From an uncultured virus (IMG/VR IMGVR_UViG_3300020056_000011) (Duplodnaviria > Heunggongvirae > Uroviricota > Caudoviricetes): a stretch of DNA of 60,676 nt. Of the stretch, positions 1 through 60,676 are shown in pieces. The position numbers and the translations under genes are program-made. Where the stretch lies: the IMG/VR virus record IMGVR_UViG_3300020056_000011; one strand, 5' to 3'. The notes beneath the pieces are model-generated. The model was not told the origin of the DNA. It searched no databases and saw only the letters and a list, made by a program, of their open reading frames with translations. The stretch's first letter is position 1. Each line of letters opens with the position of its first letter.

Positions 1-495
1 ATTTTTCTCTACGAGATATCTTTTTTGCATAGGACTATATTGAGAAACATTGGGATATTTTTGCAGTTGTTTGAAGTCTTTATCACTAGACATAATCAAG
101 ATTTTCTCATAAGGAGCAAAAGCCTGAGTCAAGGTTGCAATAATATCATCCGCTTCAACACGGTCATGTTCAATGATTTTGTAAGGAAAGACTTCCTTGA
201 GGTCTGTCTTTACTTCATTCATTGTGTTGAAGATAAGACTCCAATCAATACCAGAATCTTCTCTCTCTTTTTTGCGAGAGAATTTATAGTATGGATAAAT
301 GTCCTTTCTCCAATAATTTTTGTTATCACAACAGATTACGATATTTCCATACTCTGCTGAAAACTTTTTCTTAATTCTTAGAATACTATTCAGTATCATG
401 TGTCGAATCAAGCCATCATCAATATCTTCAGTATTGGGGCCTACCTGAGTCATGAGATTAGAAATGATAACTTGACTTAGATCTATCAAAATCAT
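1..495 (-). CDS. rnh: RNase H / 5'-3' exonuclease (T4 rnh-like), 3' part runs off the window
   Basis: Manual translation from ATG at 495: MILIDLSQVIISNL...NYWRKDIYPYYKFSRKK...VEADDIIATL...ILIMSSDKDFKQLQKY. These are FEN/T4 RNase H motifs (EADD, SSDKDF). Not in the ORF track. Confidence 0.92.
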   Translation of the reverse strand, partial: MILIDLSQVIISNLMTQVGPNTEDIDDGLIRHMILNSILRIKKKFSAEYGNIVICCDNKNYWRKDIYPYYKFSRKKEREDSGIDWSLIFNTMNEVKTDLKEVFPYKIIEHDRVEADDIIATLTQAFAPYEKILIMSSDKDFKQLQKYPNVSQYSPMQKRYLVEKN

Positions 496-554
496 AATTT
501 TGTCTCTATTTTGTTTTACATACTATTACTTATAACATATTTCATTCTAGTCTG

Positions 555-1115
555 TCAAGGAGTTTTTTGAAACCATTCTGGAATGTTCCGTTTACTCCAT
601 ACCATATTGAACCTTTCTTGCTTTGTTTGGTAAAATAACTGATAAGACTTTACAGGATCATCTGGAAATTGACATTGAGGAGAATCTTTCATTGCAAGTT
701 TGAATGGAGTGAGTCCATCTTCTGCAATGTTTATTGGAGGTGTGATCAAAACCTCTCGCAATAATTCATCGGTAGAATGTATTTTTCCATATCTGTATGT
801 GTATTCGTCACATAGAGCCACCCAATGGTTGTAATGCCAGATATAATTTGCAAGAGACTCGGTGGTCCACTCTGTGCAGGGATGAGTGAAGTGTACAGCC
901 TTGTAAAGAGTTTTCTCTAGGTTTGGGTTAGGATGAACCCAATAGTCGACCATGCGTTTTCCTGAGATAGATGGTCGTTTCTCATATTTACCATCCAACA
1001 TTCTATGCGCCGTAGAAAGCATTTGTGCCGATTCGACAATCATCTTTACTACATGTTTGTCGCATTGAAGTTGTGCGGCTACAGTTGGATTTTCATCTAG
1101 TACAAAAATGTTCAT
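555..1115 (-). CDS. Pyrimidine-dimer DNA glycosylase (DenV/endonuclease V-like family)
   Basis: MNIFVLDENP..AAQLQCDKHVVKMIVESAQMLSTAH and HPCTEW motifs typical of this phage family. Start at MNIF (1115) preferred. Confidence 0.75.
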   Translation of the reverse strand: MNIFVLDENPTVAAQLQCDKHVVKMIVESAQMLSTAHRMLDGKYEKRPSISGKRMVDYWVHPNPNLEKTLYKAVHFTHPCTEWTTESLANYIWHYNHWVALCDEYTYRYGKIHSTDELLREVLITPPINIAEDGLTPFKLAMKDSPQCQFPDDPVKSYQLFYQTKQERFNMVWSKRNIPEWFQKTP

Positions 1116-1143
1116 TGAATTTACCATTTGTTAATACACATAT

Positions 1144-1172
1144 AATATAACAACTATGTGTTTATAAGTCAA
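1144..1172 (-). promoter_or_regulatory. Host sigma70-type (early) promoter upstream of the DenV-like gene
   Basis: Minus strand TTGACT-N17-TATATT. Confidence 0.55.
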
Positions 1173-1722
1173 GGGCTAATTTACAAATATAATAAGAATC
1201 TACAATATCTGAAACAGGGTTTCCTATTTTTTCTGATTTTATTTCTAAACTTTCGTTCAAATTTACATTAGTTTCTTCTAAAAATGATTCGTACATCATT
1301 TCTTTATTAGCATTACCTTTACCAGTGGCAAACTTCTTTATCACTGTCGGAGGCACTACATGATATTCTAGTTCTGAATTCCACAGTTTCCACTTCAAAA
1401 TTCCAGTGTTTTCGGCAATATGAAACACTTTTCCTTTCGATCCGTAACTATAGTCCTCTAAGACTATTTCTTCGATATTATGATGTATGAAAATGTCTAA
1501 GGCCCAGTCTGAGATAAAATCATATCTTTCCTCTGCTGTCTGCCAATTTTGAATTTGTTGCGAACCTTCAATATTTTTATATTGAAAATCTTCGTATTTT
1601 TTTGTATTTGAAAGAAAGAAGATTAAGCATTTTTCAAAACTAAAATCTTCTTTCTCTCCTGTATATATGCACACTGATGGGCAAGTTAAGCTGTAATCAA
1701 TACCACCTATTCTTCTAACCAC
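1162..1722 (-). CDS. RuvC-like (RNase H fold) nuclease / Holliday junction resolvase
   Basis: IGGIDYSLTCP, VLEDYSYGS, VPPTVIKKFATGKGNANKEMM and DIVDSYYI reproduce the RuvC D-E-D pattern. Confidence 0.75.
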   Translation of the reverse strand: MVRRIGGIDYSLTCPSVCIYTGEKEDFSFEKCLIFFLSNTKKYEDFQYKNIEGSQQIQNWQTAEERYDFISDWALDIFIHHNIEEIVLEDYSYGSKGKVFHIAENTGILKWKLWNSELEYHVVPPTVIKKFATGKGNANKEMMYESFLEETNVNLNESLEIKSEKIGNPVSDIVDSYYICKLALDL

Positions 1723-1871
1723 TCTTCATCCTCTTCCATGTCGAACTCTTTGATTATATTTATACAATCTTCAAGAGCCTCTCCACAGATGGGACAAAAC
1801 CTTACAACTTCTTCATTATGAGTTTCTACGGAAAATTCCGCTGCACATTCTGTACATCCAATATGCTCCAT
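1707..1871 (-). CDS. Small zinc-ribbon protein with acidic tail (54 aa)
   Basis: Manual translation MEHIGCTECAAEFSVETHNEEVVRFCPICGEALEDCINIIKEFDMEEDEEWLEE; two CxxC pairs; GGGAG RBS upstream. Confidence 0.7.
   Translation of the reverse strand: MEHIGCTECAAEFSVETHNEEVVRFCPICGEALEDCINIIKEFDMEEDEEWLEE
1757..1764 (-). promoter_or_regulatory. T4-type late promoter (TATAAATA) upstream of the RuvC-like gene
   Basis: Exact TATAAATA about 35 nt upstream of the 1722 start. Confidence 0.55.
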
Positions 1872-1919
1872 TTACTACTCCCTTTTGAAATATTTTATTA
1901 TTTAGAATTATGTATTTTT

Positions 1920-4145
1920 TCAAAAGGTTATTTCACAGGCACCACCTTGACACGCAATCGCGCCCATAGTATCAATGTCTGTGAATTTTTTAGTTTCGAG
2001 TTGCGTATTAAAATCTATATGTGTCAAATTCTGTTGAATTTTTGTCCATTTATGCAACAAGAAAACATCCTTCAAACAATATTCTGCATCTTTCATATCA
2101 CCATAAAAGTAATTATCGGCAAATTTCTTAAACCTACGAATCCATTCAGCTCGAAGATCAGAAATCTCTCCTTGGTGTTCAATTGGCATTTGTGCAATTG
2201 AACATGCTTCCCATAGATTGTTAAACCCTTTTCTAGTATCAACAATCAATCCAGCAGCAAACATTGCACCTCTTCCGTACTTATTCACAATTTCTGTTTC
2301 ATCTAATACTTCTGTCATTGGAGCTTGATGAAAATCCTTATCTCCCATGCCAGATAAGAAAGAAACTCCAGCAAAGTAGTCTTTATTTTCATAAAGAAAA
2401 TCTTCTACCTCATTCCACATATGCGATGCAACAGTTACTGTATTAGAAACATTATGACGAACTGTTGGGTCTGCACACAAATCTACATTAGTTCCCGCTT
2501 CGACCCAATTCTGTTGAACGAGTTGAACTTTTTTCAACAAATCGGTTCCAAATAGATCTTCTTTGTAAAGAGAACCTTTTGGAGAGATGACAGGGAAACC
2601 GATACAGTAATCAGTTCTACTACTTGACCAGACAGACTCTTCGACCATGTATGGATTTGTCTGTGCAATCAGTTGTGCAACTTCAGCGTCTTTATTCATC
2701 TGTACATGACGAATATACTTTGGTGAATGTTCTGCATGAATACCAGAGGCAGTTTGCAGAAGAACAGATGCATTACCAGATGGTTTTACACAAGTAGTAC
2801 GCGCGGCTTGGTTAATTCCAATAAGCGCAGCAACTTCTTTATTAACTCTTTTAACAATTTCTGCTCCTTCTCGTTGAATATCTGCATCTAAAAGAATCTC
2901 TGGATTGTTCATCCATCCTGTGATAGAAACTCCCAACAAGGCTTCTCTCTCAAAAATTCTTTTAGAATCTTCTGATATATATTTGAAATCTGTGTAACCG
3001 GCTTGAAGTGTTCCAAGAATAGAGGCGGCACGACACGCCTTAAAAAATTCTTCTTTGGAAACACACTTGCCACCATTGATTTCTGTCAAATTACAACCCT
3101 GCCATCCAGATATTCCATCAATTTGAGGATACATTCCAATTTCTACACATGGGTTTGTGGTATGTTCTTTATTGTCTACAAAATAAAAACCAGGCTCACC
3201 AAATTCTTTAATTGGTTGCATCAATTCTTTAAACTGTTCTTTCGTAACTTCACTTCTCACTAAAACTGCTGAATTGTTGCTACGTCCTCTTTGTGGATTT
3301 TCGACAAACCAATTTCCAGTTTTAGCCTTGGTCATCTCTTCATCATCATGCGAAAACAATGCAATGGTCGCAGAACGTCTAACTCCACCGGCCAGAACCG
3401 CGTCGGCAGCGTGCATTGAAATATCATATACATGAATTGGCCTGAGAGTAGTTTCGCCGCTGAGAATTAAAGATTGCACAAGATGTTCAATCTTATCTAA
3501 TGCTTTCCTGAGTGGTTCTGGGCCTGGCGCCTTAAATCCACCAGAAATCTCTGCACCTTGAGGTCTAATCTCTGACAAGTCAAAATATACTCTACGCCCT
3601 TCGAAATCTGGAAAAGTTCCACCACCTACAAAATAAGAGGACATTAGCACCCCTAGAGCATCTGCCCAGCCTTCTATAGAATCTTCTACTTTCCAACCTT
3701 TCGCTTGTTTCTTTCTCTCTGCTATAGCAGGTAGTTTTGCGACATGATGTTTCTGTACAGAAAATCCTGCTCCAGCACCACAAAGAAGAATGTAAAACAA
3801 CTCTTGGAAATACGCAGCACGATCTGCATAAGAAGAAGTGCAGTTATACATACGCATTTGATGTTTCAGAAGTTGTTCACCACCAAACTGAAGCGCTCTT
3901 TGTGCGCCTAATGTGTATTGTAATTTATAAAGAGATTCTGCTTCATCAATTAATAGATTAAGTTCTGGAGAAATTTTGTCACTGTAATATGCTCTGTGCA
4001 TATCCATTACACGTTTTACAGATTCATCCCAAGATTCATATCTTCCTTCATCTTCCATCCATCTAGAATATGACTCATAAAATTTTGCCTGAGACATAAT
4101 TTTTCTTGCATCCAAATCTTTTTGTGTATTGACTAATTTCAACAT
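1920..4145 (-). CDS. nrdJ: Class II (adenosylcobalamin-dependent) ribonucleotide reductase, monomeric RTPR type
   Basis: NPCVEI thiyl-radical motif, CNLTEIN, TTCVKPSGNAS, VLAGGVRRSA, C-terminal ACQGGACE redox pair; no nrdB alongside. Confidence 0.88.
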   Translation of the reverse strand: MLKLVNTQKDLDARKIMSQAKFYESYSRWMEDEGRYESWDESVKRVMDMHRAYYSDKISPELNLLIDEAESLYKLQYTLGAQRALQFGGEQLLKHQMRMYNCTSSYADRAAYFQELFYILLCGAGAGFSVQKHHVAKLPAIAERKKQAKGWKVEDSIEGWADALGVLMSSYFVGGGTFPDFEGRRVYFDLSEIRPQGAEISGGFKAPGPEPLRKALDKIEHLVQSLILSGETTLRPIHVYDISMHAADAVLAGGVRRSATIALFSHDDEEMTKAKTGNWFVENPQRGRSNNSAVLVRSEVTKEQFKELMQPIKEFGEPGFYFVDNKEHTTNPCVEIGMYPQIDGISGWQGCNLTEINGGKCVSKEEFFKACRAASILGTLQAGYTDFKYISEDSKRIFEREALLGVSITGWMNNPEILLDADIQREGAEIVKRVNKEVAALIGINQAARTTCVKPSGNASVLLQTASGIHAEHSPKYIRHVQMNKDAEVAQLIAQTNPYMVEESVWSSSRTDYCIGFPVISPKGSLYKEDLFGTDLLKKVQLVQQNWVEAGTNVDLCADPTVRHNVSNTVTVASHMWNEVEDFLYENKDYFAGVSFLSGMGDKDFHQAPMTEVLDETEIVNKYGRGAMFAAGLIVDTRKGFNNLWEACSIAQMPIEHQGEISDLRAEWIRRFKKFADNYFYGDMKDAEYCLKDVFLLHKWTKIQQNLTHIDFNTQLETKKFTDIDTMGAIACQGGACEITF

Positions 4146-4180
4146 AGCTTATCCTCTTTTTTGATATTTTTTGGTGGTAA

Positions 4181-5206
4181 TTAACATTTTTTCCAAGCAG
4201 AAAAAGTGAGTTTTGCTTGTAGGTCTTTGTAGGTGTTTATACTTATAAGTGATTGTAATTCTAAAGTGTCCATTCCAGACAATATTACATCATTAATATC
4301 TTTTTCTTTAATATTTTTTGGCCATATAAAAATAGAAAATCCTGAGTCAATAGTCCGTTCCATTTTCTTCACTATCTCTTTGTTTCTTGGTTCATTATCG
4401 TATATAAAAACAATATCCGAAAATGATTTGAAATATTTTTTATCTACATCACTACCTGCCATAGCAAGACAGTTATCAAGAAAAAGAGAATCAAAAGGGC
4501 CTTCTGTTACATATGTAGTTTTTGCTGGATCAATTCTATCCAATCCATATACTTTTGGGACATCTTTTACCTTAATGGTGATATATCGCATAGGATTTTT
4601 AGGGTCCATACTCCTTCCTTGTAAGGCAATCAGTTCACATTTCTCATTAAAGAATGGAATGACTATTCTTTTTTCATTTTTAGGAATATTATATCCTTTT
4701 GCCACCTTATCTACTACAAATTTGAAATCTGGTGTATGATACAATACATCTAGTTTTGGAAGTTTTCTTTTCTCACAATACATTCTAGATGGGTGTGTTG
4801 GATGCAAATCGGATATTTTCTCTCCATATTCAAAAACACATTTCGTAGAAAATTTAGGCTTGAAGTCAAAATCATACTTAACATCTTTTTCTGTGTTTTG
4901 AAGATTTTGAGTAGGGCCAGATTTGTTTTGTCCTTCTTTCCACTTTTCCATTACATATTCTTCATATAAAGAATGATTTTGTTCTTTTATGAAATTAGCA
5001 AAAGACATACTTGCGCCACAATTATGACACATATATCTAAAACTATTCTTTTTTTCGTAAATAAACCCACGCATCTTGTAGGTTTTTTTCTGAGAATCGC
5101 CACAGATAGGACAACGGAAGTTGTACAGATTATTTTTCTTCTGTACGAAACCTTCTAATTGTGGGGATAATCTCTGAATGTATGCTCGATCAATATATAT
5201 CATCAC
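4181..5206 (-). CDS. gp61: DNA primase (T4 gp61-like)
   Basis: NFRCPICGDS..CHNCG zinc finger; TOPRIM VTEGPFDSLF, YDNEPRN, KDIND. Confidence 0.95.
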   Translation of the reverse strand: MMIYIDRAYIQRLSPQLEGFVQKKNNLYNFRCPICGDSQKKTYKMRGFIYEKKNSFRYMCHNCGASMSFANFIKEQNHSLYEEYVMEKWKEGQNKSGPTQNLQNTEKDVKYDFDFKPKFSTKCVFEYGEKISDLHPTHPSRMYCEKRKLPKLDVLYHTPDFKFVVDKVAKGYNIPKNEKRIVIPFFNEKCELIALQGRSMDPKNPMRYITIKVKDVPKVYGLDRIDPAKTTYVTEGPFDSLFLDNCLAMAGSDVDKKYFKSFSDIVFIYDNEPRNKEIVKKMERTIDSGFSIFIWPKNIKEKDINDVILSGMDTLELQSLISINTYKDLQAKLTFSAWKKC

Positions 5207-5228
5207 AACTCCACATGTAAGTAAAGTT

Positions 5229-5258
5229 CATATTATACTATTTTTTAGGGGTTGTCAA
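5229..5258 (-). promoter_or_regulatory. Sigma70-type promoter upstream of primase
   Basis: TTGACA followed by TATAAT (15 nt) or TAATAT (17 nt) on the minus strand. Confidence 0.5.
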
Positions 5259-5266
5259 TAATTATT

Positions 5267-5548
5267 CTATTGCCAGAGATAAAAATGTGCTGCGACAGAT
5301 GATACAGCTGCAGCAAAAACTATCCAAAATGCCTTCAAAAATATAGCAGTTGTTCTTGCGTTTTCTCGCGCCATCCGATCTAATTCATCCATTTTTATAG
5401 AAAGTTTGTTTATTCTTTCATACATTTTTTCATGGTCGGTTCGTAAAGCAGTCATTTTTTCTTCGGCCCGAGCCATAGATATCATTGCATCTGCAAGTTG
5501 ATCAATCTTGCTTTCTATTCTTTCTAATCTAGAATCATAATCGGTCAT
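5267..5548 (-). CDS. Coiled-coil protein with C-terminal transmembrane helix (XhlA/holin-like candidate)
   Basis: Heptad N-terminus then hydrophobic AIFLKAFWIVFAAAVSSVAAHFYLW; directly follows the spanin pair. Confidence 0.5.
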   Translation of the reverse strand: MTDYDSRLERIESKIDQLADAMISMARAEEKMTALRTDHEKMYERINKLSIKMDELDRMARENARTTAIFLKAFWIVFAAAVSSVAAHFYLWQ

Positions 5549-5571
5549 TAGTTTGCGCCTTATTATTTTTA

Positions 5572-5922
5572 TTATTGTTCATAATATTTTTTATATTCTA
5601 AAATTATAATTTTCTGTTCACCCATATATCTTTTCATATCATTTACTACAATAGATAAATTCTTATAAGAATCTTCATCTAATGCAAACAGCGCAATACT
5701 CTTACCGCCGGATTTCAATTTATCAACAGTTTCCTGATAGTTATCAGGAGTAACCACAACAAATTCAAAATTTTGCCATGTCACTGGTTTTGGCATTTCA
5801 AGATCAAGAGGAACTTTGTTTACTAGAACTTCTTCAGTAACAATCTTTTCCTGTGTACTACTACATCCTGTGATACTCAAGCCAATAAATAATATAAGAG
5901 TCAATTGTATATATTTATTCAT
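5572..5922 (-). CDS. Outer-membrane spanin (o-spanin, Rz1-like lipoprotein)
   Basis: Signal peptide with lipobox LSITG-C; Pro-containing periplasmic part; overlaps the end of the i-spanin candidate. Confidence 0.7.
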   Translation of the reverse strand: MNKYIQLTLILFIGLSITGCSSTQEKIVTEEVLVNKVPLDLEMPKPVTWQNFEFVVVTPDNYQETVDKLKSGGKSIALFALDEDSYKNLSIVVNDMKRYMGEQKIIILEYKKYYEQ

Positions 5923-6311
5923 TTTTCTGTTTCCATAATATCTTCTAAATCACTTTTCAAAGTATTTTGTATATCATTATTTATTATTTTTTCTACAAGG
6001 CCAGGTTTGTTTTCTGCCAAGAACCCCAAATCGTGTTCTGAAAGTTTTCTCCTAAGTTCATCGACTTGTCCGTTCAAGACTTTACTTTCTGTAGAAATTC
6101 GATTATTGATTTCTTTTACTTCTTTAATATCTGCATTCAATCTTGCAATTTCTGAATCTTTTGACTCCATAGCACCACTCAAGATAACTTGGTTTGCCTC
6201 TAGAGTTTTTACCTGAGTTTGTAGTTTTTGTACATACCAATAGCCCCCGCCGGCTACTGTGAGAGCGACAACTACTACCGCTATTTTTGCTGTACTGAAA
6301 ATACCAAACAT
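5919..6311 (-). CDS. Inner-membrane spanin (i-spanin, Rz-like)
   Basis: N-terminal TM helix (IAVVVVALTVAGGGYWYV) then a long coiled coil ending KPGLVEKIIN. Confidence 0.7.
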   Translation of the reverse strand: MFGIFSTAKIAVVVVALTVAGGGYWYVQKLQTQVKTLEANQVILSGAMESKDSEIARLNADIKEVKEINNRISTESKVLNGQVDELRRKLSEHDLGFLAENKPGLVEKIINNDIQNTLKSDLEDIMETEK

Positions 6312-6973
6312 TACAAATCTCTGTGTAAGATAATCATAGAACCGTTTTGTGAATCCTGCAACACAACTCTTTTAGTTGGGTTGTTCTTTATATATTTTCT
6401 TATATGTAAAGCATCTTCTCTGCGAATAAAATTATCCCAACGAGAATACTTTTTCTTACCTTTCATAAATTTATCAAAACTATCTGGATCGACTTTGAAA
6501 ATTTGCATACCAGAAAATTTATATGGATTGTTTATAAAGTTTCCTAACTTCGAACCATCACCAACCGAATTAGCTATTCCTCCCGACCCCATCTCTTCGA
6601 TAAGAATACCACTTTCATATAATTCTTCCTCTTGTTTATTGATATAATCTATAAGAAGATTTTCAAGAAGATTTAAATCTTCTTCTTTTAGATTTTCATT
6701 ATTTTCTCTAAGAAGTGCCATAGCAGCTGCGTAAGATGCAATTCTAGATTTTCCGCCTGGAAACTTTGAAAGAATTCTTTTTAAATTGAAAATGATTTTA
6801 TGAAAAATGGTGAAAGATTTTTTTTCTGCATCCGTTTTTAAATCACCAGATTTTTTAAGTTGTTTTCCAGATGCATCAACCACGCCGTTTTTATATGCTT
6901 CAGTTTCTTCCCACGGCGTAGTGAGAATTTTTATAAATTGATATGCTAGATATGCATTAAATACTGAGGCCAT
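6311..6973 (-). CDS. Conserved hypothetical protein of T4-like phages
   Basis: AYQFIKILTTPWEETEAYKNGVVDASGK motif familiar from marine T4-likes; translationally coupled to neighbours. Confidence 0.7.
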   Translation of the reverse strand: MASVFNAYLAYQFIKILTTPWEETEAYKNGVVDASGKQLKKSGDLKTDAEKKSFTIFHKIIFNLKRILSKFPGGKSRIASYAAAMALLRENNENLKEEDLNLLENLLIDYINKQEEELYESGILIEEMGSGGIANSVGDGSKLGNFINNPYKFSGMQIFKVDPDSFDKFMKGKKKYSRWDNFIRREDALHIRKYIKNNPTKRVVLQDSQNGSMIILHRDL

Positions 6974-6974
6974 C

Positions 6975-7370
6975 TTAAATTTTTCCTAATGTTTCTAATA
7001 TATATTTATCAAGAACAATTTCTTCTAAATTTATAGTTCTACCCTCAATTCCTTTTACTTCTTTTGGAAGTTTGTGTAAAAAGTGCAAAAAACTTGCTAA
7101 GATGTAGTGTTGATTTTTGTCAATTTTCAAAAATAAAATTCTACTACACGGAACATTTCCCAAAACATTAAACAAAATTACCAGATGATTTATTATCAAT
7201 CTCTCTTTTAATAAACCTTTAGTGTGATATTTGTGAAAGAGTCTCTTGACATATTTGATACGTTTCATATCGTCAAGAAACTCTTCCATGCTATGACACT
7301 GAGGATTATCATAAGATTTCATCTGATAATTGAAAACATTGTTTTCATTCAAAATTTCAAAGTGATCCAT
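6975..7370 (-). CDS. Conserved hypothetical protein of T4-like phages
   Basis: YDNPQCHSMEEFLDDMKRIKYVKRL..LKERLIINHLVILFNV motif. Confidence 0.75.
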   Translation of the reverse strand: MDHFEILNENNVFNYQMKSYDNPQCHSMEEFLDDMKRIKYVKRLFHKYHTKGLLKERLIINHLVILFNVLGNVPCSRILFLKIDKNQHYILASFLHFLHKLPKEVKGIEGRTINLEEIVLDKYILETLGKI

Positions 7371-7390
7371 TATTATTGTTCTTTATAATA

Positions 7391-7708
7391 TTATATTACG
7401 TCTTTGATTTCAGCAACTAAATCCTTTTTAGTTTTTCTCTTGTCCAACTCAATTCCATGTTCTCTACCCAACTCTTCCAATTCGTCCTTTGTCATACTTG
7501 AAAGATCTACACCTTCATCTTTCGGTGCTGATGTTGGTTTTGGTTTTGGTTTTGGTGCTGGTTTTGCAGGCGCAAGTGCATCAATTTTGTCTTTCAAATT
7601 TGAGTGCTTTTTATACATCTCTCCAGTTTTTTCGTTGACCCAACCGCGATTAGTTGCAACTGCATTCTTCATCCAGTTTTTTGGCCTTGCCCAACTTGGT
7701 AAATCCAT
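7391..7708 (-). CDS. Hypothetical protein with PK-rich linker and C-terminal Rho-N/HeH-like helical domain
   Basis: Start MDLPSW at 7708 avoids overlap; PAKPAPKPKPKP linker; DLSSMTKDELEELGREHGIELDKRKTKKDLV. Confidence 0.6.
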   Translation of the reverse strand: MDLPSWARPKNWMKNAVATNRGWVNEKTGEMYKKHSNLKDKIDALAPAKPAPKPKPKPTSAPKDEGVDLSSMTKDELEELGREHGIELDKRKTKKDLVAEIKDVI

Positions 7709-7718
7709 TTTTTTCTCC

Positions 7719-9677
7719 TTATTTAACGTAGCTAGCAATCTTTTTAGCGCGAGAGGAATTTCCATATTTCTCCATCGCCATTTTTTCAACTTCTTTTTGA
7801 ACCTGTTTTTTATTATATTTAGGGTTCATTGCAAGAACAATTTCTTTCATTTCCTCTGCATCTTTTTTATCAGAACTTTCAATCAATTCTTTAATTTTTA
7901 GTTCTTCTTTGAGTTTTGGATCAAATGATTCATCTTTTCCATCAATTATTTTATTGACTTCGCTTGGAGACATGTTAAAATTCATCATTAGTTTGCTAAC
8001 AGCAAGAGTAGAAACGAATGGCAAATCTAAATTAACAAGAGCAATCGTTTGTTCCTTGTCCAATTTGTCCAAAGCTTTGGAAAGTTTCATTCCTGACTGT
8101 GCAGAGATTTTCTTTCCTCTCAGGTCTTCAAATTCACTTTTTAATTTTTTGATTTGGGCTGGAGAAAGTTTTTCTTGTAAATCAATCTCTGTTTCAAATT
8201 CTTTTAGTTCAATCTCTTCCATCTTATTAGCAGCTCTATTAAGACCTTTTGCTCTGTTTTGGCCCTTTTTAAGATCAGCAAAAGTTAACTTTCCTTTAGC
8301 ATTTTTATCTCTTAATTTATTAAGTTGAGCACCTGCTTTACCATGATAATTACGTAAAGTATCTTGAGAGACTTCATCGACCTCTTGATCTTCTTTCACA
8401 GGAAATCCAATATCTTGTTTTTTGCTTGTCTTTACAATCTTCAAAGTTTTCTTGTCTTTAATTTTCATTGGTGGAAGTTGAGAAGTGGAAATAATTGATT
8501 TTGCTCCCTTTTCATCAGAAGCCATACCTACGACTTTGTTACCATCAGCAGTATCAACAACTACGAAGGGCTGTTTCATTTCTTTAATCTCATTAATTTT
8601 ACTATCAAAAAATCTTACCCCAAACATTTTCTCAGCAGTTTTCTTACCAAGAACATTCTTAACAATCATGAGGATTTTTTCTCTTGGTTCTGTGTCCAAA
8701 TCATTCACAAATGAAATCAAAGCTTTCAATTGATTATCTTTCATCATTTTTGCTGCTTTCATGAAATCATCATAATCCATACCCTTTTTATCTTTTTTAG
8801 CATATGATTCGAGATCTCTTGCTACCATTTGAATTGATGCTTCATGTAAATGAAATTCTTCCATTTTTGGTTTTTCATGAGTATATCCCATCTTAGACAT
8901 ACGTTCATGATCTTCTGGTTTTTCGGCTTTATAACCTTTACCAGTTTTTGGGTCGTACATCATATGAGGTTCAAATTCCTTTTCCTCTTTATACATATTC
9001 AATTCATATTTCTTATTGTCCATATTGTATACTTGAATTTGAACTGCTTTTTTACCATCTTTATCAAGTAAACGATAAGAATTGGTTTTACCAGATGTTG
9101 GTTTGCGAGGCCCAGTGGCAACTTTATCATCAATTTCTTTTGGATCAATATCAATACCATATTTTTTCTTTGCAAATTCGTATGCATGTTTCATTGCAGA
9201 TGAAAAATCTTTGTGATACAAATCATAACCAGTTGAAGATTTGCCCATTTTTTCTAGAAGTCTTTCTTCCATAGTAGGCTTTTTATATCCAAGTTTGACT
9301 AGTTTTTCTTTGAACTCTTTGCCGCGGCCATCAAAATTCTTCTCGTTTTCTAGGTCATCTTTTTTCTTCTCTGAATAGGAAAGCTTTTGCAATTTTTCTT
9401 TAAATGCTTTAGTTCTTCCATCTAAAGATTCATTTTTTGCACTTCCCATTTTTTGTGAACCCTTGGAAACCTTTTCATCGTCCTTGTTTTGCATAATACC
9501 AACAGCGGCTTCTTTATTAACAGTCTTTGCAATTTTATCAGAAATTGTGACAGGATATTCTTTATCACCAAATTTAAATTTCTTTTTTCCTGCCGCCTTC
9601 GCAGCAGAAGCTGCGCCGATGAAATCTGCTACATCATCGTCTAAAATTTCTTCGGGAATATTTTTCCTATTAGTCAT
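7719..9677 (-). CDS. Large Lys/Glu-rich modular protein, putative capsid-internal polyprotein
   Basis: 652 aa of short modules separated by xxEE/LxE sites; internal repeat DGRxKxFKEKLxKLxY twice. Confidence 0.6.
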   Translation of the reverse strand: MTNRKNIPEEILDDDVADFIGAASAAKAAGKKKFKFGDKEYPVTISDKIAKTVNKEAAVGIMQNKDDEKVSKGSQKMGSAKNESLDGRTKAFKEKLQKLSYSEKKKDDLENEKNFDGRGKEFKEKLVKLGYKKPTMEERLLEKMGKSSTGYDLYHKDFSSAMKHAYEFAKKKYGIDIDPKEIDDKVATGPRKPTSGKTNSYRLLDKDGKKAVQIQVYNMDNKKYELNMYKEEKEFEPHMMYDPKTGKGYKAEKPEDHERMSKMGYTHEKPKMEEFHLHEASIQMVARDLESYAKKDKKGMDYDDFMKAAKMMKDNQLKALISFVNDLDTEPREKILMIVKNVLGKKTAEKMFGVRFFDSKINEIKEMKQPFVVVDTADGNKVVGMASDEKGAKSIISTSQLPPMKIKDKKTLKIVKTSKKQDIGFPVKEDQEVDEVSQDTLRNYHGKAGAQLNKLRDKNAKGKLTFADLKKGQNRAKGLNRAANKMEEIELKEFETEIDLQEKLSPAQIKKLKSEFEDLRGKKISAQSGMKLSKALDKLDKEQTIALVNLDLPFVSTLAVSKLMMNFNMSPSEVNKIIDGKDESFDPKLKEELKIKELIESSDKKDAEEMKEIVLAMNPKYNKKQVQKEVEKMAMEKYGNSSRAKKIASYVK

Positions 9678-9706
9678 GAGAGTTCTCCAGTTTTTTTACT
9701 ATTTAT

Positions 9707-12172
9707 CTATCTTTCAGCCCAAAGGTCTGCATCCGACTTCCGTGCGCCACCGCCAGTGATAAATGAATTGACTCTAGCAAATGCCCACTGTTGTGGAGTA
9801 GTTCCTGGCCTATGTCCTGTTTTCCAAGCAGCCATACCTCTGTCATATACCTTTTTTAGAATACCATATGAAATACCCGACTTTTCTGCTTTCTTTTTAA
9901 GTCCCTCGATTTGTTCATCTAGTTCTTCTTTGATAGAATTTTTGGCAAATTTGATCGCTTTTTCTGGGCCCTTGGCCGTATTACCTGTTTCTTTTGAATC
10001 CCAGAACATATTCCACACTTTACTACGTGCTGCATCATTTTTAGCTTGTTTCATGTATTTGTTTAAAATATCAGCATCTGCCTTTGAAAGTTTGTAATCT
10101 AACTTATCATCATATCTTAGATTACCACCTACTTTGTAATTTGTGTCGCCCTTATATTTCCATCTTTCTTCATCAAGTTCAACTTGTTCTTTAATAGAAT
10201 TTCTATAAAGAGTCTCTAAATCTTTACCCGACACTCCACTGAAAGATTTAGCGATAGTATATACATATGATTTTAAAGACTGTTTATCACCTTTTGATGC
10301 AATCAATTTTTTTAACGCATCAAGAGCAGCCATATTCATTCTTTCTTTATTGGTTGCAATTTTTTCATCAACAGTTTCATTTTTTTCTTTTGCTTTAAGA
10401 TATGCGGCAACCGCCATTTGTCTTATTTTTTCATCGGACTTACCTTTGAATTGCGGAGCATCTGATTTTCTAAAATCATCGATGTAATCACCAGCATCAG
10501 CATCTTTGCCTAGTTTTTCATTTTTCTTACCATATTCCATAACTTTTTTACCCAATGGCGTCAAGTTACCTTTTTTGTCATACATTTTATCAATAAGTTT
10601 TTTTTCTGCTGATGTCAATTCTTTAAGATTTCCATCATCATCGTATTTTCCCGATTTTTTCTTTGCAATAGCAATGGCAGCTTGTTGAGCTGGATTTGCT
10701 GCTTCTTTTTTATTATCCTTAGACATAGAACCCTGTTTTACAACACCAGAATTCTTAATTTTGCTGACAAGCTTCAAACGGCGCATGTTAGATATTTCGT
10801 TAAGTTTTTCTTCAATATTCATATCTACCTCTTCGTATTTTAATTCTTTACTTGATGTAGAGAAGTTTTTCTTACGCATGATTGTTTTATGTACAACTTC
10901 AAACTCACCATTCTTATAGTTGATAACTACAGGCAGATTTAAGTTAGTTGACATGTCTTTGAGAACTGCTTCGATATCGGGGTTCGCCTTGATCTGAGAA
11001 CCTTTTTTCTTCTGAATCTTTTTGAAAAACTTTTGAAGTTCTGCAACTTTGATCTCTGGATCGTTTCTATTGTCATTCATTCTATCAACAAAATGTCTTG
11101 TAAATGTAATATCAATATCATATTTTGCAAGCATTCTATCTGCAAATTTTTCCAAATCGTCTATTTGTTTTTGAGATACATCCTCTCCATACATTTTATG
11201 ATATAGGTTGGTGTATTTTGAGGGTTTTGTTTTTGCATTCGCATCGCCAGGTGCTGGTTTGTAAGAACTGTCTGAATCGTCTGATTTTTTTCCATATTTT
11301 GCGAAATGTCTTGCGCGAGCTTGTTTTGTTGACTTTGACATTTCATCGCCGTCTGCATCTTTTGCGTAGTATTTTTTAGGTTGTGTACCTTCTCTATCTT
11401 CGATATCTTTGTCCTGAGCAACCTTTCTTTCCGCAAAAAATTCTTCATATATCTCGTTGTACAGGTTGTTATCAGTTGCATCGTCTACATATCCCATATA
11501 ATCTGTTTGCATAAACTCTAGCAAATCATCTCCAACGGAATTAAGAAATTCGATCATTTCTTCGCTGAGGTTCATTGCTTTTCTTAGGTCTGCAAAGAGT
11601 TTCTTTCCATGCGTTCTTTCAAATTTACTTGGAAGTCCACTCTTGAATCCTTGAAGAATTTTTCCACCAATCTTTTCATCTTCGTATCTATTAGCAGCTG
11701 CAGCTGCTCTCATTTTAGATGCAGACATACCACTTACATCAGTAGCATTTTCATCTCTTTCTCCGGCAGAAACAATTTCAACTCCATTTTCAAACTCATA
11801 GAAACCATGACTACCAGAAACACCATTGTACTTATTCAATATTGTTTCAAATTCTGAAACTCTATCGCCACCTACAACCATAATACATCTTTCATATCCC
11901 ATCTTATATAGCATAGGAACGATATTAAAAGCAGATTTTGCATCTTTATTGGACATGATATTCTTAGAATATTTTGGAAACATTTTCTTCATATAAGAAA
12001 CTTTTGTTCTAAAATCTAGAGGGTCTTTTTTAGGATTTGTAGATTGACTTGGAAATACCATAAAATCCGCCTTTTCGCTTCTTGCGACGGCAGCAACTTT
12101 CTCTATTAGTTTTTCATGTCCAGTTGTTGGTGGATTAAATCTACCAAATGTAAAAACTACAGTATCTTTCAT
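9707..12172 (-). CDS. Cytidylyltransferase-like (HxGH nucleotidyltransferase) domain fused to multiple C-terminal modules
   Basis: VVFTFGRFNPPTTGHEKL, MVVGGDRV and SASKMR motifs; C-terminal KAEKSGISYGILKKVYDRGMAAWKTGHRPGTTPQQWAFARVNSF module. Confidence 0.8.
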   Translation of the reverse strand: MKDTVVFTFGRFNPPTTGHEKLIEKVAAVARSEKADFMVFPSQSTNPKKDPLDFRTKVSYMKKMFPKYSKNIMSNKDAKSAFNIVPMLYKMGYERCIMVVGGDRVSEFETILNKYNGVSGSHGFYEFENGVEIVSAGERDENATDVSGMSASKMRAAAAANRYEDEKIGGKILQGFKSGLPSKFERTHGKKLFADLRKAMNLSEEMIEFLNSVGDDLLEFMQTDYMGYVDDATDNNLYNEIYEEFFAERKVAQDKDIEDREGTQPKKYYAKDADGDEMSKSTKQARARHFAKYGKKSDDSDSSYKPAPGDANAKTKPSKYTNLYHKMYGEDVSQKQIDDLEKFADRMLAKYDIDITFTRHFVDRMNDNRNDPEIKVAELQKFFKKIQKKKGSQIKANPDIEAVLKDMSTNLNLPVVINYKNGEFEVVHKTIMRKKNFSTSSKELKYEEVDMNIEEKLNEISNMRRLKLVSKIKNSGVVKQGSMSKDNKKEAANPAQQAAIAIAKKKSGKYDDDGNLKELTSAEKKLIDKMYDKKGNLTPLGKKVMEYGKKNEKLGKDADAGDYIDDFRKSDAPQFKGKSDEKIRQMAVAAYLKAKEKNETVDEKIATNKERMNMAALDALKKLIASKGDKQSLKSYVYTIAKSFSGVSGKDLETLYRNSIKEQVELDEERWKYKGDTNYKVGGNLRYDDKLDYKLSKADADILNKYMKQAKNDAARSKVWNMFWDSKETGNTAKGPEKAIKFAKNSIKEELDEQIEGLKKKAEKSGISYGILKKVYDRGMAAWKTGHRPGTTPQQWAFARVNSFITGGGARKSDADLWAER

Positions 12173-12549
12173 TCTTCTGCTCTTGTTATATTCGTTATAC
12201 GATTTATTTGTTGAGTGATAATTGCTTCGCGGTTTGGCCAGTAAATATACTCTTTTTCTTTATTTTTCATCAAATTATTTAGTAGAGGTAAAATTAGATT
12301 TTCAACATCTTTCAACTTAGAATTTACAATTACTTTTTCGTTATTATAAAATTCCTTCACCGTTTCAACTTCGTCTAACATTTCACCAAGTTTATCAACT
12401 AAATTGTCCATTTTATATTCTAATAACTTGAGTCCTTCTCCAGTGCTTTCAAGTTTTTCTGACACTTCATTAGATGCCGGAGAAGGTGCAATACTTCTCA
12501 GCTCTTCTTCGTCAACGGCAGTAAATCCAAAATCTATGTCATCTGTCAT
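12169..12549 (-). CDS. Conserved hypothetical protein
   Basis: Start MTDDIDFGFTAVDEEEL; C-terminal LILPLLNNLMKNKEKEYIYWPNR motif of T4-like phages. Confidence 0.7.
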   Translation of the reverse strand: MTDDIDFGFTAVDEEELRSIAPSPASNEVSEKLESTGEGLKLLEYKMDNLVDKLGEMLDEVETVKEFYNNEKVIVNSKLKDVENLILPLLNNLMKNKEKEYIYWPNREAIITQQINRITNITRAEE

Positions 12550-12760
12550 TTTTAGTTCCTTCCTCTGGCACATACAAAAATTGGTCTTTGAGTTTTCTCC
12601 ACTGTCTACCATTTGTAAAAACAGCACTCATCAACGGTTTTTCAAATTCATTCAGGGCATGCCACATTATTTTTTTATATTCTTGTAAATAATTGGTATT
12701 CATTACATCATCAAACTTTTTTATATTAGATAAATGAATATCAAGCAACTGATGAAACAT
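12539..12760 (-). CDS. Hypothetical protein
   Basis: 73 aa ORF filling the gap, coupled to both neighbours. Confidence 0.5.
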   Translation of the reverse strand: MFHQLLDIHLSNIKKFDDVMNTNYLQEYKKIMWHALNEFEKPLMSAVFTNGRQWRKLKDQFLYVPEEGTKNDR

Positions 12761-12761
12761 T

Positions 12762-13037
12762 CTATCCCCCTTCGTAAATTTTGATTAATAAACTCCCATT
12801 GTTATCGCCTTTTATTACTCTATGATATCTGTGGTTATCTATCTTCAACCACATTCCTTTCAATAACTCAAAAGGAAATTCATCTTCAAATTGAAAAAAC
12901 CATCCATCAGATTCCATAATACGAACTAGTCTATCATTTTTGTCTCTATGCCAAACCAATTCTTCACTATCTACATCCTCATTAAATTCTCTTAAAATAC
13001 AGCTTTCTTCTTCCATCCATTCCATATAAGGTCTCAT
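12762..13037 (-). CDS. Hypothetical cupin-like protein
   Basis: ELVWHRD...GWFFQF...YHRVIKG suggests a double-stranded beta-helix; start MRPY at 13037. Confidence 0.6.
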   Translation of the reverse strand: MRPYMEWMEEESCILREFNEDVDSEELVWHRDKNDRLVRIMESDGWFFQFEDEFPFELLKGMWLKIDNHRYHRVIKGDNNGSLLIKIYEGG

Positions 13038-13041
13038 AGTA

Positions 13042-13578
13042 TCACCAAAAATAGCTTCCGCCTCCACTCAATCCAAGTTGTTTTGCATATCTAGGCAATC
13101 TACATGCCCAGTAGCCAGGTTTTGTTTTGTCGTTTTTCTGATCGCAATTATGTCTTGCTGCAAAATTTCTAGCAGCTTCTTTGTTATTAATTTTTGCAGT
13201 CAATCCAGTTGTATCTCCAAACTCAACCTTTATAACATTTCCCTTTTCATTTTTCACATAAACATAGTATTTCTTGTTACCGCCTCTTTTGGGAGAATTT
13301 AATTCTACATCTTTTTCTTCCTCAACCAAAAAAGGACAATCGAGCGGGACATGTTCATTTTCAAACAATTCCCACTTTCCAATATCTGTTTCAAGAATTT
13401 CTATATCATATGAATCGAATTCTAGTTTTCCTTCTTCATACATTTTTCTTGCAATATTAAAAGTTTCAAAAAATGCATTCGATCCTAAACGAAATACATT
13501 ATCTAATAATGGAATTTCACTAATAACATGATATTCTACCATCTCTTCAATATTTTGAAACTGTCTAAAACTTTTCAT
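13042..13578 (-). CDS. Conserved hypothetical protein with capsid-targeting-like leader
   Basis: N-terminus MKSFRQFQNIEE; KKYYVYVKN..VIKVEFGD..FAARHNC..PGYWAC domain. Confidence 0.7.
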   Translation of the reverse strand: MKSFRQFQNIEEMVEYHVISEIPLLDNVFRLGSNAFFETFNIARKMYEEGKLEFDSYDIEILETDIGKWELFENEHVPLDCPFLVEEEKDVELNSPKRGGNKKYYVYVKNEKGNVIKVEFGDTTGLTAKINNKEAARNFAARHNCDQKNDKTKPGYWACRLPRYAKQLGLSGGGSYFW

Positions 13579-13871
13579 TTCATCAAACCCTGTATTGTTT
13601 TCAACGCCTTCTTAGCGTCTGGATGTTTTGGATTAATACTTACTTCATCTCCATTCATAAAATCTGATATGTTAGCAGATTTTCCTAACGCAGTTATTGC
13701 TTTATGTAATGGGTCTTTAGGGTCATATCTGGTTTCAAAACCAGGCTTGCCTCTTAATTCTACCCATTTGTTATCGCCCTTATTCCACATCTTTAAAACA
13801 TCCATGTCTTTGCCACGGATTAACTTGAATTTAATTCCTTCGTCCAAAAATTGAGCAAAGCTTTGCATCAT
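13575..13871 (-). CDS. Hypothetical protein with capsid-targeting-like leader
   Basis: N-terminus MQSFAQFLDE. Confidence 0.65.
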   Translation of the reverse strand: MMQSFAQFLDEGIKFKLIRGKDMDVLKMWNKGDNKWVELRGKPGFETRYDPKDPLHKAITALGKSANISDFMNGDEVSINPKHPDAKKALKTIQGLMK

Positions 13872-14971
13872 TCAAAATCCAGATCATCCATTATACTATA
13901 ATCATACACGGAATCGATGTAATCTTTGGCTTTTGTAATTTTAGATACAATCCAAGGTTCGATTTCAAATTTCTCTATCTGAGGTCTTCCCATCTCTTCT
14001 TCCATTGCATCTATAAGTTCATCTAATTTGTTTTGCATGATTATCATGTCGCGCATCATCATTTCGGCAGTCTCGCCCACAAAATCTCTTTCTTCAGAAA
14101 TATTTTCATTTTGTCTCCGCAAAACAGCCCTAACTTGTGGGTGGTCAGATAAACCTTTTTTGATTTTATCAATTGCTTTAACTGCGCCTGTCATATTACC
14201 ATCTTTATAACGCTTATCAGATGCAACGCCTATAGCCATTTTGATTTCTTTGTCCGAAAACTTTTGTTCCTCTAAAGTTTCTTCTTTAATATTTCTTTTT
14301 GCCTTTTGTCCAGAAATCCATTTTTGAGCAGCTTTATTTTCAGGAGTTTTCTTTGCCCATGATGAAATTGCTCTATATGTTGCCATAACATCTCTTTCAA
14401 AATCTGCGCCATCAGAATTATCAACAATGAACATTTTTGATTTGAATGCTCTTTGGAACTTTCCAATGTTATCTTGAACTCCTTTCCACATCTTACCAAC
14501 TTCGGCGGCACCAAGCGTCCTGCTTCTCGCGGCATCTCTAGCAACGGCCGTTTCTAAATTTGTGTTTACAAAAATCATTGCAGTTTCATAACCAAGTTTT
14601 TCTAACTGAGCTTTTTGTTTTGCAATCTTTTCATAATCTTTTCCCGTACCATCAATAACCAATCCCAATCTACCCTGTACATAGAGAGATTGTTGTTTGG
14701 ATGTTACTTTTTTTGCTCGAACTCTGGCAGTCTGACCAGCATCAGACCAAATATCGTCTGGTGTCATTTCAAGTCCAGCCTTTGCAAGTGCCTTTTCAAA
14801 CGCTGGGTCTGAATTTACAACTCTCATTCCAAGAGAAGTAAGTGCAGTTTTTCCCACAATAAAAGATTTTCCTGAACCGGGCCCGCCGGCAAGAAATACT
14901 GCTTTAAAAATAGAAGGATCGTTAACACCTTCTTCCAATCTAAGTCTTTCTATAATTCTTATTATGTCCAT
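13868..14971 (-). CDS. P-loop kinase (zeta-toxin/AAA_33-like) with C-terminal extra modules
   Basis: Walker A LAGGPGSGKS, VVNSD, LVIDGTG, lid motif ARDAARSR. Confidence 0.75.
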   Translation of the reverse strand: MDIIRIIERLRLEEGVNDPSIFKAVFLAGGPGSGKSFIVGKTALTSLGMRVVNSDPAFEKALAKAGLEMTPDDIWSDAGQTARVRAKKVTSKQQSLYVQGRLGLVIDGTGKDYEKIAKQKAQLEKLGYETAMIFVNTNLETAVARDAARSRTLGAAEVGKMWKGVQDNIGKFQRAFKSKMFIVDNSDGADFERDVMATYRAISSWAKKTPENKAAQKWISGQKAKRNIKEETLEEQKFSDKEIKMAIGVASDKRYKDGNMTGAVKAIDKIKKGLSDHPQVRAVLRRQNENISEERDFVGETAEMMMRDMIIMQNKLDELIDAMEEEMGRPQIEKFEIEPWIVSKITKAKDYIDSVYDYSIMDDLDFE

Positions 14972-16228
14972 TTACTTGTCCCATGCCTTTGCTGCGGTAA
15001 AGTTGTTATAACTAAATTCCATTCTATCTACAAGTTTCACAGCATTAGTTCCAGTGTGGTCAATTGCAACATATCCCTCTGGATTTGTTACTTTATAACC
15101 ATTATCAGTTCTAACAAAAATATCCGTCATTTGTTTAATACTATTTAGTTTATTTACGATTAGAGTTTTAGCTGCAATCATTTCTTCCATAAAGTCAACT
15201 ATCGCATATACAACCGAATCTAACTTGATTAGTTTTTTGACCAATTCATCTCTTAATTCTTCTTTTATTTGACGTGATTTTTCTGTTTTCAATTTGGAAA
15301 TTATCTTATTATCAAAATAATTTTTGACATACATTGAATAATCAAAGTTTTTCAAATTTTTTGTCGAAATATTCTTTCCTTCTCTGATGTATGCATTCAA
15401 GAAAGTTTTGAAACTTGCACCAGACAATCCTTTCACCAATGTTTTATTCTGAATTTCTAAAAATGAATTAAATTCATTTGCTTTGATTTTTTTGAATTTT
15501 CTACCGACAGATGAGAGTTGTCCATTAAGAGTTTTCAATTCAGATGCAGTAAACTTAGCAGTCCCAGAAACATCTTTAAATGTTGCATCATCCATCCAAA
15601 CTGAAGATGTTTTCTTGAGCCCAGAAATATTAACTCCAAATGAAGCTGTCATTCCTTGCAAATCTTTTCCTTTATATGTTGTATGCCAAACAACACCAAC
15701 CTTAGATGCAGAAATTTCTTTTCCAATAGAAGAGTCTTTTTGAACAGCATATACTAATGTATTTGGTTGAAATGTAATATAAGTTTTGCCATCCAAAGTT
15801 TTTTCTTCTCTTTCATCAGTATACATCAGGTCGCCCTGAATAACATCTTTGATTCCCAACTTGGAAAACTCTGAAAATGCAACTTTAAATTTTGACTTTA
15901 GGTTTGGCGACAAGTCGGAAGTTGTTTCAATTTCATCTATGCTTTTATACAACAATGGCACTGCATTAAATACAGACTTTTTTGCGACAAAAAACTTACC
16001 ATCGGAAGGATCAGTACCAGCAAAAATTGCTGGAGCTCCGTCCCACTTTACGGTCATATTGATCTTAGAAGTAGCAGAACCAGATAACATATCTCTAAGG
16101 GCTCTTAAAAAGTTTACTGCGCCTCTTGCACCATTAATACCATTATTAATAATTTCATCTTCAAGATGTTCTAGGTGTAAATTTTTACCTTCTTTTGATT
16201 CGTTTAAATGTGTTCTAAAACTTTTCAT
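14972..16228 (-). CDS. Conserved T4-like protein with ATP-dependent ligase-like (covalent nucleotidyltransferase) motifs
   Basis: Leader MKSFRTHLNE; TVKWDGAP (KxDG), QGDLMY, PEGYV, VKLVDR. Confidence 0.6.
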   Translation of the reverse strand: MKSFRTHLNESKEGKNLHLEHLEDEIINNGINGARGAVNFLRALRDMLSGSATSKINMTVKWDGAPAIFAGTDPSDGKFFVAKKSVFNAVPLLYKSIDEIETTSDLSPNLKSKFKVAFSEFSKLGIKDVIQGDLMYTDEREEKTLDGKTYITFQPNTLVYAVQKDSSIGKEISASKVGVVWHTTYKGKDLQGMTASFGVNISGLKKTSSVWMDDATFKDVSGTAKFTASELKTLNGQLSSVGRKFKKIKANEFNSFLEIQNKTLVKGLSGASFKTFLNAYIREGKNISTKNLKNFDYSMYVKNYFDNKIISKLKTEKSRQIKEELRDELVKKLIKLDSVVYAIVDFMEEMIAAKTLIVNKLNSIKQMTDIFVRTDNGYKVTNPEGYVAIDHTGTNAVKLVDRMEFSYNNFTAAKAWDK

Positions 16229-17556
16229 TAGTATAACTTTCCAAATGGGCCGAACATTGGGCCTTTTTTCTGTGCCATAAAAAATAAATCCCTTATAAAC
16301 TCTTTTCTTCTAGATAATGATAAATTTGCTATAATATATGCAAAACATACGATTTGAGATATAACAACATTATCTTTACTTCTTCCTTTTGACCAAGATT
16401 CTTCAAGTTGGTCTACAAATTTATCTAAATTTCCATCAATTGTAAAAAGTGTTTTATTTCTTTTTATAACCGATATTTTATTTTCAAAATCTTTCCTATC
16501 AAACTTCATATAATGAGTGTGTTCTGGCATCAAGTATCCATCTTTTTTTAATTCAAGTTTCAACATATCTTTTGGAACTTTTCCTAAAAACGCAGCAGCT
16601 CCAGTTCCAACAAACTCATATGTGATGTTTCCAATTTGAGCCTGATTGCTTTTTACTCCCATACGATAAGTTTTGTTTTGGTATTTTACTTCTAATTGAC
16701 TAGTAACCGAAGTAAAAGACTTTGTTTTTTCATTATATGGAATATTTAAAAGAAACTTTGAATAGTCTACAGAACTTTCTTTAGTAGAAGATTTTAAATT
16801 TATTAAATCATAATTTAATTTTTTTCCATCATTCTTTTTCAAAGAAATACCAACAATGTCTGTATTATTATACGCAGAAACTAATATGGCATTACACTCT
16901 TGAATACTAACCGCTTCATTTAACATCGCTTCGTATTTTTTATAAGCAGACGACCTTAAAAGCCATATATCAGCAGGATTCCACGAATCTTTCTTTGCAA
17001 TATCAAACTTACTATTTACTAATTTTGATATATAATCCATAAATCCACCATCACGATTATAAACATCAAATGTACTATTGGGTAGTTTGGTTTCTTTTTC
17101 GATTTGATTAAATTGCAATTCAAACGAATTATACCAAGACTTTTCATATGGAAGATTGGGATATATTTCTAAGAGTGTCGGAAGCAATTGGTCGAATTTC
17201 TTGTAATTTTTTGTTTTACTAGATAATAATTCTTCAAATATTTTAAGAGTAATTAATTCTTGTTGTTGAGTAGTAGGAGCATTACTACTTGGATTAGATC
17301 CATTTCCAAATTTAAGAGATATTCCTATATATTTTTTCTTATATGAATTTATATCGACCATATTCTTAAAATCATTAAGAATCTTTGCGTTTCCGAATCC
17401 TGCGCTACCTGTCTCTATTGTAATAAATTCATCAAAAGATTTTCCAAAGTTCGATTTCATTTCTTCGAATAATGAAACCAAAACTTTTTCTTTACTCATT
17501 ACCACCCCAAGATCTTTTATATCTTGGGATGATTTTGGTCTATAATTATAAGCCAT
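16228..17556 (-). CDS. Hypothetical protein, PD-(D/E)xK nuclease-like
   Basis: QQE helix, WNPADIWL and IVGISLKK match the pattern of restriction-like nucleases. Confidence 0.5.
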   Translation of the reverse strand: MAYNYRPKSSQDIKDLGVVMSKEKVLVSLFEEMKSNFGKSFDEFITIETGSAGFGNAKILNDFKNMVDINSYKKKYIGISLKFGNGSNPSSNAPTTQQQELITLKIFEELLSSKTKNYKKFDQLLPTLLEIYPNLPYEKSWYNSFELQFNQIEKETKLPNSTFDVYNRDGGFMDYISKLVNSKFDIAKKDSWNPADIWLLRSSAYKKYEAMLNEAVSIQECNAILVSAYNNTDIVGISLKKNDGKKLNYDLINLKSSTKESSVDYSKFLLNIPYNEKTKSFTSVTSQLEVKYQNKTYRMGVKSNQAQIGNITYEFVGTGAAAFLGKVPKDMLKLELKKDGYLMPEHTHYMKFDRKDFENKISVIKRNKTLFTIDGNLDKFVDQLEESWSKGRSKDNVVISQIVCFAYIIANLSLSRRKEFIRDLFFMAQKKGPMFGPFGKLY

Positions 17557-17594
17557 GAAATGGAATTACCCTTTATATATTGAGTTAATACCAC

Positions 17595-17602
17595 TATTTA
17601 TA
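17595..17602 (-). promoter_or_regulatory. T4-type late promoter heading the block that starts at 17556
   Basis: Exact TATAAATA about 40 nt upstream of the ATG at 17556. Confidence 0.7.
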
Positions 17603-17605
17603 ATT

Positions 17606-18238
17606 TTACATGTAGTGTAGATATGTACCTACAATGTACTTATCATTGGATACAGCGGGCTGAGCTTGGTGTGGATGCGTCCAAAAAGGCGGAAACACTG
17701 CGAGTCTGCCCTGTACTGGTGAGATACTTGTATTGTAATCAGGAAATACGGTCTCTCCCCCTTCCTCTACAGTATTGAGATAAAAGAAGCACACAAGAAA
17801 TCTTCTTGCAGAAGCATAATCACCAACATCCGCATGATACTTGAAATCATCCTCAGAACCAGCAAAATATTTTTTCATTCTCACTTCTTCATTATGACAT
17901 TGTTGAGGAAAAAATGCGATATTATTGTGTTGTCTATAACTCTCAACATATTCGGAAACTTTCCCTAAAAGTTCCATTGATAGTTCTTCAAACTTCGGAT
18001 TTGCAGAAAGAAGTGCTGGATCAAAAAAATTCAATTCAGTAAAACTTCTATATTCTGGATGTTCTGTTTTCTTATGATATTCAGAAGCCTTTTCAAACTC
18101 TTCAATAATTTCTTCACACTTTTCTGCTGACAAAACATTGTCCCATACAGAAATCCAAGCCATGTTACCATCTGGTGGTTTAACTCTAAAAGTTTCTTGG
18201 TCTACCTCAAAATTTACTACTTCTTTTTCGTCCGTCAT
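17606..18238 (-). CDS. 2OG-Fe(II) oxygenase (prolyl-4-hydroxylase-like)
   Basis: YHAD (HxD), FFYLNTVEEGGETVF, FPPFWTHPH, KYIVGTY. Confidence 0.88.
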   Translation of the reverse strand: MTDEKEVVNFEVDQETFRVKPPDGNMAWISVWDNVLSAEKCEEIIEEFEKASEYHKKTEHPEYRSFTELNFFDPALLSANPKFEELSMELLGKVSEYVESYRQHNNIAFFPQQCHNEEVRMKKYFAGSEDDFKYHADVGDYASARRFLVCFFYLNTVEEGGETVFPDYNTSISPVQGRLAVFPPFWTHPHQAQPAVSNDKYIVGTYLHYM

Positions 18239-19620
18239 AGTTTAATCTCCACTTTTCCTATCTTTTTGCTAGATTTATTAGAGAATGTTTCTCTATAAGT
18301 ATTATCAGTTCTTTCCTGTATTAATTCATCCTGTGCGTCATCTTCAACATCATACAACCTCATTTTTGGTCTATCAATTCCAACAACAAATCTTTTATTT
18401 TCATTTGGATCATTATATCGATTCTTCAATTGTTTAATCAATATCTGTCCCATATCTTCAAGTTCTTCTGTTGATATTAGAGCAAACATCAAATCTGCTG
18501 TAGCAGGCAAACCAAAACTCTCAGATGTGTCAGTCAAATCAACATCACTGTTTGCATAACCACCTCTGGTCGTCTGTGTTGCAGTCACAATAGGCACATC
18601 ATTTTCAACAGCAAGACCTCTTAGTTCTTCTGCAATTGATTTTATCAATGTATATGAGTTTGCACCAGCGCCAGGTTTAATTCTTGCAGATGCACATATA
18701 TTTAGGTAATCAATATAGATAACTTTTGGTCTAAAATTCTTCTTCAAAGATAACTCATTCAACAAGTGTCTGAAATGATTTGCATTTGCGACAGCTGTTG
18801 GATACTCTTTGATAATCATTTTACCAGTTGTCTTTTTCTTGATTCGATCAATCTTTTTATCAAATGTACCTCTTGCCATTGCAGAAACATCTTGAATGCT
18901 GGTGTTTAAAAGATTTGCATCAATTCTTTCTGCAATCTTTTCTTCTGCCATTTCACATGTAATATACAAAACATCATATCCCATTAGAAGATGGTTTGCT
19001 GCACAATCACACATAAACAGAGATTTACCAACACCAGTTCCAGCAAGTGCAACATTCAATGTTTTCTTTGGAAGTCCACCCTTCGTGATACGATTTAACA
19101 TATCAAGATGAAATGGAATTTTTTCTTCAACTCTCTGATAAAAGTCAAATCGTTCTTCCCAATCATCAATAAAATCATGACCAATATTACTATCAAATGA
19201 AACTGCAAGAGCCTCACTCAAAATCTTTGGCATGTTTCCTTTTTCTGGAGAATCTTCATTAATGATATTGATAGATTTCATCACCGCATTATATATAGCT
19301 CTATCTTGACACCACTTTTCAGTTGCATCCAATTGCCATTCACTATTTCTATGTTCATCTCTTTGATTATGGAGATAATTTATAAACTGAGAACATTCTG
19401 TGTAAATATTTTCAGAAACATTTATATCGTCTAAAGAAATCAATAAAGATTCTTTGGTAGGCAAATCATTATATTTTTCGATATGATTCTTAATCATATC
19501 AAAAATAATTTTATTGGATTCGGTTTGAAAATATTCTCGTTCTATAAACGGCAATGCCTTTCTTACATAAGCATCATCCGAAAACAAACAATTCATAACA
19601 ACTTGTTCAGTTAGTTCCAT
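18235..19620 (-). CDS. gp41: Replicative DNA helicase (T4 gp41)
   Basis: LAGTGVGKSLFMC, IDYLNIC, SIAEELRGLAVE, TSESFGLPATAD, KQLKNRY. Confidence 0.96.
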   Translation of the reverse strand: MELTEQVVMNCLFSDDAYVRKALPFIEREYFQTESNKIIFDMIKNHIEKYNDLPTKESLLISLDDINVSENIYTECSQFINYLHNQRDEHRNSEWQLDATEKWCQDRAIYNAVMKSINIINEDSPEKGNMPKILSEALAVSFDSNIGHDFIDDWEERFDFYQRVEEKIPFHLDMLNRITKGGLPKKTLNVALAGTGVGKSLFMCDCAANHLLMGYDVLYITCEMAEEKIAERIDANLLNTSIQDVSAMARGTFDKKIDRIKKKTTGKMIIKEYPTAVANANHFRHLLNELSLKKNFRPKVIYIDYLNICASARIKPGAGANSYTLIKSIAEELRGLAVENDVPIVTATQTTRGGYANSDVDLTDTSESFGLPATADLMFALISTEELEDMGQILIKQLKNRYNDPNENKRFVVGIDRPKMRLYDVEDDAQDELIQERTDNTYRETFSNKSSKKIGKVEIKL

Positions 19621-19933
19621 CTAATTTTTTAGCCTCTCTAAACAACCTATCGGACTCATCTTTTAAATGTTGTGCCTGTCTTAATAAAGACTCTTTCTTT
19701 TTCTCTATATCATCTGAGCCTTTATGTAAAGACAAAGTTTTTGGTTCTTGATCTTCTGTTCCATAAACTTCTGTCCATTTGTCTTTTGGACATCTTAGAT
19801 TAGCAATTTTAGCTTTGGCAGGCATAAAACATCCACAAGATTTACATACCTTTAATGTTTTTACAAACTCTTCACAAGAATTACAAATCTGCATTCTCTG
19901 TTGATATATAAAATCAGAAGCCCAAATTGCCAT
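19607..19933 (-). CDS. Cys-rich small protein (metal-binding)
   Basis: RMQICNSC..CKSCGCFMPAK..CPKDKW. Confidence 0.65.
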   Translation of the reverse strand: MAIWASDFIYQQRMQICNSCEEFVKTLKVCKSCGCFMPAKAKIANLRCPKDKWTEVYGTEDQEPKTLSLHKGSDDIEKKKESLLRQAQHLKDESDRLFREAKKLDGTN

Positions 19934-20952
19934 TAGTTACCTACTCTATATTTCTTTTTCAAAAATCCATCAAATTTAGAATCTTGTAATAAAGTTTCCC
20001 AAAATTCCATATTATGTGTTTCTTTTTCACGAAACTTTTTATCGTCTACTTCTCCAGTTTCTGGATCAACCATCTGATACCATCCACCTGATTTGGATAT
20101 TACACCATAATCTACCGCCATGTCAAGAAGACCTGAAGTTTTATCTATACCATTTTCCCATGAAACTGAAATTGGAATTTTAGATTTTTCTTTTACAAAT
20201 CTAGATTTCTCTACATTGATTACGAAATGATATCCTTGAATTTCTGTACCAACCTTGTCTTGTTGTCTACCAATAATCCAAATAGTATCAGCACTATAAT
20301 ACATTCCAGTGCCACCAGATACAACCTTAGTTGGATATAACCCCTGTGAGTCATATGTGTGGTTAATTGCAACCATTGGAATATCTTTCATTGTTAGATG
20401 TGGTGTTACCATTCTAAACAAAGATTTGAATTGTTTTGCTCTTGTCATATCAGCGGCAGACTTTTGATTCTCCGCATCTTCTACTTCTTTTTTCGATGCA
20501 AGGTTTCCTACAGAATCAACCATGATAAAAAGTTTATCTTCTGTTTCTATTTCTTTTAGCTGAGAAACCATATCAAATTTCAATTCTTCCAAATCAGTAA
20601 CTGGAATGTGAACTACTCTTGTGGTATCAATTTCAAATACATCAAAATAGTTCTGTGGAGTTCCAAATTCACTGTCATAAAAAAGAGCAACCGCATCTGG
20701 ATATTTGTCTAGATACGATTTCATCATAATCAAACCAAATGCCGTTTTAAAGTGTTTACTTGGACCTGCAATCATTGTCAAACCAGAAGTAAATCCTTTT
20801 TCCAGTGATCCAGAAAATGCAACATTCATTGCTGGAATATTTGTAGGAATATTATCCTTTTCATGTAAAAACGGCGATTCTGATAAAGTATTAACTCTTC
20901 CATCTTTGAAAGACGTATTCTTTCTTAACTTACTCATTAGTCCAGATGTCAT
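19933..20952 (-). CDS. uvsX: RecA-like recombinase UvsX
   Basis: AGPSKHFKT, FYDSEFG, DSVGNLASKKEVEDA, SGGTGMYYSAD. Confidence 0.96.
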   Translation of the reverse strand: MTSGLMSKLRKNTSFKDGRVNTLSESPFLHEKDNIPTNIPAMNVAFSGSLEKGFTSGLTMIAGPSKHFKTAFGLIMMKSYLDKYPDAVALFYDSEFGTPQNYFDVFEIDTTRVVHIPVTDLEELKFDMVSQLKEIETEDKLFIMVDSVGNLASKKEVEDAENQKSAADMTRAKQFKSLFRMVTPHLTMKDIPMVAINHTYDSQGLYPTKVVSGGTGMYYSADTIWIIGRQQDKVGTEIQGYHFVINVEKSRFVKEKSKIPISVSWENGIDKTSGLLDMAVDYGVISKSGGWYQMVDPETGEVDDKKFREKETHNMEFWETLLQDSKFDGFLKKKYRVGN

Positions 20953-20964
20953 ATTATTCTCCTA

Positions 20965-23496
20965 TTAAAAAAAGTCATCAATTGTAAATATTTTTTCAGT
21001 TTTCCAACCAATTGTGTCTGTGATAGTTTGAATAGGGTCAAGAAACGCCTTTTCAAATTGTTTGTTGTAGTCAATATATCGATGCAAGTCAAATTCTTCT
21101 GGTAAAGAATCTTGAATTGCAATTGTATTGTTTCCTATCGGATTTGGCTCTTTCAAATATACAAACTTAATCTTTTCGCCTTCCTTAATTAAAGGATAAG
21201 ACATTCCAAGTTTGTGTTTTTGCACCAAATTATTATAATGAATCACACCTTTCACATGAATTGGTGTGCCTTTTGTATATAAATCTTTCGAATCAAAGTA
21301 TTTCTTTAGGCCATTAACACTTCTTGGAAAAGAAATGTCTGGTACATCCATTGTTTTAAATTCTTCTCTAAATTTATCAATAAACTCAATCAACTCATCA
21401 TTATCACCCTTCATTATAACTTTAAAGGATTCTCTTAGTTTATCTCTACACGCAGCCGGAGTTGAAGAACGAACAGCCTCAATACCCATAATTTTTAGTT
21501 CTGGGGTTTTATATCTGACTCCTTCGTTATCATGAACATTTAAGATATATCTCTTCTTCGCAGTCCACAAACCCTTTGATGCAATCACCTCTCTAGCCAT
21601 TACCATCTTTTGGTCATATGCATTCATATATTCAGCAAGTTCTTTATAAGCCTTATCAATAAAAGGTTCCAATTTCTCCTGAGCAACTCTATCAAGAAAT
21701 GATACCACTCGCTCGGTTTGTATACCACCATCACTCTCCGATATCGAATCTCCTTTTCCAAACACTCTTTGTACCAAGTCACCAAAAACAACATATATCG
21801 AATCTGTATCGCTTGCAATGACATATTCTTTCTGTTCTTCATTTCCTAATACCTTGTTCATGTATTCGTTTACTTTTTTCTCAATCCAACGAATACTTAG
21901 TTGACCAGATAAAGTAATCGACTCAGCCTGTCTAATATCAAAATATCTAAAATATTGATTTCCTAACGCACCATAAGCTGAATTGAGAAGAATTTTTGCT
22001 GCCATTTGTTTGTTGTTTAGTGCGGCGATTTTCTTATCTAATTCCACTGGATCGCCGTCGCCGTCAATCTTTCTCTGTTTACATTTTAACATTTCTTTCT
22101 TATATTGTACACGGTCATCATACATACCTTGCATCAATTTTGGAAGAAATCCTTTTTTTGAATTATCATAAAGAACGCCATTTGGTGTGAGAGAATATCC
22201 ATATTGTTGACATGCTTCTGTGTCCGTTCCTTTCTCTAACAAAGTATTTACATTTGTATCAACACGATCTGTTTCAACTAATGTTTCTGGTGAGATATTA
22301 TATTGCATGATAAGATGTGGATACAAACTATTCAAATCAAAAGACATGACCCAATCATGCATTCCAACAATTGGATCTTTTACATATGCACCGGCATAGG
22401 CCTCAGTCTTTTGACTTATTGTTTTTGGTGGAATTACTATCTTGTTTCGTCTTAGAAGATTAAACGCAATCGAGTCCCATGTTTTGATTGGAGAAAAAAC
22501 TTCATCATAATTAACCTTTGCCTGATATGCAATAGTAATGAGAAGTTCCAACAATTTTAGTTTATCTTCAAGTCTATCGACAAGTTCAACATCAATGATG
22601 TTATAATCTATATATTTCTGATAGTCCATCTTATAAAATAGATGCATCGATGAAAATTCAGAGTGGTCAAGTTTTCTTTGGCCAAGTTCAACAAATGCAA
22701 TATGGTCTAATCGATAAGATTCTCTGGTGACATATGTAAATTTTCTATACAAGTCAAGATAATCAATAATGTTTAATCCAAGTAGCTGAACATGTTCTGT
22801 AAGTTGTCCTCTAATATTTTTTTGAACTTTGTTTACAGAACGCCAAGGTGACAGACGTTTCATCTGTTCTTCGCCCAAGATTTTAGTAATTCTATTTACA
22901 AGATATAATATATCGAAAGAGTTTACATTCCATCCAGTTACAATATCAATATCAGCAGACTCCCACAAATTCAGAAATGAACGTAGAAGTTCCATTTCAC
23001 TTGTACATTTGTAATATTTGATATTCAGATGTTCGACTTCTGGAGTTTTATGTTCCCAATCTCCAAGACCAAGAACTGTATAAAGTCCATTATATTTTAA
23101 AGTAATAGCATTCACTCGTTCAGCCGCAGCTGCTGGTTCTGGAAATCCCTGTTCACATTCAACCTCAATATCAAGTGTTGCGATATTGATTTTATCAATA
23201 TCAAATTCCATATCATTATAAGTATCAGATATAAATGGATAGATAAAAGGCGTCATTCCGTAAATAGGAGACAGTCCTTCGACTTCTCGCATCTTACTTC
23301 TTGCTTCGTTAATGGCCGAAAATGTTACTTTTTTTAGATTTTTTCCATCAAGAGATTTATATTTTGATGTTCTGTCTTTTGTTTCAAAAAATAAAGATGG
23401 TTTATAATCTAACCTTAATTTTTTTCGTTCACCATTGTTATATTCTCTAACAAGAATTTTGTTTCCAATATTTTGTACATTAGTATAAAAACGCAT
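20965..23496 (-). CDS. gp43: Family B DNA polymerase (T4 gp43)
   Basis: DIEVE exonuclease motif, SFDLNSLYPH, KILLNSAYGALGN, ASDTDS, KKRY. Confidence 0.97.
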   Translation of the reverse strand: MRFYTNVQNIGNKILVREYNNGERKKLRLDYKPSLFFETKDRTSKYKSLDGKNLKKVTFSAINEARSKMREVEGLSPIYGMTPFIYPFISDTYNDMEFDIDKINIATLDIEVECEQGFPEPAAAAERVNAITLKYNGLYTVLGLGDWEHKTPEVEHLNIKYYKCTSEMELLRSFLNLWESADIDIVTGWNVNSFDILYLVNRITKILGEEQMKRLSPWRSVNKVQKNIRGQLTEHVQLLGLNIIDYLDLYRKFTYVTRESYRLDHIAFVELGQRKLDHSEFSSMHLFYKMDYQKYIDYNIIDVELVDRLEDKLKLLELLITIAYQAKVNYDEVFSPIKTWDSIAFNLLRRNKIVIPPKTISQKTEAYAGAYVKDPIVGMHDWVMSFDLNSLYPHLIMQYNISPETLVETDRVDTNVNTLLEKGTDTEACQQYGYSLTPNGVLYDNSKKGFLPKLMQGMYDDRVQYKKEMLKCKQRKIDGDGDPVELDKKIAALNNKQMAAKILLNSAYGALGNQYFRYFDIRQAESITLSGQLSIRWIEKKVNEYMNKVLGNEEQKEYVIASDTDSIYVVFGDLVQRVFGKGDSISESDGGIQTERVVSFLDRVAQEKLEPFIDKAYKELAEYMNAYDQKMVMAREVIASKGLWTAKKRYILNVHDNEGVRYKTPELKIMGIEAVRSSTPAACRDKLRESFKVIMKGDNDELIEFIDKFREEFKTMDVPDISFPRSVNGLKKYFDSKDLYTKGTPIHVKGVIHYNNLVQKHKLGMSYPLIKEGEKIKFVYLKEPNPIGNNTIAIQDSLPEEFDLHRYIDYNKQFEKAFLDPIQTITDTIGWKTEKIFTIDDFF

Positions 23497-23506
23497 AATA
23501 CCTCAT

Positions 23507-23535
23507 AATATATACTATAAAATTCAAATTGTCAA
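23507..23535 (-). promoter_or_regulatory. Sigma70-type promoter upstream of gp43
   Basis: TTGACA-N17-TATATT on the minus strand. Confidence 0.6.
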
Positions 23536-23540
23536 GGTTT

Positions 23541-23888
23541 TTATATTTTTACAAAACCATGATTGCCGCGGGGCGGAGATGTAGTAAGTGTTGGTTTGCT
23601 TGGGGGAAGAACTAAACCACTACCAAATACTTTATTATATTCCGTAGTTAGTTCATTTACAGGATCAACAATAAATCCAATATATGCTTTTTCTAATTCT
23701 ATTCCATCAGACGATTTTGTATAAGGCATGAAGGGAGACAGACCAACTCTTGCTGTTGCTGTTGTTGTATCTGCATATGAAGTGACAATTTGACAAGCAT
23801 TTTTTAAGAAATACTTACCTTCGCCTTTATCTTCAATATCTCCCATCAATTCTTCGCCAGATAGAAGTCTGACTACCTTAATTGCCAT
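23541..23888 (-). CDS. Conserved hypothetical protein (Sm-like fold candidate)
   Basis: MAIKVVRLLSGEELMGDI..GLSPFMPYT..YNKVFGSGLVLP, common in T4-likes. Confidence 0.7.
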   Translation of the reverse strand: MAIKVVRLLSGEELMGDIEDKGEGKYFLKNACQIVTSYADTTTATARVGLSPFMPYTKSSDGIELEKAYIGFIVDPVNELTTEYNKVFGSGLVLPPSKPTLTTSPPRGNHGFVKI

Positions 23889-24156
23889 CTGTTGATGGTG
23901 CTTCTTCTGTAGAAACTGGTACTGGTTGTGATTGTGGAACATTTGCAAAATAAGCAATAATAGTTTTTAGTTTAGTTTCCGCTTCATTCAACTGCGTAAC
24001 TAAATCATCCATAGATCCAATAGTATCTCCATGATCCCCTACACCAGCACCATTTTCGAAATATACTTGAAGATTTGCAATTGCTGCATCTCTTTCAAAT
24101 TCATATTTACGAATTAATGCTCGTAATTTTAAACTGCTTGTATAATCTAATTTCAT
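23878..24156 (-). CDS. Conserved hypothetical protein
   Basis: AIANLQVYFENGAGVGDHGDTI motif. Confidence 0.65.
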   Translation of the reverse strand: MKLDYTSSLKLRALIRKYEFERDAAIANLQVYFENGAGVGDHGDTIGSMDDLVTQLNEAETKLKTIIAYFANVPQSQPVPVSTEEAPSTDGN

Positions 24157-24171
24157 TATATCACTCCTATG

Positions 24172-24516
24172 TTATCCTTGATATTTTTGAACTTCTTCGG
24201 CTTTTGCACCACGCTCAACCCATTTTTTCTCATTTTTAATATGGTTTCTCAGAGATTGCTGCAACTTTCTAGAATACTCCGTATCTCCTAACCATTTAAT
24301 TACTCTGCGTTCAAACCATTTCCATTCCATGTTCAAAACTTTCTGAACAATATGAGGACTTGCCTCTACAATTTGTCTATTGTTTAAAAGTTCTTGCATC
24401 AGTTTATCGTGCGGAAGGCCTGGATTGAATCTAATATCTTTACCATTTGAACTAGTCCGATATAGAATTGGCTCTTCGATAGGTTCTTCATTCACCTGAT
24501 TTTCATTATCTGACAT
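24172..24516 (-). CDS. Hypothetical protein
   Basis: 114 aa ORF in a gene-dense operon. Confidence 0.6.
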   Translation of the reverse strand: MSDNENQVNEEPIEEPILYRTSSNGKDIRFNPGLPHDKLMQELLNNRQIVEASPHIVQKVLNMEWKWFERRVIKWLGDTEYSRKLQQSLRNHIKNEKKWVERGAKAEEVQKYQG

Positions 24517-24519
24517 AAT

Positions 24520-24705
24520 TTATGTTCCCTTTACAATCCATTCCTTTTCATCTTGAATTTCCATTCGGCGTGTTTTGCAAAGTTTTACAAGTTCATTCAA
24601 ATGTTTTCTTGCCCGAACTCCGGCAGATTTATTTCCATTTTTAAACTTCTCGTTTTCTATTTTATATTGTTCCAATTCAATAGTTAGCTGATCATGAGTT
24701 TCCAT
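24520..24705 (-). CDS. Histone H1-like Hc1-type small DNA-binding protein
   Basis: ENEKFKNGNKSAGVRARKHLNELVKLCKTRRMEIQ resembles the Hc1 N-terminal domain (GNKAAG.RARK). Confidence 0.65.
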   Translation of the reverse strand: METHDQLTIELEQYKIENEKFKNGNKSAGVRARKHLNELVKLCKTRRMEIQDEKEWIVKGT

Positions 24706-24725
24706 TTTTCTATCCTTGGTTAGTT

Positions 24726-24744
24726 GGGGAGCAAAATGCTCCCC
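24726..24744 (-). terminator. Stem-loop downstream of hsp20
   Basis: GGGGAGCA-N3-TGCTCCCC perfect 8-bp stem; no strong U tract. Confidence 0.55.
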
Positions 24745-24753
24745 GATAATTTA

Positions 24754-25212
24754 TTATTCAACTAAAAGAGTTTTCTTTCCCTTTTTGCCAATTGATCGAT
24801 TAATCTCAATCTTTCTAGGCTGTTTTTCTTCTGGAATTACATGTTCCAATTCGATTACAAGCATTCCATTAGAAAGTTTCGCATCATTCACAACAATGTC
24901 TGGATTGAGAGTGAATGTTCTAGCAAAATTTCTAGACGAAATTCCCTTATGCAAGTAGTTAGATTCTTCGCGTTCTGTTACTGTACCTGTTACTGTAAGA
25001 GTATCTTCTTTAACTTCAACATCAAGTTCATCTTCAGAAAATCCCGATACAGCAATTTCAATACGATAATCAGAATCGTTTACTTTTACTACATTGTATG
25101 GGGGATAGTTTTGCGTTGTTGTTTGAGACAAATTCTCAAGTTCATTAAACAATCTATCGAACCCGACACTATAACGCATAAAAGGGTCTAAAGTTTTAAA
25201 TTTCGTAACCAT
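24754..25212 (-). CDS. hsp20: Small heat-shock protein (Hsp20/IbpA family)
   Basis: VGFDRLF, NYPPYNV, YRIEIAVSGF, YLHKGISSRNFARTFTL, NGMLVIEL. Confidence 0.95.
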   Translation of the reverse strand: MVTKFKTLDPFMRYSVGFDRLFNELENLSQTTTQNYPPYNVVKVNDSDYRIEIAVSGFSEDELDVEVKEDTLTVTGTVTEREESNYLHKGISSRNFARTFTLNPDIVVNDAKLSNGMLVIELEHVIPEEKQPRKIEINRSIGKKGKKTLLVE

Positions 25213-25298
25213 GTTTTTTCCTCCTATTAAGCAAGGTTTTGAAATTGGCCTCTAATGAGCACCAAGTGGATTTTACCGCAAAGCGTGAAGGAATCCAC
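25213..25298 (-). promoter_or_regulatory. Structured 5' UTR with ROSE-like RNA thermometer
   Basis: CCUUGCU-UAAU-AGGAGG hairpin (UYGCU opposite the SD with a bulged G), preceded by two further hairpins. Confidence 0.65.
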
Positions 25299-25317
25299 GA
25301 TCCTATACTATATATAA

Positions 25318-25692
25318 TCAAAAAACAATTTTTCTCAAATCAGGGTCAAAAAAATTTGGGCCCTTGAGTACTTTTCCATCTTCTCTGTAAATTGGCTTTC
25401 CATCTTCGCCTAATTTAGACATGTTAGAACGATGTACTTCTTCAAAACATCTATCTAAATCAATTCCATATGCATGTCCAGCTCCATAAACGACATATAA
25501 TAAGTCAGTTAGTGCATCTGCAACATCAACCAATTCTTCATCCTCAAGCGAGGCTTGTTTCAGTTCATTTAGTTCTTCTTCTATCAACTCATTTCTAAGT
25601 GCGATAGTATTTGCATCTGGAAAACGAGCATCAGTTAACACTTCTTGCCCGTATGTTTCCATAAATTCTTTCACTTTTTCGAAGTTAGTCAT
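25318..25692 (-). CDS. MazG-like / PRA-PH family NTP pyrophosphohydrolase
   Basis: LIEEELNEL, DVADALTDLLYVVYG, EVHRSNMSKLGEDGKPIYREDGKVLKGPN. Confidence 0.88.
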   Translation of the reverse strand: MTNFEKVKEFMETYGQEVLTDARFPDANTIALRNELIEEELNELKQASLEDEELVDVADALTDLLYVVYGAGHAYGIDLDRCFEEVHRSNMSKLGEDGKPIYREDGKVLKGPNFFDPDLRKIVF

Positions 25693-26081
25693 TATTTCTT
25701 TCTTCCAATATTATATTTAGGTACTAATTCCCAATCATCTTTTTCTTTATGAGAGAGAATTTTTATCTGTGAAATTGGTGCATCAACATGTTCATCTTCT
25801 TTGATAATATTAATCAATCCCCATTCTTTTAAAAGGTTAACGATTGTATTTCTTCTTGCTCTATCATTTTCTGAAAAATCAGATGATTTTCCATCAAGCT
25901 TAAATAGCTCTTTGAAATGAACAATGTAGTATTTACCCTGTTTGTGAAGAATGTGACAAGATTGATAAAGTTTTTTATCTTTTTTAGATGCAACACCAAT
26001 TCTAGTGAGTGTTTCTCTTATTTTTAAGAAGTCCTCTTGATCGCTAAGAGTGACTTCTACTAGTGATTCTAAAATCGACAT
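25692..26081 (-). CDS. regA: Translational repressor RegA
   Basis: DFLKIRETLTRIGVAS..LYQSCHILHKQGKYYIVHFKELF. Confidence 0.97.
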   Translation of the reverse strand: MSILESLVEVTLSDQEDFLKIRETLTRIGVASKKDKKLYQSCHILHKQGKYYIVHFKELFKLDGKSSDFSENDRARRNTIVNLLKEWGLINIIKEDEHVDAPISQIKILSHKEKDDWELVPKYNIGRKK

Positions 26082-26083
26082 AA

Positions 26084-26470
26084 TTATCCGCCTTTATTCA
26101 GTTTGCTCTTAATTTCATCAATCTGTTCGCTTGAGAGGATATTAAGAGCTTCCTCTGTTTTTTTATTATTATATCCATAATATTCTTTTACATGATTAAA
26201 ATCATTATGAATAGACTTTTTATGCCAAGGCGAAAATCTTTTCCTTGGACGTATACTATTTAGTAAATAATCAAATTGCATTTTTTTGTCCATATGAGGA
26301 CGCATATTCATTTCATTTGCATACATAATAGTATCGTGATAATTAGAAAAGTTTCTATTTACCAAAAATGATTGATACTTCTTTTCCCATTCTTCGTCCA
26401 AAGAATCCATCAATCTCTTTTTAGTATGAGAAATTGCTGGCACATAATCTTTAAATAAATCGTAACTCAT
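26084..26470 (-). CDS. gp62: Clamp loader small subunit (gp62)
   Basis: YANEMN..QFDYLLNSIRPRKRFSPW..VKEYYGYNNKK; synteny. Confidence 0.92.
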   Translation of the reverse strand: MSYDLFKDYVPAISHTKKRLMDSLDEEWEKKYQSFLVNRNFSNYHDTIMYANEMNMRPHMDKKMQFDYLLNSIRPRKRFSPWHKKSIHNDFNHVKEYYGYNNKKTEEALNILSSEQIDEIKSKLNKGG

Positions 26471-26697
26471 TATCCACTCACATATATATCTTTTTGAGGC
26501 CGATACCATGTTTTTTGTTCATGAATTCTTCCTAATAAATCTTGAATTTCATGCATCTCTTCTCTAAGTTTATCGCTTGTTTCTCCCTGAGCGATAGCAA
26601 GGCCTCTTCGGCCTGCTTTTGCCCTGAGAGCTTGTTCAATAATTTCAATGTCTCTCACATTTAAATAGAATGATGTATTTGGTTTTATCATTTCCAA
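26470..26697 (-). CDS. Hypothetical protein between gp44 and gp62
   Basis: 75 aa ORF coupled to both neighbours. Confidence 0.55.
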   Translation of the reverse strand: MEMIKPNTSFYLNVRDIEIIEQALRAKAGRRGLAIAQGETSDKLREEMHEIQDLLGRIHEQKTWYRPQKDIYVSG

Positions 26698-27760
26698 TCA
26701 CACTCCATCATCAACTCTGTCAAACACGCCACAAGATTTATTTCTTGATCGGCAACAAATGCAGACTTGTATGAATAGTCTGCAATAGTCACAACTGCTT
26801 GAGGAATTGAAGATGGTTCTGCGTGTTCATACAGTCCATCATAGATTTTTCTATATAAAGTATTTGGATCATTATCCAAGTTCTGAGTTGTCCATCCTCT
26901 AATCTCTGTGAAATTCTTATCCTTCATCGCCGATGTGAGTTTGTTTATATTTACCTCTCCCACATCAGTTAGAAGGCCTTCATCTATTTCACCACCAACA
27001 GAATATCTCTGGAGTTCATTTAAGACTCTTCTCCAATCTGGAAAATGTTTCATTACAAGTTCCACAACCACCTTTTCTTTATAAGAAATATTTTCTTTAT
27101 CAAGAATAGTTTTTACTCTATTGAAAAAAGTTCCTGCCAATTTTGGTTTGTCGGATTTTTTGATTTTAAATTCTACAAGAGAACATCTACTATGCAGTGG
27201 TTCAATGATACGATTCTTGAAATTGCATGTAAGAATAAATCTACAATTACCAGAAAACTCTTCAATGAATCCACGCAGAGCGGGCTGAGTTGATTGTGGA
27301 TTTAGATAATCCGCTTCGTCTAAAATGATAACCTTTCCAAATTCTTTACTATTTCCAGTATCAAAACTTACAGTTGATGCATAGTTTCGAATCTTATTTC
27401 TTAGAACATCAATACCACTATCTTCGGAACCGTTGATTAAGATATAGTCCATTTTCATCTCATTGCACAAGGCACGAGCCAGAGTTGTTTTACCAACACC
27501 TGGCCCGCCAGACAATAGGAGATTGGGTAAACTTCCTGTATCAACAAACTCTTTGAATGTTGATTTTAGTTCATCAGTTAGTCATTGCACAAGGCACGAG
27601 CCAGAGTTGTTTTACCAACACCTGGCCCGCCAGACAATAGGAGATTGGGTAAACTTCCTGTATCAACAAACTCTTTGAATGTTGATTTTAGTTCATCAGT
27701 TAGAATACAATTATCGATATCGGATGGACGATATTTTTCTACCCATAAAAAATTGTCCAT
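26688..27760 (-). CDS. gp44: Clamp loader large subunit (gp44), frameshifted by a 122-bp tandem duplication
   Basis: LWVEKYRP, GPGVGKTT, IILDEADYL, ALRGFIEEFS, PLHSRC. Removing one repeat copy gives a single 316-aa ORF. Confidence 0.93.
27460..27703. repeat. Exact tandem duplication, 2 x 122 bp
   Basis: 27460-27581 is identical to 27582-27703. Confidence 0.95.
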
Positions 27761-27762
27761 AC

Positions 27763-28461
27763 TTACTCCCCATAAGTCGAATCTTGTTCAAGTGTAATCC
27801 AATATTGAATTGGCAATTTCTGGTGTCGGAAAGTTGAGATTTTATTTTTAGAAATCCCTACATCATAATCACCTTCGATTAGCTTTAGGTTTTCTGAACG
27901 GAAGTACATATTAAATGTTGCATTTGATTCACCAACTGGTTCTTCAGCAACATTGGATGTATCATCTTTTTTATCCAATGCACAAAAATAAACAACTCCA
28001 TCGTCTTTTGTTGACAATGAATAATCAGGAAGTCCAGAAATGGATGCCACTTGATTGATAGTATGTAGTGTAGAATTTGGAAGCTTTACATTAATATCCC
28101 AATCCGGCGAAGGTTTCGATCCTTCTGGATTGTTGTCGCTTCCTTCTAATTCAAAGGTATTCTCAACATAGACAATAATAGATGGTTCGGCAGCCATAAA
28201 TTTATATGTCTTTGCTCCATTGCTCATCATGACAAACTTATCATGAAAATCTAGTTCTGGATAAATCTTCAAAAGATTTAGAAATTTTCCCAAATCATAA
28301 ATGCAAAAATCTACTGGAAATTCTTCACTTACATCAGTTGCTGATAAAATGTTTCTCATAACAGAAATAGTGGATAATCGACTTCCTTTTTTCAAGTAAA
28401 TTGACTGATTAATAGTCGAATAATTCTTCAATATATTTTGCGTTTGCTCACTCAATTTCAT
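27763..28461 (-). CDS. gp45: Sliding clamp (gp45)
   Basis: MKLSEQTQNILKNYSTINQSI, FCIYDLGKFL, ENLKLIEGDYDV, YWITLE. Confidence 0.95.
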   Translation of the reverse strand: MKLSEQTQNILKNYSTINQSIYLKKGSRLSTISVMRNILSATDVSEEFPVDFCIYDLGKFLNLLKIYPELDFHDKFVMMSNGAKTYKFMAAEPSIIVYVENTFELEGSDNNPEGSKPSPDWDINVKLPNSTLHTINQVASISGLPDYSLSTKDDGVVYFCALDKKDDTSNVAEEPVGESNATFNMYFRSENLKLIEGDYDVGISKNKISTFRHQKLPIQYWITLEQDSTYGE

Positions 28462-28609
28462 TTTCAATTTCTCCATATTTAGAATTCAAGTAATTAGAAA
28501 TAGTTTGTTTTTGTTTTGATGCCATTTTTTTGACATATTCTTTTCTGCCCTTGCTGAGTTTTTTATAGTCTCGATCCAAGTTATCAGAATGTTTCAGATT
28601 GATGCTCAT
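28448..28609 (-). CDS. Small basic hypothetical protein (53 aa)
   Basis: Manual translation MSINLKHSDNLDRDYKKLSKGRKEYVKKMASKQKQTISNYLNSKYGEIENEIE; fills the gap, with GGAG upstream. Confidence 0.5.
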   Translation of the reverse strand: MSINLKHSDNLDRDYKKLSKGRKEYVKKMASKQKQTISNYLNSKYGEIENEIE

Positions 28610-28889
28610 CATTTTCTCCATAAGTCATATCATGATTATATAAAGCCAGTATACCATAATGAATGATTTTAAGCAAGTCTTTTCTCCAATCTTCTGTGGA
28701 ACCTTTTTTACCATATCGATTAGAGTATTTGTCTATATTGCCCATACAAAAACCTTCACCATGTCCTCTGCCCATGATTACTTCAGTTGATTGGTATGTG
28801 TTTTTAGAATAATGACCTTCGTAGGTCTTATCAATGTATGCTCGAACTTCTTCGAGCAATACATCTTCATTGAATTTATAGTCTATCAA
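28584..28889 (-). CDS. DUF3310-like conserved phage protein
   Basis: HYS..GFCMGNIDKYSNRYGKKG..DLLKIIHY. Confidence 0.7.
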   Translation of the reverse strand: MIDYKFNEDVLLEEVRAYIDKTYEGHYSKNTYQSTEVIMGRGHGEGFCMGNIDKYSNRYGKKGSTEDWRKDLLKIIHYGILALYNHDMTYGENDEHQSETF

Positions 28890-30046
28890 AAGGGTACTTC
28901 CTCTTCATATGTTTCTTCAGTTTCAGTTTCATTGATTTCTTCTCCGCCATAAATTTTGGAAAATAGATCTACAAATGATGCTTTCGTATCATCATCAAAA
29001 CGATTTGTACAAAGTTCAACAGCCTTCAAAACATTTCCAAAGATAGAGAATGTTTCTACAATGTGAACCAAACGCCGAGTCGAAATGATTTCATCAATCC
29101 CACCCTCTTCAAAGGTTTTACGAATGGCAGATGCCCAAACCGTAAGATTTTCAATCACCGACACATCTTCATCAGTAACAGAACCTTTGCAAGATTGCAG
29201 ATGGTTGCTGAGAATTTTTTTCTCAACTGATTGATTGGGATATTCTTGTTCAAATGTAATTTTGAAACGCTCAAGAAACGCCTCGTTCATTACATTAGTA
29301 CCAATGAAACGTCCATCATCAGAACCTTTACCTTTTGTGTTTGCTGTAGCAATCACAGTAAAGCCGGGAGCTGGTTTTACAAACCGATTATCTTTTTTGA
29401 GGTAAACACCTTTACCATCAATAATGGATTGCAAACACATAATTTTATTTGATGCAAGGTCAACTTCATCAAGAATAAGAACTGCGCCACGTTCCATTGC
29501 GTCAATTACAGGGCCCTGAGAAAACAGAACATTACCATCAACAAGAGTTTTGTCGCCAAGAAGGTCAGATTCATCAGTTTCGATTGTAATAGGAACCGTG
29601 ATACATTCACGATTTAGTTGGGCACAAAGTTGTTGTGTTCCATAAGTTTTACCGTTACCAGACAAACCAGTAATGAAAACAGGATAAAACATTTTTGATT
29701 GAAGGATAGTTTTCAAATCATTGTAAAATCCAAATTTCACAAAGTTAGGATCTTTCTCTGGAACGAGAGAATCGATATGACGTTCAGGCAAAACTACTGT
29801 AGTAGGAACAGCAGTCACTGTTTGTGCAACTGGTTTCATCTGGACTACATTACCAGTGAGTTTCATTGCATATTTTGAAATATCATATTTACCATGTCCG
29901 GCTCGAAATTCTGGTTTCCACATCCATTGTGGACTTGCTTCACCAAAAGCGGAAGCCGCCGACTTGATTTCTTGTTTGGAAACAACAGAACCACTTTCTG
30001 CCATGAGTTTCGTAAGAAACTCAATTTTTTTCGTTTTATTCCACAT
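28886..30046 (-). CDS. MoxR/CobS-like AAA+ ATPase
   Basis: GLSGNGKT, ITIETDESDLLG, LILDEVD, ATANTKGKGSDDGRFIGTNVMNEAFLERF, ISTRRLVHI. Confidence 0.9.
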   Translation of the reverse strand: MWNKTKKIEFLTKLMAESGSVVSKQEIKSAASAFGEASPQWMWKPEFRAGHGKYDISKYAMKLTGNVVQMKPVAQTVTAVPTTVVLPERHIDSLVPEKDPNFVKFGFYNDLKTILQSKMFYPVFITGLSGNGKTYGTQQLCAQLNRECITVPITIETDESDLLGDKTLVDGNVLFSQGPVIDAMERGAVLILDEVDLASNKIMCLQSIIDGKGVYLKKDNRFVKPAPGFTVIATANTKGKGSDDGRFIGTNVMNEAFLERFKITFEQEYPNQSVEKKILSNHLQSCKGSVTDEDVSVIENLTVWASAIRKTFEEGGIDEIISTRRLVHIVETFSIFGNVLKAVELCTNRFDDDTKASFVDLFSKIYGGEEINETETEETYEEEVPF

Positions 30047-30095
30047 TATATATTCTCCACTTGGAAGGTTTCACGAATCATCAATTACATTATTA

Positions 30096-30124
30096 TGGTA
30101 TCAAATGATAGCCCTTTTGTCAAG
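30096..30124 (-). promoter_or_regulatory. Sigma70-type promoter upstream of the CobS-like gene, -35 inside a GCCCTT/AAGGGC inverted repeat
   Basis: TTGACA-N17-TACCAT; hairpin at 30111-30127. Confidence 0.55.
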
Positions 30125-30137
30125 GGCTTTTCATTTT

Positions 30138-32513
30138 TTACTTCACGATATCGACAAATTTATTTAACATTTGCCGACTGGTTTTCTTTGAACCTTGGAA
30201 TTTTGAAAACTGTTTGGCAATTTTTGCTTTTGTCATATTTTCATCAACTTCAAGTTCACTATCTTCATTTTGAGTACGCATATCAAGAATATAGTATTCA
30301 TCATACCCACAATCTTTTGCTGCATAAAACCCATTTTTGCGACACTCTGAACGAACTTTTGAAAGTTCGTTATTATACATATGGTATCCATCACGATCCC
30401 GAAATACATATGCCCGAATTGCGTTATTTAGATCATAAGTACGGTCTATAATGTAAAATCCAATCGATTTTGCACCATGAACTTCTTTCATTGTTTCGAC
30501 AAGAAACTCAGTAGGATTTTTTGCATTTTTATTTTTAGAACGATAACCTTGTTGATGAACGAAAGTCTTTTTTGAACGCTCATGATAAACCACAGAAGTT
30601 TTGGGATGATGCCGCCAGGTTGCTGCAACTGAACGATGCCAACCAGAATTTTCATCAACTATCTCAATTGTATCGCCGGCAGCACCATCACTCAAAACAA
30701 CAAAGTTCATTTTTTCTACAGAATGTTTCCGTTTGAATTCATGAACAACTTTGTCAAGAATCATCAAACTTTGATTTAGAGGAGTTCCACCAAGCTGAAG
30801 ATCGACATTATGAGGCAATTTGTTAGAACGCATCAATCCATAACAATTGTTCAATCCCCAAGCCAAAAACAGATAGTTGTTACATGCCCTGATAAATTCT
30901 GATTTTTTCATTGAACTGCTGAGAACATGATGAAGTTTAACATTATTATAGATAAATGTCCGATTGTTATAAACACCGTTCTTTTTATCGGCAAACAACT
31001 TTTTACCATCATCATAATCTCGGTTTTGATCAGAGAAATTGTAAACATCAAAAGGAATTCCAACACGTTTACAAAATGTGGCAAGGACAACAGTTTGAAC
31101 AACGGTCTTATATAACATAGAGTGCATAGAACCCGACCAATCGACCATCATTACCATGCCATGATTTTTGCCTTCTGGAGTAATCGATTTACGTTTGAAG
31201 ATATCATCATTTAGTTTGTAACTCCAAATTTTGCTGGTATTCAGATTTCCAGATTTTGTTTCATAACTCGCTGCATATTCTTGTGCAGATTTTTTCATTT
31301 CAAATTCTTTTACAAGATAGTTTATAGTAGCGTTGTTATCACTCAATACTTTTTTGTAAAGAGAAATCTTGTCTACATTATTTTTTGCAAAACTAGTCCA
31401 ATCTGAGTTATTGTAAAAATAAGTTTTGGCCGCATCGATTGCATCATGAATCATATCATGACTTATCACATGATCTTTCAGATTTAAATCAGATAATGTG
31501 TAATATTCAATATTATCTGCCATACGATCAATCATTTGTGACATATTTTCTGACATTGAATTGTCAGTTTTAGAGGAAAATTCATCAGGGTCAGAGAAAC
31601 CACTTCCACCACCCAATGATGCAACATCATTTGCATTTTGTTCTTCTTCAGCTGATGTATAAGATTTTCCATTTTCTCCATCAGATTCGTCATCAGAAGA
31701 ATTAGAAGAACTACCAGATTCTTGTGAATTTTGTTCATCTTCACCTGTATCATCAGAAGAACCGCCATCACCAGAACCATCCGTTTGATTTTCTTCTTCA
31801 TTTTCAGTTTCAGTTTGAGAAGATGAAGAAGAGTGTGAATTGTCATCTTTTAGTTCTGACATTTCTGAATTTTGAGATTGTTCACCAGAACCTTCACCAC
31901 CACTTTGTTGGGAATTCTGTTCTTGACGATTTTGAACTTTATCTTTGATGAAGTTGTAAATCTCTTCTGCAACAGCTGCAACTTCTTCGAAAGTTTCTGT
32001 TTTTCCAACTTTCTTCACAAGAGGTTTTTCTTCTTCTGAAAATATCATGTTAAACTCAAAATCATTCATTGAAGATTTGTAAAACAGATTGATACGGTCA
32101 ATGAAAGAAAAGGTAGAAATTTCTTTATTATTTGTCCCAAAGAAATCTCGCTCATTTAACTCTTGATATCCTTTGTAGAAAGGAGCCCGCAAGCCAGGGA
32201 ATTTTATTTTCATCATTTTCTCAATACGAGCATCTTCGACTACGTTTACAAAGTCTTTGTTGGAACGGTCGATTGCTTCTTGGAGAACTTCTGTATCCGC
32301 TGGAGTATATAAAGCATGTCCAACTTCATGACCCATAAACAAGTCATAAAGGTTATCGGACATATCTTTCCAAATTGGTACAACTAATAGACGTTTTTCA
32401 ACGTCAAAAAACGCGGTTTCAACTTTACGATGTTGAACCGTAAGGTCTTCTTCTGCCATCAGTTTGGCTAGGAGACTTTTGGAGTTCTTTGTAAATAGAA
32501 CATTTGACATCAC
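30138..32513 (-). CDS. CobT-like protein: N-terminal HExxH metallopeptidase-like domain, acidic linker, VWA domain
   Basis: GHEVGHALYT, NVVEDARIEK, Ser/Gly/Glu linker, MIDAS DWSGSM, GGTPLN, LSDG. Confidence 0.85.
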   Translation of the reverse strand: MMSNVLFTKNSKSLLAKLMAEEDLTVQHRKVETAFFDVEKRLLVVPIWKDMSDNLYDLFMGHEVGHALYTPADTEVLQEAIDRSNKDFVNVVEDARIEKMMKIKFPGLRAPFYKGYQELNERDFFGTNNKEISTFSFIDRINLFYKSSMNDFEFNMIFSEEEKPLVKKVGKTETFEEVAAVAEEIYNFIKDKVQNRQEQNSQQSGGEGSGEQSQNSEMSELKDDNSHSSSSSQTETENEEENQTDGSGDGGSSDDTGEDEQNSQESGSSSNSSDDESDGENGKSYTSAEEEQNANDVASLGGGSGFSDPDEFSSKTDNSMSENMSQMIDRMADNIEYYTLSDLNLKDHVISHDMIHDAIDAAKTYFYNNSDWTSFAKNNVDKISLYKKVLSDNNATINYLVKEFEMKKSAQEYAASYETKSGNLNTSKIWSYKLNDDIFKRKSITPEGKNHGMVMMVDWSGSMHSMLYKTVVQTVVLATFCKRVGIPFDVYNFSDQNRDYDDGKKLFADKKNGVYNNRTFIYNNVKLHHVLSSSMKKSEFIRACNNYLFLAWGLNNCYGLMRSNKLPHNVDLQLGGTPLNQSLMILDKVVHEFKRKHSVEKMNFVVLSDGAAGDTIEIVDENSGWHRSVAATWRHHPKTSVVYHERSKKTFVHQQGYRSKNKNAKNPTEFLVETMKEVHGAKSIGFYIIDRTYDLNNAIRAYVFRDRDGYHMYNNELSKVRSECRKNGFYAAKDCGYDEYYILDMRTQNEDSELEVDENMTKAKIAKQFSKFQGSKKTSRQMLNKFVDIVK

Positions 32514-32547
32514 ATATTTCCTTCATAGGAATCATCACTTATATTTA

Positions 32548-32576
32548 CATGCTACAGGAACGAATCAGTTTTGTCA
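32548..32576 (-). promoter_or_regulatory. Sigma70-type promoter upstream of the CobT-like gene
   Basis: TTGACA-N17-TAGCAT. Confidence 0.6.
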
Positions 32577-32585
32577 AGGGCCTTT

Positions 32586-33284
32586 TTATTTTTTTATGGC
32601 AATTGCTCCAACAAACATATGATTTCTCCAGAAAGGTTGGACATCTTCAAAACCTGCGTCCCACATCATTTCATTTATTTCTTGCCAAGTGTTTGGTTTC
32701 AACATGTTTCTAAGAGTTCTTTCTTTATTCATAATATCTTCTGTATCAAAAGATTTTCTTTTGAAATCATAATAATTAAATGTGAGCATGTCTTGAAAAT
32801 TTGCATTTTGACAAATAGTTTTTTCTGCAAAAATAAAACCGCCACCTTCATTCAATCCATCATGAATTCTTTGAATAGTAAATCGCCGATCAATTTTTGA
32901 CATAAACTGCAAAGTAAATATTGAAGTAATTAAAGAGGCATTTTCAAATTCAGTGTCTCTTACATCTTCATGTCTAAAATCAACACGGACCCAAGGGTGT
33001 ATTGATCTGATATGCTCCTGTCTTTTTATCATATCATCATAAAATCCATTTGCAACTTCAATACCAATATAATTTGCATCATAACAAAAATCCTGATTTG
33101 CCTCCAACATTCGTTGAGTCAGTTTACCAGTTGAACATCCAATATCATAAACATTAGTACCATCTTCCACAAAGTATCTTGATAGAGAAATTACATCATC
33201 CAACAAATCTCCATAACCTCTAATACTTTTATCAATATGTTCATCAAAACCTTCTTCGCGGTGTGCAAATGTGAAATCAGCCAT
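32586..33284 (-). CDS. CmoA-like SAM-dependent enzyme (carboxy-SAM synthase candidate)
   Basis: DFTF...FDEHIDKSIRGY...VYDIGCSTG...IFTLQFM...GGFIFAEK...KERTLRNML parallels CmoA motifs. Confidence 0.75.
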   Translation of the reverse strand: MADFTFAHREEGFDEHIDKSIRGYGDLLDDVISLSRYFVEDGTNVYDIGCSTGKLTQRMLEANQDFCYDANYIGIEVANGFYDDMIKRQEHIRSIHPWVRVDFRHEDVRDTEFENASLITSIFTLQFMSKIDRRFTIQRIHDGLNEGGGFIFAEKTICQNANFQDMLTFNYYDFKRKSFDTEDIMNKERTLRNMLKPNTWQEINEMMWDAGFEDVQPFWRNHMFVGAIAIKK

Positions 33285-34473
33285 TATATTTCTCCAAAAC
33301 ATTTTTATATACAGATTCTGCAATTCTTTTCATCATCAGTGGCGGAACCATCCTTCCAATTCTTTCTGCTTTTTGATTCCATTTTCCAGTAAGTTTAAAG
33401 TCATCTGGAAGTGACATAATGCGCTTCAGCTCGCCGAGGGTCAACTTTCTAGGTTCTGCCCAGTGGAATGCACCAGCAGTAGTATCAGCACTCCCCATAG
33501 CGGTTAAGGTCGGTGCTGGAGCATACTGTGATACTCTTTTCAAGTTAAAGTGGTGTCCTTTCGGGTGATAATCGCCTCCTGTTAGAACTTTATCTGGATC
33601 AACGGGCATTATACTACCAGTTTGTTTCCAATATGCAGTATTAGAAAACTTTTCAGTAAGATAAGAAATTTCTTCATCATCATATTCTAAACCAATCAAA
33701 GCATCTTTCAGAGGAATTGTTTTCAAATCTGGAGTTGGAAAAACATTTTGAATTGTCATAAAGTTCAAGCCAACTTGATCGGCAATGTCCTGTCTTACTC
33801 CAATAAAAATACATCTGGTTCGAGTCTGCGAAACTCCAAAATATCTACTATCCAAAACTTGATACGAAATATTATATCCAATTTCCTCGAATCTATTGAG
33901 TATTTGATTAAGATAGTTTTTTGCTTCTCCAACAGTCAATCCCTTAACATTTTCTGCAATGATTACTTTTGGTTTTATTTCATCAGCAATTCTCAGAAAA
34001 TCAAAAAACAAATCTTCAATATTTTCAACTATCTTTCCATCAGAATACTTTTTAGTTTGACCCCATCCATCAGAATGTTTACCACTTTCTTTGCGTGTCA
34101 TAACATTACCATCAAAATCTAAGTATTCAGTTTCAATACTATTATGAGATAGTTTGCCTGCCACAGAAAACGCAGAACATGGCGGAGAACCATCCAGAAT
34201 ATCTATCTCCCCAACTTTTACTCCAGCTGCATCCAAGAAATGTTGCCCAGTCAATTCTTTAATATCGCCAGGCAGAATAGGTGTCTCTGGATAGTTTTCT
34301 TTATAGGTATTACATGCCTCTTCTACAAACTCATTTACTGCAAGAACCTTACCACCAGCAAGACGATAGCCAGTGGAAGATCCACCACCACCGGCAAAAG
34401 TTGAAATCACTTTAAATTTGTTCTGTTCAGATGCATCATAAACATCTTGTAAATTATATGGTGTATAACTCAT
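33277..34473 (-). CDS. C5 cytosine DNA methyltransferase-family enzyme, probable carboxymethyltransferase
   Basis: Motif I FAGGGG, IV GSPPCSAFS, VI ENVKG, VIII QTRTR; motif X reads IGRMVPP instead of GN(A/S)V. Confidence 0.88.
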   Translation of the reverse strand: MSYTPYNLQDVYDASEQNKFKVISTFAGGGGSSTGYRLAGGKVLAVNEFVEEACNTYKENYPETPILPGDIKELTGQHFLDAAGVKVGEIDILDGSPPCSAFSVAGKLSHNSIETEYLDFDGNVMTRKESGKHSDGWGQTKKYSDGKIVENIEDLFFDFLRIADEIKPKVIIAENVKGLTVGEAKNYLNQILNRFEEIGYNISYQVLDSRYFGVSQTRTRCIFIGVRQDIADQVGLNFMTIQNVFPTPDLKTIPLKDALIGLEYDDEEISYLTEKFSNTAYWKQTGSIMPVDPDKVLTGGDYHPKGHHFNLKRVSQYAPAPTLTAMGSADTTAGAFHWAEPRKLTLGELKRIMSLPDDFKLTGKWNQKAERIGRMVPPLMMKRIAESVYKNVLEKYNG

Positions 34474-35330
34474 ATATTATACCTTCTCAAACTATTCGGA
34501 TTTTTATACCAATCTTTACAAACATCCATTATTCTTTTTCTATTATTGAAATTAATTGTCGAGTCTTTCAAAAAAGTTTCAAACAATTTATCTATACCAG
34601 AACCGAGGTGTAAATTTATATGTGGCTTTATATTACCATACTTTTTTAGTATTGTAAAGTCTTTTCTTATAATTTCTTTTTGTCTGGGTGTATTTAACTC
34701 TGTCCAACTCTTATTCATCAATTCTTTTCTAATATCTTTACTATCTTTATATGGTGCTATGTGTATCTTATCATGTTTTTCCGCAAGGGTTGTGTGTTCT
34801 TTGTAACCAGCACAGTCTCCATCAAGATATTCAAGTCTGAATTCGTTCCAGTTCAATCTTTTTTGATTGTGTTCTTTACAATATTTAACATAGTTTTTTT
34901 TATTTCTATAACTAGAATATCGCATCATAGCTTTTTTACTTGGTCCAAAGTATCCATCCGCCCCCCAACCAGTAAGAACATACTTTTCTTTTATTTTTGG
35001 ATAAACATATAGGAAAGGAAATACACACTCAAAATGAGTTTTCTTTCTACAACCCAAATCAACTAATCTAAACCAATCTTCATTAAGATTTGTAGTAGGA
35101 ACAACTACTGGAGTAAAATTCCAACCTCTTTGTGATGCAATATTAGCAGCCATTGCAAAGTCATATGAAGGAACACCTTCAAGATAAAAACTATATGCGT
35201 TTACTTTCTTCCCAACTAGTTCAGCAGAAATACCAACAGATATAGAATCAAGACCACCACTTAATAGTAAACTAACTTCTTCATCTAACACATTATCTTT
35301 AATATGTTTTTCAAGATACTTTTTTATCAT
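34470..35330 (-). CDS. Asparagine-synthetase-like ATP-dependent amide ligase (PP-loop)
   Basis: LLLSGGLDS PP-loop, VLTGWGADGYFG; no glutaminase domain; start MIKKY at 35330. Confidence 0.8.
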   Translation of the reverse strand: MIKKYLEKHIKDNVLDEEVSLLLSGGLDSISVGISAELVGKKVNAYSFYLEGVPSYDFAMAANIASQRGWNFTPVVVPTTNLNEDWFRLVDLGCRKKTHFECVFPFLYVYPKIKEKYVLTGWGADGYFGPSKKAMMRYSSYRNKKNYVKYCKEHNQKRLNWNEFRLEYLDGDCAGYKEHTTLAEKHDKIHIAPYKDSKDIRKELMNKSWTELNTPRQKEIIRKDFTILKKYGNIKPHINLHLGSGIDKLFETFLKDSTINFNNRKRIMDVCKDWYKNPNSLRRYNI

Positions 35331-36720
35331 TTTTAATTTCGTTAGGTTCTGAATATGGTAAATCTTCAAAAATAAGAATAGGTCTAATATCTTCAGCAAA
35401 CTTTGAAAACAAAATTTGTAAATCATGTTCAATATTAGTTTTTCTTGTTGGTTTTAAAACCACATTACCTTCTTCATCTTTTTTAGTTTTTATCTTATTC
35501 CAATCTAAAAACGCTGTGTCTGATTCATTTAACCAGAATATTTTCCAATAATCTTTTTTAAATGCTTCCTCATTCTTTACAATATTCATTAGTGCGTCAA
35601 AACCTACCCATCTATTTGACCACCAAGCTGTGGATAAAATAAAAACAAAAGTATTCTCGTCTGTATGTCTTTCAATCATCTGAGACTTTTCTTTTTCAGT
35701 CCAGCTTTTTTTAATATGATTGGGTGGTATTGCATTTTTTGCTTTACTATCATTTAGTGTATTTCGTAAAGTTTTTCTAATAGTTGCTTCCCATTCAGTT
35801 TTAGTAAATCCCCAACGCATGAATTTATCTTTTACACTTTGGTCTTTATGGTCTTCAATATTATTATTTCTAATAAAAGAAACGGCATTTGATATAGCCT
35901 CTGATAAACTTACAGAATCATTTACCTTATCATCTCTTTTGTTATCTGTATGTCCTAAATCTTTAATTTCAGTTTCGTCTAAATTAATCCAATCTTTTTT
36001 CGGTATAAAGACAGCATCTAATTCACCAACAAAATCTGTTTTCATACAAGCTTTTAGTGTGTGAAAACTACCTATCCTAAGATGTTTATCTTTACCATAG
36101 AAATCTTTAAGAATTAAAACGTAATGAAAATTTCCATCCAACCATCTACCTTTTGTATCTAGTATATGATTAAGAATAGATTGCACCTTATTAGGTATTT
36201 CCATTACTTCTCTTACTTGGTGTGGTTGTATAGCATAGAGTTTATGTTTATCTACTTTTTGAATTGGATATACATTTTTTTCTAAGTTATAAACAATATT
36301 ATCTAATGCAGTAATTGATTTTTGACCTTTAGTTAATGCACCACCACCATTGCTCTCATTGAAGAACTTTTCATTAGACTTTGCATCGATAGCCTTCAGT
36401 ATTTTACCCTCCCTCACATTCATATCTCTTGGAGTTCCAACATTAAAACATAAAGTTAAACTAGGATACTTTCGCATATCTGACCAGAACTTTTTTGAAT
36501 GTTTAACTGGCGAACCATAGTATGTACCATTAAACTCACCTTTATGCCACCCAAAATATCTATCCATTGTCTCTCCAGAATTTATGAAAGTGCAATATAG
36601 GTGAGCACCATAAATGTCTGGTAATTCAATAAGTGATATGTGGTCAGAGTCCACCCTAAGTTTTTGTAAATCTTGAAAACTACTATTTGTGATAATATTA
36701 ATTATTTCATCTTCATTCAT
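35311..36720 (-). CDS. Hypothetical protein with Seg/GIY-YIG-like N-terminal region and possible ParB-like region
   Basis: HLYC..RYFGWHKG..YYGS..REGKILKAIDAKSNEKFFNESNGG; later HLRIGSFHTLKA; AGAGGA RBS before MNEDE. Confidence 0.5.
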   Translation of the reverse strand: MNEDEIINIITNSSFQDLQKLRVDSDHISLIELPDIYGAHLYCTFINSGETMDRYFGWHKGEFNGTYYGSPVKHSKKFWSDMRKYPSLTLCFNVGTPRDMNVREGKILKAIDAKSNEKFFNESNGGGALTKGQKSITALDNIVYNLEKNVYPIQKVDKHKLYAIQPHQVREVMEIPNKVQSILNHILDTKGRWLDGNFHYVLILKDFYGKDKHLRIGSFHTLKACMKTDFVGELDAVFIPKKDWINLDETEIKDLGHTDNKRDDKVNDSVSLSEAISNAVSFIRNNNIEDHKDQSVKDKFMRWGFTKTEWEATIRKTLRNTLNDSKAKNAIPPNHIKKSWTEKEKSQMIERHTDENTFVFILSTAWWSNRWVGFDALMNIVKNEEAFKKDYWKIFWLNESDTAFLDWNKIKTKKDEEGNVVLKPTRKTNIEHDLQILFSKFAEDIRPILIFEDLPYSEPNEIKNDKKVS

Positions 36721-36762
36721 GTGAAAAAATCCTCTAATGTAGTTTGAGTGACGTATTATCTC

Positions 36763-36792
36763 AGTATATACCATTACTGCATGGTTCGTCAA
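36763..36792 (-). promoter_or_regulatory. Sigma70-type promoter heading the modification cassette
   Basis: TTGACG-N18-TATACT with upstream A tract. Confidence 0.55.
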
Positions 36793-36802
36793 TAGTTTTT
36801 TT

Positions 36803-38521
36803 TCAATTTTTTTCAATTTGGCTAAAGTTTTTTACTTTTTCAAATTTAATCACACTGTGAAACTTATCATATAGAATATCTCCTTTATGTGAAATCACAA
36901 AGACATTGTTGCCGCCTAATGTGTTCAACAACTTCAAAAACTCGTCTGTACCAGTCGCATCCAAAGAACTATCAAACACCTCATCAAGAATCAGAAGATT
37001 TGTGTTGACACTGTTCTTCATTCGAGCAATCTCTCTCCAAGTAAACAAGAGAGCAAGGTCAATTCTCATCTTCTCTCCTTCACTAAAAGAACTATATGTA
37101 AATCCTTCTCTGCCTCTGGATTTAATATTCTCATTAAACTTTTCATCCATTGTGAAGTTAATATAGAAATCCATTTCTTGTAGATACTTATTTACTAACT
37201 TGTTCATTATTGGCAAATAGTATTTTATAATAGAAGTTTTTACACCAGTGTCCTTCAAAAACTGTGATGCAACCACATGATAGTTTTTTGTTTCGGAAAG
37301 AGTTTTGCGTTCATTGTCCAACTCTTTGGAAATCTTTTTAAACTCTTTTAATTCCTTTTCTAATTTAGAAACGCTTGTATTATTATTTTCCGCATCTTCT
37401 ATTTCAGCCTCAAGTTCATCAATATTTTTTTGTAGATATTGATGTTTATCATTATTAGAACTAACTACATTATTAAGATTTGTGATAGATGTTTTGGTTT
37501 CTTCAATATAATGTAATTCAGAATCAATCTCAATCAATTCATCAGACAAAGATTGAACAGCTGTCAAAACTTCTTCCTTTTTCTTATCCTTCTCTTCCAC
37601 AATACAATTCTTATGATCTTCATTAATATCTTGTTGGCATGATGGACAAACATCATTGCCTTCAAACCATGAGATGTCGTTTTGTATTTTTTCTGCATTA
37701 TTTGAGAGTTTAGTTTCTAGACGTTCAAGTTTTTTCTTTCTATCAGATATTTTACTTTCATGTATAATCTTTTCCAATAAATTTGATATTTGTTCATGCA
37801 ATTCTGTATTTTTGTCAATACACTGTTTCTGTTCAGCCTTCTTTTCTTTTATCTTTTTCTTAAAAGTATTAATCGCAGTTTTCTTTGTCGTCTTTGCATC
37901 TTCAATATTTCTTTCTTGAAGTTCAATCTTATAATCTTGGACTTCACGGTTTTTTTCATTTTCTGTCATTGTTTCTTTCAATGCAGCCATTTTTGCTTTT
38001 AGAATTTCATTCATTGCAGAAAAGATTTTTATATCCAAAATATCTTCAATAATTTCTCTTCTATCGATTGCAGAAAGTTGCATGAAAGGAACAAAAGTAG
38101 CACTACCCAAAATAACAGTTTGAGTAAATGACTTATAATTCAGTTTGAGAATGTTTTCTTCCAAATAAATCTGGCTATCACGAATTTTTGAATCTTGGTC
38201 TAACATTTTACCATTTACCCATATTTCAAAAATATTGGGTTTGATACCGCGGCGCACCAAGTAATCATTCTTACCAATTTTAAAGGTAATCTCAATCAAA
38301 GCATCTTTATTGTTTATAGAGTTTATAAGCTGTGGTTTATTAATTTTTCTAAAAGATTTTCCAAACAAACCAAATGTCAATGCATCCAAAATGGTAGATT
38401 TTCCTGCTCCATTCTCACCAACAATAAGAGTAGAAGATGAACGGTTTAGTTGCACTTCTGTAAAATAATTACCAGTGGAAAGAAAGTTCTTCCATTTAAT
38501 AGTTTTAAACTCAATCATCAA
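36803..38521 (-). CDS. gp46: Recombination endonuclease subunit, SbcC/Rad50-like (gp46)
   Basis: GENGAGKST, CPSCQQ zinc hook, FSEGEKMRIDLA, LILDEVFDSSLD. Confidence 0.96.
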   Translation of the reverse strand: MMIEFKTIKWKNFLSTGNYFTEVQLNRSSSTLIVGENGAGKSTILDALTFGLFGKSFRKINKPQLINSINNKDALIEITFKIGKNDYLVRRGIKPNIFEIWVNGKMLDQDSKIRDSQIYLEENILKLNYKSFTQTVILGSATFVPFMQLSAIDRREIIEDILDIKIFSAMNEILKAKMAALKETMTENEKNREVQDYKIELQERNIEDAKTTKKTAINTFKKKIKEKKAEQKQCIDKNTELHEQISNLLEKIIHESKISDRKKKLERLETKLSNNAEKIQNDISWFEGNDVCPSCQQDINEDHKNCIVEEKDKKKEEVLTAVQSLSDELIEIDSELHYIEETKTSITNLNNVVSSNNDKHQYLQKNIDELEAEIEDAENNNTSVSKLEKELKEFKKISKELDNERKTLSETKNYHVVASQFLKDTGVKTSIIKYYLPIMNKLVNKYLQEMDFYINFTMDEKFNENIKSRGREGFTYSSFSEGEKMRIDLALLFTWREIARMKNSVNTNLLILDEVFDSSLDATGTDEFLKLLNTLGGNNVFVISHKGDILYDKFHSVIKFEKVKNFSQIEKN

Positions 38522-39540
38522 TCACCTCTCAAAGCAGAGACATATAAATCTTGCATAATCTGTTTTAGTTTGTTCTTGTCAACATCAATCTCATAATTAT
38601 CGATATAACTTGTAAGAAGAGACATAGTGTCTTTTGTAGTGTCTACATCACTTTGTTCTTCAAACTGAAAATCTGTTTCATCGACAATAGATAAATCAGC
38701 AACATCTTTCTTATATAAAGAGTCAACAAATGTATCGAACTTATATTGAGATCTTTTATTTTTAACAATAATTTTTACATATTTGTTTTCATATTTTGAC
38801 AAATCATATTTTTTATTTTCATCATAATAAATCTTATGAAACATTTGATGTGGGTTTTGAACAAACTGCAATTCCATTGAGCCCGTATCTAAAATATGAA
38901 ATCCTTTAGGATCATCACAATCATTCCAAAATAATTCATATGGGGCTCCCAAATAATGAATTTCTCCTTGATTGCTTTTATGATGGAAATGTCCAGAACA
39001 AGTCAAATCAAATTTTTTAAAGTGTTCAATAGACATACCAGCTTCACACTTGATACCACGCATCATTTCAAAACCATTCAGTTCTAAATGTCCTAACGCA
39101 ATTTTTGCTTTGGTTTTCTTTATGTGTTTTAGAGTTTCATCATAATTCTCAGAATTTATCCAAGGAATAAAACAAATGTCAGTCCCATCAAAATTAAGAG
39201 TAGTGGCCGTTGTATAAGTCTTGAAATCATCCCCGAAAAGTTGCTCCATAGAGTTAATACGATTTGTGTTTTTATAATACACATCATGATTACCAATAAT
39301 AAAATAAGAGTCATAGTCTTTAATCTTCTTTATAAATCCACTTCGTAAGCCATCAAGAATATTATAGTTGATAAACTTTCTTCGGTCTGTAACATCTCCA
39401 AGATGAATTACAGTCTTAATATTATTCTTTTCCAAGTAAGGAAAAAATACATTATCATAAAATTCCATAAAATAGTCATGGAAAAGTGTGGAGTCACCTC
39501 TAGCGCCGAAGTGAGTGTCCGTAATCAGTGCAATTTTCAT
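38518..39540 (-). CDS. gp47: Recombination endonuclease subunit, SbcD/Mre11-like (gp47)
   Basis: ITDTHFG, HLGDVTDRRK, IGNHD, SGHFH. Confidence 0.96.
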   Translation of the reverse strand: MKIALITDTHFGARGDSTLFHDYFMEFYDNVFFPYLEKNNIKTVIHLGDVTDRRKFINYNILDGLRSGFIKKIKDYDSYFIIGNHDVYYKNTNRINSMEQLFGDDFKTYTTATTLNFDGTDICFIPWINSENYDETLKHIKKTKAKIALGHLELNGFEMMRGIKCEAGMSIEHFKKFDLTCSGHFHHKSNQGEIHYLGAPYELFWNDCDDPKGFHILDTGSMELQFVQNPHQMFHKIYYDENKKYDLSKYENKYVKIIVKNKRSQYKFDTFVDSLYKKDVADLSIVDETDFQFEEQSDVDTTKDTMSLLTSYIDNYEIDVDKNKLKQIMQDLYVSALRGD

Positions 39541-40088
39541 GAAGTTTCAGATTCCTTACCTTCTCTCTTTTCCTTGGCTTTTTGTTTTTTCTTTCTTTGG
39601 GTTTCTTCAAAGTCTGCAAGAAAATCATCCATATTATTGTGAATAAATTCTAAGAAATTATTTTTCATAGGACTACCATTTGGTCCTTGCATAATTTCAT
39701 CAATCAATTCTTGATTTTCCAATGCCTTATATTTTACATAAGTCTGTTTCTTTTCTTTTTGAATCCTTCGAATGAAAGCATAGTAAATAATCTGAGTAAA
39801 ATATGCGAATGGATTTTTTGATTTTTCTGGATTAAAATTATCAATATACAATAGACAATTTTCAATACCATCTGATATCATTTCTTCTTTATATGTATAG
39901 TTGATAAAATTGGGTTTATAAGAGAGATGCTGTGCAATCTTCATAATACACTCACCAATATAATTTGGAACTCTTGGGCGCTCTGTGTCCTGCTCAGCGG
40001 CAAGGTTGACGGCATCCTTATATTTTGTCATCTCTTCCAACAACTTTTTGTTATCTACATAATGATTTCTAGTGCTTTTCTTAGCCAT
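39537..40088 (-). CDS. gp55: Late-transcription sigma factor (gp55)
   Basis: HYVDNKKL, YIGECIMKIAQHLSYKPNF, MISDGIENC, NPFAYFTQIIYYAFIRRI. Confidence 0.96.
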   Translation of the reverse strand: MAKKSTRNHYVDNKKLLEEMTKYKDAVNLAAEQDTERPRVPNYIGECIMKIAQHLSYKPNFINYTYKEEMISDGIENCLLYIDNFNPEKSKNPFAYFTQIIYYAFIRRIQKEKKQTYVKYKALENQELIDEIMQGPNGSPMKNNFLEFIHNNMDDFLADFEETQRKKKQKAKEKREGKESETS

Positions 40089-40117
40089 ACATAATAATTC
40101 CTTATACAATTACAAAG

Positions 40118-40199
40118 ATAATACCATAAAAAAGTGTTTCTTGTCAATAGAAAATAAATTTTTTTTTCTATTGACACAAGTTGATTCTACTGTTATACT
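40118..40199. promoter_or_regulatory. Back-to-back divergent sigma70-type promoters within an inverted repeat
   Basis: Minus: TTGACA-N18-TATTAT toward gp55. Plus: TTGACA(40171)-N17-TATACT(40194-40199). TGTCAATAGAAAA/TTTTCTATTGACA inverted repeat. Confidence 0.65.
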
Positions 40200-40213
40200 G
40201 GGTATGTAGACCC

Positions 40214-40615
40214 TTAATGATAGACTTTATTACCGTTTATCATTCTCATAAGTTCTTCAATAGTATGTTCATGTTCTTCATCAACATCTTCTAATCCAGG
40301 CCCTTCAGTTTCATTGAGTTCAGAATTTGCAGCTGCAGCCTTTCTTCTTAAAATCATTTCATAATGGTCAATAATTTCTGGGGAAGGTGTATTCATTGCA
40401 ATGACATTGTACGCGGCAACTTCTACTATAGTATCATCACTATATTGTAACCAATCTATGAGAGTTGAATTAAAGTCTCCAGTTTGAGGATTCATGAACG
40501 ATTTTATTTCAAACGGATCTTCCAAAATAATTGAACTTGCAGACGCATTTTTAGAATTTGTCTTACAAATAATTACTTCTTTTGTTGATAGCCTGACTAT
40601 TTTGAAATCGTGCAT
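40214..40615 (-). CDS. Conserved hypothetical protein downstream of uvsW (Sm-like)
   Basis: FKIVRLSTKEVIIC; conserved position between uvsW and gp55. Confidence 0.65.
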   Translation of the reverse strand: MHDFKIVRLSTKEVIICKTNSKNASASSIILEDPFEIKSFMNPQTGDFNSTLIDWLQYSDDTIVEVAAYNVIAMNTPSPEIIDHYEMILRRKAAAANSELNETEGPGLEDVDEEHEHTIEELMRMINGNKVYH

Positions 40616-40622
40616 GAGTTTC

Positions 40623-42113
40623 CTAACCAAATAATTTGATTTCATTTATTTTAAACGAAAACTTTTCTTCATTATAGATATTTATACGTTCGTAAAAATG
40701 GCGTATTGCAAAATTCATATAATTCTTATAACGAAAATCGTCAGCTATATCATATAAGACTGCTGATGTTTTATTATTTCCTTTTCTGAGGCCTCTTCCT
40801 ATAGACTGCAAGTTTCGTATTCTACTCTTTGACGGAGATGTGAAAACAACATTGTGCAAATTACGAATGTTTACACCAGTAGAGAATGTACCATAAGATG
40901 CAATAATAATTGCATTATCTTCTTTTTCCGTTGTTGCTCTAATTTGTTCTCTTATTTCTGCATTTACTGAGCCAGAAACAAAAAATACTTTTCTATTTTC
41001 TTCTACAGAATTCTTTATTAATTTGTACATAGGTATTCCATGTTTTTCTACAAAATTGTAAAGAACTAGTGTATTACCTTTTAGATTTAATGTCAAGTCT
41101 TTTATAAATTCATTTCTTCTAGGATTTGTTACAATCCATTCTACCTCATCAGCATATTTCAGTTTTTTGATTTCTTTACATGTCTCCATAGGATATTTTA
41201 GTACCAGACATTGTATTTTAAAATCTGCGAGAGTTTTGTTATCAATTAGCTTTCTTGTAGATGTGACTTGTTTTGCATCTCCAAACATTCCTGTAAGAAT
41301 AAGTTTATGAGTTTTTGTTCCATCTAATGTTCCTGTTGTTCCAAATCTAAATCTACACTCTGTTAATCTATCCATGATTTTGTTAAGAGAGTTTGCTTTA
41401 AATAAGTGACATTCATCGCCAATCACTACTCCAAATTGATCCCAATAATCTCTCGGCATTTTGTATATCGATTGCCAAGTAGATATCACTACCTTTTTAT
41501 CTGTATATTTTTCTTGGCCAGCAAATATCTTATGACAATACTTATTTACATCCCATCCATAATCGGCAAAATCACCATACATCTGCGAAACTAGTGAAGT
41601 GGTTGGAACTATGATTAGAATTTTTTTTCCTTTTACTTCTGGGTGCATGTTATAGAATCTTACCAAAGTATAAATGATGAGTGATTTACCAGAAGCTGTC
41701 GGGGAAAGAAGTAATGTTCTATTTTTTTTGATTGCATGATAGATTGCATCTAACTGATAATCTCTATATTCAATTTTTTTTCCTTGACTATGTGGATTAA
41801 TGAATTTTGCAAGTGCTTCCAAATCTTTTGGTGAAAAATTTTGATCTTGTAAATCTTCATCATATTCTATTTCATAATCATTTTTTTCGCAAAAATATTT
41901 TAGTTGTTCAACAAGGCCTAAGTATAACTTACAATTAGTAGGATTGAAAAGTCTTATCTTTCCATCCCAATATTTATTCTTATATGCGGGCATAAACTCA
42001 GCGCCAGGCACCTTAAAGGTAAAGTAGTCCACCAGTTCTTTCAACATAAAAAGTTCTGGGGAATCTACTTGAACATACACTTCGTTTAGTTTGTGAACAT
42101 AAAACTTGCTCAT
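40623..42113 (-). CDS. uvsW: RNA-DNA/DNA helicase UvsW
   Basis: WDGKIRLF, RDYQ, SPTASGKSLI, GDECH, TTGTL, LQSIGRGLR. Confidence 0.96.
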   Translation of the reverse strand: MSKFYVHKLNEVYVQVDSPELFMLKELVDYFTFKVPGAEFMPAYKNKYWDGKIRLFNPTNCKLYLGLVEQLKYFCEKNDYEIEYDEDLQDQNFSPKDLEALAKFINPHSQGKKIEYRDYQLDAIYHAIKKNRTLLLSPTASGKSLIIYTLVRFYNMHPEVKGKKILIIVPTTSLVSQMYGDFADYGWDVNKYCHKIFAGQEKYTDKKVVISTWQSIYKMPRDYWDQFGVVIGDECHLFKANSLNKIMDRLTECRFRFGTTGTLDGTKTHKLILTGMFGDAKQVTSTRKLIDNKTLADFKIQCLVLKYPMETCKEIKKLKYADEVEWIVTNPRRNEFIKDLTLNLKGNTLVLYNFVEKHGIPMYKLIKNSVEENRKVFFVSGSVNAEIREQIRATTEKEDNAIIIASYGTFSTGVNIRNLHNVVFTSPSKSRIRNLQSIGRGLRKGNNKTSAVLYDIADDFRYKNYMNFAIRHFYERINIYNEEKFSFKINEIKLFG

Positions 42114-42580
42114 TAATTACCTTCTAACCATTTCTTATAATCAATAAAATTTTTGATAGTCCATTTCTTTTGATCTATCAAAATATCAATGGTTTTATCA
42201 ATCAAAGTTATTATCTGTTTTAATATCAATAGATTTTTTTTAGATTTAATAATTTCTTCGTCATCATCTATCCAGATATTCAAATCAGATTTTAATATTT
42301 TTGTTCCTTCAATTTCCCATCCTCTTGCCACAATTTCATCTTCCGACATTTTTCCTGTATAGTACTTTGTCTTTATTGCCAAAAGCTTTTTGTGTTCTAT
42401 CTCTAAAAACTGATATTTTATTTCGTATACTTGTTGATGAGTCATCCACTTCCCAATCAAATTCTGATTGTGAACAATTTCATCTGCTAATTTCAGGTAA
42501 TCTATTTTTATATCTTTTTCGGATTCCTGTGTCAACTCAGCCAATTTCACTGAATATTTTTCTTCCATAATGTTCTCCAA
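42113..42580 (-). CDS. uvsY: Recombination mediator UvsY
   Basis: KYYTGK..KILKSDLNIWIDDDEE..WTIKNFIDYKKW; adjacent to uvsW. Confidence 0.85.
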   Translation of the reverse strand: MENIMEEKYSVKLAELTQESEKDIKIDYLKLADEIVHNQNLIGKWMTHQQVYEIKYQFLEIEHKKLLAIKTKYYTGKMSEDEIVARGWEIEGTKILKSDLNIWIDDDEEIIKSKKNLLILKQIITLIDKTIDILIDQKKWTIKNFIDYKKWLEGN

Positions 42581-42585
42581 TAATA

Positions 42586-43101
42586 TTATAAGTTTTCTAC
42601 CGAATAACTCCTAAACATAAAATCTGCTGTTGTCAGAGGCGCAATACTTGCTGTTTCTGTAGAAGATAGTGGAATATCTCCTATGGCTATAGGAAATGCA
42701 TCTTTGAATGTGAATTTTAAAACTGGTGTATTTTGGTTGTTATAAACAATTAATACTAAATCTGAAAAAACAGATTTTCCAAGTTCTAATCTTCTTGCAT
42801 TAGTAAAGTTTCCATATTGTTGAAAATTGTCTGGAAATCCTAATGCAAGTAACCAATTATAAACTTCTTTCCAATTTTTCATTTCTTCGTCTACTAAAAA
42901 TCCAATTGACATAACAGAGAAAATTAATTTATCTCCAGGCTCTGGACGTTTAATAAATGGCGTTTCCACTATTGCTTCGCCTAAAGTCACGCCAGGAATA
43001 CTTACAGATTGAACATAGTCCTCTAGTGATGGACACATATTTGTAGAAAAACTAAAGTTCTGTGTATTGAGGTAATTTACATTTTGAGTATCTACATCCA
43101 C
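42586..43101 (-). CDS. gp3: Tail completion / tube terminator (gp3-like)
   Basis: NYLNTQNF, QSVSIPGVTLG, PGDKL, FLVDEEMKNWKEVYNWL, FKDAFP. Confidence 0.88.
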   Translation of the reverse strand: MDVDTQNVNYLNTQNFSFSTNMCPSLEDYVQSVSIPGVTLGEAIVETPFIKRPEPGDKLIFSVMSIGFLVDEEMKNWKEVYNWLLALGFPDNFQQYGNFTNARRLELGKSVFSDLVLIVYNNQNTPVLKFTFKDAFPIAIGDIPLSSTETASIAPLTTADFMFRSYSVENL

Positions 43102-43133
43102 TGCGAAATCTCCTTATTATCTTACTATTTAGG

Positions 43134-43162
43134 AATAAAAAAAGGGGGGCATTGAGCCCCCC
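43134..43162 (-). terminator. Rho-independent terminator after gp23
   Basis: GGGGGGC-TCAAT-GCCCCCC followed by TTTTTTTATT. Confidence 0.9.
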
Positions 43163-43193
43163 ATATTCTGCTTTTCTTTTTTTATTGTTTTTA

Positions 43194-44585
43194 TTAAGCA
43201 GCAGAGTTGATGTTGTCCACGCGGAACAATCTGTAGTACTGGTTGCCGTCTGTTGGGAAAGCGCCATCCGCAGCAGGAGTACGAGCCGCACCAGCAAATG
43301 GGTTTTTAACCATTCCATAACGAGTTTTGAACCCGATTTTTGGCTGGAATGTATTCTCACCAACTGCACGAACCATTTGCATTGGAACATATGGGCAATA
43401 GAAGTAACCAGCATCAAATGGTGAAGAACCTCTGTATCCAACCATTGCGAAGTCATATGCACCAGCGGATGAGAAGTATGGGTCAATGTACACTTTGAAC
43501 TTTTTGTTGAGTACGCCGGCGAATGTTTGTCCTGTGTCATCAACATTAAGTGCTGTGTCCATTTGTGGGTTATAGTCAAGAAGACCAGACATTGCAAGAG
43601 CAGAAGCAACATCAGAAGAACATACGATTACGTTACCTTTTCCTCTACGTGTTTCTTTTGCAATTACGTTTGCTTCTTTTTCGATTTGGAACATAAGAGC
43701 TTTAAAGTTCTCAACACTCCAACGGCCATCAGCATCAGTTGTCAAATCAAAGATACCTTTGTTTGTTGTTTGTGCCGCACAACCCAATTTTGCTTGGTCG
43801 TAAAGATTTCTAAGTACTTCACGGTTAATCTCAGCAGTAATCTCTGTGGAGAGAATTGTTGAGAGTTCTGACTCTGCGTCAAGACCGTGTACCGCTCTCA
43901 AGTCTTGTGAGAGTTCAGTTGTGTACTCTGCTTTCAACGCTCTGGTTTTCGCAGTTACCGATACTCTATCGATTGAGAATGCCATTTCGTTGAAATGTCC
44001 GTTAGTGCCCATTCCCTGATCAACACCCTTTCCAAGGCCTTCACCAGCTGCTGTTGAACCAGCTGCACCTGTTTGTGAACCATTTGCTGATTCTACAAAT
44101 GCTTCTCCGCCTGCGTTTACACCAAGTGAAGAACCTGCGAATGGATCTGTACCGGCGTGTGTGCCTGTTCCAGAAAATGTTGTGTCAGCTTCATCGAAGA
44201 GAGCTTCTGTTCCAGTCTGATTTGTATAACGCGATTTCATTGCGAAAATCAAACCTGTTGGGCCTGTCATTGGCTGAACACCTACAAGGTCATATGCCAT
44301 AAGGTTTGGCATAGTTCTGCGAATCATGGAAATGATTACTGGATCAGAATATGTTAGGTTTCCGCTGTCTGGTGCAGTAGGAGCCACGTTAGTCTCGTTG
44401 AGAGATGCCATGGTTTGTGTTCCAAGAGCGTTTTCTTCTCTTGTAGCTCTTTCTGTATTTTCGAGAAGAACGGCAGTAACCGCTTTTCTATATGGGTCCT
44501 TGATTTCAGCTTGATCAGGATGCTCAAGCACAGGCTTCCACTTTTCTTTCAACTCCTGAATTTGGATTGCATTAAAGTCGTGCAT
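43194..44585 (-). CDS. gp23: Major capsid protein (gp23)
   Basis: GVQPMTGPTGLIFAM, RALKAEYTTELSQDLRAVHGLDAESEL, YCPYVP, FQPKIGFKTRYG. Confidence 0.98.
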   Translation of the reverse strand: MHDFNAIQIQELKEKWKPVLEHPDQAEIKDPYRKAVTAVLLENTERATREENALGTQTMASLNETNVAPTAPDSGNLTYSDPVIISMIRRTMPNLMAYDLVGVQPMTGPTGLIFAMKSRYTNQTGTEALFDEADTTFSGTGTHAGTDPFAGSSLGVNAGGEAFVESANGSQTGAAGSTAAGEGLGKGVDQGMGTNGHFNEMAFSIDRVSVTAKTRALKAEYTTELSQDLRAVHGLDAESELSTILSTEITAEINREVLRNLYDQAKLGCAAQTTNKGIFDLTTDADGRWSVENFKALMFQIEKEANVIAKETRRGKGNVIVCSSDVASALAMSGLLDYNPQMDTALNVDDTGQTFAGVLNKKFKVYIDPYFSSAGAYDFAMVGYRGSSPFDAGYFYCPYVPMQMVRAVGENTFQPKIGFKTRYGMVKNPFAGAARTPAADGAFPTDGNQYYRLFRVDNINSAA

Positions 44586-44625
44586 TTTTTTCTCCTTAGT
44601 AGATTTTATTTGCTATACTATATTA

Positions 44626-44633
44626 TATTTATA
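44626..44633 (-). promoter_or_regulatory. Late promoter for gp23
   Basis: TATAAATA. Confidence 0.8.
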
Positions 44634-44638
44634 AAATT

Positions 44639-45703
44639 TTAATCTTTAGGTCTATTTAGTGCTCTAGCATAAACATCCATCACAGATTGAAATTTATTTT
44701 CCTCTTGAACCACTGGAGAATCTTCAACTGAAGTTTCTAATGCACTTTCATCTAATACTGCGCTTTCTACAATTGTTTCAGATGGAAAATAATTGTCCTT
44801 GATCAATGTAACTTTTTCCATCATATCTTCCTTGGTAGTGAATTCAAGGCTTTCGCTCAAAGAACGTACTTTTTCTGCTTGAGAAACAGTAAGTCCTTCA
44901 GTTACATCTTTCAAGATAATTTCTTTTTCAAGATCTTCAAGTTTTTTAGACAACTTGATATTCTTTTCAAATTGCTCATTCAATTTTTGTTCTTTTTCTT
45001 CCAAAGTTTCCAAAGCTTCACCGTAAAGATCGACTTTTTCTTCTGGAACATCAACATAATTTTCCTCAAAGACCTTTTTCAGACCACTCATGAAATTTTC
45101 CATAATCTCAAGCTTGAGTTTATTTTCTACCGCAAGTTTGTTTTCAGCAACATACTCTTTTGCGACATATGAAAGATACTCATCAACTTTTTCAGACAGT
45201 TCTTGTCTAATTTCTGCAACATTTTCCTGAAGCTCAGTTTCGTAGTCTGCATAAATTTCTTCCAACTTTTCGTTGACTTTTGAAACTACGGCGGCCTCAA
45301 AGATTGTTGTTACTTGATTCTGAAACTCTTCAGAAAGGTCTTGTCCCTGTAGCATTGCATCGACATCCTCTTTAACGTCAACATCTTCTGCTTTAACTTT
45401 ATAAGAAGCGTTCATTTTTTTCTTTTTTTCTACCACTTCTTCGTCATCATCTGCATCATCTTCATTATTTTCATCTTCCATATCTTTATCTTTAGAAGCG
45501 TTCATTTTTTTCTTTTTACTGTGGTCCATTTCTTCCAATGGAGCTTCACTTGTTTCTTCAGATTCTTCAGAAACTTCTACTTCATCAGTTGTTTCTTCAG
45601 CAATTTCTTCAACTGCTTCTTCTTCAACAACTTCAACTTTTTCTTCGATTGCTTCTTCAACTTTCGTTTCGTCAACAATCTCTTTATTTTCTAAATTTTC
45701 CAT
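44639..45703 (-). CDS. gp22: Prohead core scaffold protein (gp22)
   Basis: Acidic N-terminus; LSEEF..TIFEAAV..KVDEYLSYV; synteny. Confidence 0.92.
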   Translation of the reverse strand: MENLENKEIVDETKVEEAIEEKVEVVEEEAVEEIAEETTDEVEVSEESEETSEAPLEEMDHSKKKKMNASKDKDMEDENNEDDADDDEEVVEKKKKMNASYKVKAEDVDVKEDVDAMLQGQDLSEEFQNQVTTIFEAAVVSKVNEKLEEIYADYETELQENVAEIRQELSEKVDEYLSYVAKEYVAENKLAVENKLKLEIMENFMSGLKKVFEENYVDVPEEKVDLYGEALETLEEKEQKLNEQFEKNIKLSKKLEDLEKEIILKDVTEGLTVSQAEKVRSLSESLEFTTKEDMMEKVTLIKDNYFPSETIVESAVLDESALETSVEDSPVVQEENKFQSVMDVYARALNRPKD

Positions 45704-45734
45704 TTTTGATTCTCCTACGAGTTTAATTTATATT

Positions 45735-45742
45735 TATTTATA
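45735..45742 (-). promoter_or_regulatory. Late promoter for gp22
   Basis: TATAAATA. Confidence 0.75.
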
Positions 45743-45746
45743 ATAA

Positions 45747-46385
45747 TTACAATTTTGACATGAAATTTTTAAACAAGTTGATTTTTACTTCTTCGAGCTC
45801 TCTTTGTTTTGCCTCTTGCATCTTTCTATGATACTCAGCAATTGATTTTTCTTGAACAATTCCGTTATTCCAGACCCACTCTTTTCCTTCCATGATACCG
45901 TTCACAAACGCATCTGGAGCGCTTGGGTCCGCAACAATATCGGCTGCTGTGGCCAAATAAAAATCGTCTTGTACTATATTCCTTCCACCTGATTGCTTAA
46001 CACTACCCATACCCCTAGAAGAAACACCTAATGATGCACCCTCTTTAATTAGGTTTGACACAATAGCACCATATGGAGTTTCAGTCATGATTTTTGCCTT
46101 ACCAACATAGTTATTGCCTTCTTTGGTAAGAGATTTTATCATGTGCGAAACTCTCTCTAAATTAATTGTAGGGCCTTCTGGATGTCCTAATTCACCAAAG
46201 GCTCTATTTTTTGCAATATATTTTTCATTATATCTTGCAACTTCTCTATCCATGACTTCGGAAGGGTATTCTCTACCATTTCTATTTTTTATATTTGATT
46301 GAAGGAAAACGCCTTCGATAAAAAGGTCTTTTCCTTTTTGTTCTACTAAGATTTCTTCTACTACTTCTGTTATGAGTTTCATCAT
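45747..46385 (-). CDS. gp21: Prohead protease (gp21)
   Basis: IEGVFLQ..NRNGREY, GELGHP, GVSSRGMGS, DIVADPSAPDAFV. Confidence 0.96.
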   Translation of the reverse strand: MMKLITEVVEEILVEQKGKDLFIEGVFLQSNIKNRNGREYPSEVMDREVARYNEKYIAKNRAFGELGHPEGPTINLERVSHMIKSLTKEGNNYVGKAKIMTETPYGAIVSNLIKEGASLGVSSRGMGSVKQSGGRNIVQDDFYLATAADIVADPSAPDAFVNGIMEGKEWVWNNGIVQEKSIAEYHRKMQEAKQRELEEVKINLFKNFMSKL

Positions 46386-46648
46386 AGACCCGTCCTTTTT
46401 GTCATTGATCTTGCTCTACGAATATTAGAGATATTTACTTTACCTTTTCTTTTTCTTGCAGATCTAGTATTTCTAATACTCATTTTTTTAGCATCCGTAG
46501 GACTAATTCTTACTTCTTTGTTTCCTACGACTTTATAGCCATCTCTGTTAGTTTTGAATTTAATCTTTCTTTTGCCACCACGAACTACAACCTTTCTCTT
46601 GATTGCTTCATCAAGGTCTTGTGAAAGATATTCTTCAAAACTTAACAT
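46382..46648 (-). CDS. gp68: Prohead core protein (gp68-like)
   Basis: Basic protein between gp67 and gp21; leader MLSFEEYLSQDLDE. Confidence 0.7.
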   Translation of the reverse strand: MLSFEEYLSQDLDEAIKRKVVVRGGKRKIKFKTNRDGYKVVGNKEVRISPTDAKKMSIRNTRSARKRKGKVNISNIRRARSMTKRTGL

Positions 46649-46652
46649 TTTT

Positions 46653-46892
46653 CTATGCCTCTTCTGTTTCTTCTTCTGGTGTTTCGGCTTCTACTTCTTC
46701 TTCCGAATCAACATCTGTTTCCTGTTCTCCATTAAACATGGAGTTTGCAAACTCTTTTTTATAATCATCTATTTCTGTGGCAATTTTGTCCTTCAAAATA
46801 GAATTGATTGCATCTGCAGCTGCAGTACCATTTCCTAAAATAGAATTGTCTACTATATCTAGATATTTATTATTTATATTTTCTTCGCTCAT
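46653..46892 (-). CDS. gp67: Prohead core protein (gp67-like)
   Basis: Small acidic protein directly after the portal gene. Confidence 0.7.
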   Translation of the reverse strand: MSEENINNKYLDIVDNSILGNGTAAADAINSILKDKIATEIDDYKKEFANSMFNGEQETDVDSEEEVEAETPEEETEEA

Positions 46893-46894
46893 TT

Positions 46895-48391
46895 TTAAAA
46901 GCCCTCTTCGTTTTCATTTTTTCCAAAAATTTCATCTTCTTGCTCAGCAAGAATTTCTTTTCTCATATTATTTATTTCATCATCACTAAACTTTAGAATA
47001 TTTCTTTGTACCCAAGTATGAGAGTAATATTTACCCATATAATCTGTCATTTCGGATAACAAAGCAACTCTGTCTCTTATCATTTCAGTATTTTTAATTT
47101 CTGAATAATAAGAGTCTTGTGTAAAGTCAAAGATAACTTGTTGAGATATTGCTTTCCATTCTTCTGAAGTAACAATACCTTTCAATATCATTTGTTTTTT
47201 CAAAAGGTCAAGAAATAGTTCACTGAATTGGTTTCTTAATCTTACAATAAATCTATTAAATTTGTATTCATCTCTATTTATTTCTGTAGCACGGCCCAAT
47301 GCAAGAGACTGTTCTGGTTCTAATCTAGAAATAGGAACATTTAGAGATTTATAAAGTTTTTTCTGAAAATAGACAACATCATCCATTTCACCTAAATTAG
47401 AACCGCCTGGTAAAGTTTCGATCTCTGTACCTCTACCGCCCTCTCTGCGTGGAAACCAAAAATCTTCAAGCATAGACATATGGCGTCTATCGTCTTTTAC
47501 TTCACCAGTTGCAGCATCATATGCAACTTTAGTTTTATAACGATTCATAATGTCTGCAATATATTGTTCAGCCTTAACTTTTGGAAGATTTCCTACATCA
47601 ATATAGAAAACTCTTCTTTCTGGTGCTCGTGTCCATCTGTAAATTACTACAGAATCTTCCACCATTTGTAATTGATTGAGGGCTTTGATTGCTTTGTGTA
47701 AATGACCAATAACATATTGTCGTCTGGCATCTCTTAGGCCAGAGTTTACATGTGCTATTGAGTCTGGGGAAATGGGAATTCCAGTAGTTTTGTCGCCGTT
47801 GGAAAGGCCTTTTTCGTTGTAAACATAATATTCTGAGACAGATTTAACCAATTTTCCTTGAGTTTTTTCGTCTTTTTCTATATGTTTTACTTTTTTGATC
47901 TTTCTAGGATCAATTTTTCTGAGTTCTATAATACCATCTTTTGGTTTAGATTGATTGATAATTATATGAAAATAAATTCTACCGTCAATATACCAATTTC
48001 TAAAAATATCATAACCAGCTCTGTTGAAATTTAATAAAGAAAGAACATTGTCAAATTCTTCGACAAGAGCCTTCTTAACAGAAGCTGGTTGATTTACATT
48101 TTTAGTTAATAATTTTACTGGATTTTGATCTGCTTCATTGACAATTGCTTCTGATACAATATCATCAATTGCAATTTCAACTTCAGGATGGATAGACATA
48201 TCTCTATATCTATCGATTAATTCTGCGTCACTTTTTGCATTATTTTCCAAATTATATGTAGTTGTATAAAAATTTGTAGAAACATGCAAAGAACCATCGT
48301 CATTCATACTCTCTGGGGGTATGAATGACTTAGATTCTTTTGATTGCTCTGCTGTTTTTAATAGGGTAAACCCAAATAATTTCACTTCCAT
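46895..48391 (-). CDS. gp20: Portal protein (gp20)
   Basis: WYIDGR, LHKAIKALNQL, RAPERRVFYIDVGNLP, EDFWFPRREGGRGTEIETLPGG. Confidence 0.97.
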   Translation of the reverse strand: MEVKLFGFTLLKTAEQSKESKSFIPPESMNDDGSLHVSTNFYTTTYNLENNAKSDAELIDRYRDMSIHPEVEIAIDDIVSEAIVNEADQNPVKLLTKNVNQPASVKKALVEEFDNVLSLLNFNRAGYDIFRNWYIDGRIYFHIIINQSKPKDGIIELRKIDPRKIKKVKHIEKDEKTQGKLVKSVSEYYVYNEKGLSNGDKTTGIPISPDSIAHVNSGLRDARRQYVIGHLHKAIKALNQLQMVEDSVVIYRWTRAPERRVFYIDVGNLPKVKAEQYIADIMNRYKTKVAYDAATGEVKDDRRHMSMLEDFWFPRREGGRGTEIETLPGGSNLGEMDDVVYFQKKLYKSLNVPISRLEPEQSLALGRATEINRDEYKFNRFIVRLRNQFSELFLDLLKKQMILKGIVTSEEWKAISQQVIFDFTQDSYYSEIKNTEMIRDRVALLSEMTDYMGKYYSHTWVQRNILKFSDDEINNMRKEILAEQEDEIFGKNENEEGF

Positions 48392-48419
48392 ACTATATTC
48401 CAATAACTAGTTGAGTTGC

Positions 48420-48956
48420 TTAAGAACTTACTACGCCGCTGTGTTGCCAATAATCGTAGGCAAAAGTACATGTAAATTCTTCTACAACATCATTTGTATC
48501 CCATGATAATTCAATTGATGATAATTCTGTTGGGAATAAACCTCTAAATTCATATCTTGCAATAATGTCACCTTCTCCAGCTTTACCAAAGTGTTCTACA
48601 ATAGCATCACTTTTATATCCCTGGCCAGCATATGTGGTTGTGTTTCCATTGTGTGAATTGATATTGTTCATCCACTGTTCAAGACGATTTCTTACATTGA
48701 AATCTTCTCTATTTAGAATTGTCACCGTCCACGGTTCGAAAGTTCTATTTCCAGCCACTCTTACCTGTCTACCATAGTATGGCACGTCCACCTGTGCAAT
48801 GGTGGACGAAGGAACTTGTGCGGAACGAACAAGAAACGCGGCATTGTCTGGTAATGGTGTTACGCCAGTTGGCATAGTAAGCTGTACTCTGAATAGATTG
48901 GGTCTTGCACCACCATCCCCAAAATTTGATTTGAATGTTTCTATGTTGAATGCCAT
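48420..48956 (-). CDS. gp19: Tail tube protein (gp19)
   Basis: GGARPNLFRV, AGNRTFEPWTVTI, FPTELSSIELSWD, EEFTCTFAYDYW. Confidence 0.96.
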   Translation of the reverse strand: MAFNIETFKSNFGDGGARPNLFRVQLTMPTGVTPLPDNAAFLVRSAQVPSSTIAQVDVPYYGRQVRVAGNRTFEPWTVTILNREDFNVRNRLEQWMNNINSHNGNTTTYAGQGYKSDAIVEHFGKAGEGDIIARYEFRGLFPTELSSIELSWDTNDVVEEFTCTFAYDYWQHSGVVSS

Positions 48957-48977
48957 TTATTATCTCCTATTTTAATC

Positions 48978-48985
48978 TATTTATA
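48978..48985 (-). promoter_or_regulatory. Late promoter for gp19
   Basis: TATAAATA. Confidence 0.8.
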
Positions 48986-51900
48986 TTAAACTGCACCAAC
49001 AATTTCATTGAAATCAACGCCTGTCCTAACTGCAACAAAGTTGAGTTGGATAAAGTTGATTGATCTTGCAGGCTGAATAAAGATGTCTCCAATAAATTCG
49101 TTTCTATCTATCACTTCACTTGTGTTGTTTGTTGCGTCACAGACAACTTTAAAATCATAAATTCCACGGCGACCTTGTACATCTCTCAAGAATGGTTCGA
49201 TAAGAGATGTAAACTGAGATCTTGTGAATTCGTCGTTGAATTCGAATAGAGTGAATTTAGCAGCAGTTGCAATAGATTTCTCAAGAACAATAAACAATCT
49301 TCTAACATTAATTCTACTAAATGCAGATGGTTTTTGTGTGAAGGTTTTGTCACCAAACAGAACAGTTCCTTGTCCAGCAAAACTAACAACAGGGTTAATT
49401 GCTGCTGAATAAAGCGCATCTCTGTCTGCTTTTGTTTGATTTTGCATAGTTTTTACTACGCCTCTATATACACCGCGATTAAATCCGGCTGGAGAATACC
49501 AAGCATCTCTTTCCAATTCACTTCTAACCATCAATCCAGCAGTATCTCCATTGAATGGAACATATCTATATGTATTATTAAATTTATCACTCATATATTT
49601 GTAGTTTGAGTCTGCGAATGCATAGTTGCTTGATTTAACACCTTGGAAGAATGCAATAGTATTGTCACTAGACATCGCATCTCTATCAGCGGCAACATCT
49701 GTTTCTCTAGGAGAAATACATGCGATTGCATCTTTTCTTGAGATTGCGATATCAATGATGTGTCCAACTGCACCTTGCGCTGCAGCCAAACTATCTGCTA
49801 CATCTGCCATTTCGCCCTGTAAAATGAAACCTACGTCTACATTTTCTGCGTCTGCATACATGTCATATCCGGCTTGAAACTGTTGAACAGTTGGAGTAAT
49901 ACCATCTTGTCCACCACCAAATGGGCGAGAAATGAACAGTTCAGTTCCATCTGTGTTTCCAGAAGTCGCCAATGTTGCAAATGATCTCTTAGAAGCAACA
50001 CTGCCTCCATTACTTACAACAATATCACCGCCCCAATCACCATTTGCAATTGGATGATTAAGAATTTTTACCCAATTTGATGAGGAGTTGATAACATTTA
50101 CATAGTAACGATTTTCACCAACTTCTGTTTTACCATTTGCTGCCTTTGACATCTCTTCGATAGTTTCAACAACTCTTTCAGTTCCAGTTTGTGGGTCAGT
50201 CATTGTTACGACCAACGAAATTCCTTGTGTGAGTTTTTCGTTATCTGGGGTTCCCACTGGATTTGATGCTGTCAAATCAATTGTCATGTCATTTGCTCTT
50301 GGTACACCTTTGAGTGCAGAGGCAATTGCAGGATTTGTGGTTTTAAAGTTTGTATATGTAGTTTCATCTACAATATACACTTTCATGCCATTTGCCCATG
50401 TGCCTGGATGTTTCGCTGCAAATTCATGACCATTTGCAACTGCCGCACCAAACCCAAAATTATTATCAAAATCATCATCATTTTTGATATAGAGAGTTGC
50501 TCCAGTATATGAGAATGAATTAGCAGCTGCGTTTCTGATTGTGAAAGTAATCGCGGCCGCGTCTGCTGGGGCAGTTGAGAAAGTTACCGTTGCACCATCA
50601 GCTGATAGTGTGAAATCGGTTCCAGAAACTTGTGCAGTTCCAGCAACATCAACTTCTAGAGTTTGTCCTGTTGTTGAATTTACTGCTGGAGACAATGGAA
50701 ACGATCTTCTCGCAGGGACTATAACTGTTACTGTTTCTCCAGTTGCTGGTGCATTTGATGTAAATGTAATAGTCGTACTATTTGCTGAAACTGTAAAGTC
50801 AGATGCCGAATATGCACCATCAACACTGTTAGTTGCTGTTACGAGTCCATTTTGAACTGCATATGAACCAGGCGCTGTATCCATCAAGTGTGATTGTTGT
50901 AGTGCTACAGCAATAACTACTTCGTCATTATTGTTTGCCCAAAGAAGAATATTTGTGTCTGCTGGTGCAGCAGCTCCTTCGTGTACAGCCAAAGTAGAAA
51001 GGTCTGGCATATAAAATACTTTATGTAACATATGGTCTGCTTGTGCGCCAGCTGAAAGAGCGATTTCTGCGCCAGCTGTATTAGTAGAATATGTATATGT
51101 TTCAGATAGTGTTACAGCAGCACCGCTTACACTTGCAACATAATATGATGTTCCATCTGTAAGTCCTAAAGTATCACCTGCTGTTCCTTCTTTAAAGATT
51201 ACAACATCTCCTTGTGCAAATCCATGATTTGCATTTGTTAGTGTGATAGTGTTAGCTGCAATTGAACTTGAGTCAAACGCACTAGCATATTTTGAGAAGT
51301 AATGGCCGTGTGAAGAACCAGTACCGCCCGCTGCAGAATCAGCTGCGTTTGCATCAGTCATTCTTGTATATAGTGGATAGAAGAACCCACCTGTTGCATA
51401 TCCTGTTCCATCTGTTTTCCATGCTGCGTTTGCTTGAGCATGAATATACCAAGGGCCGGAGTTAGAATTATCACCAATAACTTCCTGAAGTGTGATTTTA
51501 GTAACATCACCAGAATTTGTACCAGTAGCTAAAGCATATCTCGATGCTGGAACTAGACCGCCAGATGTTTCTCCAACACCTCTAACAGAAACCGTTACAT
51601 CAGATGCAATCAAGTCTCTTATATTTGTGTCTGTGCCGGCCGCTGAACCATTTGCAGTAACCAATGCGCTTGTATTATCCAAACGAGGAAGTAAATATTG
51701 ATCGTTAGTACCATCATTTACCCCATCAAAAAGGTCAAATGACTGAACTGAACCTGTGATTGCAGCAGTAAATGTTTGTGCAGATGAACCATATATTGTA
51801 GTTGATGACTCTGCTGTACCTGTTGCTGTTTGTGTTCCTGCTGTCGCAGAAGAAACTGTAACTTTACCTGATACTGCATTTAGAGCCTTATTAGCTTGTG

Positions 51901-52171
51901 CTACTGCTGAATCATTTGCAACTCTAACTATTTTTAAAGAGTTTGAGTATGTTAAGAAATTCGCAGCCGTAAACCATGATTTATAATTTGCATTGTTTGG
52001 TTTGCCAAAAATTGTCACCAATTCTTCTTCGCTGGAGACTTCTGTGATTTGACCAACTGGTCCTTTAGAAAATCTCCCAACCATAGCACCAATGTTAGTA
52101 ACTAAGGCTGGAACGCTAGTAGATGCATCAATTTCAGAAATGTTAACGCCAGGACTTACTTGGAATGCCAT
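48986..52171 (-). CDS. gp18: Tail sheath protein (gp18) with a large central insertion (1061 aa)
   Basis: MAFQVSPGVNISEID, FGKP, WYSPAGFNRG, RINVRRLF, FEFNDEFTR, PARSINFIQLNFVA. Confidence 0.96.
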   Translation of the reverse strand: MAFQVSPGVNISEIDASTSVPALVTNIGAMVGRFSKGPVGQITEVSSEEELVTIFGKPNNANYKSWFTAANFLTYSNSLKIVRVANDSAVAQANKALNAVSGKVTVSSATAGTQTATGTAESSTTIYGSSAQTFTAAITGSVQSFDLFDGVNDGTNDQYLLPRLDNTSALVTANGSAAGTDTNIRDLIASDVTVSVRGVGETSGGLVPASRYALATGTNSGDVTKITLQEVIGDNSNSGPWYIHAQANAAWKTDGTGYATGGFFYPLYTRMTDANAADSAAGGTGSSHGHYFSKYASAFDSSSIAANTITLTNANHGFAQGDVVIFKEGTAGDTLGLTDGTSYYVASVSGAAVTLSETYTYSTNTAGAEIALSAGAQADHMLHKVFYMPDLSTLAVHEGAAAPADTNILLWANNNDEVVIAVALQQSHLMDTAPGSYAVQNGLVTATNSVDGAYSASDFTVSANSTTITFTSNAPATGETVTVIVPARRSFPLSPAVNSTTGQTLEVDVAGTAQVSGTDFTLSADGATVTFSTAPADAAAITFTIRNAAANSFSYTGATLYIKNDDDFDNNFGFGAAVANGHEFAAKHPGTWANGMKVYIVDETTYTNFKTTNPAIASALKGVPRANDMTIDLTASNPVGTPDNEKLTQGISLVVTMTDPQTGTERVVETIEEMSKAANGKTEVGENRYYVNVINSSSNWVKILNHPIANGDWGGDIVVSNGGSVASKRSFATLATSGNTDGTELFISRPFGGGQDGITPTVQQFQAGYDMYADAENVDVGFILQGEMADVADSLAAAQGAVGHIIDIAISRKDAIACISPRETDVAADRDAMSSDNTIAFFQGVKSSNYAFADSNYKYMSDKFNNTYRYVPFNGDTAGLMVRSELERDAWYSPAGFNRGVYRGVVKTMQNQTKADRDALYSAAINPVVSFAGQGTVLFGDKTFTQKPSAFSRINVRRLFIVLEKSIATAAKFTLFEFNDEFTRSQFTSLIEPFLRDVQGRRGIYDFKVVCDATNNTSEVIDRNEFIGDIFIQPARSINFIQLNFVAVRTGVDFNEIVGAV

Positions 52172-52213
52172 TTTTTTATCTCCTTTGATTAAATTATAAA
52201 GTTATTTTCTATT

Positions 52214-52221
52214 TATTTATA
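52214..52221 (-). promoter_or_regulatory. Late promoter for gp18
   Basis: TATAAATA. Confidence 0.8.
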
Positions 52222-52242
52222 AAAACATTAAACTCACCACAA

Positions 52243-53871
52243 TTACACATTCATGCCATCTGTAGTCCATACATCTCCATCATCATCCACAAAAATATCA
52301 GCGGAATTTGATGATGAAATAAATCCAAATGGTAACATATTCTCTTCTAAGTGTCTTAATCTTTCTTCGTATATTTCTTGTCTAGTATCTAAGTCACATA
52401 GTTCTTTGAAAAAACTATCGGTTGTCATCCACGAAAACAAAATTAAGGTGTCTACCAAATCATCAAATTTTCCTGTCTCTGCTTCATATTTATGACCTTT
52501 AGAAACAAAAGATGTCAATTCATTGATAGTATCAAAATCTTTTATGATTAATTTATCTTCTTCTATTAAACTTTTCATATTCATACAACCAATTTTCTTT
52601 GTAGCCTTGGTTGTGCGAATTCCCATAGTTGTTGTTCTTCCTGAAAATCCAGAACTTATACTTTGTCCTTTTCTTGTATCGCTGTTAATACTTATTAGAT
52701 TCTCATATTCCATATCGTGATATAAGATGTCACTCACTTGTTGGCCAACATCATTTACCTCTATTAATATATAAGCCTCATTATACATTTGAGCAACTCT
52801 TCTTATAATAGTTGGATAAACTAATGGAGGGACATTATTAGATCTATAAGTTACAACCTGTGTATATGGAACTTCGGAAGCATCAAAAATAGAAAATGCA
52901 GAATAATCTCCACCCTTTCCTCTTGAAACATCAACTGTACAAAAATAAGTTTTTCCTTCTTTTGGAAATCCATATATTTTTAAGTTTCCATTTTCTCCAA
53001 CTTTTCTTGGATTTTTATATGGCATATTTTTCAATTTCGTCACATTTATTAATGTGTTTGTGCTGCCTAAAAATTCCGTATCAAATTCTTGTCTAAACTG
53101 TTCTGGACTTGTATTTTTAATTGTAGTTTGTTTCCACTTTTCATCTCGGCCAGGAACTTCACTCCAATGAACAGATATTGGATTATATGTATTTCTTCCT
53201 TCTTCTGCGTCTACCCATAATTTATAAAAGTGATTCATTCCTTGTGGAGTAGAAACAATAATAACCTTTGTAGATTGTCCAGATGAAATTGTAGGATACA
53301 CAGAATTAAAAAACTCTTCGGCAATTTCATTTGGAACAAATGCGAATTCGTCTAAGAAAAGAATGTTATACGAACCACCCCGAATTGCACTTGAAGATGT
53401 GGCAGCTGCCAAAACCTTTGCTCCATTTTCTAATTCAATAGAGCCCTTGTTCCAAACCATCACTCCCTGTTGCAACCAATGAGGTAAATTTTCATATGCT
53501 CTTTGCAGTCTACTCAACAATTCCCTTGCAGTAGCCAATTTGTTTGCAAGCAATGCAACCGACACATCTTTATTAAAAAGAATATAGTGTAAGAAAAATG
53601 CAATACATGTAATTGATTTTCCAGACTGTCTACCAATCTTACAGATAGTAAAACGGTTTTCATTGAAAGAACGTATCATTTTTTCTTGGAATGGATATAA
53701 CTCAAAATTTACAAGTCCTTTATCAACATTCACAATTTTCATATATGTTTTTACAAAATGCACAGGATCTTCCATACATTTTACATATTCTGCTGCCTGT
53801 TCTTCACTCCAATCTATTTCTACTCCAACAGCCTTTAAATTTGGATTGTTTAAATAAATGTCACTACTCAT
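52243..53871 (-). CDS. gp17: Terminase large subunit (gp17)
   Basis: YLNNPNLK, RQSGKS, FLDEFAFV, STPQGMNHFY, DVSRG, DDLVD. Confidence 0.97.
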   Translation of the reverse strand: MSSDIYLNNPNLKAVGVEIDWSEEQAAEYVKCMEDPVHFVKTYMKIVNVDKGLVNFELYPFQEKMIRSFNENRFTICKIGRQSGKSITCIAFFLHYILFNKDVSVALLANKLATARELLSRLQRAYENLPHWLQQGVMVWNKGSIELENGAKVLAAATSSSAIRGGSYNILFLDEFAFVPNEIAEEFFNSVYPTISSGQSTKVIIVSTPQGMNHFYKLWVDAEEGRNTYNPISVHWSEVPGRDEKWKQTTIKNTSPEQFRQEFDTEFLGSTNTLINVTKLKNMPYKNPRKVGENGNLKIYGFPKEGKTYFCTVDVSRGKGGDYSAFSIFDASEVPYTQVVTYRSNNVPPLVYPTIIRRVAQMYNEAYILIEVNDVGQQVSDILYHDMEYENLISINSDTRKGQSISSGFSGRTTTMGIRTTKATKKIGCMNMKSLIEEDKLIIKDFDTINELTSFVSKGHKYEAETGKFDDLVDTLILFSWMTTDSFFKELCDLDTRQEIYEERLRHLEENMLPFGFISSSNSADIFVDDDGDVWTTDGMNV

Positions 53872-54322
53872 CAGATTTTTCTTCTCTATTTTTTCCTCTT
53901 AGAGTCTCTAACAAGTCGTTTGTGTTTCCAACAAAAATAGCATTGTTTGTGACCTTGGCGGGTTTTCCGCCATCTTTTGTGTTTTCAATTTTATTCATAG
54001 TGAGTTGTAATTCGATCAAGTCTTTTGTTAACTCGCCAGTTGTTTTCATCAGTTGTCCCGCAACCTCATATGCTCTTGGATGTTCGCTCTCTTTTGCTAA
54101 TTGAATCAAACTGGCTAAACTCTCTTGTCCCATAGAAACCAAGTCTTTCAATGTATCTCTATGATCGTTATAATCATCAAACAAATCCTGACTTCTTTGA
54201 TCTCTTGTAGAATATTGTTCAATATTACTTTTTTGTTTTTCGATTATTTCTTTAGATTGTTCTTCAATTTTATTTTCTATTTCTAAATAATCACTTAATT
54301 TATCATTCAATGTCTTTTTCAT
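53864..54322 (-). CDS. gp16: Terminase small subunit (gp16)
   Basis: AKESEHPRAYEVAGQLMK, NNAIFVGNTNDL. Confidence 0.92.
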   Translation of the reverse strand: MKKTLNDKLSDYLEIENKIEEQSKEIIEKQKSNIEQYSTRDQRSQDLFDDYNDHRDTLKDLVSMGQESLASLIQLAKESEHPRAYEVAGQLMKTTGELTKDLIELQLTMNKIENTKDGGKPAKVTNNAIFVGNTNDLLETLRGKNREEKSDE

Positions 54323-55185
54323 TATTCATCCCCAAAGTAATCATCATAAGTTTCTATGAAAGTATAATTGTCTGTACTCCGCGCATCAATTGGGTCTGTA
54401 GTAATTGTACTTTTAGAAAACTGTGTAGTTTGATCTGGCAATCCTTTTACATTTGTAGTTGCAGTTCTAATAATTTTTTGTTCTCTTGGTAATCCATATA
54501 GATAACCAGACATATTAAATCCTAATGTCTGATCTGGCAATCCTTTTACATTTGTAGTTGCAGTTCTAATAATTTTTTGTTCTCTTGGTAATCCATATAG
54601 ATAACCAGACATATTAAATCCTAATGTCCAAATGAGAGCTCTTCTAGATATATAGTCGCCTTCATAATCATCAGAATAATCTACAGACTCTAATGTAAGA
54701 GCTGTATCTCTTACGATACCTAGTTCATTTGCTTCTTTAATTGGAATAATAAATGATGGAGTAAAATATGGAAGAATTTGTTCCACAATTTGCATTGCGT
54801 CATCCGCATTTTTTGTCATAATAGAAAGTGTAAATCCAATATCATATGGAACTGGTTGATACACAAGATTCTTCTTATCTGCATCAGAGGAATTTTGTTT
54901 TGATAATTTTTTAATTTTTGGTAATTTTCTATCCGCTGCATAATTAAAACCAGAAATTTCAAAACTCATTCTTGGTAGAACAATTGCTGGATCTCCAGTT
55001 GTAGTTATTTTATTAATTCTTGAAAGATATTTTTCTGTCGGCCCATATGAGATAGGAACTCTAATAACTTGTAAAACATTTCCATTCGCGTCAGTTTTTT
55101 CTATATCTATATCGTTGAATATAGAACCAAATGCAATCACATAATTTCTAATTGTGCTTCTATAAAAATGTGCATTACCTAACAT
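54322..55185 (-). CDS. gp15: Tail sheath stabiliser / terminator (gp15), with an in-frame 33-aa duplication
   Basis: FGSIFNDI, VPISYGP, LPRMSFEI, QIVEQILPYFTP. Confidence 0.93.
   Translation of the reverse strand: MLGNAHFYRSTIRNYVIAFGSIFNDIDIEKTDANGNVLQVIRVPISYGPTEKYLSRINKITTTGDPAIVLPRMSFEISGFNYAADRKLPKIKKLSKQNSSDADKKNLVYQPVPYDIGFTLSIMTKNADDAMQIVEQILPYFTPSFIIPIKEANELGIVRDTALTLESVDYSDDYEGDYISRRALIWTLGFNMSGYLYGLPREQKIIRTATTNVKGLPDQTLGFNMSGYLYGLPREQKIIRTATTNVKGLPDQTTQFSKSTITTDPIDARSTDNYTFIETYDDYFGDE
54431..54628. repeat. Exact tandem duplication, 2 x 99 bp
   Basis: 54431-54529 is identical to 54530-54628. Confidence 0.95.
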
Positions 55186-55835
55186 TAGTAATCCTCACTA
55201 AATGGATTTGTTTTCGTAAAGTCAATGACACCATCGACTGTTTGTGGAGACAATGGAATAAGTTGCGTGTCTGGATCTGGTGAATTATCTACTGTACTAT
55301 CAACCGCAGCTGCCGGTTGTGCGGGCGCAATAAAGTTATTATCAATTTCGTTTATTCCAGTATTGATTGTTTCTCTTGCCCATGAGAATAATTCACATGT
55401 TAATCGATATACATGCATTTTTCCAAGTTGAAAAAATGGAACCTCATCTTCGACAAACTTAATTTCAAAAACTTTATCTGTTATGGGAAAATATAATAAA
55501 TCTCCAACTTTTGGTCTTTCAGTTGATGTGACTTCAGTAAATCTACTTATCGAAACAGTTGTAATTAGCTGATCTCTAACTTCCAATCCAAATTTAGATA
55601 ACATATCACCCTCACCTTCAAACCCATCAACACTTTCTATATGCATTTCTATAGTATGTGTTTCAGTGAACGAACTCAATGTATCTTCATTAAATATTGT
55701 ATCTTCATTTACAATCTGTCTTGGAACATATATAAAATCTTGTCCATGCATTTGAATCGATTCTATTACTAGATTTCCAATCAAATCCTGTTCAGCCGTA
55801 AAGTTGATAGTGTTTATATAAGGATTAGTTGCCAT
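55185..55835 (-). CDS. gp14: Neck protein (gp14)
   Basis: EQDLIGNLVIESIQMHG, SKFGLEVRD, RPKVGDLLYFP, PFFQLGK, NPFSE. Confidence 0.93.
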   Translation of the reverse strand: MATNPYINTINFTAEQDLIGNLVIESIQMHGQDFIYVPRQIVNEDTIFNEDTLSSFTETHTIEMHIESVDGFEGEGDMLSKFGLEVRDQLITTVSISRFTEVTSTERPKVGDLLYFPITDKVFEIKFVEDEVPFFQLGKMHVYRLTCELFSWARETINTGINEIDNNFIAPAQPAAAVDSTVDNSPDPDTQLIPLSPQTVDGVIDFTKTNPFSEDY

Positions 55836-55836
55836 C

Positions 55837-56583
55837 TTATCCTACCATGATATCTACTGGAAGCTCGTAACTTAAAGACATTTCCTGTTCCAACTTTTCA
55901 ATTTCTTGATTTGCTTCATCTAAAATTCTACTACCATTGAAAGTAATTCCGCCAGGCAATTGAACACCTTCGTATTTTGTTAGATTTTCTCCCCATTGTT
56001 TTTTAATAAGAGCAGTTGCATACCTTTTAAGCCATCTATCATTCCATACATCAGTATATGTGTCTGGGTCTATAACTCTTGTTGCTTCTATGATAATATT
56101 TTCTCCTACACTAACAGCAGCAGTCCAATCAATATCAAGATATAATTTATTCACATGTCTATTATAACGAATTGGAACTCTTCCAGTAATGATTTCATTT
56201 ACCATTTGAAGATGATCTTGTGTTAGTTGATAAGTCAACATTTCTGCACTTTGTAAATCATAAACATCATTCAAGAAAAGTTGATATCTAATATCAAACA
56301 TATTTGTTGAACTATTTTCCGATTGAAATAAAGGAATTACTTGTTTGATACCAATAATATTATTATTGATAGGAATGTATTTATTATCCATATCCGTCTG
56401 AGTAATTTGATGTGCAAGATATGTATCTTCAACTGCATCATAGTGATAATCTTGATAATACTCCAATGCATCATCAATTCTATCTTCTACCTGTTCATCT
56501 GCTACATTTATTTGAATTACGGGAGAACCCAATTTTCTTAGACAATAAGATTTGAATTCTGTTCTGGATGTAACTACGGCCAT
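55837..56583 (-). CDS. gp13: Neck protein (gp13)
   Basis: YCLRKLGSPVIQINV, WLKRYATALIKKQWGENLTKY, LPGGITFNG. Confidence 0.95.
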   Translation of the reverse strand: MAVVTSRTEFKSYCLRKLGSPVIQINVADEQVEDRIDDALEYYQDYHYDAVEDTYLAHQITQTDMDNKYIPINNNIIGIKQVIPLFQSENSSTNMFDIRYQLFLNDVYDLQSAEMLTYQLTQDHLQMVNEIITGRVPIRYNRHVNKLYLDIDWTAAVSVGENIIIEATRVIDPDTYTDVWNDRWLKRYATALIKKQWGENLTKYEGVQLPGGITFNGSRILDEANQEIEKLEQEMSLSYELPVDIMVG

Positions 56584-56606
56584 GTCATACCTCTCTTTGA
56601 TATGAC

Positions 56607-56614
56607 TATTTATA
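56607..56614 (-). promoter_or_regulatory. Late promoter for gp13
   Basis: TATAAATA. Confidence 0.8.
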
Positions 56615-56625
56615 TGTTTTTGAGT

Positions 56626-59166
56626 TTATCCTTTTAGTGGTTCTGTTGGCGGTGTAAAGTTTGCGGTGTATCTTGCAAGACCTTTAGTGACTCTTAAATC
56701 TTGAATATATCCGTGATACGAAGTTGTCGTACCATTTACGGCTTGACCTATTCGGCAAGGCTTCGAACTACCTAAATCGGTACTGCTATTTCTTGTTGCG
56801 CCGAGTGTTCCATTAACAAATATTCTCCATAATCCGCTCTCTCTAGTAAGGGCAATATGTGTCCATTCTTGGGTTATAGTAACTCCAGAACCAACCTCTA
56901 CATTTGCAGGACCATCATAAAACATAATTTCACCTGATGTGCTTAAGTAGACAACGAGTGCCTCTGCTGCCACAGCTGATCTGAGTCCTACAAAAGCGCC
57001 ACCATTTCCTGTATTTAATGTACCACCCCAATAAGTCCAAAACTCTATTGTAAAATCACCAGTGCCAAAACCAAATGCCGGATTGCTTGCAATACTTACA
57101 TAATCACCGCTTCCATCAAAATACATTGACTTAGTATTAGCAAACTTAGCCTGAGTGGTTGATCCAGTAGTGTTTCCAACAAGCTGGAGATTATTAGTCT
57201 GGGATTTATCAATGACTGAAGCGTCTGTTCCTGAAAGAAGTAATGAAGTGTTTGTAATAGCAGTAAGAGGAGCAGTTGGTGGAGTGAAATTTGATGTGTA
57301 AACAGCAGTTCCTTTAACTATCCGGCAATCAGATATATAACCGCCAAAGTAATTTGTTCCAGTACTTACCTGTGCACCAACCGTTAAAGATAACGTGCTA
57401 TCAAAATTTGTTGTGCATGAAGCAGATGCTACTTGAGAACCATCGACATATAATTTTAAAGTACCACTCTCTCTAGTAGCAACTATATGGTGCCAAAAGC
57501 CTACTTTAATAGTAGAAGAACTTGGATCTTGAGCAATAACACCGTCGGCCACAGTCCAGAAAGCTATAGAGTTGCCAGTACCTCTATAGTACAATTGGAA
57601 GCTTCCATTATTTCCAGAAGTATATCTTTCAAAAATTATTCTATTACCTGATGTACTATCCATACGAACCCAAGCTTCTAAAGTAAAGTCGCCTGTACCT
57701 AAATCTAGCGAAGCATCGTCAGGAACACTTAAATAATCCCCAGACCCATCAAAGTAAACAGAACCACCGTGTATTCCTGTTGAGTACTGTAAATTGTCAA
57801 AGGGCCCTTTAGGCGGTAAACTTATACCCCCTAAAGGCGTTACAGTAAATGAATTTGTAGAGTTATCTTTTATTGTGTTGTCGTTAAATAATAATATAGT
57901 GGTTCCAGCTTCAGCTGTTAATCTTTCTGTTGGAACATCAAAATTAGAATTATATTTTGCTGAGCCTAATTTAAAATGAAAATCAGCCATATATCCTGTG
58001 GGCACCCCAGTCACAGTATTGTCTGCAATATATGCGCCAACATAAGAATACCCAACATTAGCGGTTCCATCGTTATCTCCAAGTTGATTTAGTGAAGAAG
58101 AATAATTTGCAGTTGTTGGATCTTTAATACCATTTATATACGAACTGATAACTCCAGATTCTCTGCATATAGCAATATGAGCCCATTCATTACTTGGCAC
58201 GGAATTCGTAGAAGTGTAAAAGATTGATGATGAGTTCCAAACGCCGACAGAACCTGAAAGCTGAATTTTCCCAGAAGTTTGAATTCTGAAACTATAACCT
58301 ACATTATCTCCTGTAAGCCACTCGCCATTACTTGCAACTTGAATAGTAATAAGACCTATTTCAAAATTTATCCATGCTTCAATTGTGAAATCTTGTGTAG
58401 TTATTTCTAATTCATTGTTTGGTATGAAAAGTCTAGAATCTACACCATCAAAATAAGCACTGTATCCACCATGTCTATACGGACTAAACGTACCAGCGAT
58501 GGCATCACCATTAACTGTGATCGTATGGTTGTTAACTGAACTATCGGTTATATTGTTGTTGTCTGATGTATCTACTGCTGTTGCTAACAAGGTTGTATAA
58601 TTACTGTTTGCAATATAAAATTGTAGAGTGATTGATGTATTTGCACTAACCGCACCATTAACACCATCAGTTGCATTAATTGTTAAAGTAAAAGTTCCAA
58701 TATTGGCATCATCAGTACTAGGAGTTATTGTGAATACATTATCTGTTTGCGATACTGTAGCAATACTTCCAAGTCCACTTGTAGAATAACTCCATGTCAG
58801 AGGGAATCCTTCAGGGTCTGTAGAAACCGCTGTGATTACAGTAGGAGTTCCGTCAGTTTCCAGTGAATAAGATCCAGAAACGCCAGTGATTGCTGTTGGT
58901 GAGTCATTCTGTACTGTAGCAATCTTATACCAACCAGTACCAGAATAGATATAAAGATTATTGTTTCCTGTTACAAATGCCTGATCCCCATTAGACATTC
59001 CTGTTTTTGCAATCAGTGCAGCCATATCTGCAAGAACATCTATGGATGCACCAGAAGAAACTTCAGAACTTTCCCAATATCCTTTTGTGGCATTGTAAAC
59101 ATATGTTACATTACCTTCAGTTACTTCTTGTGCATTTGTTGGATTACTTGGAAAATTGATTGCCAT
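56626..59166 (-). CDS. Tail fibre/virion protein with Ig/cadherin-like domain and three LamG (concanavalin A-like) domains
   Basis: MAINFPSNPT N-terminus; TDPEGFP Ig-like module; three repeats of YFDG..DFT(I/L)E.W..W.H(I)A..RESG..Y..NF..PT. Confidence 0.8.
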   Translation of the reverse strand: MAINFPSNPTNAQEVTEGNVTYVYNATKGYWESSEVSSGASIDVLADMAALIAKTGMSNGDQAFVTGNNNLYIYSGTGWYKIATVQNDSPTAITGVSGSYSLETDGTPTVITAVSTDPEGFPLTWSYSTSGLGSIATVSQTDNVFTITPSTDDANIGTFTLTINATDGVNGAVSANTSITLQFYIANSNYTTLLATAVDTSDNNNITDSSVNNHTITVNGDAIAGTFSPYRHGGYSAYFDGVDSRLFIPNNELEITTQDFTIEAWINFEIGLITIQVASNGEWLTGDNVGYSFRIQTSGKIQLSGSVGVWNSSSIFYTSTNSVPSNEWAHIAICRESGVISSYINGIKDPTTANYSSSLNQLGDNDGTANVGYSYVGAYIADNTVTGVPTGYMADFHFKLGSAKYNSNFDVPTERLTAEAGTTILLFNDNTIKDNSTNSFTVTPLGGISLPPKGPFDNLQYSTGIHGGSVYFDGSGDYLSVPDDASLDLGTGDFTLEAWVRMDSTSGNRIIFERYTSGNNGSFQLYYRGTGNSIAFWTVADGVIAQDPSSSTIKVGFWHHIVATRESGTLKLYVDGSQVASASCTTNFDSTLSLTVGAQVSTGTNYFGGYISDCRIVKGTAVYTSNFTPPTAPLTAITNTSLLLSGTDASVIDKSQTNNLQLVGNTTGSTTQAKFANTKSMYFDGSGDYVSIASNPAFGFGTGDFTIEFWTYWGGTLNTGNGGAFVGLRSAVAAEALVVYLSTSGEIMFYDGPANVEVGSGVTITQEWTHIALTRESGLWRIFVNGTLGATRNSSTDLGSSKPCRIGQAVNGTTTSYHGYIQDLRVTKGLARYTANFTPPTEPLKG

Positions 59167-59178
59167 TTTTTATTCCTA

Positions 59179-60676
59179 TTATGTTACTACAGTGTTATTC
59201 CAATATCTCAATCTTTCATGAGTATCAATTCCTGCTGGCCAGTTCGAAGTTGGTTCGCCGACAGGAGCAGCTGTTACACCACCGCCTTGACCAAATCCTC
59301 CATCATCTGTACCAGTCCAAGTGTCCGTATCCATAGGACTATTATCAGTTGTAGATGCGGTTCCTTTTAATACTCCATCTATCCAACATCTAATTGTACC
59401 ATTTATTGGATGATATTCCCACATCACATTATGTTTTGCACCATCTGTTGGAAAAGACGTTATGTCTAAAAATGCCGTATCAGTATCTGGAACGGTGGTT
59501 GTACCATCACCTCCTCTGATCCTAAAAACAGTTCCCGAATCTCTTAATCCAACCCACGCTCCAATTCCAGTTCCACCCTGTTCAAACAGGATTCCATCGG
59601 TAGGATTTACTGGAAATACTACATCGCAAGAAAAAACTACTGGATTGCTTCTGTGAATATCGGAATTTAATATCGTTCCAGCCGCAAATGTAGAGGTTGG
59701 GTCTCCAAGAGAAAGTTCTATATCATTGATATGTTCTGATGTATAATCTGGTTTTAAAAATGTGTAAAGAGAGGTAACTTCAGCGGCAGTAAGTGGCGTT
59801 CCCCACACCAACACATTACCTATTCTGCCCTTAAATTCTCTTGCAACATCATGATTCCAAGTGCCTATTCTTGCAGTTGTTTCAACCTGTGGTGGTTCGT
59901 AATTGCTAACGGCGAAGTTGGGCCAACTTGCGGTTTCAAATCCATTCTTATAGTATTTAAGTGTTGTGCTTGTATAATCCACAACTACTGTGATCATTTC
60001 CCATTTATTTACTAAAATTCTATTACTACTATAATTGAGATTGTTAGTTGATAAACCCATAACCCAATCACCATTAGTAACATTGTTTATTGCTAAATAC
60101 CATCCATCTTGACCTGATCCACCGCTACTCTTATCAATTATTCTTTGACTAGAGTCTCCAGTATAATCTGGTACTCTAATCCATGCTGAAATGGTATAGC
60201 CATTTGATAAGTTATATAACTGTAATGGGTCACTAACTCCAATAGTTCCAAGATCAATATAATCATCATCCCCATCAAATTCATAGTAAGACGGAGTTCC
60301 AGTATTATAAGTTGTACCGTTTTGTAAAGTACCAGTCAATCCATTTCCGCTGCGATCATATTCGTTTGATGATCTTTGTGCATCTAGTCCATATAGCAAA
60401 CTAGACTTTTGTGGAACCGAATAAAAATCTAGTTTCATTGCTGAACTTTTAGATGTTATGTGAAGTCCATCAGTTGCTTTGATTCTTAAAGTAAATTCTC
60501 CTTCATCAGATTCGTTAGTGCTTGGTGTAATAGTAAACGTCCCGTTTGATTCTGATATAGTGGCTTGAGATTGATTGCTTGGATTGGTGTCATATGTATA
60601 TGTAATGGGAAATCCTTCTGGATCAGTAGCAGAAACAGATATTATAGTGGCAGTACCATCTTCTTCTAAATCATAA
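59179..60676 (-). CDS. Tail fibre/virion protein with Ig-like and LamG domains; 5' end outside the window
   Basis: Frame is open upstream of 60438 to the window edge (YDLEEDGTATIISVSATDPEGFPITY...); FDGDDDYI, YTISAWI LamG motifs. Confidence 0.75.
   Translation of the reverse strand, partial: YDLEEDGTATIISVSATDPEGFPITYTYDTNPSNQSQATISESNGTFTITPSTNESDEGEFTLRIKATDGLHITSKSSAMKLDFYSVPQKSSLLYGLDAQRSSNEYDRSGNGLTGTLQNGTTYNTGTPSYYEFDGDDDYIDLGTIGVSDPLQLYNLSNGYTISAWIRVPDYTGDSSQRIIDKSSGGSGQDGWYLAINNVTNGDWVMGLSTNNLNYSSNRILVNKWEMITVVVDYTSTTLKYYKNGFETASWPNFAVSNYEPPQVETTARIGTWNHDVAREFKGRIGNVLVWGTPLTAAEVTSLYTFLKPDYTSEHINDIELSLGDPTSTFAAGTILNSDIHRSNPVVFSCDVVFPVNPTDGILFEQGGTGIGAWVGLRDSGTVFRIRGGDGTTTVPDTDTAFLDITSFPTDGAKHNVMWEYHPINGTIRCWIDGVLKGTASTTDNSPMDTDTWTGTDDGGFGQGGGVTAAPVGEPTSNWPAGIDTHERLRYWNNTVVT

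Follow-up and report, generated by a model that had tools for sequence, protein, structure and literature searches.

Described systems

The closest described counterpart of the genes reported here is the three-gene set of Synechococcus phage S-B43, whose pathway was demonstrated biochemically by Yang et al. (Nat Commun 2025; PMC12783734). There, carboxy-SAM is the product of CmoA; CmoX uses it to place 5-carboxymethylcytosine at GC sites, and to this carboxymethyl base CmoY joins glycine, giving 5gcxmC. Carboxy-SAM was the only cofactor accepted by wild-type SpCmoX, and the R350N variant accepted neither cofactor. The published census stands at 5,615 candidate CmoX, 4,257 CmoA and 2,251 ligases (PMC12783734). 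The paper of December 2025 already covers the system, its chemistry and how widely it occurs in phage metagenomes; the window described below adds little by itself. An earlier note on this DNA had mentioned a similar trio in a Synechococcus phage; this was correct, the phage being S-B43.

Organization of the locus

The window is the whole 60,676-nucleotide stretch of DNA that was analysed (IMG/VR record IMGVR_UViG_3300020056_000011); gene-content searches were carried out on a near-identical 204-kb virus record (G001). The genes point in one direction and overlap, forming a unit in the genome of a marine T4-like myovirus, with gp46 on one side of the cassette and a cobT-like/cobS pair on the other. 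In the ORF list the cassette appears as three minus-strand frames at 34470-35432, 33277-34473 and 32586-33323. Its features are as follows.

35311..36720, minus strand: fourth gene, 469 aa from M33 of a 501-aa ORF
34470..35330, minus strand: cmoY-like gene, 286 aa; predicted PP-loop ATP-dependent amide ligase without a glutaminase domain
35244..35261, minus strand: PP-loop SGGLDS, ligase residues 24-29 (from the translation)
33277..34473, minus strand: cmoX-like gene, 398 aa; predicted DNA cytosine C5-carboxymethyltransferase
34177..34188, minus strand: SPPC motif IV, residues 96-99, with catalytic C99 (invariant columns; aligned with SpCmoX S95-C98)
33352..33354, minus strand: motif X Arg codon AGG, R374 (from the sequence and alignments to 8YF3 and M.HaeIII)
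32586..33284, minus strand: cmoA-like gene, 232 aa from ATG 33284; predicted carboxy-SAM synthase

As read from the sequence, the ligase gene begins at ATG 35330 and its stop shares an ATGA (34473-34470) with the start of the transferase gene, while the transferase stop and the ATG of the cmoA-like gene at 33284 overlap by 8 nt. The alignment to SpCmoA opens at this ATG and not at the upstream TTG 33323, which is the limit of the open frame. The three overlapping genes described in the earlier note are thus confirmed on the minus strand; what had been missed is the fourth gene upstream (36720-35311), which overlaps the start of the ligase gene, its stop lying 20 nt inside the latter. All four frames are intact, and three IMG/VR contigs and the 204-kb record carry the cassette with 100% identity. 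Between 32300 and 37000 there are 18 promoter-like sites, where chance alone predicts 22.2 +/- 5.2, and a single terminator-like site, situated within the next gene; neither count is informative. A megablast search of 50,697 phage records for a closer cultured relative, with the cassette and its surroundings (12 kb) as query, returned seven records, with coverage of at most 4%.

The CmoX-like transferase

The transferase matches PF00145 (E=4.8e-58) and TIGR00675 (165.7 bits, over the cut-off of 100.65), and aligns across residues 4-395 with PDB entry 8YF3, the structure of SpCmoX (E=9.2e-141). It is 58% identical to SpCmoX of phage S-B43 over the full length. Motifs I, IV, VI and VIII, claimed from the sequence alone, are present as the invariant FAGGGG (26-31), SPPC (96-99), ENV (174-176) and Q216-x-R218-x-R220. 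The Arg that had been placed in motif X at 33352-33354 is indeed there, in the context ERIGRMVPP, and it occupies the cofactor-contacting position: its aligned counterparts are R350 in SpCmoX and, in M.HaeIII, the Asn of IGNAVP. All nine SpCmoX residues checked against the paper are kept: the cofactor-contact residues F25, E47, F48 and D69 are identical in the transferase (F26, E48, F49 and D70), as are S95, P96, P97, C98 and R350 (S96, P97, P98, C99 and R374). The variable, target-recognition-like part of the protein (residues 237-340) shares only 43% identity with SpCmoX, and for this reason GC specificity is an extrapolation. The 204-kb record contains one C5-MTase-type gene only.

The CmoA-like protein

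The CmoA-like protein is recognized by TIGR00740 (E=2.2e-34, 119.2 bits), matches the structure of E. coli CmoA (4GEK; E=5.2e-28, residues 14-244), and shares 61% identity across 229 residues with SpCmoA, whose activity has been validated biochemically. Its score does not reach the curated equivalog cut-off of TIGR00740 (193.3 bits), and that of SpCmoA (115.6 bits) likewise lies below it; since the latter enzyme is validated, the cut-off delimits the bacterial tRNA clade rather than the activity. Searches of the 204-kb record gave no match to CmoB (PF08003) and none to chorismate mutase of the PF01817 type, the one type searched for. A supply of prephenate from the host is assumed. The available text of a review (PMC10491745) names no catalytic residues for CmoA.

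The CmoY-like ligase and its amine

Taken from ATG 35330, the ligase matches PF00733 (Asn_synthase) above the cut-off (E=9.9e-11), in agreement with the AsnB-like PP-loop ligase proposed earlier on the strength of SGGLDS. It is 41% identical to SpCmoY (213 bits), the alignment beginning at residue 1, and had no match at E<=0.01 among sequences of solved structures. The profile and structure comparison suggested in the earlier note returned TIGR00740, 4GEK, PF00145, 8YF3 and PF00733.

The protein starts 23 residues ahead of the PP-loop and therefore has no glutaminase domain; the glutamine-hydrolysing domain is also listed as absent from SpCmoY (supplementary Table 1, PMC12783734). For a ligase of this build glycine would be the likeliest amine, judging from the sequence, and glutamine-derived ammonia is unlikely. 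Amidation had been proposed with ammonia or another amine; the second option is the likelier, SpCmoY using glycine, and the first, as far as ammonia from glutamine is concerned, is unlikely. In two relatives (L024 and L025) a serine hydroxymethyltransferase gene lies just upstream of the cassette. This enzyme produces glycine, and its position beside the cassette gives gene-context support for glycine as the amine. No serine hydroxymethyltransferase (PF00464) was found in the 204-kb record. The context clue is absent from the main text of PMC12783734, as far as that text was available.

Conservation in related loci

The relatives comprised 34 IMG/VR loci, each with a relative of CmoY, 24 of them non-redundant. 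Of the 34 loci, 31 carry a full CmoX-like ORF, and motif X has Arg in every one of these (31/31, two of them read by eye). S-G-G-x-D-S was found in 33 of the 34; the exception, L022, is a called ORF that lacks its N-terminus at a contig end. The order Y-X-A is kept in 18 of the 24 non-redundant loci.

The fourth gene

The product of the fourth gene, whose homologs are 464-475 aa in length, has no Pfam, PHROG or PADLOC match, and a 62-sequence profile of its family found unrelated proteins among PDB sequences (best E=0.37). In the AlphaFold2 model (pLDDT 92.1) it looks like a divergent GIY-YIG-like N-terminal domain (approximately residues 38-124) joined to a ParB/sulfiredoxin-like domain (approximately 148-264), after which come a helical region and, at the C-terminus, an alpha/beta domain. 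When the model of the N-terminal domain was compared with 48,161 chains using VIA-align, GIY-YIG nucleases took ranks 1-4, a result obtained with no sequence-level family match: I-TevI (Z 5.1; 82 residues, rmsd 3.1), PD-T4-3 (Z 4.7), T4 EndoII (Z 4.2) and the N-domain of UvrC (Z 3.7). Foldseek gave none at E<=0.001. Weak matches to Pfam GIY-YIG or SegE (E=0.003-0.0085) occur in three of the 62 family members. The catalytic set of GIY-YIG enzymes is Tyr...Tyr-x-Gly, Arg, Glu and Asn; in the family Y42 is kept in 61 of 62 sequences and Y55, G57, E104 and N121 in all 62, with no invariant Arg and an invariant Y67 instead.

The modelled central domain is assigned the ParB-N/Srx fold. Foldseek matched it to Noc (7NFU; E=9e-5), ParB (6SDK) and sulfiredoxin (1XW4), and its best VIA-align matches, whose Z values the tool itself rates as middling, were to ParB-N, sulfiredoxin and PadC, with Z between 7.8 and 7.5 (5K5D, Z 7.8; 6KY4, Z 7.6; 6RYK, Z 7.5). 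Pfam ParB_N (PF02195) gave no match in the protein at E up to 10, none in the 204-kb record and none in the 62 family members. The Pfam-based ParBc count of PMC12783734 probably missed this family.

Family members are located directly upstream of cmoY in seven of the 24 non-redundant related loci, and in the Melnitz OM43 phages one lies two genes downstream of a CmoX-like enzyme. This recurrent, unannotated GIY-YIG-like/ParB-like gene overlapping the ligase gene is one of three modest points of the window, the others being the complete trio in a phage whose 204-kb record has no photosystem genes and the serine hydroxymethyltransferase clue from two relatives. The gene is a member of the same overlapping unit as the trio. 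By analogy it might also be a functional partner in the pathway rather than a passenger, a nuclease of GIY-YIG/ParB fold that would cut or mark unmodified GC-containing DNA, that of the host or of a superinfecting phage, and spare phage DNA carrying 5gcxmC, although we regard this as doubtful. The substrate of T4 EndoII is DNA that contains cytosine, and the enzyme is not known to act on hmC DNA; a nuclease partner of this kind would parallel it.

Host

Core proteins of the phage are equally distant (51-56% identity) from those of cyanophages, a pelagiphage and OM43 phages. For the major capsid protein the identity is 53-56% whether the comparison is with phages of OM43, Pelagibacter, Synechococcus or Prochlorococcus, and the DNA polymerase is 51-52% identical to those of cyanophages. 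No tRNA genes were found in the window. Neither psbA/psbD (PF00124) nor hli (PF00504) had a match in the 204-kb record, which makes a non-cyanobacterial host plausible but unproven. The earlier note had favoured such a host; the missing photosystem genes speak for it, and the equidistant core proteins point to no one host group. The locus presents a complete trio in a deep-branching marine T4-like phage whose 204-kb record is devoid of photosystem genes and, if this is confirmed, the ligase-bearing form would extend beyond the cyanophage in which it was characterized.

Proposed pathway and alternatives

With clear counterparts of the three published enzymes, the phage is taken to be a further member of the published system. 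We consider it likely, on the strength of the sequence comparisons, that the region encodes counterparts of the CmoA-CmoX-CmoY cytosine hypermodification pathway, with glycine as the likeliest amine. CmoA would convert SAM and host prephenate to carboxy-SAM. Cys99 of CmoX would then attack C6 of cytosine and the carboxymethyl group would pass to C5, Arg374 holding the carboxylate of the cofactor; the predicted product, in double-stranded DNA, is 5-carboxymethylcytosine, and GpC, with 1,776 sites in the window, is the probable target. Finally, CmoY would adenylate this carboxylate and join a free amine to it, most likely glycine, to yield 5-glycylcarboxymethylcytosine. The succession proposed from the sequence alone, a carboxy-SAM synthase, an Arg-type carboxymethyltransferase and an amide ligase, is supported by the homology of the three proteins to the S-B43 trio (61%, 58% and 41% identity). 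The most likely role of the mark is to shield phage DNA from host restriction.

In one alternative the pathway is unchanged as far as 5-carboxymethylcytosine, but the ligase would attach free ammonia, which yields the simple amide proposed in the earlier note, or else a polyamine or an amino acid other than glycine. An identity of only 41% to SpCmoY leaves room for this, as do the ligase clusters with differing pocket residues for which other amines are expected (PMC12783734) and the want of a serine hydroxymethyltransferase gene in the 204-kb record. Yet the CmoY/SpCmoY pair scores 213 bits at that identity, the lack of a glutaminase domain makes glutamine-derived ammonia unlikely, and serine hydroxymethyltransferase does stand beside the cassette in two relatives, so that an amine other than glycine is judged rather unlikely.

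It is far harder to see in the transferase an ordinary 5-methylcytosine methyltransferase, accompanied by a CmoA-like protein that serves tRNA (cmo5U) modification or only depletes host SAM. The C5 methyltransferase fold and the presence of motifs I, IV, VI and VIII would fit such an enzyme, and the CmoA score lies under the equivalog cut-off, but the Asn of motif X is replaced by Arg, the residue whose change to Asn left SpCmoX, otherwise an enzyme of carboxy-SAM only, with neither cofactor (PMC12783734). Nor does the 204-kb record encode CmoB, and the three genes overlap and remain together in relatives; the probability of such an arrangement is very small. Slighter still is the chance of a remnant cassette, inactive or in decay. 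No point in support of decay was found, and it is opposed by four intact frames with their catalytic motifs kept, by the 100% identity among the three IMG/VR contigs and the 204-kb record, and by conservation across the 24 non-redundant loci.

Comparison with known systems

All three enzymes of the proposed glycine-ligating pathway are full-length homologs of those of S-B43. The SPPC motif and the carboxylate-binding Arg are kept, the ligase is without a glutaminase domain in both, the genes are adjacent and overlapping, and both phages are T4-like. They differ in gene order, which is A-Y-X in S-B43 and Y-X-A in the window, and in surroundings, the S-B43 cassette lying between a primase-helicase/pyrophosphatase group and glutaredoxin rather than between gp46 and the cobT-like/cobS pair. 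Two insertions distinguish CmoX of the window, one of 17 residues that follows motif IV and one of six residues, the GIY-YIG-like/ParB-like gene upstream is additional, and the 204-kb record has no psbA or hli. The S-B43 pathway has been demonstrated biochemically; that of the window is predicted. Synechococcus phage S-CRM01 has a CmoX and a CmoA that are 57% and 61% identical to the window proteins, with the Arg kept, but no ligase homolog was found by tblastn in its 11-kb locus and none is annotated there; S-CRM01 would presumably stop at 5cxmC.

The fourth gene resembles the GIY-YIG and ParB/Noc/sulfiredoxin families in its predicted folds, without a sequence-level match; the ParB-type motif reads GGNHT in its family and GSFHT in the window protein. 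The CmoA/CmoB pathway to cmo5U in E. coli tRNA shares the CmoA chemistry, SAM and prephenate giving carboxy-SAM, but there the acceptor is tRNA ho5U, whereas here it would be C5 of DNA cytosine, and the 204-kb record is without CmoB. In the engineered M.MpeI N374K, a basic residue in motif X lets a C5 methyltransferase fold use carboxy-SAM (PMC12783734); that enzyme has an introduced Lys and acts at CG sites, whereas the transferase of the window has a natural Arg and belongs to a clade for which activity has been demonstrated at GC sites.

Cassette genes and their junctions

Judged by homology, the cassette of the window is an uncharacterised counterpart of the modification system of Synechococcus phage S-B43 published in December 2025. 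The ORF listing places its three overlapping minus-strand ORFs at 32586–35432, as follows.

35330–34470, minus strand: CmoY-like ligase, ATG at 35330, 286 aa; Pfam Asn_synthase (PF00733), E 9.9e-11
34473–33277, minus strand: CmoX-like transferase, 398 aa; PF00145, E 4.8e-58; TIGR00675, 165.7 bits
33284–32586, minus strand: CmoA-like gene, ATG at 33284; TIGR00740, E 2.2e-34; 4GEK (E. coli CmoA structure), E 5.2e-28

The SGGLDS motif of the ligase occupies residues 24–29. Read from the sequence, the ligase and transferase genes share an ATGA overlap (34473–34470), and the transferase and CmoA-like genes overlap in ATGGCTGA (33284–33277). The start of the latter was placed at ATG 33284 and not at TTG 33323, because the alignment with the S-B43 protein starts there. 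Arg374 of the transferase is encoded by AGG (33354–33352) within ERIGRMVPP. The earlier note had described a PP-loop ligase, a C5 transferase with an Arg codon at 33352–33354 and a CmoA-like protein in overlapping genes; the observation was right in every checkable detail, and the profile and structure comparisons that it proposed gave the expected matches to PF00733, PF00145, TIGR00740 and 4GEK.

Phage and host

The window phage is a T4-like myovirus, encoding gp23, gp20, gp18, gp17, gp43, gp41, gp44/62, gp45, gp46/47, gp55, UvsX/Y/W and RegA, together with Hsp20, MazG, cobS and a 2OG-Fe(II) oxygenase. No close cultured relative was found. The nearest record, G001, a near-identical virus of 203,815 bases (CheckV completeness 100), has 93% of sampled words in common with the window and is 100% identical to it across the 4,231-base cassette region. 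Profile searches of G001 revealed neither a photosystem reaction-centre gene (PF00124) nor an hli-type gene (PF00504), both of which were matched in the positive control, Synechococcus elongatus. Since psbA is, to our knowledge, near-universal in T4-like cyanophages, the lack of a psbA-type gene renders the non-cyanobacterial host proposed earlier plausible. CmoB, a PF01817-type chorismate mutase and Pfam ParB_N were not found in G001, which possesses a single C5-MTase-type gene.

Immediately downstream of the cassette (28886–32513, minus strand) lie genes for a cobS-like AAA ATPase (PF07728; phrog_249) and for a 791-aa protein (phrog_459, 'peptidase') whose middle part is acidic, rich in serine and of low complexity, a pair which also flanks the cassette in two related loci (L019 and L036). 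The 821-aa protein encoded at 9707–12172 (minus strand) matches cytidylyltransferases at its N-terminus (phrog_3041, phrog_395), and this part is fused to uncharacterised regions; it adjoins 418-aa and 442-aa proteins without assigned function.

Relatives in IMG/VR

With the ligase as query, IMG/VR yielded 34 loci, or 24 after removal of duplicates. The cassette is present at 100% protein identity in L008, L009 and L018. The order Y-X-A (CmoY, CmoX, CmoA) occurs in 18 of the 24 non-redundant loci, six of these being preceded by the fourth gene described below; X-A-Y, X-Y-A and A-Y-X occur once each, and three loci are cut by a contig end. The CmoX-like ORF is complete in 31 of the 34 loci (cut in L011, L027 and L040), and Arg occupies the motif X position in every one of the 31; 27 were recognised through a sequence pattern and L034 and L035 were read by eye, while the motif reads CGRMVPS in L010 and CGRMVPA in L017. 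The PP-loop S-G-G-x-D-S was found in 33 of the 34 loci, the exception being L022, where the N-terminus is missing from the called ORF at a contig end.

L034 and L035 encode transferases of another C5-MTase clade, in which motif IV reads GTPC and motif X GRSMSINV or GRAMSINV. In these loci (L034:3195–4127, L035:3582–4745) CmoY homologues (46% identity) are followed by this GTPC-type C5-MTase with Gly-Arg at motif X, and then by a distant CmoA-like gene (27–29% identity). The SPPC filter described in PMC12783734 would leave out such Arg-bearing GTPC enzymes. Methylophilales phage Melnitz-3 encodes a CmoX-like C5 transferase (L003:4001–5218; 39% identity) whose motif X, RIGLMVAP, has Leu in place of the Arg of CmoX and the Asn of ordinary methyltransferases; TBLASTN did not find CmoA in this 9-kb locus. 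In Dickeya phage vB_DsoM_AD1 (L002, 4156–6855) CmoA-like (TIGR00740, 144.8 bits), DgcN-like (NF041892, E 6e-84) and AsnS-like genes are adjacent, the ligase being 34% identical to that of the window. No C5 methyltransferase is annotated across this 12.8-kb locus, and the gene set may represent a different use of carboxy-SAM. The window ligase was also matched by 45 Erwinia phage records.

The fourth gene

35311–36816, minus strand: fourth-gene ORF, 501 aa, ending 20 nt inside cmoY

Since its homologues contain 464–475 aa, the likely start is ATG 36720 (469 aa). The protein showed no match in Pfam, PHROG or PADLOC; an exhaustive HMMER search of 1.84 billion proteins revealed a family of 130 cluster representatives (E ≤ 0.001), in which Y55, G57, Y67, E104, N121, Q168, R170 and N260 are invariant in a 62-sequence alignment. 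AlphaFold2 models the protein with confidence (pLDDT 92.1, pTM 0.74). Its central domain resembles ParB/Noc/sulfiredoxin folds (Foldseek: 7NFU, E 9e-5; VIA-align: 5K5D, 6KY4 and 6RYK, Z 7.8, 7.6 and 7.5). When the N-terminal domain, modelled in isolation (pLDDT 92.4), was compared with known structures, the best four of 48,161 chains were all GIY-YIG nucleases, at modest Z: I-TevI (5.1), the 5hmC-specific endonuclease PD-T4-3 (4.7), T4 EndoII (4.2) and the UvrC N-domain (3.7). Foldseek gave no match for this domain at E ≤ 0.001, and weak Pfam GIY-YIG or SegE matches were seen in only three of the 62 family members. The canonical GIY-YIG residue set includes an Arg; the 62-sequence alignment has no invariant Arg in this domain. 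With moderate confidence the modelled domain may be termed GIY-YIG-like, its nuclease activity being putative.

By family profile search, a member immediately precedes cmoY in 10 of the 34 loci (7 of 24 non-redundant), and in the Melnitz OM43 phages one lies two genes downstream of the CmoX-like enzyme. In other lineages this place, directly upstream of cmoY, is taken either by unrelated proteins that lack annotation or by ordinary replication genes. The former include two further groups of 340–370-aa proteins, without Pfam match and unrelated to the fourth gene:

L021:3584–4684, L040:4969–6000, L041:1413–2441: first group
L024:4932–5993, L026:36–605: second group

ParBc (PF02195) proteins near CmoX are described in PMC12783734 as having no known role; its text mentions neither GIY-YIG nor a nuclease gene. 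The fourth-gene family has no PF02195 match, so a Pfam-based ParBc count would probably miss it.

Comparison with the S-B43 system

Yang et al. (Nat Commun 2025; PMC12783734) characterised the trio of S-B43. As described there, CmoA (SpCmoA) converts SAM and prephenate to carboxy-SAM, CmoX (SpCmoX), a C5 methyltransferase homologue, makes 5-carboxymethylcytosine at GC sites, and CmoY, an asparagine-synthetase-like ligase without glutaminase domain, couples glycine to the carboxyl group at the expense of ATP; the glycine amide 5gcxmdC was present in virion DNA, from which free 5cxmdC was absent. Arg350 of SpCmoX, in place of HhaI Asn304, touches the cofactor carboxymethyl group; the wild type uses carboxy-SAM only and R350N neither cofactor. 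Their census of phage sequence collections including IMG/VR v4 gave 5,615 candidate CmoX, 4,257 CmoA, 2,251 ligases and 1,660 ParBc proteins.

Window proteins aligned with their S-B43 counterparts
CmoA: 61% identity, E 5e-107
CmoX: 58% identity, E 2e-165
CmoY: 41% identity, aligned from residue 1, E 4e-73

Among all PDB sequences the best match of the window transferase is SpCmoX (8YF3, E 9.2e-141), followed by M.HaeIII (E 1.5e-20). Arg374 pairs with Arg350 of the former and with the Asn of IGNAVP in the latter, which bears out its earlier assignment to motif X. All nine SpCmoX residues compared are identical: F25, E47, F48, D69, S95, P96, P97, C98 and R350 correspond to F26, E48, F49, D70, S96, P97, P98, C99 and R374, and the ENV motif and Q216-x-R218-x-R220 are likewise retained. 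Window CmoA (119.2 bits) falls below the NCBIfam equivalog cut-off of TIGR00740 (193.3 bits); as the biochemically validated SpCmoA does too (115.6 bits), the cut-off marks the bacterial tRNA clade, not activity. The sequence of carboxy-SAM formation, C5 carboxymethyl transfer and amide ligation had been well deduced and, by homology, would match that of S-B43.

The amine had been left as ammonia or another. Glutamine-derived ammonia is out, because the window ligase has no glutaminase domain; glycine is the most likely amine. In two loci, whose ligases show 52–53% identity to that of the window, the CmoY-CmoX-CmoA cassette is closely preceded by a serine hydroxymethyltransferase (SHMT) gene, which in L025 is directly adjacent:

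L024:3687–4874: SHMT gene, PF00464, E 2e-142
L025:563–1708: SHMT gene, PF00464, E 1e-148

SHMT converts serine to glycine, so that its position fits glycine as the amine, and through it the phage could itself provide the ligase with glycine. SHMT (PF00464) was not found in G001, and the main text of PMC12783734 does not mention SHMT, glyA, serine or hydroxymethyltransferase.

The two cassettes differ in gene order (Y-X-A in the window, A-Y-X in S-B43) and in position, that of the window lying between a gp46-like SbcC gene and the cobT-like 791-aa gene followed by cobS. Window CmoX carries a 17-residue insertion after motif IV, and its variable region (residues 237–340) is 43% identical to SpCmoX, as against 66–72% in the conserved blocks, so GC specificity is an extrapolation; should it hold, the 1,776 GpC sites of the window, the context of 17% of its cytosines, would be candidate targets.
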